Of a DNA stretch of 53,311 nt, positions 1 to 53,311 are shown piece after piece; positions within the stretch are counted from its first letter, which is position 1, and every line of letters begins with the position of its first letter. Both the position numbers and the translations under genes were made by a program. Source of the stretch: an uncultured Victivallales bacterium. Lineage in GTDB: Bacteria > Verrucomicrobiota > Kiritimatiellia > UBA8416. The stretch is taken from positions 1-53,311 of the forward strand of contig CAZOXS010000227.1 of NCBI GenBank assembly GCA_964583785.1, read 5' to 3'. A model generated the notes under the pieces. That model was not told the DNA's origin, ran no database searches, and saw only the letters and a list, made by a program, of their open reading frames with translations.

Positions 1-144
1 CACGGCGGCCAGGATGAACTCGAATGCGGATCGGCCCTGCAGGGCGCAGGTGCCGACCACGGTCCAGAGTCGTTCGCAGGTTTTCCGGCCCTTTTGGCTT
101 CGCGTGCCCTGGGTGATGCGCCGGTCGATAACCACGAAGCGTGA
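1..144 (-). pseudogene. C-terminal fragment of a DDE transposase (IS66/ISBst12-like tail); 5' part missing
   Basis: The minus frame reads SRFVVIDRRITQGTRSQKGRKTCERLWTVVGTCALQGRSAFEFILAAV and runs off the left edge. There is no start codon, and an in-frame TAA (148-150) lies immediately upstream. The pattern VI.R...GT.S.KG....ER..TVV.TC..QGR...EF..AA recalls the tail of IS66-family transposases, from memory only. Confidence 0.4.
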
Positions 145-145
145 A

Positions 146-1484
146 TATTAGGGACACTCTTTTTATAAGATTCTATGTGTCCGACCTCACACCATGATGA
201 CAGATGATAGAATCCCATGACGATCCAGAGCGAAGACGGGGCGAAATTCTGCCAGAAAGAACTCCTAACCCGAGATTGCAAACCTTATGTACGCGTGAAA
301 TCCAGATTAGGGCACAATCCGACCGTTTCCGGGCAGACTCCAACTGCGGATGCCCGATGGAACTGGTTATTATGCCGCCGCTAAGCCGCCTTTGGCGGCG
401 AGATAACCTCCAGGCGCAGATCGCGCATGGTACACAGGTCACCCGCTTCGGCCTTGCGCAGCGGTCTTGCCCCGCTCTTGCGCTTGAGACCGAACTGCTC
501 GCGGTTGCGCTGGAAGACATCCTCGACGAAGGTCTTGCTGCCAAGTACCACCCCATCGGAAAAATAGCGCACTCGGCAGTGCAACGCCTGCGGGAGCGTC
601 AGCTTGCCATCACTGTCGAGCACGGCACTGACTGCCTCGCGCGAGAAGCCCGCCCGGCTGGCGGTCTTTTCCCCACGCTCGAAGAGCTGCTGGCGGTATT
701 GGCCGCCGATCGCCTGCCACTGCGCCTCGTCATGCCCGTAATGGGCAAAGATGCCGCCGATCCCCTCGCGTGCCTGACGCGAACCGCCGCAGGCCTCGCC
801 GTAGCCACAGTAGCGGTAGTCCTTCGGGTCGCTGACGATCCCGGCGCGCACGGCATTAAGGTCGATATAGGCGGCCATGGTCAGCAGCGCATTATCCCAC
901 TGCCCCTCGCAGGCACGGTCCGGCTGGATCATGATGCTCTTGAACCGCTCCTCCCAGAGCGTGCCCTTGCGGCCGCGACGCTTGTTGTGCCACTGGGTAT
1001 ACTTCTGCTTGAGGGTCTTGACGTACTCGCTCAAATCATACATCCGGCACGTGTAGCGTGCCTTGACCAGCTCGGCAGCCGCATCCTCGCCGGCCTCGCG
1101 GTAGCCCCTGATCCAATCGGTGATGCGCCCTACCTGGTCTGCATCATACAGGAAGCCCAGCCGACGGATTAGCTCATCGTCGCTAACCGGCTCTGGTTCA
1201 GGAACTTCGATTAAGATATGGAAATGGTTGTCGAGGATGGCGTACGTCAGCACATTCACTCCGGAAAATGCCTCCACCGCCCGCATCAGCTTGCGGAATT
1301 TCTCCTTCTCCTCGCTCCCCAGCACCATCTGGCGGTCCACCACCCGGCTCATCACATGGTAGCATGCCCGCTTGCCCGATTCCTTCAGTCTCGCCACTCG
1401 CATAATTCACCCCCCTCAATGATGCTTACCTTCATGCCACCGATACATCGCCATGTCAATTCTATTAATGGTATGTCCCTAATA
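146..1484. mobile_element. Candidate insertion cassette: Y1 transposase gene bracketed by a perfect 11-bp inverted repeat
   Basis: TATTAGGGACA at 146-156 and its reverse complement TGTCCCTAATA at 1474-1484. The flanks are AT-rich compared with the window. The left repeat starts 2 nt after the truncation point of the transposase fragment. Confidence 0.35.
381..1403 (-). CDS. HUH / Y1 tyrosine transposase, IS200/IS605 superfamily (RayT / REP-associated-like)
   Basis: 340-aa ORF with HUH motif DNHFHILIEV, GTLWEERFKS, and catalytic-Tyr helix AAYIDLNAVRAGIV. It has a long C-terminal extension, as in the large COG1943-type proteins. Confidence 0.85.
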   Translation of the reverse strand: MRVARLKESGKRACYHVMSRVVDRQMVLGSEEKEKFRKLMRAVEAFSGVNVLTYAILDNHFHILIEVPEPEPVSDDELIRRLGFLYDADQVGRITDWIRGYREAGEDAAAELVKARYTCRMYDLSEYVKTLKQKYTQWHNKRRGRKGTLWEERFKSIMIQPDRACEGQWDNALLTMAAYIDLNAVRAGIVSDPKDYRYCGYGEACGGSRQAREGIGGIFAHYGHDEAQWQAIGGQYRQQLFERGEKTASRAGFSREAVSAVLDSDGKLTLPQALHCRVRYFSDGVVLGSKTFVEDVFQRNREQFGLKRKSGARPLRKAEAGDLCTMRDLRLEVISPPKAA

Positions 1485-1542
1485 ATTTTAATAATTTTGC
1501 AGCTTTGACATCCGGTTTCATATACAACCCCGTTAATAAGCC

Positions 1543-1579
1543 AAAAAAACGCGCGCCAGTGATGAAACTGACACGCGTT
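1543..1579 (-). terminator. Rho-independent terminator downstream of rplQ
   Basis: Minus-strand RNA AACGCGUGUCAGU-UUCAUC-ACUGGCGCGCGUU forms a 13-bp stem (two G-U pairs) that runs into a U-tract (plus-strand A7 at 1543-1549). It lies about 35 nt after the rplQ stop. Confidence 0.75.
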
Positions 1580-1612
1580 CTATAGGGTTCATCCACGACC
1601 GTTGCTGGACGT

Positions 1613-2020
1613 TCAGGCATCCGCAGAGACGGCAGGAACGGCAACTTTCTTGCCAACCCACTCGAGCAGCGCCATCTCGGAACCGTCGCCTCCGCGACGT
1701 CCCAGCTTCAGGACACGGGTATAACCACCCGCACGCCCCTCGCAGAGCGGCAGGATATCGCGGAAAAGCGTATCCACCACATCCTGGCGGTGCAGCAGCG
1801 CCATCGCCTGCCGCCGTGCTGTGACGTTGGCCGCCGGTCCTGCCGCCGCCTTGCGGGCGATGGTCACCATTTTCTCGGCGGCAGACCGCGCGATCTTCGC
1901 CTTCTGAACCGTCGTCGTGATGCGACGCTCCTTGATCAGATTGCCTACCAGTCCCTCCACAAGCGCCTTGCGATGTGAAGAACTCCGTCCAAGTTTTTTC
2001 CTAACTGCGCGATGCCGCAT
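1613..2020 (-). CDS. rplQ: 50S ribosomal protein L17
   Basis: MRHRAVRKKLGRSSSHRKAL... is a canonical L17 N-terminus. The gene follows rpoA. Confidence 0.97.
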   Translation of the reverse strand: MRHRAVRKKLGRSSSHRKALVEGLVGNLIKERRITTTVQKAKIARSAAEKMVTIARKAAAGPAANVTARRQAMALLHRQDVVDTLFRDILPLCEGRAGGYTRVLKLGRRGGDGSEMALLEWVGKKVAVPAVSADA

Positions 2021-2041
2021 AGCCCGCCCCCATTCCTACAA

Positions 2042-3031
2042 TTATTTTCCAAGTAAATCAGTATCAATCGCCACGCCAAGGCCAAGGCCCAGCTCCTCGA
2101 GTTTAGCCTTGATCTCATTCAGCGACTTCTTGCCGAAGTTGCGGTACTTGAGCATATCCGCCTCGGTCTTCATCGCCAATTCGCCAACAGTCGTGATATT
2201 CGCATTGTTCAGGCAGTTCGCCGCCCGCACACTCAACTCGATCTCGTTGACACTCATCGCCAGTTTCTGGCGCAGCTCCTCGCGCTGCGAGTTCTCCTCC
2301 TTGACGTTCTCTTCGAACTCGATTTCCTGCTTGTCGTAATCGACAAACACATCGAGGTGGTGCCTGAGGATCGCCGCCGAGAGCTTTAACGCCGCATCCG
2401 GGGTGACCCGCCCGTCCGTCCATACGTCAAGCACGAGCTTGTCGTAGTCCGTACGCTGCCCGACACGCGTGTTGCCCGTCGTGAAGTTCACGCGGCGTAC
2501 AGGAGAGAACGCCGCATCGATCAGGATGCGCCCGATTTCCTGCTGCGGCGCCTTGTTCCACTCCGCCGGACGGTAACCACGCCCGACTTCGAACTCAAGC
2601 GTCATCTCCAGGGTGATGGAATCGGAGATTGTCGCGATGTGCAGATCCGGATTCAGTATCTGGCCGTAATCGCCCAGGTCGAAATCGCCAGCCTTGATCT
2701 CACCGGGTCCCTTGACTGAAACCTGGACCGTACGCGGCTCGCGGATATCCGTCTTCACCAGCACCTGCTTGAGGTTGATGATGATATCGGTGACATCCTC
2801 GAGCACACCTTCGATCGCGCAGAACTCATGGTCGGCACCCTCGATACGCACGGCGGTGATGGCCGCCCCCTCGATCGAGGAGAGCATCACACGGCGCAGC
2901 GAGTTGCCGATCGTGCGTGCATAACCGATTTCGAACGGCTCCGCGATAAACTGCGCGTACAGGTTCGTGGCCGTCTTCTCATCCTTCACAACCCGCTTGG
3001 GCATCTCAAATCTGCTTACTCTTATGGGCAT
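2042..3031 (-). CDS. rpoA: DNA-directed RNA polymerase alpha subunit
   Basis: 329 aa. Contains GNSLRRVMLSSIEGAAITAV and the C-terminal HhH ELSVRAANCLNNANI. ATG at 3031. Confidence 0.97.
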   Translation of the reverse strand: MPIRVSRFEMPKRVVKDEKTATNLYAQFIAEPFEIGYARTIGNSLRRVMLSSIEGAAITAVRIEGADHEFCAIEGVLEDVTDIIINLKQVLVKTDIREPRTVQVSVKGPGEIKAGDFDLGDYGQILNPDLHIATISDSITLEMTLEFEVGRGYRPAEWNKAPQQEIGRILIDAAFSPVRRVNFTTGNTRVGQRTDYDKLVLDVWTDGRVTPDAALKLSAAILRHHLDVFVDYDKQEIEFEENVKEENSQREELRQKLAMSVNEIELSVRAANCLNNANITTVGELAMKTEADMLKYRNFGKKSLNEIKAKLEELGLGLGVAIDTDLLGK

Positions 3032-3111
3032 CGCTATTCCTTTTGATTGCTTGGCCGCTATATCGGGGCGGACCGTTTCATTCTAATACCAAAACAACAC
3101 TTGAACGGCGT

Positions 3112-3597
3112 TTAAACGCGCCGGCGTTTACGAGCACGGCAACCGTTGTGGGCGATCGGCGTCACATCGACGATCAAGGAAACACCCAGACCGGCCGACT
3201 GCAACCCGCGAACAGCGGATTCCCGCCCGGCACCGGCTCCCTGTAGACGCACTTCAACCTCATGCATGCCCTTGGCGGCCGCCGCACGGCCTGCCTCCTG
3301 CGCCACCATAGTCGCCGCAAACGCGGTGCTCTTGCGCGAGCCCTTGAACCCGGCACGTCCCGCACTGCTCCAGGAAATCACCCCGCCCTTCGGATCGGTA
3401 ATCGCCACCTGCGTATTGTTGAAACTCGCCTTGACATGCGCAACGCCCACCGGAATGCTGCGTCCGCCACGAATCTTCTTGCGCACGACCGGGGCTTCCG
3501 CCTCCGCCACGCTATTGCCAAGAATGTCCGCCGCTGTCTCTTTCGGCGCGTCCTGCACTGCCGCCTCGTCCTGCTTGATATCCGTATCTTCGGCCAT
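3112..3597 (-). CDS. rpsK: 30S ribosomal protein S11 with an N-terminal extension of about 35 aa
   Basis: The core GVAHVKASFNNTQVAITD...GFKGSRKST is S11. The ATG at 3597 is preceded by AAGGAGAG. Confidence 0.93.
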   Translation of the reverse strand: MAEDTDIKQDEAAVQDAPKETAADILGNSVAEAEAPVVRKKIRGGRSIPVGVAHVKASFNNTQVAITDPKGGVISWSSAGRAGFKGSRKSTAFAATMVAQEAGRAAAAKGMHEVEVRLQGAGAGRESAVRGLQSAGLGVSLIVDVTPIAHNGCRARKRRRV

Positions 3598-3637
3598 ACC
3601 ATCTCTCCTTAAAAAGCACTAGAATTCTTGAGAACCG

Positions 3638-4033
3638 CTATTTCTTCGCGGCAGCGCGCGCTTCCTTGCCACGCACGGCACCAACCGTCCGCCGCGGTCC
3701 CTTGCGTGTCCGCGCATTCGTGCTGGTCCGCTGGCCACGTACGGGCAGACCGCGACGATGACGAATTCCGCGGTAGCTGCCGACACTGATCAGGCGGCGG
3801 ATATTCGAGGTTACCTCGCGACGCAGATCACCCTCCACACGATACCCGGCCTGGATGACTTCGATCAGCGAACGCAGCTCGTCGGAGGTCAGATCATCTG
3901 CCTTCTTCGCCGGATCCAGCTTCGCCTTCGCAAGAATCTCCACCGACTTCGCCGGCCCGATCCCGTAAATGTAACGCAGCGCGTACTCAATACGCTTGCG
4001 CCCCGGTATATCCACACCTAATACTCTCGGCAT
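3638..4033 (-). CDS. rpsM: 30S ribosomal protein S13
   Basis: [26 protein letters not shown]. The ATG at 4033 is preceded by AAGGAG, so the longer ORF to 4060 is rejected. Confidence 0.95.
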
Positions 4034-4114
4034 TCCAATCTCCTTAACGCATTCACACACCGACCCGGCACATCGCCGTCCCGGCCACGCCCGCCAACTG
4101 CGGACACATTCAAA

Positions 4115-4228
4115 CTAGCCCTGCCGCTGCTTATGCCGCGGATTCGTGCAGATCACCCGCACCACACCCTTGCGCCGGATGACCCGGCACTGTTCACACA
4201 TACGCCTGACTGATGTTCTGACCTTCAT
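4115..4228 (-). CDS. rpmJ: 50S ribosomal protein L36
   Basis: Hand translation gives [37 protein letters not shown]. It is too short for the ORF track. Confidence 0.93.
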
Positions 4229-4297
4229 CGCTATTCCTCGGAAAATTTAAAATGCTCCACACCTTACACATAACCTGACGGAAAGTCCAATAAAAAA

Positions 4298-5041
4298 CTA
4301 CACCGTCAAAATCTCAGGCCCCGCGCTACTGATCGCCACCGTATGCTCAAAATGAGCCGAGGGCATGCGATCTCGCGTCCGGACCGTCCAACCATCCTCC
4401 ATCACCTTCACTGCGGCCTTGCCCATGTTCACCATCGGCTCGATCGCCAACGTCATCCCCGGCCGTAGCAAGCCCCCTTTGCCCGGTTTCCCGTAATTGG
4501 GAACCTGCGGATCCTCATGCAATTCGCGACCAATGCCGTGACCCACAAAGTCCCGCACCACGGTAAACCCGGCTTTTTCAACCGTCCTTTGCACCGCATG
4601 CGAGATATCGGATACCCGATTGCCGCAAACCGCCTGTTCAACCCCTGCCCGCAACGCCTGCTCCGTGACCCTGACCAGCCGAATCCACTCCGGATCGGTC
4701 ACACCGACCATCACGGTCGTTGCCGTATCCCCATAAAACCCGTCTATCAGCACCCCGATATCCAGACTGACCAGATCGCCGATCTCAACCCGTCGCCCCC
4801 CTGGGATCCCATGGACAACTTCCTCATTCACCGACACACAGATCGTACCCGGAAAACCCTGGTACCCCAGGAACGCGCATTCCCCCCCTGCCTTGCGAAT
4901 CAACTCCGCCGCATACGCGCCGATCTCTTGAGTCGTCAATCCAGGGCGTATCCACCCCGCAACCTCATCCCTGACGCGGGCCGCCAGACGATTGCTGACA
5001 CGCATCCGCTTCAAATCATCCTCGGTCTTGATCACAACCAT
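4298..5041 (-). CDS. map: Type I methionine aminopeptidase
   Basis: 247 aa with HGIPG, D..SLD.G, HGIG and EPM metal-ligand motifs. Located after secY. Confidence 0.95.
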   Translation of the reverse strand: MVVIKTEDDLKRMRVSNRLAARVRDEVAGWIRPGLTTQEIGAYAAELIRKAGGECAFLGYQGFPGTICVSVNEEVVHGIPGGRRVEIGDLVSLDIGVLIDGFYGDTATTVMVGVTDPEWIRLVRVTEQALRAGVEQAVCGNRVSDISHAVQRTVEKAGFTVVRDFVGHGIGRELHEDPQVPNYGKPGKGGLLRPGMTLAIEPMVNMGKAAVKVMEDGWTVRTRDRMPSAHFEHTVAISSAGPEILTV

Positions 5042-5086
5042 AACCGTTCAAGCCTTCCCGGTGCCGACACGCACTGGCCGGTACTC

Positions 5087-6439
5087 TCAGCCACGCCGGC
5101 CACGGATCCTACCCCGCTTCATGAATCCGTCATAGTTGCGCATCACCAGATGCGACTCGATCTGCCGCACCGTATCGAGCGTAACACCCACGATAATCAG
5201 CAGACTGGTACCACCCATGAAATGCGCCACGATCGGCGGCACGTCAAAATTCTGCGATAGCACGCCGGGAAGCACCGCAATCGCCGTCAGGAACAAGGCA
5301 CCGACCAGCGTCAGTCGCGTCATCGTCATATCCAGGAAATCGGCGGTGGGGCGACCCGGGCGGATGCCGGGAATGTAACCGCCGCTCTTTTTCAGGTCAT
5401 CGGCGATCTGCAGCGGGTTAAACTGCGTCGCCACCCAGAAATAGGAGAAAAAGAGGATCATCGCGCCGAAGATAGTCAGGTACAGGATTGATCCGGTCTG
5501 CAACATCATTCCGATCTGGCGCGTCTTCTCGATTTTCATCAGGATCGCCGCCGGAAACACCAGGATCGCCGAGGCGAAGATGATCGGCATGACGCCTGAA
5601 TAGTTGATGCGCAGCGGCATGTACGTGTTCTGCCCGCCATACACCTTCTTGCCGACCACGCGGCGTGTCGTGTGGATCGGGATCTTGCGCAAAGCCTCGG
5701 TAAGCGCGACCGTGCCCGCCGTCACCAGGAACACCATCGCCACCAGGCCGATCGCCTCGAACGGGCCGAACAGCGCCTCGCCACCAGCGCCGCTGAACAG
5801 GTTGGCGGCAGCAACGACCGCCGCCGGAAGGCCGCTGAGGATGTTGATCGTGATCACGATCGAGATGCCATTGCCGATGCCGCGCTCGGTGATCTGTTCA
5901 CCCAGCCACATCAACAACATGGTGCCGGTCGTCGTGGTCAGCACGGTCAGCAGACGGAAGCCCCAGCCGCTCATCTCAGGCGAGACGATCTGGTCCCCGC
6001 CAGGTAAGCCGCCAAACCCTTTTTCCAGCGTCAGCGCCAGCAAGAAGCCTTGGACCAGGCAGATGACCAGTGTCAGGTAACGGGTATACTGCGTGATCTT
6101 TGCCCGCCCCGTGTCGCCTTCTCGCGCCAGCCGTTCCAACTGCGGGATAACCGCCGTCATCAACTGGATGATGATCGACGCGCTGATATAAGGCATGATG
6201 CCCAGCGCACCGACCGCCGCGCGTCCCAATGCACCCCCGCTGAACAGGTCAATCATGCCCATGATGCCGCCACCGGCCTGTTCGGCCAGCGCGTCGATCA
6301 CCCGCTGCAGGGCCGCCGCATTCACACCGGGTGATGGCACCAGGGCAATCAACCGGCAAATGAAGATCAGCCCCAGCGTGAACAGGATACGCTGCCGCAG
6401 CTCGGGAATCTTGAACGCATTGAGAAACGCTTTAAGCAT
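5087..6439 (-). CDS. secY: Preprotein translocase subunit SecY
   Basis: Multi-TM protein starting MLKAFLNAFKIPELRQRILFTL. The ATG at 6439 avoids overlap with rplO. Confidence 0.95.
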   Translation of the reverse strand: MLKAFLNAFKIPELRQRILFTLGLIFICRLIALVPSPGVNAAALQRVIDALAEQAGGGIMGMIDLFSGGALGRAAVGALGIMPYISASIIIQLMTAVIPQLERLAREGDTGRAKITQYTRYLTLVICLVQGFLLALTLEKGFGGLPGGDQIVSPEMSGWGFRLLTVLTTTTGTMLLMWLGEQITERGIGNGISIVITINILSGLPAAVVAAANLFSGAGGEALFGPFEAIGLVAMVFLVTAGTVALTEALRKIPIHTTRRVVGKKVYGGQNTYMPLRINYSGVMPIIFASAILVFPAAILMKIEKTRQIGMMLQTGSILYLTIFGAMILFFSYFWVATQFNPLQIADDLKKSGGYIPGIRPGRPTADFLDMTMTRLTLVGALFLTAIAVLPGVLSQNFDVPPIVAHFMGGTSLLIIVGVTLDTVRQIESHLVMRNYDGFMKRGRIRGRRG

Positions 6440-6444
6440 AACGC

Positions 6445-6885
6445 CTACACCACCTCGCACACACCGCCAGCGGCTTCAATTTTGGTCTTCGCGCTAGCGC
6501 TGAACGCCTGCGCCTTGACCGTGAGTTTCCTGTCGATCTCGCCACGCGCCAGGATCTTGATGCCATCGGAGTTGCCGTTGGCCAATCCAGCCTTGCGCAT
6601 CGCGTCCGGGTCAACAACCGAGCCGTCCTCGAAACGCGACAAACTTGACAGGTTAACGCCGATATACTCGATCCGCGTAGGATTCTTGAAGCCGCGCTTC
6701 GGCAGCCGGCGAATCAACGGCATCTGGCCGCCCTCGAACGCCAGTTTATGCTTGTGACCCTTGCGGGCCATCTGGCCCTTGTGGCCCTTGCCGCTGGTCT
6801 TGCCCTTGCCCGAGGCCATGCCGCGCCCGAGCCGCTTGCGCCGGTGCTTCGCGCCCGGCGTGTTCGTCAGTGAATGCAAATCCAT
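6445..6885 (-). CDS. rplO: 50S ribosomal protein L15
   Basis: MDLHSLTNTPGAKHRRKRLGRG..GKTSGKGHKGQ. The ATG at 6885 is preceded by GGAGG. Confidence 0.95.
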   Translation of the reverse strand: MDLHSLTNTPGAKHRRKRLGRGMASGKGKTSGKGHKGQMARKGHKHKLAFEGGQMPLIRRLPKRGFKNPTRIEYIGVNLSSLSRFEDGSVVDPDAMRKAGLANGNSDGIKILARGEIDRKLTVKAQAFSASAKTKIEAAGGVCEVV

Positions 6886-6917
6886 TTTCAATCCTCCGCC
6901 CAACGGGCTACCTGCTA

Positions 6918-7412
6918 TCAGAGTGCCAGGCCGCGCACCCTGGAAATCTCGTTTCTCGAGCGCAATTGATCCAGTGCATCAACCGTCGCCTTGACCACAT
7001 TGACCTTGTTGTTGCTGCCCAGCGACTTCGCCAGGACATCCCGGTAACCGGCAACCTCAAGCACCGCCCGCACGCCGCCACCCGCGATGACACCGGTTCC
7101 CGGTGCCGCCGGACGCAACAGGACGCGACCGCCATCGAACTCGCCGATCACCTCGTGCGGGATCGTCTTTTCGCGCATCGTGACCTCGAACATCGCCTTG
7201 CGGGCGATCTCGCCGCCCTTGGTGATCGCATCGGCCACTTCATTGGCCTTGCCGAAACCGTATCCGATCCGGCCGTCGCGATCACCGACAACCACGATGG
7301 CACTGAAACTGAACCGACGACCACCCTTGACGACCTTGGAACACCGGTTGACGAACACAACGCGCTCCTCCAACATCCCAGGCGCGTTTTCCTTGACATC
7401 CGCTTTGCTCAC
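6918..7412 (-). CDS. rpsE: 30S ribosomal protein S5
   Basis: Contains [28 protein letters not shown]. The GTG start overlaps the rplR stop (GTGA). Confidence 0.95.
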
Positions 7413-7768
7413 TTAGCCTCCTTCACATTCGTCAACCCCGCCTCCAGCACGCCGTCGACAATTGCCTTGACGCGCCCGTGGAAGCGATAGCCGCCACGAT
7501 CGACGACAAATCGCCCCAGGCCCTTGGCACTTGCCGCCTCGCCGAGCCGCTTACCCAGTGCCTGCGCCGTCTCCACACGGGGATTCCCGTCCTGCAGACT
7601 GCTGGCGGAAGCCAGTGTCACCCCGGCATCATCATCGATCAACTGTGCGTACATGTGCCGCGTCGAAATCATCATCGACAACCGCGGGCATACCGCACTC
7701 CCTTTGACCTTCGCACGAACGCGCTTGTGACGCTGCGCCCGCAACTCTTTCCGTGTCTTCACTTTCAT
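7409..7768 (-). CDS. rplR: 50S ribosomal protein L18
   Basis: [21 protein letters not shown]. The ATG at 7768 is preceded by AAGGA. The track start at 7774 is a TTG. Confidence 0.95.
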
Positions 7769-7789
7769 GCTCAATCCTTACCTGATGTA

Positions 7790-8320
7790 CTAGGAAACGG
7801 TCTTGCCAACCTTGCGCCGGACCTTCTCACCCTTGTAACGCACCCCTTTGCCCTTGTAGGGCTCCGCCGGGTAGAACGAACGTATCCGCGCCGCCACTTC
7901 ACCGACCTGCTGCTTGTCCGCGCCGCTGACGACCAGGGCGGTGTTGTTGTTCACCGCGACGGTTACCATATCCGGGACCGTGTACTCCACCGGGGAGGCA
8001 AACCCAAGCGAAAGGCTCAGCGTCTTGCCGCTGAGTGCCGCCCGGAAGCCAACGCCCTGGATCTCCAGCTCCTTGGTGTAGCCCGTGTTCACGCCCTCGA
8101 TCAGATTGGCCACGAGACTGCGCGACAACCCGTGAAAGGCCTTCTGTGAATCGTTCGAGCGACTGATCTTCAGCTCGGCACCTTCCTGGGCCGCCTGGAT
8201 ACCCTTCGGCAACGTCAGCGAAAGCGTTCCTTTCGGACCGGTGGCCTCCACGAGCGCACCGTTGATCGTGAGCTTCACGCCCCCCGGAACCGCAATCGGC
8301 TTCTCTCCAATTCTCGACAT
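7790..8320 (-). CDS. rplF: 50S ribosomal protein L6
   Basis: MSRIGEKPIAVPGGVKLTING...; 176 aa. Confidence 0.96.
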   Translation of the reverse strand: MSRIGEKPIAVPGGVKLTINGALVEATGPKGTLSLTLPKGIQAAQEGAELKISRSNDSQKAFHGLSRSLVANLIEGVNTGYTKELEIQGVGFRAALSGKTLSLSLGFASPVEYTVPDMVTVAVNNNTALVVSGADKQQVGEVAARIRSFYPAEPYKGKGVRYKGEKVRRKVGKTVS

Positions 8321-8337
8321 GACTTATCCCCCGAAAA

Positions 8338-8730
8338 TCACCATACCGAGCAGAGGATTTCCCCGCCCGTGTGCTTTGCTTTTGCCTCTTTGTCAGACAT
8401 GACACCAGCCGACGTGCTCAGGATGGCTGTTCCCAGTCCATCAAGTACACGCGGTATATCCGCCGATGCGCTATAACGGCGCAAACCGGATTTACTGACA
8501 CGTTTCAACCCGCGGATCGCGGGCTCCATTCGCTCGCTGTAGCGCAGATGCACTGTCAGCGTCTTCTTCCCTTCCCCATCCATGTGGAAGTCCTTGATGT
8601 ATCCCTCGGTCTTCATGACCCGGGCGACATCCGCCTTCAACTTCGAACCAGGCATGGTCACTTGGTCCCGACCGATTGCAACCGCATTCCTGATGCGTGT
8701 CAGCATGTCCGCTATTGGATCCCCAATCAT
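8338..8730 (-). CDS. rpsH: 30S ribosomal protein S8
   Basis: MIGDPIADMLTRIRNA. The ATG at 8730 is preceded by GAGGAG, so the longer ORF to 8814 is rejected. Confidence 0.95.
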   Translation of the reverse strand: MIGDPIADMLTRIRNAVAIGRDQVTMPGSKLKADVARVMKTEGYIKDFHMDGEGKKTLTVHLRYSERMEPAIRGLKRVSKSGLRRYSASADIPRVLDGLGTAILSTSAGVMSDKEAKAKHTGGEILCSVW

Positions 8731-8744
8731 ATCCGCTCCTCGCT

Positions 8745-8930
8745 CTACCAACTGGCCTTGATCACGCCGGGTATCTGTCCTGTGGAGGCCAGTTCCCGGA
8801 AACAGATTCGGCAAAGATGAAATTTCTGCATGTATGCCCGCGGACGACCGCAGCGCTCGCAGCGATGATAGCCGCGTGACTTGAACTTGGGCGGTCGCGC
8901 CGCCTTAACAATCAATGATGTCTTTGCCAA
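8745..8930 (-). CDS. rpsN: 30S ribosomal protein S14, short zinc-binding (type Z) form
   Basis: 61 aa with [20 protein letters not shown] (CxxC..CxxC). The TTG start is preceded by GGAGGA. Confidence 0.94.
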
Positions 8931-8950
8931 TGTTCTTCCTCCGTTACTGA

Positions 8951-9484
8951 CTATGACGCGAACGGCATTCCCAGAAGCGAAAGCAGCTCGCGCGCCTCGC
9001 CGTCCGTCTTCGCCGTCGTAACAATTGTAATGTTCATCCCCTGCACCGCACCACTATGGTTCGGATCGATCTCAGGGAAAATCCCTTGCTCCTTCAGCCC
9101 CAGCGTGTAGCTGCCACGCCCGTCGAAGCCCTTTGCCGCCACCCCGCGAAAGTCGCGGATACGCGGCAGCGCCACATTGACCAGGCGGTCGAGGAAGTCG
9201 TACATTCGATCTTGGCGCAGTGTCACCTTCGCGCCGATGCTCATACCCTCGCGCAGTTTGAAGTTCGAGATGCTCTTGCGCGCCTTGGTCACGACCGGAC
9301 GCTGCCCGGTGATGGCGGTCAGATCCTCGACGACCGTCTTGAGCTTGTCCTTGTCCGCGCAGCCCATGCCCATATTCACCACGACCTTGCTCAGCCGCGG
9401 AACCATCAGCGGATTACCCAGGCCGAACTTCTCCGTCAAAGCCGGAACCGCCACTGTCTTGTATTTATCTCTCATCGTTGCCAT
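8951..9484 (-). CDS. rplE: 50S ribosomal protein L5
   Basis: Contains [14 protein letters not shown]. The ATG at 9484 is preceded by GAGG. Confidence 0.95.
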
Positions 9485-9498
9485 ACCGCCCTCAATCC

Positions 9499-9816
9499 TC
9501 AATCGAATACGTGGCTGCTTGCCTTGCTTTTACGAACACGCTTGCCATCGTCAGTCACCGAGCTGACGCGCACGCCCTTCTTCACCGTTGGGTCGTAAGG
9601 CATCAGGTTCGAAAGCGCGATCGCCGCCTCGCGTTCCACCATGCCTCCCTGGGGATTCTTCTCCGAGCGCTTGATGGTCGAAGTCCTGACATTCAGACCC
9701 TCCACATAAGCACGGCCCTTCTCACGATCGACCCGCAGCACACGACCGGTCTTGCCGGCATCCACGCCCGCGATCGAAACGACTTCATCACCTTTTTTTA
9801 TCCTGCAGATACTCAC
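9499..9816 (-). CDS. rplX: 50S ribosomal protein L24
   Basis: Contains [25 protein letters not shown] (KOW motif). The GTG at 9816 is preceded by GAGGGG. An alternative GTG lies at 9828. Confidence 0.9.
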
Positions 9817-9840
9817 GTGTCCCCTCACCCGCTCTTGCGT

Positions 9841-10206
9841 CTAAAGCACCTCTGGTGCAAGCGATACCACTTTCATATAATTCATCTCGCGCAATTCGCG
9901 GGCCACCGGCCCGAAAATCCGCGACCCGATCGGATTCTTGTTCGCATCAATAAGCACCACGGCGTTATTGTCGAACCGCAGTACACTCCCGTCGCGGCGC
10001 TTCAGCGGATGCTTGGTGCGCACGACCAGGGCCGTGCAGACCTGCCCGCTCTTGATATTCCCGTTCGGCGCCACCTCCTGCACCGCCACTTTGATGATAT
10101 CCCCGATGTGCGCATAGCGTTTCCGCTGCCCCAGCACCCGGAAACAGCGAGCACGCCGCGCCCCGGTGTTGTCCGCCACCACAAGATTGGTTTCTTCCTG
10201 TATCAT
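9841..10206 (-). CDS. rplN: 50S ribosomal protein L14
   Basis: [26 protein letters not shown]; 121 aa. Confidence 0.97.
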
Positions 10207-10229
10207 GACCTATCCCCCGGAAAACGCCC

Positions 10230-10502
10230 TCAGGCGCTCTTGGCTGTTACTTTCGTCAGGCGCCAGCGTTTCATGCGGCTCAATGGACGCGACTCCACGA
10301 TCTCCACCTTGTCACCGACCCCTGCCTCATTGTTCTCGTCATGCGCATGAAACTTGCGCCTCTGACGGATGATCTTACCGTAATCCGTGTGTGCCTTGCG
10401 TGTCTCGGTCTGCACCACAATGGTCTTGTCACCACTGCGGCTGACTACCACTCCGCCCATCGTCTTGCGGTTCCCGCGCGTCTTGCTGTTCACTTCATCC
10501 AT
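10230..10502 (-). CDS. rpsQ: 30S ribosomal protein S17
   Basis: Contains MGGVVVSRSGDKTIVVQ...HAHDENNEAGVGDKVEIVESRPLS. Confidence 0.95.
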   Translation of the reverse strand: MDEVNSKTRGNRKTMGGVVVSRSGDKTIVVQTETRKAHTDYGKIIRQRRKFHAHDENNEAGVGDKVEIVESRPLSRMKRWRLTKVTAKSA

Positions 10503-10701
10503 GGTGCTTCACACCTTCCTGTTCCCGCATCAATGTCTTGATCCGCGCAATGTCCCGACGCAGCATACGAGCCTGCAACGGGTTGTCCGCCGCGTCGGCC
10601 ACATCCTTGCGGACGTTCAGCATAAACAGCGCCTGCCGTTTCTCCTCGTACGCCTCGCACAGTTCCTCGGGACTGCGTTCCCTTAATTCGGCTGCTTTCA
10701 T
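10495..10701 (-). CDS. rpmC: 50S ribosomal protein L29
   Basis: 68 aa, MKAAELRERSPEEL. Located between rplP and rpsQ. Confidence 0.93.
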   Translation of the reverse strand: MKAAELRERSPEELCEAYEEKRQALFMLNVRKDVADAADNPLQARMLRRDIARIKTLMREQEGVKHHG

Positions 10702-10731
10702 ATCGCTTACTCTACCCTTGCCATCCGTTAA

Positions 10732-11148
10732 TCAATACTCACCGCGACGCACAAGCCGCGTCCGTAAACCGAGCTTGGCATCCGCCAACCGCAGCGCGGC
10801 CACGGCCACATCCTCTGGCACGCCGGCAACCTCGAACAAGATCCGCCCCGGACGAATCACCGCCGCCCAATACTCCGGATTGCCCTTGCCCTTGCCCATA
10901 CGCACCTCGATCGGCTTCTCCGTCACCGGCTTGTCGGGAAACACGCGGATCCACAACTTGCCCTTGCGCTTCATCTTGCGGTTGATTGCCACACGGCACG
11001 CCTCGATCTGCGTCGCCTTCAGCCACCCGCGGCTCATGCTCTTCAACCCGAACTCACCGAAATCAACATTCGTCCCCGCCTTCGCGGAACCGCTCCGGCT
11101 GCCCTTCTGCACCTTGCGGTGCTTCGTCCTTTTAGGCATAAGTGGCAT
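10732..11148 (-). CDS. rplP: 50S ribosomal protein L16
   Basis: [24 protein letters not shown] lies 9 nt upstream of the ATG at 11148. Confidence 0.96.
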
Positions 11149-11800
11149 TGCGCACAGCTCCTCTCTTGCCCTTCACGGCCTCATCCTTCTTGCAGACCCA
11201 CACTTTAACCCCGATGCGGCCCGCCGTCGTCGCGGCTTCCGCAAACCCGTAGTCGATATTCGCACGCAACGTGTGCAACGGGATCCGCCCTTCCTTGTAC
11301 CATTCGATGCGTGCCAGCTCGCTGCCGCCCAGACGCCCGGCGGCCCGGATCTTGATGCCCTCGGCCCCCAAGTCCATCGCCATCTTCATGGCCCGCTTCA
11401 TCGCCCGGCGGAACGACACACGCCGCTCCATCTGCTGGCCGATATTCGCGGCGATCAGCTGCGCGTTGCAGTCCGGATCGCGGATCTCCTGGATCTCGAT
11501 GTAGATCTCCTTGCCGGTCATCTTCGCCAGATGCATGCGAACCTTCTCAAGCTCCTGGCCCTTGCGACCGATCACGATGCCGGGACGCGCCGTATGGATG
11601 CTGATGCGGACACGATTGGCGTACCGCTCGATATCCACCCGCGCCACCGACGCGGCGTCAAGCCGCTGGCGCACGATGTCGCGAATGGCAAGATCCTCGT
11701 TCAGCATATCGCCGAACCCCTTCTTGCCGGAGAACCAACGCGACCGCCAGTCCTTATTGACGGTCACCCTAAGTCCTATTGGATTGATTTTTTGTCCCAA
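11132..11800 (-). CDS. rpsC: 30S ribosomal protein S3
   Basis: (M)[11 protein letters not shown] with a KH domain. The start codon is TTG, 8 nt after AGGAGG. Confidence 0.96.
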
Positions 11801-11850
11801 AACTGAATCCTCCTAAGCCGCAGCGCCAAAAGCCCGCATTATTTACCGAA

Positions 11851-12186
11851 TTATTTACCGTCCGTCAAAACAATCTTGACGTGACACATCTTTTTCTCAA
11901 TATGCCTGACCATGCCGCGCGCCCGCGGCCAGAACCGCTTCATGCGCGGGCCCTCATCGATCACGGCTTGCTTGACCCGCAGCGTATCCGCCGGCAAGTC
12001 GGCATTGTTCTCCGCATTCGCGATCGCCGACTTCAGCGTCTTGCCGATCTCGCATGCCGCCTTGCGCTCGCCGACCGTCGTCACCTGTAGCGCCAGCGCC
12101 ACCGGCATGCCGGTCAACTTGCGCGCCAGGTCCCGTGCCTTCGACGGCCGCATCCTCACAAACTTACTAATTGCTTGTACTTCCAT
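11851..12186 (-). CDS. rplV: 50S ribosomal protein L22
   Basis: 111 aa. Conserved position between rpsS and rpsC. Contains RFWPRARGM. Confidence 0.94.
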   Translation of the reverse strand: MEVQAISKFVRMRPSKARDLARKLTGMPVALALQVTTVGERKAACEIGKTLKSAIANAENNADLPADTLRVKQAVIDEGPRMKRFWPRARGMVRHIEKKMCHVKIVLTDGK

Positions 12187-12203
12187 GGTTACCCGTCCCG
12201 TCT

Positions 12204-12482
12204 CTACTTGACTGCCTTATCCGTGTGAGACCCATGACGGCGGAACGCCCGTGTCGGCGCGAACTCGCCCAGTCGATGACCGACCATGTTCTCCGTTATG
12301 AACACCGAGATGTGCTGTTTACCGTTATGAATGCCCATCGTATGCCCGACAAACTCAGGCATGATCATCGAGCGCCGCGACCACGTCTTCATCGGCCGGC
12401 GATCCCCCGCGCGGTTCATTCGTTCGATCTTGCGCATCAGCTTCGGATCCACGTAGGGACCCTTCTTAATGGAGCGTGCCAT
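12204..12482 (-). CDS. rpsS: 30S ribosomal protein S19
   Basis: [12 protein letters not shown]...[23 protein letters not shown]. Confidence 0.97.
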
Positions 12483-12485
12483 AGT

Positions 12486-13310
12486 CTATTTTCTCCGCTT
12501 GACAATGAATTTACTGGAAGGCTTGCGCCGACCCCGCGTCTTGCCGCCCTTCGCCAACTGTCCCCATGGCGAAACCGGATGCCCACCACCGGAGGTGCGG
12601 CCTTCGCCGCCGCCCATCGGATGGTCGACCGGGTTCATCGCCACGCCGCGCACCGTCGGGCGAATGCCACGCCAGCGCTTGCGTCCCGCCTTACCCATGC
12701 TCTCCTTGCCGTGCTCGGAATTCCCCACCTGGCCAACGGTCGCCATGCAGCTCACGTTGATCATGCGGATTTCGCCGCTCGGCAGCTTGATCTGCGCGAA
12801 GCGCCCCTCGCGGGACATCAGCTGCGCACTGCCGCCTGCACTGCGGCAAACCTTGCCGCCGCGCCCCGGCTCGAGCTCGATATTGTGGATGAACAGTCCC
12901 AGCGGGATGTTCGCCAGCGGCAGGGCGTTGCCAACCGTGGCCTCCGCCGCCTCACCCGAGACCACCTGCTCGCCGACCTTCAGCTTCGCCGGTGCCAGGA
13001 TGTAGCGTTTCTCGCCGTCCACGTAATGCAGCAGCGCAATGTTGGCCGAACGGCCAGGATCATACTCGATCGCCGCCACTTTCGCCGGAATGCCCGCCTT
13101 GTCACGCTTGAAATCGATCACGCGCAACTTGCGCTTGTGGCCACCGCCACGATGGCGAACCGTGATCCGGCCGGCCGAGTTACGCCCTGCCTTCTGCTTC
13201 GTGGGGCGAACCAGTGATCGCTCCGGCTTTGTCTTGGTAATCTCGTCGAACCCCGAAACGGTCGTGAACCGCATGCTCGGTGTCGTCGGATTGTATTTCT
13301 TAAGTGCCAT
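12486..13310 (-). CDS. rplB: 50S ribosomal protein L2
   Basis: [15 protein letters not shown]...[10 protein letters not shown]. The ATG at 13310 has an SD, so the upstream extension to 13331 is rejected. Confidence 0.96.
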
Positions 13311-13342
13311 GGTTCCTCTTCTCTGTCGCAACGTCTATCGCA

Positions 13343-13624
13343 CTATGCCAAATCAATTTTATTGTCAGCCGCCAGTGTCACCACCGCGCGCTTCCAGTCC
13401 GGCCGCTTGCCGAACTTCGCCGTCCGCTGACGCTTCTTCTTACCTTCGTAATTCATGGTGTTGACCTTCGTGACCGTCACGTCAAACAATGACTCCACGG
13501 CCCGCTTGATCTCCACCTTGTTCGAATCCGAAGCCACCTCGAAAAGGTACTTGTTCGCCTCGCCGAGAAGCGCACCCTTTTCCGTAACCTGCATCTTCCT
13601 GATGACTGATCGTGAATCCTTCAT
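13343..13624 (-). CDS. rplW: 50S ribosomal protein L23
   Basis: 93 aa. Contains TEKG...FEV and FDVTVTKVNT. Confidence 0.94.
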   Translation of the reverse strand: MKDSRSVIRKMQVTEKGALLGEANKYLFEVASDSNKVEIKRAVESLFDVTVTKVNTMNYEGKKKRQRTAKFGKRPDWKRAVVTLAADNKIDLA

Positions 13625-13633
13625 CTGCCCGCC

Positions 13634-14260
13634 TTACTTCGCTAAACGCGCCATGAGCTGTTCCAGACCCGCGCTGTTAGCCAGCACCACCGGATACCGC
13701 AGCAATTGATAAACATTGACATCAGCCGCACGCACCAGCTCCACCCGCGGCACATTCCGCACCGCCCGCGCCAGCTCCCGCTCGACCGTATCCACCACCA
13801 CCAGCGCCGGACCGCTGACCCCCTGCGCCTTGAGCAGCGCGGCAAACGCCTTGGTCTTGGGCGCCTCGATCGTCAACGGCTCGACAACCCGCACCACGCC
13901 CGCACTCAACGCCTCGCTCAACGCGCGCCGGAAGGCCAGCTTCGACACCTTCTTGTTGACCTTGACCCCATAGTCACGCGGACGGGGGCCGAAGGTTGTC
14001 GCGCCACCGCGCCAGATCGTTGACTGCTTGTAACCGGCACGTGCCCGGCCAGTGCCCTTCTGCTTCCAGGGCTTCGCCCCGGTGCCGGCCACTTCGCCCT
14101 TCTGGAGTGTGCAGGCTGTTCCGGCACGGCGGCCGTTCGTCAGCGCCACCACGGCATCCTGCACGGCCTGCGCACCCTTCTCCATCTCCAGCAGCCCGGC
14201 GGGAACATCGATTTCCCCGGTCGCATCGCCGGCCGCATTATACTTCTTTACCATACTCAT
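13634..14260 (-). CDS. rplD: 50S ribosomal protein L4
   Basis: Contains [26 protein letters not shown]. The ATGA overlaps the rplC stop. Confidence 0.96.
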
Positions 14261-14895
14261 GCCGCCCCTGCCTTCTTCAACGCCTTTTTCACGATCACCA
14301 GGCTGCCGTTGGCCCCCGGTACCGCACCCTGCACCAACAGCAGATTATCCGCCCCGCGTACATCAAGCAGCTTCAGGCTCTGCTGGGTAACACGTACGTT
14401 GCCCATATGTCCGGGCATCATCTGCCCCTTCGCCACGCGCGCCGGGTACGAGCACTGCCCGATCGAACCGACACGACGTTTCGAATGGCCACCATGCGTC
14501 ATACGACCGCCGCCCGCGTTGAAGCGCTTGACCACACCGGCGAAACCGCGTCCTTTGGTCGTGCCCACCACGTCGACATGACTGACACCCTCGAACATCG
14601 AGACCGTCACCTGCGAGCCAACCACCGTCTCGTCGTCACTGGCGCAGGCAAACTCGCGCAGGATCCGCTGTGGCTCCACACCGGCCTTCGCATACTGCCC
14701 GGCTTTCGGCTTGCTCAGCCGCGACGCCTTCTGGGGGCCGTAACCGAGTTGCATGGCATCGTATCCATCACGCTCACGCGTCTTGCGCTGTACAACGACA
14801 CAAGGACCCGCCGCAATGACGGTAACCGCCACGCGCTTCCCGTCCGCATCGAAAATCTGCGTCATTCCCAGCTTTTTTCCAATCAGTCCGTTCAT
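14257..14895 (-). CDS. rplC: 50S ribosomal protein L3
   Basis: [18 protein letters not shown] at 14895. The track start at 14910 is a TTG that overlaps rpsJ. Confidence 0.95.
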
Positions 14896-14906
14896 GATAC
14901 CTTCAC

Positions 14907-15215
14907 TCAAAGCTTGATCGTTATATCCACCCCCGCCGGCAGGTTGAGCTTCTTGAGCTCATCAACCGTCTTTGCCGTCGGCTCTATTATGTCCAGCAGC
15001 CGTTTATGCGTACGCATCTCGAACTGCTCCATCGATTTCTTGTTCACATGCGGGCTGCGATTCACCGTAAACCGCTCAATCCGGGTCGGCAGCGGCGTCG
15101 GACCCGCGACTTGCGCCCCGGTCCCTCTCGCCGTGTCGATAATGTCTGTTACCGCCTGATCCAGTACACTGTGATCATACGCCTGCAATCGAATTCGTAT
15201 GCGCTGTCCATCCAT
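14907..15215 (-). CDS. rpsJ: 30S ribosomal protein S10
   Basis: [19 protein letters not shown]...; 102 aa. Confidence 0.97.
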
Positions 15216-15222
15216 GCCAATC

Positions 15223-17313
15223 TCACTTGTTCAATAACTCTTTTTGCAACGGCTCCGGCACAATATCGAATTGTACCGGCTCCATTGTGTAACTAGCCCG
15301 CCCGCGAGTCAGTGACCGTATCGCAGTCGAGTACCCAAACAATGCCGCCAGCGGTACGGTTGCATGCACCGCCTGTATCTCCCCCTTCGCGATCATGTCA
15401 TTGACCTTCCCGCGTCGGCTGCTCACATCCCCGAGCACGTCCCCCATGTATTCAACCGGGGTGACGATCTCCAGCGCCATAATCGGCTCTAGCATCGCCG
15501 GGCCCGCCGCCATCACGGCCTCCCGGAAGGCCATTGTCGCGGCCGTCCGGAACGCCACCTCGGTCGAAAATTCCTGATCAAAACGAACATCCGTCACCCG
15601 GATATCCACATCCGTCACCGCATAGCGCGAAAGCACCCCCGTCATCGCCCCGTCCTGGAGCCCGCACTCCACGCTGGCCCTGAACGCCTCGGGCAGCACG
15701 CGCGTGCTCACCTCGATACCGATCGCATTCCCGCTGCCGCGCTCGCGTGGCGAGACACTGACGGTAACGCCTGCCACATGCCGCTGCCCGCCCAGATCCC
15801 GGTCGAACAGATGCTCCCGGCTTGCCTTGCCCGTCACCGTTTCCTGGTAGGCGACCATCGGCCGTCCCGTGTTCGCCGCCACCTTGAACTCGCGCAGCAT
15901 CCGATCCTTTAAAATCTCCAAGTGCAGCTCGCCCATTCCGCTAATCACGGTTTGCCCGGTCTCTGCATCCTGCTTGACGATGCAGGTCGGATCCTCGTCC
16001 GCCAGCGACTGCATCGCCGCCACCAGCTTATCCTTGTCCGCCCGCGTCCTTGGCTCCACCGCCATGAACATGACCGGCTCCGGGAACCGAATCCGCAGCA
16101 GCTCAACCGGATCATTCTCCGCGCAAAGCGTATCGGCCGTCGTCACGCCCTTCAACCCGCCAATCGCGCCAATCTCACCTGAGCACAGGAAATCGACTTC
16201 ATCCCGCGCATTGGCATGCACCCGCATCAGGTTCATGACGCGTTCACGCTTGTGGGTCCGGGGATTGTACACGTTCTGGCCTTTTCGCAGGACCCCGCTG
16301 TAGATTCGGACATAGGCAATCCGTCCCACGTAGGGATCACTGGCAAGCTTGAAGACCAGCGCACTCAGCGGACCGTCATCACCGGCCTCACGCCGCACCA
16401 CCGCGTTTGTCTTCGGATGATGGCCTTCGGTCGGCGGTACATCCAGCGGCGAAGGCAGATAGTGGACCACGGCGTCCAGCAGCGGCTGCACACCCTTGTT
16501 CTTGAGAGCAGAGCCGCAAAACACGGGCGTCATCTCGTTCGCAACGACAACCCGTCTGATGCCTGCTTTAAGGACGTCTGCAGACAAGTCGCCCTGCTCG
16601 AGATAGGCTTCCAAGACGATTTCGTCTTTTTCAGCAACCTTTTCAACAAGTTCCGCGCGGGCCGCTATCGCCGCCTCGCGCAATTCATCAGGTATTTCAA
16701 TCCGCTGGATGATGGCGCCCTGTGACTCATCGTCAAAGACAACCGCATTCATCTCGACCAGATCCACGACCCCCTTCAAGGCTTCTTCCTGCCCCCAGGG
16801 AATCTGCGCCGCAACCGCATTGGCGTGCAGCCGCTCGCGCATCTCGGTAATCACGCGCCCAAAATCAGCCCCCATCCGGTCAAGCTTGTTGATGAAGGCA
16901 ATCCGCGGGACGTGATACCGTTCTGCCTGCCGCCAGACCGTCTCGGACTGCGGCTGGACACCCCCAACCCCGCAGAAGACCCCGATAGCTCCATCCAGCA
17001 CGCGTAGCGATCGCTCCACCTCGACCGTGAAATCAACATGCCCCGGCGTGTCAATGATATTGACCTGGTGATCCTGCCAGTAGCACGTTGTCGCCGCGCT
17101 GGTGATCGTGATCCCACGCTCCTTCTCCTGCTCCATCCAGTCCATCACGGTGTTGCCATCATGCACTTCGCCAAGCTTGTGCACGCGACCCGCGTAGAAC
17201 AGGATGCGCTCAGTAGTGGTGGTCTTGCCCGCATCTATGTGCGCGATAATACCGATGTTCCGTACATTGGACAAAGGGCGATCCCGGCCTTCCGCCTCAT
17301 GACGGGAGTCCAT
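15223..17313 (-). CDS. fusA: Elongation factor G
   Basis: Contains [28 protein letters not shown] and NKLD. The ATG at 17313 is preferred over the TTG at 17343. Confidence 0.96.
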
Positions 17314-17393
17314 GGAACCCTTGGATTTTACCTTATTGTCCAAGACGGCACCTGTACTTGTTTCTCGATGTCAAAGAACGAACGAAATCTCAA

Positions 17394-17864
17394 CTACCAC
17401 GCATAATGCGCAAACGCTTTATTCGCTTGCGCCATCTTATGCGTGTCCTCGCGCTTCTTGATGCAGGCACCCTGATTGTTATAAGCATCCTGCAACTCGA
17501 CCGCGATTGCCTGCTCCATCGGCATTCCCCGACGGGCAGACGAATATTGAATCAACCAGCGAAGCGCCAGCGCCATCTGGCGACGCGGGCTGATCTCCAC
17601 CGGTACCTGATAGGTGGCACCACCGACACGGCGCGACTTCACCTCAACCCGAGGTTTGATGTTGTCGATCGCCTTGATCAGGATACCGAGCGGATCCTGC
17701 GAGGATTTCTCCTCGATCCGACCCATCGCCCCGTAAATAATCCGTTCGGCCGTGGTCTTCTTGCCCGCTCGCATCACATAGTTGATCACTCGCGCGACCA
17801 GCTCGCTGTTATACTTCGGGTCAGGAAGCACCTGCCGCCGTTCTGCTTTTCGTCTCCGTGCCAT
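17394..17864 (-). CDS. rpsG: 30S ribosomal protein S7
   Basis: MARRRKAERRQVLPDPKYNS...; 156 aa. Confidence 0.97.
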   Translation of the reverse strand: MARRRKAERRQVLPDPKYNSELVARVINYVMRAGKKTTAERIIYGAMGRIEEKSSQDPLGILIKAIDNIKPRVEVKSRRVGGATYQVPVEISPRRQMALALRWLIQYSSARRGMPMEQAIAVELQDAYNNQGACIKKREDTHKMAQANKAFAHYAW

Positions 17865-17889
17865 ACGCTTCTAACCTCACCCGCGAGCG

Positions 17890-18267
17890 TCAGCTCGCCT
17901 TTTTACGCTTCACACCATATTTCGAACGACCGCGATTACGCTTGGCAACCCCGAGGCTGTCTAGCGCACCACGCACCACGTGGTAGCGCACACCGGGAAG
18001 ATCCTTGACGCGACCGCCGCGCACCAGCACCACGCTGTGCTCCTGTAGATTATGACCTTCACCACCAATGTAGGCACTGACCTCGTACCCGGAAGTCAAC
18101 CGCACACGGGCCACCTTGCGCAGCGCGGAGTTCGGCTTCTTCGGGGTCATCGTCTTGACCTGGAGGCAGACACCGCGCTTCTGCGGGCACCCCACCAGCG
18201 CACGCGATTTGCTCTTGGTCTTGGGCGTCTGACGGCCCTTTCTCACTAACTGATTAATCGTCGGCAT
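17890..18267 (-). CDS. rpsL: 30S ribosomal protein S12
   Basis: [13 protein letters not shown]...[15 protein letters not shown]. Confidence 0.98.
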
Positions 18268-18302
18268 ACCTTGTTTCCTCTACTTTTCGCAAACGAGCGC
18301 AT

Positions 18303-18332
18303 ACTCTATCAAAACTTTAATGGGGAATTCAA
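18303..18332 (-). promoter_or_regulatory. Candidate sigma70-type promoter for rpsL-rpsG-fusA in the rpoC-rpsL spacer
   Basis: The minus strand reads TTGAAT (18332-18327), an 18-nt spacer ending in TGA, then TAGAGT (18308-18303). This is motif inspection only. Confidence 0.25.
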
Positions 18333-18335
18333 GAC

Positions 18336-22523
<4,188 letters not shown>

Positions 22524-22552
22524 TGTAGTTGCCTCCCGGCTTAAGCTTCGTT

Positions 22553-25500
22553 TTATAACAGACGACTGCGCTTCTGCCCCTCGACTTGTATGTCAAGGCA
22601 CAACCCGCGAAGCTCGTTGATCAGAACACTGAAGGATTCCGGCATCCCCGCGTCCAGCGTGTTGGTTCCCTTCACGATGGACTCGTAGATGCGCGTACGG
22701 CCGCTGACATCGTCGCTCTTGACCGTCAGCAGTTCCTGCAGCGCGAACGCCACCCCGTAGGCCTCCAGCGCCCAGACCTCCATTTCGCCCAGACGCTGCC
22801 CGCCGTACTGCGCCTTGCCGCCCAGCGGTTGCTGCGTCACGAGCGAGTAGGGGCCCACTGCGCGAGCGTGGATCTTGTCGGTCACCAAGTGGTGCAGCTT
22901 CAGGATATAGATCTGCCCAACCACGACGCGCTGATCAAACGGCTCGCCCGTGCGCCCGTCATACAGGACGCTCTTGCCGTCGCGCGGCAACCCGGCCTTC
23001 TCCAGCAGGTCGTCGATCGCGCCCTCCTTGATACCATCAAACACCGGCGTAGCCGCATGCATGCCAAGAATCTTGCACGCTGCGCCCAGATGCGTCTCGA
23101 ACACCTGACCCAGGTTCATGCGCGACGGCACACCCAGCGGGTTGAGCACCACCTCGACCGGCGTCCCGTCCGGCAGGAACGGCATGTCCGCATCCGGCAC
23201 GATCCGGGCCACAACACCCTTGTTGCCATGCCGGCCGGCCAGCTTGTCACCCACCGAGAGCTTCTTCTTGGCCGCGATGTAGACCTTCACCTGCTTGATG
23301 ATACCCGCATCCAGATCGTCACCACTCTCCAGCCGTTCCAGCGAGCGCTCGTGCTCCTCGTCGATCTCGGCGAACTTCGGCTTGTACTCGTTGATGATGG
23401 CGTCGATCTTGATCTGGATCGGGCTGCTCTCGATCGCGATATGCTCGCTGACCGCGGCCAGCTTGCGCAGCAGCGTCTTGGTGATCTTGCGGTTGGCCGG
23501 GATCACAACCTCGTCGGCTTCCACATCGCGGACGTCCAGCGGGATCTTCTCGCCTAGGAGAACATTGCTCAGCGCCTCGGTCAGATCGTTCTGTAATTCC
23601 TGACGCTTCGCCTTGTGGTCATCCTCGATCGCCTTGCGCTGGCGCTTGCGTTCCGCCGGCGTGCTCTCGGCACTCTTCGCCTCCTTGTGCGCCGTGACCT
23701 TGACATCCATCACGATGCCGTAGGTCCCGCTCGGCACGGTCAGCGAGGTGTCGCGCACCTCTGCCGCCTTCTCGCCGAAAATGGCACGCAGCAGGCGCTC
23801 TTCCGGTGCCAGCTCGGTCTCGCTCTTGGGCGTGATCTTGCCGACCAGAATGTCGCCTGGGCGCACTTCCGCACCCGGACGGATCACGCCGTCGGGGCCC
23901 AGGTTGCGCAGCGCCTCCTCGCCGACATTCGGGATGTCCCGCGTGATCTCCTCCGGGCCGAGCTTCGTGTCGCGCGCCCCGACCTCGAATTCCTGGATCT
24001 GGATCGACGTGAAGGTGTCTTCCCGCACCAGCCGCTGGCTGATCAGGATCGCATCCTCGAAATTGTAACCGCACCAGGGCATGAAGGCCACCAGCAGATT
24101 CTTGCCCAGCGCCAGCTCGCCCTGGTCCGTGGCCGGTCCATCCGCCAGCGTATCCCCGGCTTCAACCCGCTGCCCGATCCGCACGATCGGTTTCTGGTTG
24201 ATGCAGGTCCCCGCGTTCGAACGCCGGAATTTCTGTAGGCGGTACTCACGACACGACTCTTCGGAGGTACGCTTGGTCGGCATGCTGCCATCATCGGAAA
24301 CCACAATGCGCGTGGCCGAGACATAAGCAACCGTACCGGCCCGTTCCGCCAGGACCATGACGTGCGAGTCACGCGCCGCGCGCTCCTCCAGCCCCGTCGC
24401 CACGAACGGGCGTTCCACCCGCAGCAGCGGCACGGCCTGCCGCATCATGTTCGCCCCCATCAACGCGCGATTGGCATCGTCATGCTCAAGGAACGGGATC
24501 AGTCCCGCCGCGATACTGATGACCTGCTTGGGCGACACGTCCATGTAGTCGATTTCCGTACCGGGGACTTCCAAAAAGTCGCCACGGTGGCGGACCCAGA
24601 CCAACGGATTATGGAACTTGCCGTCCGCCTCGAGCACGGCATTCGCCTGCGCGATCACGAACCGTTCCTCCTTGTCGGCCGAGAGATACTCTACTTCATC
24701 GGTTACACGGCCGTCCTTGACCTTGCGGTAGGGACTCTCGATAAAACCGAAGTCATTCACGCGGGCATAAATACTGAGCGAGGAGATCAGGCCGATGTTC
24801 GGACCTTCCGGCGTCTCGATCGGACAGATGCGCCCGTAATGACTGCTATGAACGTCGCGAACCTCGAACCCGGCACGCTCGCGGCTCAGGCCGCCCGGTC
24901 CCAACGCGCTGAGACGACGCTTGTGCGCCAGCTCGGAAAGCGGGTTGGTCTGGTCCATGAACTGGCTAAGCTGGCTGCGCCCGAAGAAGTCCTGCACCAC
25001 CGCCGAGAGCGACTTCGAATTGACCAGCCGCTGCGGCGATAGCGTTCCCGTCGTCGGGTCGAAGAGCGTCATCCGCTCGCGGATCAAACGCTCCGTGCGG
25101 GCCAGCCCCATACGGCACTGGTTCTCCATCAGCTCGCCGATCGTGCGGACACGACGGCTGCCGAGATGATCGATATCATCGACATTCTCGGACCCGCGGC
25201 GCACATTGATCAGATGCCGCAGGGCCTCGATCACATCGCGCTCGTCCAGAACGCGCATGTCATTGTCGATCTCGGTATCCAGACCGAGTTTCTGGTTGAT
25301 CTTGTAGCGGCCTACCCGCCCAAGGTCATAGCGGCGCGGATCAAAGAACAACCGCCGCAGAAGCTGCCGGGCGTTCGACGGGGTCGCCGGATCGCCGGGA
25401 CGCAGCTTGTGATAAATATCCTTGAGTGCATCGTCAGACGTGTGCATCGGATCAGCCTTCAGGCTCTTGAGCATCAGTCCTTCATCCCACGACACATCCA

Positions 25501-26317
25501 CCACGGACACCGCCGTGATCCCGGCATCGCGGATCTGCTTGATCGCCGCCTCGGTCAATGGCTCGTACTTGCGTGCCAGTACCGTCTTGGAATCCAGGTC
25601 GATGATATCGTCCTTGAACACCTTGTTGAGCAGGTCATCCTCGCGCATGCGGCTGGTGATCTTGATATCTGCAAAATCGTAGTACAGCCCGAGGATCTCC
25701 TCGTCCGTACCGTATCCCAGCGCCCGCAGAAACGTGGTCGCCAGGAACTTGCGGCGGCGGCGTTTGCGGTCCATGTAGATCCAGATCAGGTCCGACGTGT
25801 CAAACTGGATTTCGATCCAGGAACCACGGTCCGGAATAACCCGGATCGAATAAAGCATCGCCCCGTTCGCATGGACCGACCGCTCGCTGCAGATGCCCGG
25901 CGAACGGTGCAACTGACTAACCACCACCCGCTCCGCGCCATTCACCACGAAGGCACCGGTCTCGGTCATCAAGGGCACATCGCCCATGAAGACGACATCC
26001 TCGACCACCGAGTCCCCATCCTTCAAACGGAACGTGACGTGTAGAGGGGCAGCATAGGTCTGCCCCTCATACACGCACTCCACCGGGTCCAGTTTCGGTT
26101 CGGAAAGCTCGTATTTCGCGAAATCAAGCACATAACGTCCGTCATAGCTCTCGATCGGAAATACTTCCTTGAATATCCCCTGCAGCCCTTGCGCTTTACG
26201 ATCCCCTTCCGCAACATCGCGCTGCAGGAATTCCCGGTAAGAACGGGTCTGCACCTCGATCAGGTTCGGGGGATCAATAATCTCTCGCAGATTTCCAAAG
26301 TTTGTTCTATCTACCAC
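22553..26317 (-). CDS. rpoB: DNA-directed RNA polymerase beta subunit
   Basis: About 1254 aa. Contains [24 protein letters not shown] and [19 protein letters not shown]. The GTG at 26317 lies 5 nt after GAGGTG. The track start (TTG 26341) has no SD. Confidence 0.97.
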
Positions 26318-26355
26318 AAAGGCACCTCGCTGTTTATTCAAAGTCTACCGAATCC

Positions 26356-26365
26356 GGGGGGGGGG
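26356..26365. repeat. G10 (C10 on the coding strand) homopolymer in the rplL-rpoB spacer
   Basis: Direct reading: ...aatccGGGGGGGGGGaaccg... Confidence 0.9.
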
Positions 26366-26387
26366 AACCGATGCTGCCGATGTGCTG

Positions 26388-26783
26388 CTATTTGATCTCG
26401 ACAACAGCACCAGCGGCTTCAAGCTGGGCCTTCATCTCTTCGGCTTCCTTCTTCGAGACGCCTTCCTTGACCGTCTTCGGCGCACCTTCAACCAGATCCT
26501 TCGAATCCTTCAGGCCCAGACCCGTGATCGCACGGACTTCCTTGATGACGCCGATCTTCTTGTCGCCGGCATCCTTGAGGATCACGTCGAACTCGGTCTT
26601 CTCCTCGACCTCTTCCGCCGGACCCGCCGCCGGACCCGCCGCCATCATCGCCATCGGGGCCGCCGCCGTCACGCCCAGGCGCTCCTCGAGTGCCTTGACG
26701 AGCTTGGAAAGCTCCAGCACGCTGATGCCCTCGATCCAATCGATAAATTCCGCCATCTTGCCTTCAACTACGATATCCGACAT
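26388..26783 (-). CDS. rplL: 50S ribosomal protein L7/L12
   Basis: Contains [14 protein letters not shown], an Ala/Pro hinge, and [28 protein letters not shown]. The ATG at 26783 is preceded by AGGAG. Confidence 0.96.
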
Positions 26784-26810
26784 AACCGTTCTCCTTTTTT
26801 GCACCGTCAA

Positions 26811-27332
26811 TCAGGCGGCGTTTTTCTTTTTCTCTTCAATGGCTGCTAACACATACACCAGGCTCGACACCTTTGCGTTCATGACGCCAACCAATTGCGT
26901 CATCGGTGCCTGCACGGTACCAACAAGCTGACCCAGCAGAACCTCGCGCGGCGGCACAGTGGCCATCGCCTCGATATCGGCAGCAGTCAGCAACTGGGTG
27001 TTGAGGCTTCCACCCTTTAAAACCGGCATCTTGTTCTCTTTGATGAAGGAGGCCAGCACCTTGGCCACCGCCGTCACATCACCCGTCCCTGTCACCATGG
27101 CCGTCTTGCCCGTCAGCACAGACGCGAGCTTGGCGCGACGCTCCTCGCCCAGCACCACACCCAGGTATGTGTTCTTCACGACCGTAAGGTGCGCATCGGC
27201 TTCGGCCAGCTTCTCGCGCAGGCCGGTGAACGTAGACACCTTCATACCGCTGAAATCGGCCAGCAGCAGATACTCCGAACCCGAAACCGCTTCCGCGATC
27301 TCTTTTACAATTGCTTCTTTTTCAGGTCTCAT
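26811..27332 (-). CDS. rplJ: 50S ribosomal protein L10
   Basis: 173 aa. Located upstream of rplL. GGAG precedes the ATG. Confidence 0.94.
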   Translation of the reverse strand: MRPEKEAIVKEIAEAVSGSEYLLLADFSGMKVSTFTGLREKLAEADAHLTVVKNTYLGVVLGEERRAKLASVLTGKTAMVTGTGDVTAVAKVLASFIKENKMPVLKGGSLNTQLLTAADIEAMATVPPREVLLGQLVGTVQAPMTQLVGVMNAKVSSLVYVLAAIEEKKKNAA

Positions 27333-27349
27333 TGAAATTCTCCGCTGCT

Positions 27350-28033
27350 CTAGTCTCTGACATTCACGCGCAGACCAACCCCCATCGTGGAGGCGATCGA
27401 ACAGGTCTTGATGTAAATACCCTTGGCACCCGACGGCTTAGCCGACCGCACCGAGCTGATGATGCTCGTGATATTCTCCACCAGCTTGTCGGCGTCAAAC
27501 GAGAGTTTGCCCGCCGGGGCATTGATATTGCCGTTCTTGTCCATGCGGAACTCAACCCGGCCACCCTTGGCCGCCTGCACTGCGGCCGCCGTGTCATCGC
27601 TGACCGTGCCGGTCTTGGGATTCGGCATCAACCCGCGCGGTCCCAGCACGCGGCCCAGCTTGCGCACCTCCAGCATCGCCTCGGGCGTCGCGATCGCCAC
27701 GTCGAAATCGGTGAAGCCAGCCTTGACCTTCTCGATCATGTCCTCGTTGCCGACAAATTCGGCACCGGCCGCACGCGCGGCATCCGCCGCCGCCCCGGCC
27801 GCGAAAACAAGCACCCGAACGTTTTTGCCCGTGCCATGCGGCAAGGAACAGGTGCTGCGGATCGCGTTTTCCGATTTCTTCGGGTCGATACCCATCTTGA
27901 AACAGAGCTCAACCGTCTCGTCGAACGAGGCCGCCGGATTCTCCTTGAGAAACGCAACCGCCTCCGATAATTCCATCACGGCCTTCGGCGCCTTCGCCTT
28001 GATCCCGCGATATTTCTTGCCATGCTTGGGCAT
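27350..28033 (-). CDS. rplA: 50S ribosomal protein L1
   Basis: MPKHGKKYRG...; contains GPRGLMPNPKTGTV. Confidence 0.97.
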   Translation of the reverse strand: MPKHGKKYRGIKAKAPKAVMELSEAVAFLKENPAASFDETVELCFKMGIDPKKSENAIRSTCSLPHGTGKNVRVLVFAAGAAADAARAAGAEFVGNEDMIEKVKAGFTDFDVAIATPEAMLEVRKLGRVLGPRGLMPNPKTGTVSDDTAAAVQAAKGGRVEFRMDKNGNINAPAGKLSFDADKLVENITSIISSVRSAKPSGAKGIYIKTCSIASTMGVGLRVNVRD

Positions 28034-28150
28034 GCTCTTACCTTCCTGCTAGTGAGGTCTTCACGACTTTGCCGAAAACCCCGGTCAACGTCCACCTGTC
28101 ACAAAAAGCCGCACTCACGGCCCCGCCGGCGGACTCCCGTCCAGAAAAAA

Positions 28151-28576
28151 TCAGCCGCTGATCTCGATCCCCATGCTGCGGGCGGTACCCTCGATGATCC
28201 GCATCCCCGCCTCTTCATCGTTGGCGTTGATGTCCGCCATTTTGGTACGCACGATCTCCAACACTTGCTCGCGCGTCACCGTGCCGACCTTGTCGCGATG
28301 CGGCACAGCGGACCCCTTGGCCAGCCCGGCCGCCCGCTTCAGCAGCGAGGCCGCCGGTGGGCTCTTGGTGATGAAGGTGAAGGAGCGGTCCGCGTAGACC
28401 GAGATCACAACCGGGATCACCAGCCCCGCCTTTTCCTGGGTGCGTGCGTTGAATGTCTTGCAGAATTCCATGATGTTCACACCATGCTGACCGAGCGCAG
28501 GCCCCACTGGCGGTGCCGGATTGGCCGCCCCCGCCGGAATCTGCAACTTGATCTGACCGATGACTTTCTTTGCCAT
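28151..28576 (-). CDS. rplK: 50S ribosomal protein L11
   Basis: [40 protein letters not shown]. Confidence 0.98.
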
Positions 28577-28635
28577 CTTTCTCCTCGCTCTCTGTTATCG
28601 TTAATAAGGGCCCGCAGCATCAACGCCGGCAGTGC

Positions 28636-29184
28636 CTACACGTGCTCAACCTGCCAGTATTCCAGTTCCACCGGCGCGGACCGCCCGAAAATCGCGACCG
28701 AGACCTTCAGCTTGCCGCGGCCCGGATCAACCTCTTCCACCACCCCGTTGAAGTTGAGGAAGGGACCATCCGTGATCTTGATCGTCTCGCCTGCCTCGAA
28801 GGCGACTTTCGGGGCGACCTTTTCCCTCTTCTCTTCGACCTGATTCAGGATACTGTCAACTTCCGACGGCATCAACGGCACCGGTTTCTCGCCGCCGACA
28901 AAGCCGATCACGCCGGTCGTCTCCTTGATGAAGGTCCAGGCACGCTCGATCATGTTGCGCTCATCATCATAGAGCGCCATGTTCACCAGCACATAACCGG
29001 GAAAGAACTTGCGCGTCGTCGTCGTCTTCACCCCGCGACGGACCTCCGAGACCTTCTCGGTCGGGATAATGACTTCCCCGAGCAGATCCCCGACCTCTTC
29101 CAGCTGGAGACGCCGCTTGATGCCTTCCTGCACCTTGGCTTCCTGCCCCGTGAGCGTGTGTATCACAAACCACTGCTTATTCAT
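28636..29184 (-). CDS. nusG: Transcription termination/antitermination factor NusG
   Basis: WFVIHTLTGQEAKV (NGN domain), FPGYVLV, and a C-terminal KOW motif (GETIKITDGPF). Confidence 0.96.
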   Translation of the reverse strand: MNKQWFVIHTLTGQEAKVQEGIKRRLQLEEVGDLLGEVIIPTEKVSEVRRGVKTTTTRKFFPGYVLVNMALYDDERNMIERAWTFIKETTGVIGFVGGEKPVPLMPSEVDSILNQVEEKREKVAPKVAFEAGETIKITDGPFLNFNGVVEEVDPGRGKLKVSVAIFGRSAPVELEYWQVEHV

Positions 29185-29195
29185 GTTCGCCTCTT

Positions 29196-29468
29196 TTAGC
29201 CTTGCGGCACCAATAACCGCAGAAAAACAGCCACGATCTTATCACTGAGACCAACATAAATCCCCAGCGCGAAGACACCGGCAATGACAATCACCGTATG
29301 CATCACCAACGTCCGCCGGTCCGGCCATGTCGAGCGTTTGACTTCCAGGACCGTTTCCTCGACAAACCGCGTAATGCGCTTGAGTAACGGCTTTTCCGTA
29401 GATATCTCGTTTTTCAAATCGAACCACCCTTCACAACCCAAGTCTCCCGCCAGGCGTTTCATTATCAT
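29196..29468 (-). CDS. secE: Preprotein translocase subunit SecE
   Basis: Contains ETVLEVKRSTWPDRRTL followed by a single TM helix. Start at ATG 29468 (or 29462). The track ORF to 29576 would read through tRNA-Trp. Confidence 0.85.
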   Translation of the reverse strand: MIMKRLAGDLGCEGWFDLKNEISTEKPLLKRITRFVEETVLEVKRSTWPDRRTLVMHTVIVIAGVFALGIYVGLSDKIVAVFLRLLVPQG

Positions 29469-29474
29469 ACCGCC

Positions 29475-29551
29475 TGGCAGGCCAGGAGGGAATCGAACCC
29501 CCAACCCCCGGTTTTGGAGACCGGTGCTCTGCCAAATTGAGCTACTGGCCT
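29475..29551 (-). tRNA. tRNA-Trp (anticodon CCA), CCA end encoded
   Basis: Hand-folded cloverleaf: acceptor AGGCCAG/CTGGCCT, anticodon stem CCGGT/ACCGG, loop CUCCAAA, T-loop TTCGATT. Confidence 0.93.
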
Positions 29552-29579
29552 GTAACGTCGGCAAATCGACTGGCAACCC

Positions 29580-29732
29580 CTACTTGATCTCGCGATGCGG
29601 GGTCCGTTTCTTATCAAATCGGCAGAACTTGACCAGCTCCAGGCGTCCCGGTGTATTGGTCTTGTTCTTCGTCGTCGTGTAGTTGCGCCGCTTGCATTCC
29701 GTGCAGGCTAACGTGATCAGTTCTCTCGGCAT
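29580..29732 (-). CDS. rpmG: 50S ribosomal protein L33
   Basis: Hand translation gives [50 protein letters not shown]. It is not in the ORF track. Confidence 0.93.
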
Positions 29733-29760
29733 CGCATACCACCCCGGTATTGACAGTACA

Positions 29761-29791
29761 GCCCCGCCGCAGTGTTCTCATGCGGCGGGGC
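29761..29791 (-). other. GC-rich stem-loop between tuf and rpmG (attenuator or processing signal?)
   Basis: GCCCCGCCGCA (29761-29771) and TGCGGCGGGGC (29781-29791) form a perfect 11-bp stem with a 9-nt loop. No U-tract follows on the minus strand. Confidence 0.45.
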
Positions 29792-29816
29792 ATATAACAT
29801 CAAGGATTTCTTATAC

Positions 29817-31025
<1,209 letters not shown>

Positions 31026-31117
31026 GATGTCTCCTCCGTTATCCTTACCTTGTTTTGCGATACCTGCGCTTAACGCGACCTGTGTTTGTTCCTGTCCTCG
31101 TCAATAATCCCAGCATT

Positions 31118-31193
31118 TGGAGCCCATGAGCGGGATCGAACCGCTGACCTCGTCCTTACCAAGGACGTGCTCTGCCAACTGAGCTACATGGGC
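31118..31193 (-). tRNA. tRNA-Thr (anticodon GGT), CCA end encoded
   Basis: Cloverleaf: acceptor GCCCATG/CATGGGC, D arm GCTC-AGTTGGCA-GAGC, anticodon stem CGTCC/GGACG with loop TTGGTAA, T arm AGCGG-TTCGATC-CCGCT. Confidence 0.94.
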
Positions 31194-31339
31194 CTCGATC
31201 CCGAATCCGCCGGCAACAAACAACAAGACCGCAGTGCGTCCGTTCACTCCGGCAGCACTCCGTCCTGCATGATTTGCGACCCCGCCCCCCTGATCTCGCC
31301 TTACCCAAACCTGAAACTTTATGAAAAAATGCGACCACT

Positions 31340-31367
31340 AACCTACCATCGGATTTTCAACTGTCAA
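31340..31367 (-). promoter_or_regulatory. Candidate promoter for tRNA-Thr/tuf
   Basis: The minus strand reads TTGACA (31367-31362), a 16-nt spacer, then TAGGTT (31345-31340). The surroundings are AT-rich. Confidence 0.3.
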
Positions 31368-31403
31368 CATCTTTTTCATCTTTTGTCGCTCTTTTTTTTC
31401 GCC

Positions 31404-32675
31404 CTATCCGCGGCTGATGGCGGCGGCCACCGCGTTGCCGAAGGCGCTGCAGGCCACCTCGGTCGCCCCATCCATCTGCCGGGCGAAGTCGTAGGTGACG
31501 GTTTTCTGGCCAATCGTGCGGTTCATGCCCTCGAGCACGAGGTCCGCTGCCTCGTGCCAGCCCATGAATCGAAGCATCATTTCACCAGACAGAATCAACG
31601 AGCCGGGGTTGGCCTTGTCTTGGTTCACCAAATCCGGTGCCGTACCATGCGTCGCCTCAAAAATAGCAATGCCGCTGTCGTAATTGATGTTGGCACCGGG
31701 AGAGATCCCAATGCCTCCCACGCAGGCCGCTAGCGCATCTGAAATATAGTCACCATTCAAATTCATCGTCGCGATGACATCAAAATCGGCGGGGCTGATT
31801 AAGATCTGTTGCAGGAAGGCATCGGCAATCATATCCTTGATGATCAGCTCGCGCCCGCCCGGCAGCCCCTTGATCACATGCCAGGGCCCGCCGTCGAGTG
31901 GTGCGGCCCCGAAATACTTCACCGCCGTCGCGTAGCCCCAATCCCGGAACGCGCCCTCGGTGAACTTCATGATGTTACCCTTGTGGACAATCGTCAGCGA
32001 CGGTCGCCCATTCTCGATGGCATACTCGAGCGCCGCCTTGACCAGCCGCTCGGTTCCCTCGCGCGAGGCGGTCTTGATCCCGATCCCGCTGGTCTCGGGG
32101 AAGCGGATCTTCGTGACCCCCATCTCCCGTAGCAGGAACGCGATGACCTGTTTCGCCCCCTCGCTGCCGCTTTCCCACTCGATGCCGGCATAGATATCCT
32201 CGGAATTCTCGCGGAAGATGACCATATCGGTCAGATCCGGCCGCTTGACCGGCGAGGGGACCCCCTCGAACCAGCGCACGGGCCGCAGGCAGACGTACAG
32301 GTCCAGTTCCTGGCGCAACGCCACGTTCAGCGAGCGGATACCGCCGCCGACCGGTGTGGTCAACGGTCCCTTGATCGAGACCAGGTACGTGCGGATCGCC
32401 TCCAGTGTCTCCGTCGGTAGCCAGACATTGTCACCGTAGGTCGCCACGGCCTTCTCGCCGGCATAGACCTCCATCCACTCGATGCGACGCTTACCACCAT
32501 AAGCCTTCTCGACCGCTGCGTTCCAGACGATCATCGCCGCCGCCGTGATGTCTGCCCCGATGCCATCCCCTTCGATGTAAGGGATAACCGGGAAATCCGG
32601 CACCTGTAGCTTCCCATCCACCATCGTGATCGCCCGACCCGCCGCCGGAACCTTGATCTTCTCGTATGTCGCCAT
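31404..32675 (-). CDS. icd: NADP-dependent isocitrate dehydrogenase (homodimeric type)
   Basis: Contains [33 protein letters not shown] and [10 protein letters not shown]. The ATG at 32675 is preceded by AGGAG. Confidence 0.95.
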
Positions 32676-32760
32676 TTTCTCTCCTTGCACCTACCTATAA
32701 CTTGGCCATTTTGTCTCTCTTTGGACACTACTATTGCCTGCCTATTTCGGATTACGAGAT

Positions 32761-32817
32761 CGGCGACGAGAACGGGTTACGATTCAAATGCCAACTCGTT
32801 TGCCGTTCTCGTCGCCG
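32761..32817. repeat. Perfect 15-bp inverted repeat (hairpin, 27-nt loop)
   Basis: CGGCGACGAGAACGG (32761-32775) and CCGTTCTCGTCGCCG (32803-32817), followed by a direct re-iteration, CGTTCTCGT. Confidence 0.85.
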
Positions 32818-32836
32818 TTCTCGTTCACTGATCCCC

Positions 32837-32963
32837 TGTAGCCCACTCGCGCCGCGAGTGCGGCTGGCAGTGTTGTAAGCGAACGGTTGGCTGGCGCAAG
32901 CACAGTGATTTGCGTAACCACACGCGCATCCCGCTTCCTCAGTCGCGGCGCGACTGGGCTACA
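32837..32963. repeat. REPIN-like element copy 1 (two inverted GTAG-palindrome REPs, 127 nt)
   Basis: The 5' end is TGTAGCCCACTCGCGCCGCGAGTGCGG and the 3' end is CCTCAGTCGCGGCGCGACTGGGCTACA. A second copy of identical length lies at 49412-49538. Confidence 0.8.
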
Positions 32964-33053
32964 AATAAGTTACCCACCCGTTTTTGCCCACCCAGTGGGC
33001 GGTTGGCTTGCCAGTGACTTCATGCGCATTTTATTCGTTGTGTGCTTTTTTGG

Positions 33054-33749
33054 CTAAAACTCGACCGTGCAATCCGGCAACGCCGCCCGGATGCGCTCCT
33101 GCTCGTCTGCCGGTATCGGATTGCCGGTCAGCAGCAGGCTGCGCAGCAAGGCCAGCTCCCCGATCGCCGCCGGCAGGGCCGTCAGCCGGTTATCCCGCAG
33201 ATACAACCGCTCGAGCGACGCCAGTTGACAGACCGAATCCGGCAGCGCCGCGATCGCATTCCCGTTCAGGCGCAGCCACTTCAAAGCCGTCAGGTTGCCG
33301 ATCGTCGGCGGCAGCGCCGCCAGACGGTTGCGGTCGAGATTCAGGTAGCGCAGGGTGGCCAGCTCCCCGATGGCCACCGGCAGCTCCACCAGCGCGTTAT
33401 CCGCCAGATAAAGCGTGTGCAGCGCCTCGAGACGACTGACTGCCGGACCCAACGCTGTGACACCGGCATGTCCCAGATCCATCCAAGGCAGGGTGCTCAG
33501 CTCACCGATCTCCTCGCCGATCACGCCCAGCGTATTGCCGCGCAGCGAAAGGCGCGCCATATTCCCCAATCCACCGAGTCCGCCGGGCAATGCCGTCAGC
33601 CCTGCATTGGACAAATCCAGATGAAACGCCTCGCTTGCCTGCCGTGCATCCGCCATTGAACGGTAGATATCCAGCTGCGGCGGCGCCTCCTGCGGAAAAC
33701 ACCCGCCCAGCAGCCCACACACCATCGCCACCAAGAAAACTCTTGTCAT
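33054..33749 (-). CDS. Leucine-rich-repeat lipoprotein
   Basis: Signal peptide plus lipobox (LLGGC). About 7 tandem 23-aa LRRs (L..LP..IG.L..L..L.L..N.L). SD is GGAGGA. Confidence 0.85.
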   Translation of the reverse strand: MTRVFLVAMVCGLLGGCFPQEAPPQLDIYRSMADARQASEAFHLDLSNAGLTALPGGLGGLGNMARLSLRGNTLGVIGEEIGELSTLPWMDLGHAGVTALGPAVSRLEALHTLYLADNALVELPVAIGELATLRYLNLDRNRLAALPPTIGNLTALKWLRLNGNAIAALPDSVCQLASLERLYLRDNRLTALPAAIGELALLRSLLLTGNPIPADEQERIRAALPDCTVEF

Positions 33750-33818
33750 TCGACTTCCTCCCGTCTATAAAACTCGCGTTTAATATAAGCTTGAAATCAG
33801 ACAAGAGCAACCCTTAGT

Positions 33819-34550
33819 ATGGACGTTATGAAAAAAACACTGACCGCCGCTGTTGCCACCGCCACGATTCTGATCACCGCGTCCCCCCTGATTGCTGCGC
33901 CGGTCGGGCGTAGTAATGACGGCATGGACTACCTGTTCAAGGATCCAGTACTCTCACGCATTACCGCCGGCGTCTACGGCGGCGAGGCCAATCGCGAGAT
34001 CAAGTTCGAGAATTCACCGGTTGAAAGCGAGATGAATTCCACGCGTGTCACGGGGTATCTCGGTATCAGCCTACTCAAATGGTTGAACGTCTATGGAATG
34101 GCTGGCCAGAACACGGCCGAGATCCCGGGCATGGGCGAGGCCGATGGCGAAGCCATCTACGGCGGCGGCCTCAGCATCAACCTGCTGAACCACTTCCTGC
34201 GCGAGCCGATACCGATGGAAGACACCTTCCGCCTCAATCTCGGACTCCAGATCCTGAACACGGAGGCCAACTTCGGCAGCGAGACCCTCGAATGGGCTGA
34301 GTTTTCCGGGGCACTGACCCTCTCGATCATCAACCATACCACCGGCAACAAGGAATACACGCCCGAAAGTATTGCCCTCTACCTCGGACCGGCCTTCTCC
34401 TATATCCGCAGCGATGACTTCAGCGCCAAGAACGACACCGGCGTGGTGGGCGGCCTCGAGATTTTCTTCACGGATTCCTTCGCGATCGACTTCCGTGTTG
34501 AATACTTCGAGACGGCTAGCGGTTCCGCCGGTATCAACCTGCACTTCTAA
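33819..34550 (+). CDS. Outer-membrane beta-barrel protein (OmpW/porin-like small OMP)
   Basis: Signal peptide MKKTLTAAVATATILITASPLIAAP, alternating amphipathic strands, and a C-terminal ...GINLHF. Confidence 0.75.
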   Translation: MDVMKKTLTAAVATATILITASPLIAAPVGRSNDGMDYLFKDPVLSRITAGVYGGEANREIKFENSPVESEMNSTRVTGYLGISLLKWLNVYGMAGQNTAEIPGMGEADGEAIYGGGLSINLLNHFLREPIPMEDTFRLNLGLQILNTEANFGSETLEWAEFSGALTLSIINHTTGNKEYTPESIALYLGPAFSYIRSDDFSAKNDTGVVGGLEIFFTDSFAIDFRVEYFETASGSAGINLHF

Positions 34551-35791
34551 TGGCATGGTTATCTGAACTGCTCCTGCGGACCGTCACCGTCAATACGGTT
34601 ATCCTCCTCGCCGCCGTCATCGCCATCGGGGCGGCCTTCGGCAAACTGAAGGTGGCAGGGGTATCCTTCGGTGTCGGCGGGGTGATGTTCGCCGGACTGC
34701 TTTTCGGTCATTTGCAGCTTGGCACCGCCAACGGCGAGGTTCTCCATTTTGTCCGCGATCTCGGCCTGATGCTCTTCGTCTACACCATCGGCATCGAGAT
34801 CGGCCCGGTTTTCTTCGCCTCCTTCCGCCGGCACGGCCTGCGCCTGAACCTGCTCGCGACAGCGCTGGTCTTGCTGGGCTTCGGCTGCGCCGTGGGCATC
34901 TGGCTGGCGACCGGCATGCACATCGCCGCCATCGCCGGCATCATGTCCGGAGCAGTCACCAATACGCCCGGCCTGGCCGCTGCCCAGCAGGCACTGGAAG
35001 CCGTCTACCCCGGCCGGCCGGAGATTCTCGAACTTCCCGCCATGGCCTATGCCATCACCTACCCGTTTGGCATCCTCGGCGTGATTCTCACGATGACACT
35101 TGCCCGCCGCCTGCTGCGCATCAACCTCGCCTATGAACAGCAGGTGCATCGTGAAAAATTCAGCCACGCAACCGCCCCGAACCCCATCGGCTGCAGCATC
35201 CCCGCCGACGCAGGCGGAACCATGGAAACGCAACCGGCACATGCCGGTGTGGCGCCCCTCTTCCTGGGGATCGGCCTGGGGCTGGTTGTCGGCTCGATTC
35301 CCATCCCCATACCGGGCGTTCCGACGCCGCTGCGACTCGGTCTGGCTGGCGGACCGCTGCTGGTCGCGCTGGTCCTCGGTCGGATCCGACGGATCGGACC
35401 GATCAACTGGGAGATGCACCCCGGCACCAACCACACCGTGCGCGAAATCGGCATCAGCTTATTCCTGGCCGTGGTGGGGCTGACCGCTGGCGGACGGTTT
35501 GTCGAGACAATCACCACGGGCGAAGGCTGGCACTGGATGGCTGCCGGCGCGTTGATCACGCTCGCCCCGCCCGCGATCATCATCACGCTCGCTCGACTCT
35601 GGTTCAAGGAGAACTACCTGTCGATCTGCGGCCTGACCGCCGGCGCGATGACCGATCCGCCCGCCTTGGCGTTCGCCATCCAATCCGGCGGCTCCAACGC
35701 ACCCGCCCTAGTCTTCGCCACGGTCTACGCCACCGCCATGTTCCTGCGCATCCTCTGCGCCCAGCTCCTCGTCGTCCTTTTGGCCAACTGA
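34550..35791 (+). CDS. YidE/YbjL/AspT (AAE-family) transporter lacking the central RCK_C domains
   Basis: Two homologous halves: GLMLFVYTIGIEIGPVFF..GAVTNTPGL and GISLFLAVVGLTAGGRF..GAMTDPPALAF. They are joined by a linker of only about 40 aa. The TAATG overlaps the upstream OMP gene. Confidence 0.85.
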   Translation: MAWLSELLLRTVTVNTVILLAAVIAIGAAFGKLKVAGVSFGVGGVMFAGLLFGHLQLGTANGEVLHFVRDLGLMLFVYTIGIEIGPVFFASFRRHGLRLNLLATALVLLGFGCAVGIWLATGMHIAAIAGIMSGAVTNTPGLAAAQQALEAVYPGRPEILELPAMAYAITYPFGILGVILTMTLARRLLRINLAYEQQVHREKFSHATAPNPIGCSIPADAGGTMETQPAHAGVAPLFLGIGLGLVVGSIPIPIPGVPTPLRLGLAGGPLLVALVLGRIRRIGPINWEMHPGTNHTVREIGISLFLAVVGLTAGGRFVETITTGEGWHWMAAGALITLAPPAIIITLARLWFKENYLSICGLTAGAMTDPPALAFAIQSGGSNAPALVFATVYATAMFLRILCAQLLVVLLAN

Positions 35792-35840
35792 AAAGCCCGG
35801 CAACACAGCCGAGTTCCAGCACGGCGACCGAAGGGGTCTG

Positions 35841-37190
35841 CTACAGCGAGAGGATACGGGCGGTGTCCGGCCGGGAGGCGCAAAGCCGCGGGCAAGTCTC
35901 GATAAAATCGGAAACGTTACGCAAACACAGGGCGTGCATCGCGATGCCGGGGTTCCCCGGCCAGCGGTACTCGATATCGCGCAGCGTGAGCCGCCGCACA
36001 TTGTCCGCCACCACAGCCGCCCGGCAAGCCCGGGTGTGCGGGTTGAAGTTCGATAGCTGCAGGCTGGTGGAGCGCGGAACGGTCTCCACCGGATCCTCGA
36101 TCTCGGGTACCGTGATCACCGCATTGTCAATCGTCAGGCCGTCGATCACGGCACCATCCTGGGCGGTCAGCATGATCCGTCCCCGGCTCTCGCAATAGAT
36201 ATCCCGGAACAGCATGTCCTGCACCGAACCCAGTGCGCCGCCGGGGCGCCGTTGCTCCTGTATGTCCACGTAGATCGGCCGCTCGTTCTCCACATCCTCG
36301 TCGGGAAAGGTACGCCCCGTGATGCCGCTGAAAATGGCCCGCTGCACCTGCCCCGGGAACCACATTTCAACCTGGATCATGCGCAAGGCCTTCTTGACGA
36401 TGCAATTGCTGAAAATGACATCCGAGATGCTGCCGTAGACATCCGCCCCCAGGCCCAGTCCGGCACAATTGGAGGCCACGATGCAGTTGGTCACGGTGAT
36501 ACTACGACAATCCATCCCGGGGTCGGTGGACTTGATGATGATGGCGTCATCCCCCGTGTCGACATCGCAGTGCATAATGCGCACGTTGCGGCTGCCATTG
36601 ATCCCGATCCCATCGGTATGCGGCCCGAAGCGATGGCCGCGAATCGTCAAGCCCGAGACGGAGACATGATCGCAGTCGTACACATGCACGGTCCAGCCCG
36701 GCGCGGACTGCACGTGGAAGCGTTCCAGCCGGACATCGCGGCACCGCACGATCTGCACCAACGGACTCGGCCGACTCTGCAGGGAGCCACGCACCTTGTA
36801 GCGAAAGATGCCATAGGGTCGCTCATGTCTGGATTCGCACGGATCCCAGAAGGCAAGATCATTGCCGTCAATCACCCCATCGCCGGTAATCGCCACATCC
36901 CGGCAATCGATCGCCGCAATCAGATTGGCCCGGGGCCGATACTGATAGACGACGGGAAGCGGCTTATCAGGATAGTCGTCGATCTTGTGCCAGGCCCACA
37001 GACAGCAGCCACGCAGCAGTTGCAACTCGACCCCGGAACGCATGAACAGCGTCGTGATCGGATAAAGCCCCGGCTGCAGCCGCACGACGCCCCCGCCGGC
37101 ATCATGCACCCGGTCAATGGCGGACTGGATCAGCCCCGCCAGGGGCGGCCCGTCGGAAACACCCGCCTGCTTCTCAATATCAATCCGCAT
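35841..37190 (-). CDS. GH28-like right-handed beta-helix glycosidase (polygalacturonase family-like), no signal peptide
   Basis: Contains GPHTDGIGINGSRNVRI and DTGDDAIIIKS (the NTD and GDD catalytic Asp motifs), plus repetitive beta-helix turns. Confidence 0.75.
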   Translation of the reverse strand: MRIDIEKQAGVSDGPPLAGLIQSAIDRVHDAGGGVVRLQPGLYPITTLFMRSGVELQLLRGCCLWAWHKIDDYPDKPLPVVYQYRPRANLIAAIDCRDVAITGDGVIDGNDLAFWDPCESRHERPYGIFRYKVRGSLQSRPSPLVQIVRCRDVRLERFHVQSAPGWTVHVYDCDHVSVSGLTIRGHRFGPHTDGIGINGSRNVRIMHCDVDTGDDAIIIKSTDPGMDCRSITVTNCIVASNCAGLGLGADVYGSISDVIFSNCIVKKALRMIQVEMWFPGQVQRAIFSGITGRTFPDEDVENERPIYVDIQEQRRPGGALGSVQDMLFRDIYCESRGRIMLTAQDGAVIDGLTIDNAVITVPEIEDPVETVPRSTSLQLSNFNPHTRACRAAVVADNVRRLTLRDIEYRWPGNPGIAMHALCLRNVSDFIETCPRLCASRPDTARILSL

Positions 37191-37305
37191 ATCACCACGC
37201 TCCCATCACAAGCTTATACCAGATAGCCGGCCAAAGCCCAATACCTTTCACGGAATCAGCCACACGCGCCGCTGTGGACAAGTACGGGGTCAAGAGAGAG
37301 GGTTG

Positions 37306-38979
37306 TCAGGCGTCGCGTTTATCCAGCAGCTTGCGCAACTTCATGCCGACGAGACAGACATCGTCGTCAAAGCGTTTGCGACCGGAAAACGCCTGTACAT
37401 CACCGACCAGGGCTTCCAGCATGCCGGTGACATCCCTCGCGGCATGCCGGCAGAGGCTTTCTCCGAGACGGGCGGTATCGAAGCTATCCGTATCCGCGTT
37501 CTCGGCCTCGACGATCCCGTCGGTGAAGAAGACAATCGCGTCGTCGGGATCCATGTGCGCCATCTGCTGGTGATATTCCGTGGAGGGGAAAAGGCCCAGC
37601 GCCGGGTCGACAATGCTGGCGTCGTGCTCCAGCGCGGCCGCCTGGGCGTTCTGCAACAGGACGGGCAGCGGATGGCCGGCACTGGCATACACGACCTCTC
37701 CGGTGGTGATATCCAGAACCATGTAGAAGGCCGTGGCGAACATGGTCTGCCCGGGGTGGTTGACGACACGACTTAAGTCCGTGTTCATGTGCGAGAGAAA
37801 GGCGGCCGGATCGTAGCGGAAGGGCCCGAGCTCCTCGATCAGCCCGCGGATCGTGGCCACGATCAGCGCGGACCGCACGCCATGACCCATGACATCCGAG
37901 ATAAAGATACCCACCCGGCTCATGGACACAGCGAAGATCTCGAAGAAGTCGCCACCGACGGCCCCACTGGGGATGTAGACATGACCTAATTCCATGGCCG
38001 ACTCGGCGGGTTCAACACCGGGCGGGAATGTCGGGTACTCGCGCTGGATGAAGGCCAACTGGAATTCCTTGGCCAGGTTGAGATCCTCGGCAAGCTGGGC
38101 GTTGTGCTCAACCAGCTCGTGATGGATGCGTTTCTGGTCGCTGATATCCAGCAGCGACCAGACCATGCCGACCACATCACCCTCCGCATCGATGTTCGGT
38201 GCTACCGAGGCCTGCACGAACATCGTGGTTCCGTCCGCGCAAAGCATCTCCAGCTCGCCGCTCCAGGGCTCGCCCTGCGACGTCGTCTTGCGGATGGTGC
38301 TGCCCAACCGCGGGTCACAAAGGAACGAGGTGATCTGCGGCGGCGGCTTCTGGCCTTCCACGATACCCAGCAGGGCGCACATCGCCGGATTGCTGTACTC
38401 CAGCGTAGCTTCCTCGTCGGTCACGGCAATCCCGTTGCCCGAGTTCTGGATGGCCGCATGCCCGGTGCGCAGGCGCTCCTCGGCCTCCTTGCGCAGGGTG
38501 ACGTCGCGAATAAAGAAACTGAGGTAATCATGATCGGTGATACGCAGCATATTCACGGAGACTTCCGCCGGGAAGACGCTCTTGTCAGCACGCGTGCAAT
38601 AGGCCTGGATCAGGATATAACGATCGTCCTGGAGGCTGTCGCGGATGGTGGACATCAGGGCCTCGTCCGATCCCGAAAGCAGGTCGGTGATCTGGAGGTT
38701 GGCGAACTGGCTGACCACGTACTGGAAGAACTGCTCGGCGCGGCGGTTGCTGCGGACGACGCGCCCTTCCAGGTTGGTAATGATGGCGGCATCGTAGACG
38801 CTCTGGAGCAGCTCCCGGAAATCGGCGCTGCCGACGATTTCGCACTGCTCGGCAACCGTCGCGTCGGCAGGCGCAGGCGATCCTTGCCCGGAAGGACCGG
38901 TCGCCGTCTCGCTGCGCTCGTCCACATCAGCCGTCAGGTCAATGCGCATCGTCGAAGAGAATTTGTGTTTTTCCGGCAT
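37306..38979 (-). CDS. PAS-domain PP2C/SpoIIE-family serine phosphatase (RsbU-like)
   Basis: Two PAS-like segments, then GGDFFEIF...DVMGHG...FFTDGIVEA. The ATG at 38979 is preferred over the TTG at 38988. Confidence 0.88.
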   Translation of the reverse strand: MPEKHKFSSTMRIDLTADVDERSETATGPSGQGSPAPADATVAEQCEIVGSADFRELLQSVYDAAIITNLEGRVVRSNRRAEQFFQYVVSQFANLQITDLLSGSDEALMSTIRDSLQDDRYILIQAYCTRADKSVFPAEVSVNMLRITDHDYLSFFIRDVTLRKEAEERLRTGHAAIQNSGNGIAVTDEEATLEYSNPAMCALLGIVEGQKPPPQITSFLCDPRLGSTIRKTTSQGEPWSGELEMLCADGTTMFVQASVAPNIDAEGDVVGMVWSLLDISDQKRIHHELVEHNAQLAEDLNLAKEFQLAFIQREYPTFPPGVEPAESAMELGHVYIPSGAVGGDFFEIFAVSMSRVGIFISDVMGHGVRSALIVATIRGLIEELGPFRYDPAAFLSHMNTDLSRVVNHPGQTMFATAFYMVLDITTGEVVYASAGHPLPVLLQNAQAAALEHDASIVDPALGLFPSTEYHQQMAHMDPDDAIVFFTDGIVEAENADTDSFDTARLGESLCRHAARDVTGMLEALVGDVQAFSGRKRFDDDVCLVGMKLRKLLDKRDA

Positions 38980-39136
38980 CGCTATCAAACTCCATGTGGC
39001 ACTAATCTAAAGGCCGGAATCCCTAAAGGCGAGCATAAACATTCGAATCGTGCGTGACAACCCATTGGAAAAAGAGGGATAAAAAGAGTTGTAGACCAAT
39101 CCTTATCACGATACCATGCGATCGTTCCTTATACAA

Positions 39137-39170
39137 ACGCGACGGCATGACGCGACGGCATGACGCGGCG
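39137..39170. repeat. 13-bp tandem duplication (2.6 units)
   Basis: ACGCGACGGCATG occurs twice (39137-39162), followed by ACGCGGCG. It lies 40 nt upstream of the LTD gene start. Confidence 0.85.
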
Positions 39171-39209
39171 ATCATACGTTCCGAATATGCACACCATACA
39201 AGGGCAGGT

Positions 39210-40319
39210 ATGAATAGGTTTTTTTGCATCTGGCTCGTGATCGCGACCGCTTCCCATATCGCTACCGCCCAGGACATCATCTGGGAGGAGGATTTCACCG
39301 GCCAGACCGGCAAGGGTATCACGGCGGGGCCGGTCACGAATATGACGGATATCTCGAAGTGGTCCGTCTCGATACATGCCGAGTTCCCGACCAATGCGTA
39401 TCTGATGGTGGCGACAAATGCAACCCTGAAGGAATACTTCGAGAGCTATCGCCTCGGCGGCGAATGCGTCTGGCAATCCGAAAGCATCGATATCTCGTCC
39501 GCCGGACCGGTGGATCTGAGCCTACAGTTGCAGGAGGCATCAGCAACCACCATGACATCAAACGACTGGATCGGGGTATACTACCGTCTTGATGGGGGTG
39601 GCGAAATTATGTTTGCCGAGAACGGTTTTCTCTCGGGTGAATACGGAAGCACATGGATCACCGCCAGACAGCCTTGCCTATCCGGCACCGGCGTGGTCAT
39701 TAACGTCCGTATGCGAACCACACTGGCCAACAAGAACCACCGGATCGATAATGCGCGCGTCACCGAAACCAGCGTCCTTCACCCCTTGGTGCCGGGCAGG
39801 ATCTGGATCAACGAATTCCACTACGACAATAGCGGGGGCGACACCAACGAGGGCGTCGAGATTGCCGGGCCGGCCGGCTACGACCTCACGGGACACAAGG
39901 TCTATTTATACAACGGCGGCGACGGCTCGTATTACACGCCTGTCCTGAATCTAACCGGTACGATTGATGACGAAGGCAACGGTTTCGGTGCGGTCTGGTT
40001 CGACCTCGCAGGCATTCAAAATGGTGCGCCCGACGGGATGGCTCTGGTCCAGGAGAACAGTAGCGGCACCAATATCTTGCAAATCCTTTCGTATGAAGGC
40101 GGTTTCGCATTAACCGACGGCCCCGCCGGCGGTTGGTTTGCCGCTGATATCGGAGTGGCGCAGCCCGATGACAATCCGATTGGCCAAACACTCCAGTTGA
40201 TCGGCAAGAGCCAGACCTGGACCGACTTCACCTGGACGGGACCGGTCGAGCATTCCCGCGGCAGCCTGAACGCGGGACAGCAGATTGTGCGGCCCGGTTT
40301 TGTCCTCATCATCCGCTAG
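39210..40319 (+). CDS. Secreted lamin-tail-domain (LTD) protein
   Basis: Signal peptide MNRFFCIWLVIATASHIATAQD. The C-terminal half (RIWINEFHYDNSGGDTNEGVEIAG...YLYNGGDGS...DGMALV) matches the LTD pattern. Confidence 0.75.
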   Translation: MNRFFCIWLVIATASHIATAQDIIWEEDFTGQTGKGITAGPVTNMTDISKWSVSIHAEFPTNAYLMVATNATLKEYFESYRLGGECVWQSESIDISSAGPVDLSLQLQEASATTMTSNDWIGVYYRLDGGGEIMFAENGFLSGEYGSTWITARQPCLSGTGVVINVRMRTTLANKNHRIDNARVTETSVLHPLVPGRIWINEFHYDNSGGDTNEGVEIAGPAGYDLTGHKVYLYNGGDGSYYTPVLNLTGTIDDEGNGFGAVWFDLAGIQNGAPDGMALVQENSSGTNILQILSYEGGFALTDGPAGGWFAADIGVAQPDDNPIGQTLQLIGKSQTWTDFTWTGPVEHSRGSLNAGQQIVRPGFVLIIR

Positions 40320-40366
40320 CCGTAGCACCATGCCCGATGCCGCCGGTTTCGAGCGAGCCGGAAAAC

Positions 40367-40396
40367 TTGACAATAAAACGCGGAGCGGTGCATAGT
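40367..40396 (+). promoter_or_regulatory. Candidate promoter for argC
   Basis: TTGACA (40367-40372), an 18-nt spacer, then CATAGT (40391-40396). It lies 45 nt before the ATG. Confidence 0.3.
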
Positions 40397-40440
40397 TGCG
40401 ACGGTTTCCAGCGGTCGATCTCAAGCAGAAGGAATGAATC

Positions 40441-41496
40441 ATGATTCGGGCAAAAATCATCGGTGCCAGTGGCTACGGCGGAGTCGGCATCATCGAACTG
40501 TTGATGCAGCACCCAGGAGTTACCATCGGGGCCTTGGTGGCGGTGGAAAGCGTGGGTTCCCCCATCAGCGATATGTACCCGCATCTCAAGGGCTTCTGCG
40601 ATCTGCCGATTCTCTCGGTCGACCAGGCCGAGGGCGATTTCGACGTGACGTTCATGTCCACGCCGGACCGCGTCGGCATGAAGCTGGCCGCCGCCGAACT
40701 GGCCGCCGGCCGCAAGGTAATCGATTACAGCGGCGATTTCCGTTTCAACACGCCCGAGGCCTACGCCGCCTACGCCCGCCGCATCGGCCTGGATCCCGAG
40801 CACGCCAGTCCCGAACTGCTACCACAATCAGTCTACGGCCTGGCCGAACTGCACCGCGCCGAGATCAACCCCTCGCAAGCACTGGTCGGCAACCCCGGCT
40901 GCTTTGCCGTCAGTTGCATCCTGGGGCTTGCCCCGGCCATGAAGGAGCACCTGATTCGCCCCGACAGCATTATCTGCGATTGCAAGACCGGAGTCTCGGG
41001 CGCCGGCAAGAAACTCAACGCCTCCTTCCACTACCCGGCGCGCTACGAGCAGATGAATGCCTACCGGTTATCGGGGCACCAGCACGTCTGCGAAGTCGAA
41101 CGCGAGCTCGGCCTACAGGCCGGTATCGACGACCTGAAGATCACCTTCACCGCCCAGGTGGTACCGGTCTGCCGCGGGATCATGTCGACCCTCTACGGCA
41201 CGCTCAGCGAAAGTATGAGCGAGGCGGAAGTGCTCGAGCGCTACCAGGCCTTCTACGCGGACTCGCCGTTTGTGCGCGTGCTCGAAAGCGTGGCCCCCGT
41301 CGGCTCGATGCATGTGCGCGGCACCAACTTCTGCAACCTGGTGGTCAGCGTCGATGAACGCACGAACCGCCTGAGGGTGGTCTCCTACATCGATAACCTG
41401 CTGAAAGGTCAAGCCGGTTCCGCCCTGCAGAACATGAACCTGCTCTTCGGTCTTGATGAAACCACCGGCATGAACCGGCCCGCCAATTACCCGTGA
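40441..41496 (+). CDS. argC: N-acetyl-gamma-glutamyl-phosphate reductase
   Basis: IIGASGYGGVGIIELL (Rossmann fold), active site GNPGCFAV, and C-terminal IDNLLKGQAGSALQNMN. Confidence 0.95.
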   Translation: MIRAKIIGASGYGGVGIIELLMQHPGVTIGALVAVESVGSPISDMYPHLKGFCDLPILSVDQAEGDFDVTFMSTPDRVGMKLAAAELAAGRKVIDYSGDFRFNTPEAYAAYARRIGLDPEHASPELLPQSVYGLAELHRAEINPSQALVGNPGCFAVSCILGLAPAMKEHLIRPDSIICDCKTGVSGAGKKLNASFHYPARYEQMNAYRLSGHQHVCEVERELGLQAGIDDLKITFTAQVVPVCRGIMSTLYGTLSESMSEAEVLERYQAFYADSPFVRVLESVAPVGSMHVRGTNFCNLVVSVDERTNRLRVVSYIDNLLKGQAGSALQNMNLLFGLDETTGMNRPANYP

Positions 41497-41575
41497 TCCG
41501 GTACGCCACCGCCCGCGTGGCGGCCGGATTCCCGTTTTCGCACATTAACAGCCACATAACAAAAGGAGAGACGCC

Positions 41576-42028
41576 ATGAGTCCACAGGACGCGGTCCGCA
41601 CCACCATCGGTGAGGATGTCGAGATCACCGGGAACATCAAATGCGAAAGCGGGATCCAGATCAACGGCAAGCTTAACGGCGACCTGACCTGCGCTAGCCA
41701 GGCGCAGATCGGTTCCAGTTGCTCCGTCAAGGGGAACCTGTCGGTCGAGACGGTCTCGATCATGGGACAGGTCAACGGCAACATCACCGCCAAGGACAAG
41801 ATCGAACTCAAATCGACCGCCAAGCTGCACGGCGATATCCGTGCCCGCCGCCTGACGGTCGAGGACGGCGTGACGTTTGTCGGCAAGGTCGAGGTCAATC
41901 CGGGCGGCGCGGGTGGCTCGAAGCCGCAGGAGCCAAGGCAGCCGGTGGTGGCTGATCTGGATGACGAAGACGAGCCGGTGAAGGAGACGCCGCCCGAACC
42001 CCAGGGCAAGGGTATCTTCCGCCGCTAG
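41576..42028 (+). CDS. Bactofilin (polymer-forming cytoskeletal protein, DUF583)
   Basis: Repetitive beta-helix segments (VEITGNIKCESGIQINGKLNGDL...IMGQVNGNI...LHGDIRARRLTVEDGVTFVGKV) with a Pro/acidic tail. Confidence 0.88.
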   Translation: MSPQDAVRTTIGEDVEITGNIKCESGIQINGKLNGDLTCASQAQIGSSCSVKGNLSVETVSIMGQVNGNITAKDKIELKSTAKLHGDIRARRLTVEDGVTFVGKVEVNPGGAGGSKPQEPRQPVVADLDDEDEPVKETPPEPQGKGIFRR

Positions 42029-42124
42029 CCAGCCGTCCGCGTGCGGTCGTCTCGTCGACCGCGCAATCCGTTCCGTCCGGGCTGCCGTATCCACGACAGC
42101 CGGAAACCGATTCCGGAGCTGGCC

Positions 42125-42856
42125 ATGCCGCGTCCTGATCATAATGGGATGATAGACGGGTATTCCTCGGTGCAGGCGCTTCGCCGTTTAGACGGTAAAG
42201 CCTCGCCCCGAGCGAAGCCGCCGGAGGAGTCTGCCCTCGACGAGGGCGCGGCCGCGCCGCCGAAGCCGGCCGGCTTCGGGCATACCGCCCTGCCAACCCG
42301 CCATGAGCTGATCTGCTACTCCTGCGGCTATGCCTTCGTGGTGACTGGTCGGCTCGACAAGGTCATCTGCCCGAAGTGTAGGACCCAGCTCGAGACCGGG
42401 GACAAGCACATCGACGGGGCCTGGAGCGGAAACCTGAAAACGGTCGGTCGCGTCTACATCAATAGCGGGGCGACGGTCACGTCCTCCAGCATCGTGGCCA
42501 TGGATATCCGCGTGGCTGGTATCTGCCGAAACACGCGCCTGGAACCGACGCGCCACCTCGAACTCGACAGCGGCGCACAAGTCGAGATCGACAAGCTCGG
42601 CAAGCAACGGCTCGTGATCATCGAGGATGCAAAGCTGACCTTCGACGAGCCCCTGCGCTGTCGCTCGCTCGATATCCACGGCGAACTCCAGGCCGATGCG
42701 CGCCCGTCGGAACGCGCCATTCTGCATCCGACCGGTATGTTCCGCGGCACACTGCATGCGCCGCGCCTGATCGTGCACGAGGGCGCGGGCCTGAAGGCCC
42801 ACCTGCACATCGCCCCGCCGAAACCGAATCCGGTCCCCGAAACCGCCCCGCCCTAG
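42125..42856 (+). CDS. Zinc-ribbon + bactofilin-like beta-helix protein
   Basis: CYSCG..(14)..CPKC, followed by bactofilin-like repeats (GNLKTVGRVYINSGATV..., HGELQADA..., LHAPRLIVHEGAGLKAHL). The ATG at 42125 is preceded by GGAG. Confidence 0.7.
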   Translation: MPRPDHNGMIDGYSSVQALRRLDGKASPRAKPPEESALDEGAAAPPKPAGFGHTALPTRHELICYSCGYAFVVTGRLDKVICPKCRTQLETGDKHIDGAWSGNLKTVGRVYINSGATVTSSSIVAMDIRVAGICRNTRLEPTRHLELDSGAQVEIDKLGKQRLVIIEDAKLTFDEPLRCRSLDIHGELQADARPSERAILHPTGMFRGTLHAPRLIVHEGAGLKAHLHIAPPKPNPVPETAPP

Positions 42857-42990
42857 CAGGACGTTGCAGGGATAAAGCCAAACAGGCGTAGCTTCGATTT
42901 CATCAGGGAACCCAAGACCGGCAGATCTTTCGGATAGACCGAGATCAGCCGTTTTCCCTCCTGCTGATAAAGGATCTGCTTCTTGTACAT
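42853..42990 (-). CDS. Hypothetical 45-aa ORF filling the convergent spacer downstream of the helicase gene
   Basis: Hand translation gives MYKKQILYQQEGKRLISVYPKDLPVLGSLMKSKLRLFGFIPATSC*. The ATG lies 2 nt after the helicase TGA. There is no recognisable family and no SD. Confidence 0.2.
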   Translation of the reverse strand: MYKKQILYQQEGKRLISVYPKDLPVLGSLMKSKLRLFGFIPATSC

Positions 42991-42992
42991 GC

Positions 42993-45791
42993 TCAAATTC
43001 GCCGCCCGCAGTGCGCCAGCACCCGCAGAATAGCATCCAGCACGGCATCCAGATGCGTGCCGATATCCTCGGCCAGGAAGCGCAGGACAAAATAGCCGTT
43101 TTCCTGTAGCAGCGCATCCTTGCGCCGGTCGCGCCGGTAAGCGTCGGGATCAGACAAATGCTGCGGACCGTCAATCTCGATGGCCAGCCGGGCGGTTCGG
43201 CAACATAAATCAACTTCCATCCGGCTGCGGTCGGTAAAGGGGATTGGCAGCAGATCGTTCAGCCGGAATTTTCCAGCGGTTCCCGGAAGCGTCTCCAGAC
43301 GTCGGAACAGGAACGCCTCTGTCGCGCTGCGTGCCCGATCTTCCCCCTCGGCATCTGCCTGCAGCTTACGCGTGGCATGAACAAACAGGTTGCCCAGATC
43401 CGTATCAACCCCGTCGCGGATCAACCGCTGCACCGTGGCCGCATAATCCCGCTTCCATTCCGGATCAACCGGCAGCGGCACTTCAACGGGCCAGCCTGGG
43501 ACCGCACTGGCCGGCAGCAGGATCTGATAACCAATCCCGTCGTACCCCTTGCAACGCCGATCAAACATCCGCGCCAGCATCGGTTCGTTCAAATCCGCAT
43601 AGTCATAAATCCGCACTTCACGCTTGAGGTCGTGCAACCGGTGCAGCCGTCCGGCATATTGCGCGATGGTCCCGCGCCAGGAGATGGGGAGCGTCAGGAA
43701 CAGGGTATCCAGCCGCGCATCGTCGAACCCCTCGCCCAGATAGCTTCCCGTGGCCAGCAGCACGCGTCCCTCGTCCTCGGGAATAGCGGCCAGCCGGGCG
43801 ATCACCTCCCGGAAGGATTTGGGCTTCATGCCGCCTTGCAGAACCAGCAGGTTTGGAATTGCCGACGATAGACGCTCCGACAAGATGGCAAGATGCTCCG
43901 TTCGCTCGGTTAGCACGACCGGCGAACGCCCTTCCTTGACCGCCGCGATCACATCTGCGCAGATCTGCTCATTACGGCTCTTGTCGGCAATCAAGGCGGC
44001 GTAAAGCGCCTGAAACGCCTGACGCTTGTCACCGCCCGTGTCTTGATGCAACCGAAAGGCCGTCGGTCTGACAATCACGCTGTGCGTGAACGGCCTGGCG
44101 GCGGCCTGCGCCTTCGCATTCACGCGATACCGGATCGGACCGCATTGCATGAAAATGATCGGATGATGACCGTCCTTGCGTGTCACGGTGGCGGAAAGAC
44201 CGGTCACATAACGCGCTTTCGCCTGACGGGCCACCTGTTCGAAGCTGCTGGCGGATAGATGATGGCATTCATCAACAACCAGATGCCCGAATCCGCCAAC
44301 CCGATCATCAACGACTCCCTGCCGAACCAGGCTTTGTATGAGTGCCACATCGAGGATCCCGGTTGCCTTTTTCCTGCCGCCGCCGATCCGGCCAATAGCC
44401 TTTGCGGGGATTTCAAGAAAGGTGGACAGCCGCTCAATCCATTGCTCCAGCAATTGCTTGCGATGCACCAGGATCAGCGTGTTGACGCCCCGCTGGGCGA
44501 TCAACCACGCGGCAATCACGGTCTTGCCGAATGCCGTCGTTGCCGACAGCACGCCCGTGTCATGCCTCAGCAAGGAATCCGCCGCGAGCTGCTGCTCCGG
44601 GCGCAACCGGCCATGGAAGACAAACTCGCCATCCAAGCCTTGAAAGCGCTCATCATGAATTCGCGGCTTTATGCGCTGTGTCGTCAACAGCGCCAGCAGT
44701 TCGTCCAGGCAGCCACGCGGCAATCCGATATACTGTTTCAAATCTTCCGCACAGGCAATAATGCGCGGTTTGTCAAAGGTCGGAAAGCGCATCGCCTGGG
44801 CCTTGTAGAACTCCGGGTTCTGGAAGGCCGCCAGCCGGATGAGCCGATTGCGCAGACCGGGAGGCAATGCTTCTTTCGGAACATAAATCTGGTTGCCGAG
44901 CGTAATATCAAGGGATTTTGGCAAAGACCCTGCGATGGGCGGATCGGTTGTTCGCCGCGAAGGCGATGCGCCCCAAGGAGCGACGGCATGCTCGTCATCA
45001 CTGATCGGATAACGAACCCCGGTAACGTCCTGATGCCGCTCGGCTTCGGTGACCACCGACTCAATCTCGGACCGACTCAGTCGCCCGACGCCCGCCAGAT
45101 ACGCCCATTGGTCGTCATAGGGGTTCAGGGCTTCATCCAGGAACACGCTGTTTCCGGACTGGCGCGGCTTCTTCTGCATGGGGAGCGCGATCAGGTTTCC
45201 AAATCCGCCTTTTGGCAAGGTGTCCTGATTGGGGAAAAAGCGGTCATACGAATCGAGTCCGGTTTCCGGCCGGCACTCCATGGTTACCGTCAGGATATGC
45301 GCGCCGAGCTTCCTGGCCAGGACCGCCGGGACCGGCTCCTTGAAAAAGAGCCACAGGTGCGCGCCGTTACCGGAACGCGAGCGTTCGACGGATGCCGGAA
45401 GCTGCATCTGACGGCAGGTCTCCCGGACGACTCTCACGTCGTCGATCCAGGCCTCCTTGTCAAAATCCATCGCCAGAAACCAGCAGGTCTCATCCAGCAG
45501 CATCGGATAAACACCGGCGGTAAAGTCCCGCCCGGCGGCATCCTCGCCGCGAAGGTGCTGCCCGATGACGACATCGGAGACGGGCAGCAACCGTCGGTTC
45601 GGACACTCCGCGCATTTCACGCGCCGCTTGTCGCACACATCCCGCACCCACTCATTCGCACAGGCCGGACTGTAACCGGATTTCCCGGTCTTGCGACTCT
45701 CGAAACGCTGCGGATACACATCCTCGCGACCGCGGAAAATGCTGCGGAACAAGGCGATCTTGTCAGCGGACGATGAGAATTTATTGATCAT
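42993..45791 (-). CDS. Primase-polymerase (AEP)-like / SF2 DExH helicase / DUF559 (Vsr-like PD-(D/E)xK) nuclease fusion protein
   Basis: 932 aa. The N-terminus has FLAMDFD, SGNGAHLWLFF and GGFGNLIALP. The helicase has TAFGKT (Walker A), VVDECHH, SAT and QYAGRLHR. The C-terminus has EVDLCC..LAIEIDGPQH..RRDRRKDALLQENGYFVLRF. Confidence 0.85.
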   Translation of the reverse strand: MINKFSSSADKIALFRSIFRGREDVYPQRFESRKTGKSGYSPACANEWVRDVCDKRRVKCAECPNRRLLPVSDVVIGQHLRGEDAAGRDFTAGVYPMLLDETCWFLAMDFDKEAWIDDVRVVRETCRQMQLPASVERSRSGNGAHLWLFFKEPVPAVLARKLGAHILTVTMECRPETGLDSYDRFFPNQDTLPKGGFGNLIALPMQKKPRQSGNSVFLDEALNPYDDQWAYLAGVGRLSRSEIESVVTEAERHQDVTGVRYPISDDEHAVAPWGASPSRRTTDPPIAGSLPKSLDITLGNQIYVPKEALPPGLRNRLIRLAAFQNPEFYKAQAMRFPTFDKPRIIACAEDLKQYIGLPRGCLDELLALLTTQRIKPRIHDERFQGLDGEFVFHGRLRPEQQLAADSLLRHDTGVLSATTAFGKTVIAAWLIAQRGVNTLILVHRKQLLEQWIERLSTFLEIPAKAIGRIGGGRKKATGILDVALIQSLVRQGVVDDRVGGFGHLVVDECHHLSASSFEQVARQAKARYVTGLSATVTRKDGHHPIIFMQCGPIRYRVNAKAQAAARPFTHSVIVRPTAFRLHQDTGGDKRQAFQALYAALIADKSRNEQICADVIAAVKEGRSPVVLTERTEHLAILSERLSSAIPNLLVLQGGMKPKSFREVIARLAAIPEDEGRVLLATGSYLGEGFDDARLDTLFLTLPISWRGTIAQYAGRLHRLHDLKREVRIYDYADLNEPMLARMFDRRCKGYDGIGYQILLPASAVPGWPVEVPLPVDPEWKRDYAATVQRLIRDGVDTDLGNLFVHATRKLQADAEGEDRARSATEAFLFRRLETLPGTAGKFRLNDLLPIPFTDRSRMEVDLCCRTARLAIEIDGPQHLSDPDAYRRDRRKDALLQENGYFVLRFLAEDIGTHLDAVLDAILRVLAHCGRRI

Positions 45792-46606
45792 GCGGTTTCA
45801 TCCATCTCCGTGAGATGCTTCCAGTAGCGGGCGGGCATGAACTGGCGCTGCAGGGCGGGGTTGGTGCGGGTCTCGATGGCCACGGTGCGATGGAACGTCT
45901 TCCATAACATCTGGCTGCGGGCCTCGGCGGCCGACGGCTCGTCATCCGCCAGGCACTGAGTGAGCAGCGTGCCGGTGAGCAGGTCGCCGTCCGGGTTTTC
46001 GGCATTCAGTCGCTTCCCATCCCAGGTGGCGGCCTGCTGCCGACGGCAATCGAGAATCACCCAGCGTTGACTAGCCAGTCGGCGGCGGAAGTGAAACGCC
46101 AGCGGCAGGGTGATGTCGTAGTCCGGCTCGTAGAGGGCGATGAAGCGGCCTGACTTGAACTCCTGGAACCGTAGCAATCCCTTGAACCGGTGGATCTCCA
46201 GCGATACTTTACGGGCGTGGCGATGGACGAAGATCACGTCCGGATCCGCATGCGCTTGCACGATGCACGCCCCATGCAGCACCGCTTTGCGAGCATAGCC
46301 CAGCAGATGCGGTTCCAGCCCGTCCGGCATGGCCGTCAATGCCCGCAGCAGGGTGTGGACCACATCGCGTGACGCCTTGGCGGTAATGTAATTGAGAAAC
46401 CGCTCGGCACGCGCGGGATCAGACTCAACCGTTTCGCGGGCATCGGCAAAGAGGTCGCGCACCGCATTCGCCCGCGTGAACCGGACCGGCGGCTGCTCGA
46501 GCCGTTTGTAGGCCTCGGCCACGGCACACAGGCAGCCGGTAGAACTGCCATCATGCACCCATTCCACCGGTGGCAAATCAGAACGCGAATGTAAGTTGCT
46601 CGGCAT
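45788..46606 (-). CDS. DUF4130-like 'probable DNA metabolism protein' (radical-SAM-linked), no UDG domain
   Basis: WVHDGSSTGCLCAVAEAYK..., ...HRFKGLLRF.E......ALYEPDYDI and RWVILD match my recollection of the TIGR03915/DUF4130 family. The stop overlaps the helicase ATG (ATGA). The start is ATG 46606 or GTG 46567. Confidence 0.65.
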   Translation of the reverse strand: MPSNLHSRSDLPPVEWVHDGSSTGCLCAVAEAYKRLEQPPVRFTRANAVRDLFADARETVESDPARAERFLNYITAKASRDVVHTLLRALTAMPDGLEPHLLGYARKAVLHGACIVQAHADPDVIFVHRHARKVSLEIHRFKGLLRFQEFKSGRFIALYEPDYDITLPLAFHFRRRLASQRWVILDCRRQQAATWDGKRLNAENPDGDLLTGTLLTQCLADDEPSAAEARSQMLWKTFHRTVAIETRTNPALQRQFMPARYWKHLTEMDETA

Positions 46607-47813
46607 TGGCGGGCTGCGCCTCCTTGGTGAGTACCCGGCGTACGCTTTCGACGCTTTGCCGGCGGAATCCCGGCGAGCGCCCCGCCGCCGTGATGAAGAA
46701 AGCCGCCCGCTTGAGCACAACCCCAAGCTTCTGTAGATCGGCCAGGCAGAGCTTCTGGAAGCGGCGGGCGCTGACAATCCGGCGGGCGGAGGTCACACCG
46801 ATTCCCGGCACGCGCAGAATATGGGCATATTCGGCACGGTTGATGTCGACCGGAAAGAAATGATAGTTGCGGATCGCCCACATCGCCTTGGGATCGAGCA
46901 CGATGTCCAGGTCGGGCTGCGCCTCGGAGAGCAGTTCATCGGCCCGGTAGCCGTAGTTGCGCAGCAGCCAGTCGGCTTGGTAAAGACGGTGCTCGCGCAG
47001 CAGCGGCGGCATCTCGACCGGCTGGAGCCGGCTGTCGTAGCGGTTGACCGGGATAAACGCCGAGTAGTAGACGCGGCTGAGGTCGTAGTGCTGGTAGAGC
47101 GACTCGCCCAGCCGCACGATCTGTAGGTCCGACTCCGGGCTGGCGCCGACAATGAGCTGCGTGCTTTGCCCACCGGGAGCGAACGCGGGTGCCCGCCGGT
47201 CGCGGCGGCGTTCGGCCCGGCTTTCACGGATGCTTGTTCCCAGGAAAGCCATCGGGGTGATGATATCGGCCTTGGTCTTTTCCGGCGCCAGCTGCTTGAG
47301 CGACGCCTCCGACGGCAGCTCGATATTGACGCTCACCCGGTCGGCATAAAGCCCCGCCTGGCGCATCAGCTCCAGACTGGCACCCGGAATGGCCTTCAGA
47401 TGGATATAGCCGCCGAAGCCCTCCTCCTGGCGCAACCGGCGAGCGATGGCGACCATCCGGTCCATCACGCGGTCAGGCTCGCCAAAGACCGCCGAGCTCA
47501 GGAACAGGCCTTCGATGTAGTTGCGCCGGTAGAAATCCATCGTCAGCGTCACCACTTCCGCGACGCTGAACGTGGCGCGCGGACGATCGTTCCCGCGACG
47601 GTTGATGCAGTAGGCGCAATCGTAAAGGCAGACATTCGAGAGCAGGATCTTGAGCAGCGAGACGCAGCGCCCGTCGCTCGACCAGCTATGACAGATGCCG
47701 GAGGTGGACGTCGATCCGGTTTTCGCGCCCTTGCGGTTGCTGCCGCTCGACGCGCAGGACGCATCGTATTTCGCGGCATCGGTCAGGATCGCCAGTTTTT
47801 CTTCAAGCGTCAT
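46578..47813 (-). CDS. Putative DNA modification/repair radical-SAM protein with HhH motif
   Basis: MTLEEKLAILTDAAKYDASCASSG, CX3CX2C (CLYDCAYC), and C-terminal ILRVPGIGVTSARRIV (HhH). ATG at 47813. The 82-codon upstream extension in the track is rejected. Confidence 0.85.
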   Translation of the reverse strand: MTLEEKLAILTDAAKYDASCASSGSNRKGAKTGSTSTSGICHSWSSDGRCVSLLKILLSNVCLYDCAYCINRRGNDRPRATFSVAEVVTLTMDFYRRNYIEGLFLSSAVFGEPDRVMDRMVAIARRLRQEEGFGGYIHLKAIPGASLELMRQAGLYADRVSVNIELPSEASLKQLAPEKTKADIITPMAFLGTSIRESRAERRRDRRAPAFAPGGQSTQLIVGASPESDLQIVRLGESLYQHYDLSRVYYSAFIPVNRYDSRLQPVEMPPLLREHRLYQADWLLRNYGYRADELLSEAQPDLDIVLDPKAMWAIRNYHFFPVDINRAEYAHILRVPGIGVTSARRIVSARRFQKLCLADLQKLGVVLKRAAFFITAAGRSPGFRRQSVESVRRVLTKEAQPANAEQLTFAF

Positions 47814-47961
47814 ACTTCGGATATTAGCATACCGCAGCAACCTTGCAAAGCATGGGGTCAACAAAAGATTGTCTATTTTGTGGATTGCAGCGGGTGGACC
47901 AACGTGGTAGCGTTCCTGCTTTACCGCACCATTAACCCACTTTTCAGACAGGGGAATTCTC

Positions 47962-49416
47962 ATGAATTCTGAATGTTTTCCGGAAATGGCGGACAACGAC
48001 ACGCCCCGTGAGTTTTGCGGCGTATGCGGCGTGTATGGCGTCGAGAACATCGGTGCCACGCTCTATCAAGGTCTTTTCTCGCTCCAGCATCGTGGTCAGG
48101 AGGGTGCCGGCATCGCCACGGGCGACGGGGCCCGCGTGCATTCCGTAAAGGGGCTTGGCCTGGTGAGCGAGGTCTTCCATGGCAATGACTGGAGCCGCCT
48201 GCCGGGGCATCTTGGGATCGGCCATGTCCGCTACTCGACCACCGGCTCCTCCCGCATCCAGAACGTCCAGCCGCTGATCGCCGAATGCGTCGACGGGATC
48301 TGGGCGGTCGCGCATAACGGGAATCTGGTCAATGCCGCCCGGCTACGCAAGATGTACCAGGAGGCGGGCGCCATTTTCCAGACCAGCACCGACAGCGAGG
48401 TGCTGATCCATCTGCTGGCGGACCCCATGTACCGGATGCGCCCACGCCGGGTATGCCGTGCATTGGCCGAACTGGAGGGCTCGTTCTGTTTCCTGCTGAT
48501 GACGCGCAACTGTATGATGGCCGCGCGCGACCGCTACGGATTCCGCCCCCTCTCAATCGGTAAACTGGGCGACGGCTACGCCGTGGCCAGTGAGACCTGC
48601 GCACTCGACCAGATCGGGGCCGTGTTCCTGCGCGATGTCGAACCGGGCGAACTGGTGGTCTTCGACGAATCGGGCATGCACAGCAACTTCTTTGCCGAAG
48701 CCCCGGAACGCGGCTCGGCCAATTGCATTTTCGAGATGATTTACTTCGCACGCCCCGACAGCCGCGTTTTCGGCAAGAACGTACACGCCGTGCGGGTGGA
48801 CTACGGGCGTCAACTGGCCAAGGAACATCCCGTTGAGGCCGATGTCGTGGTCGCTGTGCCCGACAGCGGCAACTCCGCCGCGCTGGGCTATTCAATCGAA
48901 AGCGGCATCCCGCTCGAATACGGCTTCATCCGCAATCACTATATCGGACGTACCTTCATCATGCCGCAGCAGAAAGACCGCGTCTCCAGCGTGGACCTGA
49001 AGCTGGCCGTGCTGCCGGAAGTCATCTGCGGCAAGCGGGTTATCGTGGTCGACGACTCGATCGTGCGCGGCAACACCGCCCTCCGCCGCGTTCAGCTCCT
49101 GCGCCAGGCCGGTGCCGCCGAAGTGCACATGCGCATCTCCTGCCCCCCGATCAAGCACCCCTGCTTCTACGGCATCGACTTCCCGACCAGCAAGGAGCTG
49201 ATCGCAGGCGACATGAGTATCGATGAAGTCTGCCGGTTTATCGAGGCCGACTCCCTCGGCTACCTCAGTCTGGAGGCGCTGTTCAAGCCCTTCGCCAAGG
49301 CCGAGCACTTCTGCTGCGCCTGCTTCAACGGGCAATACCCGACCGACATCAGCGGCATGACCGGCAACAAGGAAGCCCTGGAAACAAGCCCGGAATTGAA
49401 TCTCAACCTCGTGTAG
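47962..49416 (+). CDS. purF: Amidophosphoribosyltransferase
   Basis: A propeptide-like leader precedes CGVCGVYG (Ntn Cys). Also contains SLQHRGQEGAGI, HVRYSTTG and the PRPP loop VVDDSIVRGNT. The SD AGGGGA lies 6 nt before the ATG. Confidence 0.95.
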   Translation: MNSECFPEMADNDTPREFCGVCGVYGVENIGATLYQGLFSLQHRGQEGAGIATGDGARVHSVKGLGLVSEVFHGNDWSRLPGHLGIGHVRYSTTGSSRIQNVQPLIAECVDGIWAVAHNGNLVNAARLRKMYQEAGAIFQTSTDSEVLIHLLADPMYRMRPRRVCRALAELEGSFCFLLMTRNCMMAARDRYGFRPLSIGKLGDGYAVASETCALDQIGAVFLRDVEPGELVVFDESGMHSNFFAEAPERGSANCIFEMIYFARPDSRVFGKNVHAVRVDYGRQLAKEHPVEADVVVAVPDSGNSAALGYSIESGIPLEYGFIRNHYIGRTFIMPQQKDRVSSVDLKLAVLPEVICGKRVIVVDDSIVRGNTALRRVQLLRQAGAAEVHMRISCPPIKHPCFYGIDFPTSKELIAGDMSIDEVCRFIEADSLGYLSLEALFKPFAKAEHFCCACFNGQYPTDISGMTGNKEALETSPELNLNLV

Positions 49417-49538
49417 CCCGCTCGCGCCGCGAGCGCGGCTTCCGTGTTGTAAGTGAACGGTTGATCGGCGTACGCACGGGAATTCGCGTAACCGCACACA
49501 CATCCCCGCTGCCTCAGTGGCGGCGCACCTGGGCTACA
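49412..49538. repeat. REPIN-like element copy 2 (127 nt), overlapping the purF stop codon
   Basis: TGTAGCCCGCTCGCGCCGCGAGCGCGG ... CCTCAGTGGCGGCGCACCTGGGCTACA. By hand alignment there are about 24 differences from copy 1 over 127 nt. Confidence 0.8.
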
Positions 49539-49562
49539 AAAATCCGTTCAAGCGTATCCTCT

Positions 49563-50639
49563 TTACTGCCGCTTCTGATCCGCGAGTTGCTGCGCCAGCA
49601 TCGATAGCTCGGCCGCCTTGAAGGCATGCGCCTGCGTCATGGCGTTCTCGCTGCGGTTCAGGCAGTCAAGGATCAGCTTGCCGAAATACGGGAAGCCCAC
49701 CTTGCCCTGGCATTCGATCTCGACCGAATCCTCGTCGTTGACCAGCAGGATGCGGTTGCCTACCGGACTGTGTAGCAGATCGATGTACTTGCGGATCTCC
49801 ATATAACCCTTGGTCCCGAGCACGAACGTGCGCCCATCGCCCCAGACCTTGGATCCCTTCGGGTTGAACCAGTCAAGGCGGCAGTAGGCCGAAGCACCGG
49901 TATCAAGCGTCAGCGAGGCCTCGCCGAAATCCTCGAGCTCCGGCGCGCCGGGATTCCCGATGTTGTCAACCCGCGCGAAATTGACGGTCCCGTCGGTCGC
50001 CCCGGCATAGGTCAGGAACTGCTCGAACTGGTGCGAACCAATGTCGGTCAGGATACCGCCATAGCATTCCTTCTTGAAGAACCACTCCGGACGTCTTTCC
50101 GGCGTCAGATTATGCGGGGCGAGATTCAATACCTGCAGCACACGCCCGATAACCCCTTCACGTAGCAGCTCGCCAGCATGCCAGCCCGCCTCACTGCCTA
50201 GCCGCTCGGAATAACACACCATGTACTTCCTGCCGGTTTCCTCCACTTTGGCCCGCACGGCGGCAAGCTGATCGAGGGTGGTGAATGGCGACTTGTCCGT
50301 CAGGTAATCCTTGCCGGCATCCATCACCTGCAGACCGACCCCGCAACGCAGGTTCGGAATCGCGGCGGAGGTGACAAGTTGCACCTCAGGATCATCCAGG
50401 ATCTCGCGGAAATCGCTCACAACCTTGGCCTGCGGATGCGCCTTGAGCATACCCGCAAGCCGCTTGGCGTCCGGCTCGTAGATCGCCTTGAGCACGCCAC
50501 CGGCACTGGCCAGCCCCTCGATCTGGCCATAGATGTGACCATGGTCGAAATGCGAGGCGGCAAACACGAATTCGCCCGGTTTGACCACCACCTGATTGCC
50601 CGACATGTCGGGCGCATAGTTCATTCCATCTTTTGACAT
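49563..50639 (-). CDS. Gfo/Idh/MocA-family oxidoreductase (degenerate dinucleotide-binding motif)
   Basis: 358 aa. Family-typical layout with DKSP (an EKP-like motif) and a C-terminal alpha/beta domain. SD is GGAG. Confidence 0.7.
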   Translation of the reverse strand: MSKDGMNYAPDMSGNQVVVKPGEFVFAASHFDHGHIYGQIEGLASAGGVLKAIYEPDAKRLAGMLKAHPQAKVVSDFREILDDPEVQLVTSAAIPNLRCGVGLQVMDAGKDYLTDKSPFTTLDQLAAVRAKVEETGRKYMVCYSERLGSEAGWHAGELLREGVIGRVLQVLNLAPHNLTPERRPEWFFKKECYGGILTDIGSHQFEQFLTYAGATDGTVNFARVDNIGNPGAPELEDFGEASLTLDTGASAYCRLDWFNPKGSKVWGDGRTFVLGTKGYMEIRKYIDLLHSPVGNRILLVNDEDSVEIECQGKVGFPYFGKLILDCLNRSENAMTQAHAFKAAELSMLAQQLADQKRQ

Positions 50640-50652
50640 CAGAATTGCTCCT

Positions 50653-51819
50653 CTAGAACGAGCTGCTCATATCCGCCACAACGGTCTTGGCGGCCGGAGC
50701 CTTCTTCTTGAAGGTCGAATTCTTGATCAGCGCTTTGAGGTTCTTCTCGTAGGCAGCGGCACTGAGCGGCAGCTCGACCGTCTTGCCCTGCTGGCCGGAA
50801 AGGATCATCGCGTTGGCCAGCTCGACCGAATGGATCCCCTCGACCGCCGGGGAGATCAGTTCGGCTTCGCCCTTGATCGCCGCCACAAAGTTCTTGAAGA
50901 TGCCCAGATGCTGCTCGCCGCCGCCCTTGAATGTGATCGTTTCCGTGTAGCGTTCGGGAGTCGCGAATGGTTTCTCCGTGGTCTTGCAGAATTCCGAAGC
51001 AGGAACCATGTTGCGAATAATATTGATCGAGTCACCCTCGACCACAATCCGTCCATTCTCAGCCGCGATCTCCAGCCGGTTGGTTCCCGGCGCCTCACCG
51101 GTGGTGGTGATGAATACGCCGTTGGTACCATTTGCGTATTCCATGTAGGCGGTCACGTCGTCCTCCACCTCGATGTCGTGGAAGCGGCCGCGCTGGCAGA
51201 ACGCACGCATGCTGGCCGGCATCCCGAAGAGCCACTGCCAGAGATCGAGCTGGTGCGGGCACTGGTTGAGCAGCACGCCGCCGCCCTCGCCTTCCCACGT
51301 CGCCCGCCAGTCGCCATGATCATAGTAGGTCTGGCTGCGGAACCAATTGGTGATAATCCAGTTGATGCGGTTGATCCGACCGAAGTCACCGCTGTCGATG
51401 TGCTGCTTCAGCCAGCGATAGCGTGGATCGGTCCGCTGGTTGAACATGGCGGCGAAAACCTGGTTTTTCTTGCGCTTGGTATCGATCAACCGCTGCGCAT
51501 CGGCCTTGTGTACGGAAATCGGTTTTTCCACCAGCACGTGCAGCCCCGCCTTGAGCGCGGCAATACCGATCGTCGTGTGGTCGTAGTGCGGCGTCGCGAC
51601 CACCACGGCATCGAGCTTGGCCTCGCGCAGCATCGTATCGGAATTCGTGTAATGGGGGACGTCGGGGAATTTTTCGAAGCGCTCCGGGTTGATATCGCAG
51701 ACCGCGGCCAGCGTGGCGCCGGGGACCTTGTTCTCCAGAAACAATTTCGAGTGACCCGACCCCATGTTTCCAATACCCACAATGCCGATTCTCACATTGG
51801 ATTTCGTTGTGCGTGCCAT
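50653..51819 (-). CDS. Gfo/Idh/MocA-family NAD(P)-dependent oxidoreductase
   Basis: Contains VRIGIVGIGNMGSGH (GxGxxG) and LVEKPIS (EKP). The ATG at 51819 is preceded by AAGGAA. Confidence 0.88.
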   Translation of the reverse strand: MARTTKSNVRIGIVGIGNMGSGHSKLFLENKVPGATLAAVCDINPERFEKFPDVPHYTNSDTMLREAKLDAVVVATPHYDHTTIGIAALKAGLHVLVEKPISVHKADAQRLIDTKRKKNQVFAAMFNQRTDPRYRWLKQHIDSGDFGRINRINWIITNWFRSQTYYDHGDWRATWEGEGGGVLLNQCPHQLDLWQWLFGMPASMRAFCQRGRFHDIEVEDDVTAYMEYANGTNGVFITTTGEAPGTNRLEIAAENGRIVVEGDSINIIRNMVPASEFCKTTEKPFATPERYTETITFKGGGEQHLGIFKNFVAAIKGEAELISPAVEGIHSVELANAMILSGQQGKTVELPLSAAAYEKNLKALIKNSTFKKKAPAAKTVVADMSSSF

Positions 51820-51925
51820 GCCATTTTCCTTTTGATGTTGTGCAACATTAACTGATTTATCAAAGGCTGTCATAAAACGCCTGCGGATTACAAATCAAAA
51901 ATCGCTTTTCTGTCGCGAAAACGGC

Positions 51926-53137
51926 TCAATACCGCCCGTAGCGCTGGATGGCGGCCATCAGCAGGCGCATGCCGCTTAGCCGGCTGCCATTGTTGATCGA
52001 GCCGGCGGTGCTGAAGTTCAACCCCCGCGCCTCCCGGGCTTGATCAAAGTCGCGCAGGAACTCGGCCACCATATTGGCCTCCTCGTTACGGCTGTACGTA
52101 AAGGGCGCAAGCTGGCCGTCGATCACGGCATTCGGACAATACTGACGGATTTCCGCCACAGTCAGCGTCGGCCCGAAGTTGGTGCCCCTTAAATCGACTT
52201 CAGCCAGTAGCGGCAACAGATGCGCCATGTCTGAATCGCTGTGCTGATAGCGGCGGTTTTCCGGATCTGGTGCATAGGCACCGAAGACAGCCCGATGAAT
52301 CGGCATCGCGAAGGCCGCATACATGTCCGGCGTGAACAGGCAGCAATTGTCATCGTTCCATTGCCATCCCCTCGGCAGCGCATCCGGAGCCAAGCCTGAT
52401 TCCTCGTCCAGCACCCGCGCACGCCCCAGAATCGCGCGTCCCAGCACATCACTGAACCGGGCGAACAAGTCGGGATCGTCGTACGCCAGGAACAGCAGAT
52501 TCTCAGGACCGAAGATCGAGCAGGCGAAGGTGCATGGGCCGCGCTGTCCCCGGTACAGGGGAACCTTCTTGCCGAGTGCCGTCAGGCGGGCTTTCTCCGA
52601 CACCCAGTTCTCCGGCAGCATGAACTCGCGCAGGTTCTCCAGACGGGCCTCCACGCGATCGAGCAGGGCGGCGAGTTCCTCCGTGGTGCTGGCGGATTGC
52701 TTGAGCCACCAGCTCCCGTTCTGGTCGCCCTCCCAGACATTCCTCGCCTCGAAGATGTCGTGCAACGCCTTGATCGGCGGCCATTGCATGCCGGGATCGG
52801 CGGGTGGATTCTCCGACAACAACCGCTTGCCGACAATGGTCTCGGCCTTGTCGTTGTACTGGCGACTGATGTCCAAGGCCCAGGCCTTGTCATGGTCGAA
52901 GCGCCACCAGTCCTGCTCGATCCCCAGCTCGGCAAAGACGCATTCCCAGTTGCAGATCGCCCCCAGCGGCACCTGCGGAATGTCGGCACCGAACGGATCG
53001 GCCTTCGCCAGGGCCTGATCACGCCAGAACGCCTCGATATCCAACGGTGCCAGCCCGCCATTGGCCACTGCGTCCGCCAGTAGTTGATCCACCTTGCGCC
53101 GGCTCTCCGCCGTCAAATGATCGTACGCGCCTGCCAT
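51926..53137 (-). CDS. Hypothetical protein, possibly URO-D/MtaA-like TIM-barrel family
   Basis: 403-aa ORF with good SD (AAGGTGG). The family assignment is from overall resemblance only, with no diagnostic motif verified. Confidence 0.5.
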   Translation of the reverse strand: MAGAYDHLTAESRRKVDQLLADAVANGGLAPLDIEAFWRDQALAKADPFGADIPQVPLGAICNWECVFAELGIEQDWWRFDHDKAWALDISRQYNDKAETIVGKRLLSENPPADPGMQWPPIKALHDIFEARNVWEGDQNGSWWLKQSASTTEELAALLDRVEARLENLREFMLPENWVSEKARLTALGKKVPLYRGQRGPCTFACSIFGPENLLFLAYDDPDLFARFSDVLGRAILGRARVLDEESGLAPDALPRGWQWNDDNCCLFTPDMYAAFAMPIHRAVFGAYAPDPENRRYQHSDSDMAHLLPLLAEVDLRGTNFGPTLTVAEIRQYCPNAVIDGQLAPFTYSRNEEANMVAEFLRDFDQAREARGLNFSTAGSINNGSRLSGMRLLMAAIQRYGRY

Positions 53138-53250
53138 TCCCGTGCCACCTTTCTGAAATGCCTCGAAGAGATTAGCTCCTTAATCGCAAATTGTTTGAGT
53201 AAATGAGTCGATAATATAGCATGGCGTATCGCCAATTCCAAGCGTTGTAA

Positions 53251-53280
53251 GTGTTCAGTGTTCAGGGGTTCAGAGTTCAG
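53251..53280. repeat. Four direct GTTCAG repeats at 7-8-nt spacing
   Basis: GTGTTCAG TGTTCAG GGGTTCAG AGTTCAG. Located about 115 nt upstream of the 51926-53137 gene start. Confidence 0.8.
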
Positions 53281-53311
53281 GCAATATTTTGGGAACCAAC
53301 GACCATTTCGG

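Follow-up and report, generated by a model that had tools for sequence, protein, structure and literature searches.

A radical-SAM/DUF4130 gene pair and a TOTE-type primase-helicase-nuclease gene, probably two independent modules, at one locus of an uncultured Victivallales bacterium

Gene organization of the locus

The window, that is, the whole analysed stretch of 53,311 nucleotides from an uncultured Victivallales bacterium, contains three closely packed open reading frames on the minus strand (46578-47813, 45788-46606 and 42993-45791), with argC, two bactofilin genes and purF as flanking genes, in agreement with the initial annotation. The first encodes a radical-SAM protein of 411 amino acids when read from the ATG at 47813 within a maximal open reading frame of 46578-48059, and this start is taken to be right because the protein aligns with the TIGR03916 profile from profile position 1. 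The DUF4130 gene, which has a maximal open reading frame of 45788-46777, could begin either at ATG 46606, giving 272 amino acids and an overlap of 29 nt with the radical-SAM gene, or at GTG 46567, 10 nt past the radical-SAM TGA (46578-46580). The ATG is the better choice, since an internal Shine-Dalgarno sequence, AAGGAGG, is located 12 nt upstream and since the MPS... start is kept in relatives with the identical 29-nt overlap (L085, L086, L169 and L171). The end of the DUF4130 gene and the start of the third gene, which encodes a protein of 932 amino acids, have an ATGA in common at 45788-45791.

The homology of the DUF4130 gene to its relatives stops about 10 nt short of the ATG of the 932-aa gene, in the segment 45788..45802 (minus strand), through which the DUF4130 frame continues to the TGA within the ATGA. 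The blastn matches end at window position 45802 for L085, 45800 for L086 and 45813 for L100, and the C-termini read ...TEMA*, ...TEMDP* and ...PEMNDSSE* in these three loci, and ...TEMDETA* in the window. The 932-aa genes are homologous among themselves from the ATG to about 20 nt past the stop codon. Judged from these alignments, the junction looks secondary. Neither a target-site duplication nor terminal repeats were found to flank the 932-aa gene.

The intergenic region upstream of the radical-SAM gene (47814..47961, minus strand), which is common to the divergent purF gene, contains a candidate extended -10 element located 7 nt ahead of the radical-SAM ATG (TGCTAATAT, 47821-47829). It also has a palindrome, GACAATCTTTTGTT, at 47860-47873 that occurs only once in the window. 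No LexA box of the Verrucomicrobia type was recognized upstream of the radical-SAM gene, and matches to such boxes across the window are no more frequent than expected by chance. A single transcript of all three genes is plausible here, because they are co-oriented and joined by the ATGA, because no promoter-like site was seen between them, and because weak terminator-like matches, six in this region and some of them inside coding sequences, do not exceed chance expectation (4.3).

A two-gene cassette and a probably mobile fusion gene

The radical-SAM protein (46578..47813, minus strand) matches the NCBIfam profile TIGR03916 with 600.4 bits against a cut-off of 343.5, residues 3-405 aligning with profile positions 1-405, and has Pfam matches to Radical_SAM and HHH_3. 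Six cysteines are invariant in 79 relatives, of which C20, C41 and C50 form an N-terminal triad and C62/C66/C69 belong to the cluster motif CX3CX2C, here CLYDCAYC (47607..47630, minus strand). The protein also contains the segment AAKYDASCASSG and, at residues 322-351 (46761..46850, minus strand), the helix-hairpin-helix DNA-binding segment VPGIGVTSARRIV (HHH_3, 1.8e-5), which has a weak match to the ComEA-related protein 2duy. Its DUF4130 partner (45788..46606, minus strand) is recognized by TIGR03915 with 197.1 bits against a cut-off of 112.25 and by Pfam DUF4130 (1e-41). Hence the pairing proposed in the initial annotation is correct, as are its sequence-level statements on gene packing, both junctions and the motifs of the radical-SAM protein.

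The DUF4130 protein has no uracil-DNA glycosylase (UDG) domain, and the 932-aa gene had been suggested to stand in for this missing module. However, a C-terminal extension is absent from 47 of the 54 complete DUF4130 open reading frames of relatives and present in the other seven, one of which was checked and found to be a UDG fusion (L153). Since the UDG-less protein is the common form, the replacement of a UDG is not supported.

The radical-SAM/DUF4130 cassette is widespread and consists of two genes. The two proteins, together with the helix-hairpin-helix domain, occur as a single chain in L111 and L145, from which we infer that they function as one DNA-bound enzyme, and a heterodimer has been reported by AlphaFold 3 (bioRxiv 10.64898/2026.08.19.745780). 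No experimental characterization of this family or of the 932-aa family, both of which are catalogued, was found. The label "uncharacterised" given to the pair must nevertheless be qualified, as regulation by SOS/LexA has been reported for COG4277 with COG1573/DUF4130 (Verrucomicrobia, Alphaproteobacteria and Bacteroidetes; PMC8565304), and the pair reportedly belongs to the DNA-damage-response genes activated by DdaA in Acinetobacter, where the damage response and anti-phage defence are under joint control (PMC12392091); a tie to the damage response is described in PMC3765255 too. By analogy with these homologues in other phyla, the pair is probably expressed upon DNA damage. In the proposed enzyme, the helix-hairpin-helix domain would hold the DNA and DUF4130 would present a nucleotide or a single strand, and the 5'-deoxyadenosyl radical derived from SAM would then repair or process a damaged base.

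The 932-aa protein (42993..45791, minus strand) is a fusion of a TOTE-type AEP domain, an XPB-like SF2 helicase and a DUF559 (Vsr-like) endonuclease, as indicated by Pfam and by PDB profile matches to XPB/Rad25, the CAPP PrimPol 7nqd and 3hrl. This domain make-up is the one originally proposed, the primase-like part being specifically PF22548, "AEP-TOTE" (2.3e-97), a family that Pfam labels as a conflict-system component. The AEP (primase-polymerase) domain spans residues 10-245 (45057..45764, minus strand), with invariant D109-x-D111, S140..H145 and four cysteines, C44/C53/C60/C63 (alignment A1). The helicase core at residues ~395-740 (43572..44609, minus strand; ResIII/DEAD, ResIII 1.7e-20; phrog_16 DNA helicase at 339-736) has invariant GKT 422-424, DECH 507-510 and Q711..R718, and the PD-(D/E)xK endonuclease at residues ~856-928 (43008..43226, minus strand; PF04480, 2.1e-12; 3hrl, 9e-8) has invariant E859, D861, E872, D874 and H878.

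Because its catalytic motifs are all invariant, the protein looks active, and its distribution makes the gene look mobile. Its homologs number more than 8000 and retain about 70% identity across phyla, and 184 plasmid records match, mostly from conjugative plasmids; no full-length homolog was found in phages. Shorter homologs without DUF559 are located on conjugative plasmids near genes for ParB, ArdC-like and DUF736 proteins, and after tniB-tniQ.

Neighbourhood conservation and alternative explanations

The searches gave 541 genome hits and 144 metagenome hits, and the neighbourhoods of the best 80 in each set were surveyed. The 83 loci of the 932-aa gene comprised 80 genome loci and the contigs L081, L082 and L083, which encode proteins with 89%, 90% and 83% identity; the sampled relatives were 60-90% identical, some contigs were short, and 61 of the 83 extended for 2.1 kb or more upstream of the gene. 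None of these 83 sampled loci had a radical-SAM or DUF4130 homolog within 8 kb, and no clustered flanking open reading frame was common to more than six of them. Conversely, the 932-aa gene was present in a single locus, L084, among the best 80 radical-SAM hits. This locus is identical to the window over the part in question and deviates from it at just three positions between ~47013 and 42629, whereas 800 nt at its 5' end are similar to L085. It therefore either belongs to the lineage of the window or is a chimera of the assembly.

The trio was likewise missing from all seven further loci of close radical-SAM relatives. A different gene comes after DUF4130 in each of the close relatives compared (L085, 95%; L166-168, 91%; L100 and L169/170, 88%; L086, 79%; L171/172, 77%). 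These include L169, which has the order GFO-GFO-purF-radical-SAM-DUF4130 in common with the window and ends with a convergent histidine kinase. Within the sampled loci, the adjacency of the pair and the 932-aa gene is confined to the lineage of the window, a rarer co-occurrence elsewhere being possible. The initial annotation, which had regarded the three genes as one system, had named a unique, unconserved adjacency as an observation that would refute it, and this is what the census returned.

We consider it likely that two independent modules, the pair (45788-47813) and the 932-aa gene (42993-45791), were made adjacent in one lineage. The 932-aa gene would have arrived, or recombined in, directly behind DUF4130, the frame of which then ran into the new ATG and created the ATGA; it is plausibly co-transcribed from the radical-SAM promoter as a secondary arrangement. 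The product alone may act as a conflict or defence enzyme that translocates on DNA, primes or extends on exposed single strands and makes nicks. Admittedly, the co-orientation, the ATGA and the probable single transcript resemble a functional operon. No relative was found in which the site is empty and the downstream flank is shared, so that the insertion event can be reconstructed only approximately. Co-transcription is nevertheless no evidence of a three-part machine, and the 932-aa gene is best read as a horizontally mobile, predicted conflict gene joined secondarily to a DNA-damage-response pair.

It is possible, but rather doubtful, that the 932-aa protein serves DNA repair, replication restart or mobile-element maintenance rather than defence, for example by priming and unwinding for conjugative elements. 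The repair helicase XPB/Rad25 is the nearest match of its helicase core, and archaeal XPB acts with a partner nuclease (XPB-Bax1). The plasmid and tniB-tniQ contexts of the shorter homologs, and the ParB-like genes that adjoin the 932-aa relatives in L082 and L083, also fit this reading. However, Pfam places the AEP domain under a conflict system, PADLOC gives its best match with a model for CRISPR-associated PrimPol (6e-91), and helicase-Vsr fusions are recurrent in defence systems (PMC12458937). Furthermore, the patchy occurrence across phyla, in mutually unrelated contexts with toxin-antitoxin genes in a few loci, is typical of defence or mobile cargo.

Somewhat less probable still is a regulatory co-option, in which a solitary conflict gene was captured behind a damage-inducible operon and would be expressed with the damage response, for example at prophage induction, its product forming no complex with the pair. 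Read-through transcription is probable here, the damage regulation of the pair in other phyla and its joint control with anti-phage defence fit such a capture, and the gene is located 7-12 nt behind other co-directional genes in L082, L083 and L001. Yet the upstream region of the radical-SAM gene has no recognizable LexA-type operator, the upstream regions of 77 other 932-aa genes show no enrichment of LexA boxes, most members of the family have their own upstream region of 70-250 nt, and an arrangement seen in one lineage may be neutral.

A single dedicated DNA-modification, defence or lesion-processing system is very improbable and largely refuted by the lack of conservation in the sampled loci; the common UDG-less form and a junction placed where the DUF4130 homology ends also speak against it, even though the gene arrangement is operon-like, all three proteins are DNA-directed and DUF4130 is modular, fusing with other DNA enzymes such as UDG.

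Relationship to known systems

The first module corresponds to the TIGR03916/TIGR03915 pair, the SOS-associated "putative DNA modification/repair radical SAM" pair (COG4277 with DUF4130, often as DUF4130-UDG, COG1573), with scores far above the curated cut-offs, overlapping genes in the order radical-SAM then DUF4130, the CX3CX2C motif and the C-terminal helix-hairpin-helix. It differs in having a foreign gene appended downstream, no recognizable LexA operator upstream and no UDG fusion, although most relatives lack such a fusion as well.

The helicase N-lobe of the second module is most similar to XPBII/Rad25 (6e-20), and helicase and nuclease are combined in both, whereas the NF045503 score of 57 bits is below the cut-off of 610, the fused nuclease is of the DUF559/Vsr type instead of Bax1, and an AEP domain is added. 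Hhe, from Gao et al. in 2020, is reportedly a single-protein helicase-Vsr defence gene. The YprA helicases of ARMADA also have Vsr-type C-termini (PMC12458937). Like these, the 932-aa protein joins an SF2 helicase and a Vsr-like PD-(D/E)xK nuclease in one polypeptide encoded in variable contexts, but it has no match to the PADLOC Hhe and YprA models, belongs to a different helicase clade and has the extra AEP domain, and its defence role is a prediction.

The closest solved AEP structures by sequence are those of CAPP (PDB 7nqd/7nqf; 1e-12, residues 86-254), a likeness also seen in the PADLOC PrimPol match. Unlike CAPP, the 932-aa protein also carries helicase and nuclease domains, and its NF040561 score of 75.6 bits is below the cut-off of 200; tandem-repeat (CRISPR-like) arrays were not found in the window. 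Finally, TOTE (TPR, OB, TBP, Effector) conflict systems have been described by Aravind, Iyer and Burroughs (2022; cited in PMC12458937). Neither a TPR-OB/CSD nor a TBP partner gene was seen adjoining the 932-aa gene here, nor is any partner conserved in the 83 related loci. In contrast to the multi-gene TOTE systems, the gene encodes a solitary AEP-helicase-nuclease fusion, the N-terminal domain of which matches PF22548 from end to end (325.6 bits).

The radical-SAM/DUF4130 pair

Sequence comparisons indicate that two catalogued modules, a radical-SAM/DUF4130 gene pair and a gene for a 932-aa protein, have come to lie side by side here in a single lineage. The initial annotation had proposed the three genes as one candidate DNA-modification or defence system; its family identities and its description of the locus hold, while a conserved three-gene system and the replacement of a uracil-DNA glycosylase (UDG) are not supported. 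The ORFs called on the minus strand encode a 411-aa radical-SAM protein (46578-47813, from the ATG at 47813; maximal ORF to 48059), a 272-aa DUF4130 protein (45788-46606, from the ATG at 46606; maximal ORF to 46777) and the 932-aa protein (42993-45791). Reading the sequence again gave the same tight packing, the same two junctions and the same position of the CX3CX2C motif CLYDCAYC (47607-47630). The radical-SAM TGA (46578-46580) lies within the DUF4130 gene if the latter starts at the ATG at 46606, or 10 nt before it if the start is the GTG at 46567, and an ATGA at 45788-45791 joins the end of the DUF4130 gene to the start of the 932-aa gene. We favour the ATG at 46606 as the more plausible start, since AAGGAGG is located 12 nt upstream and the identical start, with its 29-nt overlap, is found again in relatives.

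Both family assignments are backed by scores above the curated cut-offs. The 411-aa protein aligned over its full length with TIGR03916 (COG4277) at 600.4 bits (NCBIfam cut-off 343.5), and the 272-aa protein matched TIGR03915 at 197.1 bits (cut-off 112.25) and PF13566 (DUF4130) at 1.1e-41. Pfam identified Radical_SAM and HHH_3 domains in the former, the C-terminal HHH_3 domain at residues 322-351, and the AAKYDASCASSG and VPGIGVTSARRIV segments reported initially were found in the ORF. DUF4130 is the sole Pfam domain of the 272-aa protein, which ends 4 residues past the profile. Judged by the nearest named relatives of its radical-SAM protein, the organism belongs to the PVC group (among Kiritimatiellia, Verrucomicrobia and Victivallales relatives). 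Sequence searches against solved structures returned nothing useful for either protein, and neither matched PADLOC-DB v2. In 79 family members the three cysteines of the CX3CX2C motif are invariant, and so are C20, C41 and C50 near the N-terminus (window 47664-47756). Because the latter three are conserved beyond the canonical motif, they may hold a second, auxiliary Fe-S cluster; we found no description of such a cluster on the N-terminal cysteines of the TIGR03916 family in the literature.

Most of the 80 related loci examined (the best 80 of 144 metagenome matches) likewise have a DUF4130 gene directly after the radical-SAM gene, and a domain scan identified single-chain radical-SAM-HhH-DUF4130 proteins in two of the relatives (L111 and L145). 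Such natural fusions, a Rosetta-stone argument, strongly support the view that the radical-SAM and DUF4130 genes specify a single enzyme. Fusions of the radical-SAM/HhH and DUF4130 parts, 655-709 aa in length, are located at L111:88-2055 and L145:7857-9986 and occur also in L134 and L142-L144. DUF4130 was linked to SplB-like radical-SAM enzymes and UDGs by Aravind and colleagues in 2013 (PMC3765255), and a 2026 preprint reports a confident predicted heterodimer of the pair, in which DUF4130 adopts a DHH-like nucleotide-binding fold that lacks catalytic residues (bioRxiv 10.64898/2026.08.19.745780). We propose that the HhH domain would anchor the enzyme to DNA, that DUF4130 would present a nucleotide or a single strand, and that the CX3CX2C cluster would convert SAM to a 5'-deoxyadenosyl radical for attack on a damaged base.

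A candidate extended -10 element (TGCTAATAT) is located at 47821-47829, only 7 nt upstream of the radical-SAM ATG, which suggests a nearly leaderless transcript. Similar TATATT-type boxes were read immediately upstream of the ATG in several relatives; a -10-like box lies 7-10 nt upstream of the start in the window and in several relatives (L088, L089, L091 and L092), suggesting leaderless or near-leaderless mRNAs for this gene family. Between the three genes, a sequence scan identified no promoter-like sites. Six weak terminator-like matches fall in the region, some of them within coding sequences, but their number did not exceed chance, and base composition across the window showed no anomaly over the locus.

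We also searched for signs of SOS control. The region 5' of the radical-SAM gene contained no TGTTC-N4-GAACA box, and the window as a whole had matches at chance level only, this consensus being of the Verrucomicrobia type and perhaps not that of the host. Nor did the region upstream of the gene contain an operator common to the window and its close relatives. The palindrome GACAATCTTTTGTT (47860-47873) occurs once in the window, and since close relatives lack it in the corresponding upstream regions, we do not propose it as an operator. Upstream of 77 genes of the 932-aa family, LexA boxes of four types showed no enrichment. In one distant relative, three GAAC-N4-GTTC boxes, of the Cheo type that forms the LexA consensus of Gram-positive bacteria, are readable 5' of the radical-SAM gene (L103:7800-8000). 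They agree with the SOS control that has been reported for the family: the COG4277-COG1573 operon is reported to be under LexA control in Verrucomicrobia, Alphaproteobacteria and Bacteroidetes (PMC8565304). Furthermore, the radical-SAM and TIGR03915 genes of Acinetobacter are DdaA-activated damage-response genes (PMC12392091).

Neighbourhoods in relatives and the junction

If the three genes formed a conserved system, they should be found together elsewhere. On the side of the 932-aa gene, we analysed 80 genome loci encoding proteins of 60-83% identity (the best 80 of 541 matches) and three contigs that carry the closest proteins (89%, 90% and 83%). By tblastn, homologues of the radical-SAM and DUF4130 proteins were absent within 8 kb in all 80 genome loci, and none was present on the three contigs, giving 0 of 83. 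Clustering of the flanking ORFs showed that the most frequent neighbour was common to at most six of these 83 loci; neighbours recurring in three to six loci each include PIN, AbiEii and AbiEi toxin-antitoxin genes, and ParB-like genes adjoin the 932-aa gene in two close relatives. On the side of the pair, the fusion gene follows in only one of the 80 radical-SAM loci (the best 80 of 144), namely L084, and in none of seven further loci of close radical-SAM relatives.

The single case comes from the same lineage. L084 differs from the window by about 14% (mismatches per 100 nt) from 47813 to ~47013, where it resembles L085, the contig of another close relative, whereas only 3 mismatches in 4.4 kb were counted from ~47013 to 42629, where L084 ends. 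L084 (1-6226) is thus a mosaic, with panC and the first ~800 nt of the radical-SAM gene being L085-like. It may be either a same-lineage recombinant between co-occurring strains, with the crossover inside the radical-SAM gene, or an assembly chimera. Given its near-identity with the window from ~47013 to 42629, L084 does not count as independent evidence for the trio.

The genes that follow DUF4130 in the other close relatives are diverse. At 95% radical-SAM identity (L085) it is an unidentified P-loop ORF, at 91% (L166-168) a convergent AraC regulator, at 88% either a thioredoxin-like gene, by reading the ORF translation (L100), or a convergent histidine kinase and response regulator (L169/170), and at 77% (L171/172) a 120-aa unknown; at 79% (L086) no partner was called. 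The spot 3' of DUF4130 seems to be variable in this lineage. On the opposite flank, L169 shows synteny with the window (GFO, GFO, [APH], purF, [MatE], radical-SAM, DUF4130) and comes close to an empty-site comparison. The ORF in L085 (2475-3270) is helicase-like, with the P-loop-like motif LPMGAGKTF, and runs off the contig end; it had no Pfam or PADLOC match.

The suggestion that the 932-aa gene occupies the place of a missing UDG fares no better. Pfam found no family-4-type UDG domain, an optional feature of the TIGR03915 family, on the DUF4130 protein of the window, and 47 of the 54 complete DUF4130 ORFs among relatives likewise stop no more than 40 residues past the domain. Only seven carry a C-terminal extension of 230-250 aa, and the one that was checked (L153) is a UDG. 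A DUF4130 protein without UDG is thus usual among these relatives, and nothing has been replaced here.

Nucleotide homology of three relatives (L085, L086 and L100) to the window ends at 45800-45813, and the C-terminus of DUF4130 reads ...TEMDETA* in the window versus ...TEMA* or ...TEMDP* in relatives. The 932-aa genes are homologous to each other from the ATG to ~20 nt past the stop. The ATGA overlap is therefore best interpreted as having arisen with the junction, rather than as an old coupling device. One relative (L081) carries a gene of 89% identity in surroundings unrelated to those of the window, with 5' conservation from the ATG only; the ~20 nt after the stop codon (window 42972-42992, GCATGTACAAGAAGCAGA) are conserved with L081:10800-10820. 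The mobile unit thus seems to comprise hardly more than the 932-aa ORF.

We also considered that the gene might be a generally promoterless cassette inserted behind other genes. However, the upstream gap is 25 nt or less in only 10 of 77 loci, and most family members have an upstream region of their own of 70-250 nt. The gene has none of the marks of a classical insert that were looked for (target-site duplication, terminal inverted repeats, adjacent tRNA or CRISPR array), and no repeats flank it. The window also contains rpoC, rpoB and tuf (18336-26341 and 29817-31025, minus strand), tRNA-Trp (29475-29551) and tRNA-Thr (31118-31193), so the locus is in the ordinary core chromosome and not in an obvious genomic island. 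A 421-aa ORF adjoining argC (39054-40319, plus strand) has no Pfam match.

The 932-aa protein and its possible roles

The AEP-TOTE profile PF22548 covers residues 10-245 (profile positions 1-229 of 230; 325.6 bits, cut-off 27, 2.3e-97), and Pfam placed an SF2 helicase core (ResIII/DEAD) starting at residue 395 and DUF559 on residues 860-925. By sequence search among solved structures, these parts are nearest to the CRISPR-associated PrimPol 7nqd, to XPB/Rad25 and to the DUF559 protein 3hrl, respectively. Invariant in an alignment of 18 homologues are the AEP DxD and sxH motifs and four cysteines, the helicase Walker A (GKT), DECH and motif VI, and the acidic and His residues of DUF559, and for this reason all three activities are probably intact. 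Built on an alignment of 18 sequences, the AlphaFold2 model of the protein was of poor quality (mean pLDDT 57.9, pTM 0.35).

More than 8000 proteins match the family, which extends at ~70% identity through Lentisphaerae, Verrucomicrobiota, Planctomycetota, Acidobacteriota and Proteobacteria; phage matches were confined to unrelated helicase cores. Shorter homologues of ~770-815 aa, without DUF559, were identified in 184 plasmid records, mostly conjugative rhizobial plasmids, near ParB, ArdC-like and DUF736 genes or straight after tniB-tniQ. AEP-helicase proteins of this kind are common on conjugative alphaproteobacterial plasmids, examples being the Sphingobium plasmid pTB1 (L165, NZ_CP115459.1; 691-8283) and pSinB (L164; 5911-8274). 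One such gene is located directly 3' of tniB and tniQ and overlaps tniQ, which suggests that it is transposon cargo.

The 932-aa protein is probably an autonomous DNA-targeting enzyme, in which the XPB-like motor would translocate, the AEP domain prime or extend and the Vsr-like nuclease nick. Its role is most likely in defence or in conflict between elements, and a role in repair or in the maintenance of mobile elements is possible. It is improbable, to our minds, that this solitary gene has been functionally captured by the damage-response operon of the pair in this lineage, so that damage or prophage induction would turn on repair chemistry and a DNA-targeting effector at once. A captured effector might even act on a lesion or intermediate made by the pair. 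Such a capture would mark the beginnings of a new system of several genes.

Our findings correct the record in that the neighbourhood census contradicts the inference of a system, and tight packing with an ATGA overlap is thus insufficient for drawing it. The pair is a widespread damage-response enzyme for which the N-terminal cysteine triad and the single-chain fusions offer handles for biochemistry. No experimental characterisation of the pair or of the 932-aa family was found in the literature. Given this, its wide spread and its conserved catalytic motifs, the 932-aa family is a reasonable candidate for screening in defence and plasmid conflict.

Comparison with known systems

None of the three proteins matched a system-defining model in PADLOC-DB v2; the matches of the 932-aa protein were to accessory or partial models only (PrimPol and, weakly, PbeA, mREase_IV and DpdF). 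The likeness to the XPB repair helicase is limited to the helicase core (NF045503, 57.2 bits versus a cut-off of 610). The CRISPR-associated PrimPol model NF040561 gave 75.6 bits, below its cut-off of 200, and no CRISPR repeat array was found in the window. [quoted passage not shown] (2022), resides in the TOTE-type AEP domain (PF22548). TOTE systems have TPR-OB/CSD and TBP partners, whereas none was identified among the long ORFs scanned around the locus, which encode bactofilins, argC, purF, GFO oxidoreductases, a SpoIIE phosphatase and similar proteins. With a TOTE-type AEP domain and no partner genes, the 932-aa protein does not thus amount to a complete TOTE system.

Follow-up and report, generated by a model that had tools for sequence, protein, structure and literature searches.

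An ORF with AEP, SF2 helicase, and DUF559 domains

The window, by which we mean the whole stretch of 53,311 nucleotides analyzed, contains on its minus strand an ORF of 932 codons plus stop that begins with ATG, ends in a stop codon at 42993-42995, and is preceded by an in-frame stop three codons 5' of the ATG (ORF list and translation). The initial annotation had given this 932-aa ORF, without its strand, as a single chain of primase, helicase, and nuclease. The ORF is real, and profile, sequence, and fold comparisons agree on all three domain calls (Table 1), with matches far beyond chance (Pfam AEP-TOTE, E 2.3e-97; ResIII, 1.7e-20; DUF559, 2.1e-12) and catalytic residues in all three modules that are invariant among 34 homologues. 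The motif strings it had listed were likewise located in the protein, namely FLAMDFD (residues 105-111), SGNGAHLWLFF (140-150), GGFGNLIALP (195-204), and CDKRRVKCAEC (53-63) in the first domain, ATTAFGKT (417-424), VVDECHH (505-511), SAT (533-535, inside GLSATVTRKDG at 531-541), and QYAGRLHR (711-718) in the second, and EVDL (859-862), LAIEIDGPQH (869-878), and RRDRRKDALLQENGYFVLRF (886-905) in the third.

A 100% identical protein, P0001, is present in JGI/ENA metagenomes. The gene is under strong purifying selection, with codon identity of 92-95% at positions 1 and 2 and of 71-73% at the third position. Its GC content (~0.60, against 0.60-0.65 in the flanks) is uninformative on foreign origin, and a promoter and terminator scan of 42.6-48.1 kb gave nothing exceeding shuffled expectation. 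AF2 modeled the full-length chain poorly (pLDDT 61, RecA1 region unmodelled), and the arrangement of the domains is not readable from it.

Upstream lie a DUF4130 gene and a radical-SAM gene, the start of the latter being assigned from homologue alignments and sequence. Both in the window and in contigs from its population, these three genes follow one another on the same strand, 10 nt and -4 nt apart, and the TGA of the DUF4130 gene overlaps the ATG of the fusion gene in an ATGA junction (gene calls on sister contigs). The radical-SAM protein is identical on seven contigs. The wider surroundings in the window are housekeeping genes: icd, argC, two bactofilins, and purF.

Table 1 Features of the fusion gene and of the two genes upstream of it
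Feature	Position	Strand	Evidence
Whole gene, AEP primase-polymerase/SF2 helicase/DUF559 nuclease fusion, 932 aa	42993..45791	-	ORF; Pfam, NCBIfam, and PADLOC matches
AEP (Prim-Pol) catalytic domain, aa 10-245	45057..45764	-	PF22548, PADLOC, CAPP alignment, Foldseek
Four cysteines, C44, C53, C60, C63	45603..45662	-	Invariant in 34 sequences; predicted zinc module
Alpha/beta linker domain, aa 250-394, near-invariant motif RNRLLRLAAFQNPEFYKAQAMR	44610..45044	-	Alignments, invariant residues
SF2 helicase core, aa 395-745	43557..44609	-	Pfam, NCBIfam, PDB, Foldseek
Connector, aa 746-819, proline/tryptophan-rich then helical	43335..43556	-	Conserved W767, P768, W779, Y783
DUF559/Vsr-like PD-(D/E)xK endonuclease domain, aa 820-932	42996..43334	-	Pfam, PDB, AF2, Foldseek
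DUF4130/TIGR03915 gene, 259 aa from GTG 46567	45788..46567	-	DUF4130 E 2e-41; TIGR03915 E 7e-58
SplB-like "DNA modification/repair" radical-SAM gene, TIGR03916, 411 aa, ATG 47813	46578..47813	-	E 4e-180

Primase-polymerase domain

The N-terminal domain matches PF22548 (AEP-TOTE) with 325.6 bits against a cut-off of 27 (E 2.3e-97) over profile positions 1-229 of 230, and the PADLOC PrimPol model PDLC01465 with E 6e-91. It also aligns with the CAPP structure 7nqd (E 2e-9), and Foldseek places it on CAPP Prim-Pol with a target-normalised TM of 0.63-0.68 and probability 1.0, although the AF2 confidence in this region is moderate (pLDDT about 70-87). AEP enzymes are recognized by motif I hhhDhD/E, motif II sxH, and motif III hD/E (PMC5862659). 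Here these motifs are D109/D111, S140..H145, and D183, which do not vary among 34 sequences and line up with CAPP. A check for a non-AEP N terminus or misaligned catalytic residues thus returned an AEP fold with aligned, invariant residues; by motifs and modeled fold, the domain belongs to the AEP superfamily and is predicted to have primase activity. The initial annotation had read GGFGNLIALP as the third AEP motif. While all three of its motif strings are present, this one is a conserved family motif further downstream. For the catalytic motif III, D183 (SYDR) is the most likely candidate; in the alignment it falls on the acidic residue of "VEIFP" of the solved CAPP Prim-Pol.

The four conserved cysteines lie in an insertion of approximately aa 33-90 that the CAPP alignment skips, that is, one absent from CAPP, and that falls within the AEP-TOTE profile, at its positions 24-77. 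AF2 models this insertion poorly. C44, C53, C60, and C63 are predicted to form a zinc-binding module.

Helicase core, linker, and connector

The middle of the protein matches ResIII (E 1.7e-20) and DEAD (6e-11) in Pfam and XPB/Rad25 in the PDB (E 1e-15), while Foldseek retrieves XPB-Bax1 and UvsW with E 1e-10 to 3e-9, bearing out the SF2 helicase core proposed initially. The NCBIfam matches to XPB, RadD, and Hef are all under cut-off. Motifs I (K423/T424), II (D507/E508/H510), III (S533-T535), and VI (Q711/R715/R718) are invariant or nearly so. Of the helicase residues singled out for mutation in the initial annotation, K423 is right, but its "E507" is not, residue 507 being an aspartate and the Walker-B glutamate being E508. 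With motifs I, II, III, and VI intact, the core is XPB-like and predicted to be active. Orthology with XPB was rejected, as the XPB equivalog model gave 57.2 bits against a cut-off of 610 and R538-K539-D540 (RKD) stands in place of the XPB "RED" motif.

The linker before the core aligns in one stretch with aa 2-385 across hundreds of 50%-identity representatives. Foldseek alignments to XPB span about 500 columns, a length that suggests a possible correspondence between the linker and the N-terminal DNA-binding domain of XPB/UvsW. Neither the linker (aa 250-399) nor the connector (aa 745-860) matched a Pfam family even at E 10, and AF2 confidence is low for aa 758-813.

Nuclease domain

The C-terminal domain matches PF04480 (E 2.1e-12, 47.3 bits against a cut-off of 20.6) and PDB entry 3hrl (E 5e-5). 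E859, D861, E872, D874, and H878 do not vary among homologues, nor do E825 and R886-D892, and the first five line up with VDF...EADGGQH of 3hrl. The AF2 model of this domain has a pLDDT of 86.8, and its best Foldseek matches are 3hrl (TM 0.80), I-Bth0305I, PvuRts1I, Escherichia coli Vsr (1vsr), and TnsA, with E-values of only 2e-3 to 8e-2. The DUF559 domain was also checked for loss of PD-(D/E)xK geometry, and a Vsr-like fold with invariant acidic and histidine residues was found. Thus, the domain is a predicted Vsr-like PD-(D/E)xK nuclease.

A large and already named family

The initial annotation had regarded the fusion as unusual. This view does not hold, since at least 8000 protein clusters match it, the same three-domain architecture is present in 120 of the 120 matches listed among them, and NCBI and JGI already name the family. 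The TOTE primase label that it had offered is correct: the Pfam family is AEP-TOTE, and NCBI uses [quoted passage not shown] The gene is therefore a member of a large, already named, and widespread family. A literature search found no experimental paper on any member of this architecture.

The fusion is spread over at least 12 phyla, and 76 of 82 relatives are full length (at least 850 aa) with no internal stops. Median identity across phyla in the DUF559 clade is 66%, and this ORF is as conserved as core informational proteins. The nearest relative comes from the same phylum in 50 of 65 cases, and cross-phylum nearest neighbors reach 77-81% identity. In the wider family, the C-terminal nuclease is replaced by PLD or missing. 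Nuclease-less relatives were found on 121 plasmids, 50 of them conjugative, near tra genes or near genes that typify transfer regions (DUF736, ArdC-like, ParB, and strawberry notch); on 88 plasmids, relatives span aa 2 to ~760 at 33-60% identity. Similarly, 876 of 5426 E. coli genomes carry a nuclease-less relative, which in the E. coli O157:H7 genome examined lies inside an integrase island. Phage genomes gave matches to the helicase part only and no full-length relative.

Genomic context of the relatives

The initial annotation had linked the gene to the radical-SAM pair. The genes do abut and overlap here, but the idea of a functional unit does not hold up: the pair is missing from all 82 loci of fusion-gene relatives, including those at 83-90% identity, and the fusion gene from all 80 radical-SAM loci. 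DUF4130 is retained beside the radical-SAM gene in 73 of those 80. Moreover, in the related MAG UBA6015 the pair and the fusion gene, at 84% and 68% identity respectively, are on separate contigs. A functional unit was rejected on this reciprocal sampling, and with zero co-occurrence in both directions the adjacency is lineage specific and gives no evidence of a shared system. The position behind the pair is a local accident in this population.

No other partner emerged. When flanking ORFs were clustered all against all and a Pfam census was taken, no neighbor family recurred in more than 6 of 80 loci. Relatives at 83-90% identity occupy unrelated contexts, adjoining ParB, ParE, PIN, and CopG-type genes, and most have an upstream gap of ~140 nt. 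DNA similarity between copies ceases 0-18 nt from the ORF ends. Flanks of 60 nt upstream and 90 nt downstream were taken from 61-65 loci, and the 45 of each that were inspected showed no conserved motifs, terminal repeats, or att sites. The UBA6015 copy lies 1.8 kb past tRNA-Thr, and in relative L002 a Y-family polymerase gene follows. The lack of shared neighbors, the unrelated contexts, the similarity that stops at the ORF ends, the cross-phylum relatives, and the tRNA-Thr site together indicate that this is most likely a solitary, horizontally moving accessory gene.

The nearest neighbors of the relatives include AbiEii/AbiEi, BrxA, MzaA, and PDC-S01, and about 14 of 130 match PADLOC models. 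This count of defense-type neighbors does not clearly exceed that in a crude control set, in which the matches are mostly to generic HTH and UvrD-type models.

Comparison with known systems

The TOTE system is defined by TPR, OB, TBP, and Effector (PMC12458937, citing Aravind et al. 2022). AEP-TOTE (PF22548) proteins share the architecture of AEP plus ResIII/DEAD (plus DUF559), with the cysteine-rich insertion included in the match, and the fused DUF559 nuclease corresponds to the effector module. A scan of 19 ORFs from 31.4 to 53.1 kb gave no matches to TPR, S1, or CSD, and TPR-OB is absent from the 25 most frequent families among 130 nearest neighbors of 80 relatives. Likewise, no TBP-like gene was matched by Pfam in the same ORFs or neighbor families, where a divergent fold could escape Pfam. 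A canonical TOTE operon was rejected, as its TPR-OB and TBP genes were found neither near the gene nor near the 80 relatives; what is held in common is the domain family and not the operon.

The nearest solved structure to the AEP domain is CAPP_A (PDB 7nqd/7nqe/7nqf/7p9j), with which the DxD, sxH, and acidic third motifs align. CAPP, which acts as a DNA primase-polymerase, is linked to CRISPR adaptation; a CAPP-helicase type has been described, and helicase-fused non-CRISPR homologues are the most prevalent (PMC8211822). Compared with CAPP, the fusion protein has gained a four-cysteine insertion as well as XPB-like helicase and nuclease domains. There are no cas domains among the neighbors and no CRISPR array in the window, and NF040561 scores 75.6 against a cut-off of 200. 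A CRISPR-associated CAPP was rejected on these grounds.

Archaeal XPB-Bax1, bacterial RadD, and T4 UvsW are the best sequence or fold matches of the helicase core. XPB-Bax1 shares the logic of an XPB-type motor paired with a nuclease, whereas here the nuclease is fused, Vsr-like rather than Bax1-like, and joined by a Prim-Pol. The "hhe" protein of Gao and colleagues from 2020 is reportedly another helicase-Vsr nuclease acting in defense. The YprA-Vsr fusions of ARMADA are also alike in joining an SF2 helicase to a C-terminal, predicted active Vsr-type nuclease in a defense context (PMC12458937). However, these proteins have a YprA/DEAH helicase instead of an XPB-like one and lack AEP, and ARMADA is a multigene system. 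Plasmid and genomic-island AEP-helicase proteins, such as those of pSinB (WP_199566044) and E. coli O157 (WP_000233452), share the AEP, linker, and helicase modules, with 47-60% identity from aa 2 to ~760. These plasmid and island proteins are without DUF559 and occur in conjugative-transfer or integrase-island contexts.

Discussion

Our best explanation, which we consider about as probable as not, is that the gene encodes an intact AEP-TOTE primase-helicase of the DUF559/Vsr clade, a mobile stand-alone enzyme that would nick, unwind, and prime DNA in genetic conflict and not a component of a repair pair. The XPB-like motor and its N-terminal linker domain would load on duplex or branched DNA and open it, the Vsr-like domain would nick one strand, and the Prim-Pol with its zinc module would start or extend DNA synthesis along the template thus exposed. 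The sequence of these three steps is purely inferred. Such an enzyme may serve as an effector in conflict between cell and mobile DNA, in defense or in competition between elements, and not in housekeeping repair. The conflict or mobile character is suggested by the nuclease swaps, the plasmid and E. coli island relatives, the AbiEii/AbiEi-type neighbors, the conflict naming by Pfam and NCBI, and the kinship with CAPP. Independence from the radical-SAM pair follows from its reciprocal absence (0/82 and 0/80) and the separate contigs of UBA6015. Counted against the conflict reading are the plain housekeeping context in the window, the defense neighbors that do not clearly exceed the crude control, the median cross-phylum identity of 66%, which is high for an immune gene, and the resemblance of the helicase and nuclease to repair enzymes (XPB, RadD, and Vsr).

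It is also conceivable, but rather unlikely, that the protein serves the replication or establishment of mobile elements by priming complementary-strand or element replication, with the chromosomal DUF559 copies as remnants or cargo of integrated elements. Several of the 88 plasmids place their relatives in a transfer or leading-type region (traA, traCDG, DUF736, ArdC-like, ParB, and strawberry notch), and the E. coli loci examined place them beside int, alpA, yfjI, and gp2. In addition, CAPP_A homologues that are not CRISPR associated and have a helicase are typically those of mobile elements (PMC8211822), for which AEP-helicase fusions are classic replicases (PMC5862659). However, DUF559 is on none of the plasmid copies, the DUF559 clade is without integrase, relaxase, or common flanking DNA, and the surroundings in the window are housekeeping genes. 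The helicase, moreover, is SF2 XPB-like and not of the SF3/D5 or DnaB type usual for replicases.

We consider it very unlikely that the protein is a repair or damage-tolerance enzyme working with the radical-SAM/DUF4130 pair, the pair processing a lesion while the fusion protein nicks, unwinds, and resynthesizes. Radical-SAM/DUF4130 is a predicted SOS-linked repair module (PMC3765255), XPB, RadD, UvsW, and Vsr are repair proteins, and a Y-family polymerase gene accompanies relative L002; the three genes are contiguous here, and no promoter-like site was found within them. As a conserved system, though, this arrangement is largely refuted by the zero reciprocal co-occurrence over 162 comparison loci, the separate contigs in UBA6015, the closest genome with both, and the upstream gap of ~140 nt that most relatives have of their own; by eye, no LexA-type box was obvious ahead of the radical-SAM gene or ahead of two copies from gammaproteobacteria.

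A selfish gene that mobilizes itself, its nuclease cutting a target into which the helicase and Prim-Pol copy the gene (homing-like or self-priming transposition), would explain the ORF-sized units of transfer, with similarity ending 0-18 nt from the start and stop codons in unrelated contexts, no recombinase or repeats found alongside, a nuclease fold matching not only Vsr but also TnsA and the homing endonuclease I-Bth0305I, and a flat identity structure across phyla, but it is highly improbable given that third-position identity of 0.59-0.73 may mean that neutral flanks have decayed past detection, that multicopy genomes, target-site duplications, and conserved insertion sites were not seen, and that 50 of 65 nearest relatives are from the same phylum.

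Overall, the striking fusion belongs to a catalogued and widespread family for which our literature search found no experimental characterization, and its eye-catching operon with the radical-SAM pair should not be taken as a new system. More speculatively, and in our opinion quite improbably, the DUF559 clade may be a one-protein system that first nicks, next unwinds, and then primes de novo or extends, either as a single-gene immune effector that uses priming or as a self-copying gene. The self-copying option would explain how so well conserved a gene, a bare 2.8-kb ORF, comes to lie in unrelated contexts and why similarity between copies goes no further than the start and stop codons. If the proposed nick-unwind-prime mechanism is right, incision, unwinding, and primer synthesis in one polypeptide would provide a compact model of Prim-Pol use outside replication, and the protein would be a candidate single-gene defense or DNA-manipulation tool.

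The fusion protein combines three conserved catalytic modules

The open reading frame that the initial annotation had assigned to the fusion gene was recovered at full length, and translation placed every quoted motif of its product at the residue number given; its strand, which had been left out, is minus. The start is well defined because an in-frame stop lies three codons 5' of the ATG. A plus-strand ORF (44259-45776) and a minus-strand ORF (42188-43213) were rejected as separate genes, both being shadow frames of the fusion gene.

Genes of the fusion-gene run and Pfam domains of the fusion protein
Feature	Position	Strand	Remark
Fusion gene	42993-45791	minus	932-codon ORF
DUF4130/TIGR03915 gene	45788-46567	minus	same strand as fusion gene
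SplB-like radical-SAM gene, TIGR03916	46578-47813	minus	same strand as fusion gene
AEP-TOTE	aa 10-245		Pfam, E 2.3e-97
ResIII/DEAD	aa 395-538		Pfam, E 1.7e-20
DUF559	aa 860-925		Pfam, E 2.1e-12

The three domain calls (AEP-like primase, helicase, and Vsr-like DUF559) proved correct by Pfam, solved-structure, and Foldseek matches, as did the suggested "TOTE primase" label: the protein belongs both to the AEP superfamily and to the Pfam family AEP-TOTE. Moreover, residues 8-323 match the CRISPR-associated "PrimPol" model of PADLOC (E 6e-91), and below-threshold NCBIfam matches include CAPP (CRISPR-associated Prim-Pol)-type PrimPol, XPB, RadD, and Hef. The matches among solved structures were CAPP 7nqd/7nqf for the AEP domain queried alone (E 2e-9), archaeal XPB/Rad25 for the helicase (E 1e-15), and the DUF559 protein 3hrl for the C terminus (E 5e-5). 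AF2 modeled the full chain poorly (pLDDT 61), yet the Foldseek matches of this model include XPB-Bax1 complexes, T4 UvsW, and the Prim-Pol domain of CAPP, the last with a target-normalized TM of 0.63-0.68. Residues 800-932, modeled separately, gave a confident structure (pLDDT 86.8) that retrieved the Vsr-like PD-(D/E)xK nucleases 3hrl (TM 0.80), homing endonuclease I-Bth0305I, PvuRts1I, E. coli Vsr, and TnsA with modest E-values (2e-3 to 8e-2). The C-terminal domain is a canonical DUF559/Vsr-like nuclease by prediction. Judged from its sequence, the helicase is an SF2, XPB-like enzyme that is not orthologous to XPB: it scores 57 bits with the NCBIfam XPB model, whose cut-off is 610.

Across 34 aligned homologues (68-100% identical), all three modules have invariant residues: D109, D111, S140, H145, and D183 of the AEP domain together with cysteines C44, C53, C60, and C63; K423/T424, D507/E508/H510, and Q711/R715/R718 of the helicase; and E859, D861, E872, D874, and H878 of the nuclease. 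R538-K539-D540, directly after helicase motif III, is also invariant and presumably occupies the position of the RED motif in XPB proteins. We found neither a non-AEP fold or degenerate catalytic residues nor a DUF559 domain lacking PD-(D/E)xK geometry, the outcomes that the initial annotation had named as counting against it. Two of its residue assignments needed revision. The Walker-B glutamate, proposed as E507, is E508, residue 507 being an aspartate, and GGFGNLIALP, taken for the catalytic AEP motif III, is a conserved family motif, whereas alignment to the solved CAPP Prim-Pol puts the acidic motif-III residue at D183 in SYDR. The Pfam search found no family for the conserved stretches at residues 250-394 and 746-819.

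The fusion is a widespread architecture outside the canonical systems

Searching 5.8 billion clustered proteins yielded at least 8000 matching candidates. Among the matches listed, 120 of 120 were 917-991 aa long, at least 68% identical, and built from the same three Pfam domains; their sources were Lentisphaerae, Verrucomicrobiota, Planctomycetota, Thermodesulfobacteriota, Accumulibacter, and others. In a set of one genome per GTDB species, six peptide patterns led to at least 541 confirmed relatives. Of the clusters built at 50% identity, 1698 match residues 1-390 alone (AEP and linker) with E <=1e-30. Relatives are named [quoted passage not shown] or "DEAD/DEAH box helicase family protein" at NCBI and [quoted passage not shown] at JGI. 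These counts and existing names therefore describe a catalogued, widespread architecture and not the oddity that had been supposed. The family is known and computationally described but experimentally untouched, our literature search having found no experiment on any member.

With neither cas genes nor a CRISPR array present, the protein does not qualify as a strict CAPP; it also has a four-cysteine insertion, part of the AEP-TOTE profile, that CAPP lacks. Likewise, it falls outside the canonical TOTE system, defined as TPR, OB, TBP, Effector (PMC12458937), since TPR, OB, and TBP are absent both here and near its relatives. TPR, CSD/S1, and TBP families were not among the 25 most frequent Pfam families in the 130 ORFs nearest to relatives at 80 loci.

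Relatives exchange modules and reside on mobile elements

Other 50%-identity clusters hold nuclease-less AEP-helicase proteins of ~800 aa. Among three further relatives (P0136, P0226, and P0130) are examples in which a C-terminal PLD-type nuclease replaces DUF559 and one in which a TraG-type P-loop stands in place of the SF2 helicase; such swapping of nuclease and helicase is typical of conflict systems. Relatives occur on 121 plasmids, 50 of them conjugative; on 88 plasmids they cover residues 2 to ~760, and a DUF559 domain was found on none of the 121. The pSinB relative has traA/traCDG, DUF736, an ArdC-like metallopeptidase, and ParB as neighbors, and that on pDSHI03 follows a strawberry-notch gene. 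The one O157:H7 genome examined carries a nuclease-less relative (L167, 10001-12361) in an integrase island beside ycdU, where alpA-like, yfjI, and inovirus-type gp2 genes precede it. Phage genomes gave matches to the helicase part only. Non-CRISPR CAPP_A homologues mostly carry a helicase domain and reside in mobile elements (PMC8211822). Beside these plasmid and island homes, a function in element replication or establishment is an unlikely but serious alternative to the conflict role that module swapping favors.

The radical-SAM/DUF4130 pair is a local neighbor

In the window, the radical-SAM, DUF4130, and fusion genes are contiguous on one strand, with a 10-nt gap at the first junction, an ATGA overlap at the second, and no promoter-like site found inside the run. 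Ten same-population contigs (97.8-100% identical) overlap this region, and all six that reach beyond the DUF4130 end run on into the fusion gene. Co-expression in this organism is plausible. Outside this population, however, neither gene of the pair was found near relatives of the fusion gene at 80 GTDB loci (60-83% identical) or near 89-90% identical proteins on two metagenomic contigs, and none of 80 loci of radical-SAM relatives, 73 of which have DUF4130 directly downstream, contains the fusion gene. In the close relative UBA6015 (RpoB stretch 93% identical in protein; rpoB-ribosomal protein-nusG-secE-tRNA-Trp-tuf-tRNA-Thr block 80.6% identical in DNA, window 22997-31266 versus L006:14547-22773), the pair (84% identical) and the fusion gene (68% identical) lie on different contigs, the latter as a divergent copy 1.8 kb beyond tRNA-Thr. 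The evidence does not support a conserved system of three genes. The pair is already known as a predicted SOS-linked module for repair or mutagenesis (PMC3765255; 2026 preprint); joint repair with the fusion protein, consistent with the local gene order but not with the other loci, is improbable.

The site beyond tRNA-Thr in UBA6015 is a typical integration hot spot. HTH regulator models (PADLOC HTH_VI, capH) match 10-15 of the 129 nearest neighbors of the pair (L083-L162), which hints at a dedicated regulator. In one strain, represented among the same-population contigs by L174 (1-1042) and 97.8% identical across radical-SAM, DUF4130, fusion gene, and bactofilin region, similarity stops exactly at the radical-SAM start codon (47813), with panC upstream in place of the window's divergent purF; the break marks either a rearrangement at the promoter of the operon or a chimeric assembly.

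The gene is conserved, solitary, and horizontally shuffled

Clustering of all flanking ORFs at 80 loci of relatives found no neighbor family in more than six. Pfam matches among the nearest 130 ORFs were AbiEii (six), DUF4143/AAA_14 (four), PIN (two), and IS200 (two), with single matches including XhoI, YhcG, RmuC, and a Y-family polymerase. About 14 of the 130 gave defense-type PADLOC matches, which we treat as weak evidence because the control set, the pair's neighbors, also gave many, mostly generic, matches. The 89-90% identical copies adjoin ParB-like, ParE, PIN, and CopG-type genes, and the gene's own context in the window is housekeeping, with icd, a permease, GH28, a PAS-SpoIIE phosphatase, argC, two bactofilins, purF, and oxidoreductases.

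Compared with copies in unrelated contexts (80-87% DNA identity), similarity starts 0-16 nt before the ATG and stops 0-18 nt past the stop codon, with no shared flanking motif visible around the copies. Identity is 92-95% at codon positions 1 and 2 versus 71-73% at position 3, indicating strong purifying selection. The 76 full-length members compared, drawn from at least 12 phyla, share 54-91% pairwise identity (median 66%), with medians of 68% within and 66% between phyla; for 50 of 65 members the nearest neighbor comes from their own phylum, and cross-phylum pairs reach 77-81%. A self-mobilizing gene, a reading that these bare boundaries would fit, is the least probable and very doubtful.

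Two tandem bactofilin genes (41576-42028 and 42041-42856, plus) converge on the fusion-gene 3' end. A 45-aa ORF (MYKKQILYQQEGKRLISVYPKDL...; 42855-42990, minus), gene-called on three of four sister contigs, begins 2 nt past the fusion-gene stop and could be the remnant of a disrupted gene. A ~125-nt repeat with terminal inverted repeats (GTAGCCCA...TGGGCTAC) occurs at 32842-32963 and 49417-49542, with a third copy, ~85% identical, in a related metagenomic contig (L082:5323-5448); it resembles a MITE/REP-type element and matched nothing in Rfam. A second short inverted-repeat-rich stretch (32739-32836) is 86-88% identical to L083:2497-2585 on the UBA6015 pair contig.

A conflict role is the most likely reading

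Our analysis shows a solitary and horizontally shuffled gene whose single product chain holds three catalytic modules, all intact and under selection; the initial interpretation stands for its domains but not for rarity or the radical-SAM partnership. Nuclease swapping, mobile-element relatives, variable contexts, and family naming favor conflict with mobile DNA, the leading reading, at roughly even odds. An XPB-like motor would open DNA, the Vsr-like domain would nick it, and the Prim-Pol might prime or extend on the exposed strand. One feature is puzzling, namely a flat, highly conserved clade whose bare ORF appears in unrelated places, and it leaves a slight chance that something more interesting is at work. 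A nuclease-less relative is carried by 876 of the 5426 complete genomes of E. coli and thus offers an experimentally tractable homologue; PGAP gives the O157:H7 copy the TOTE name.
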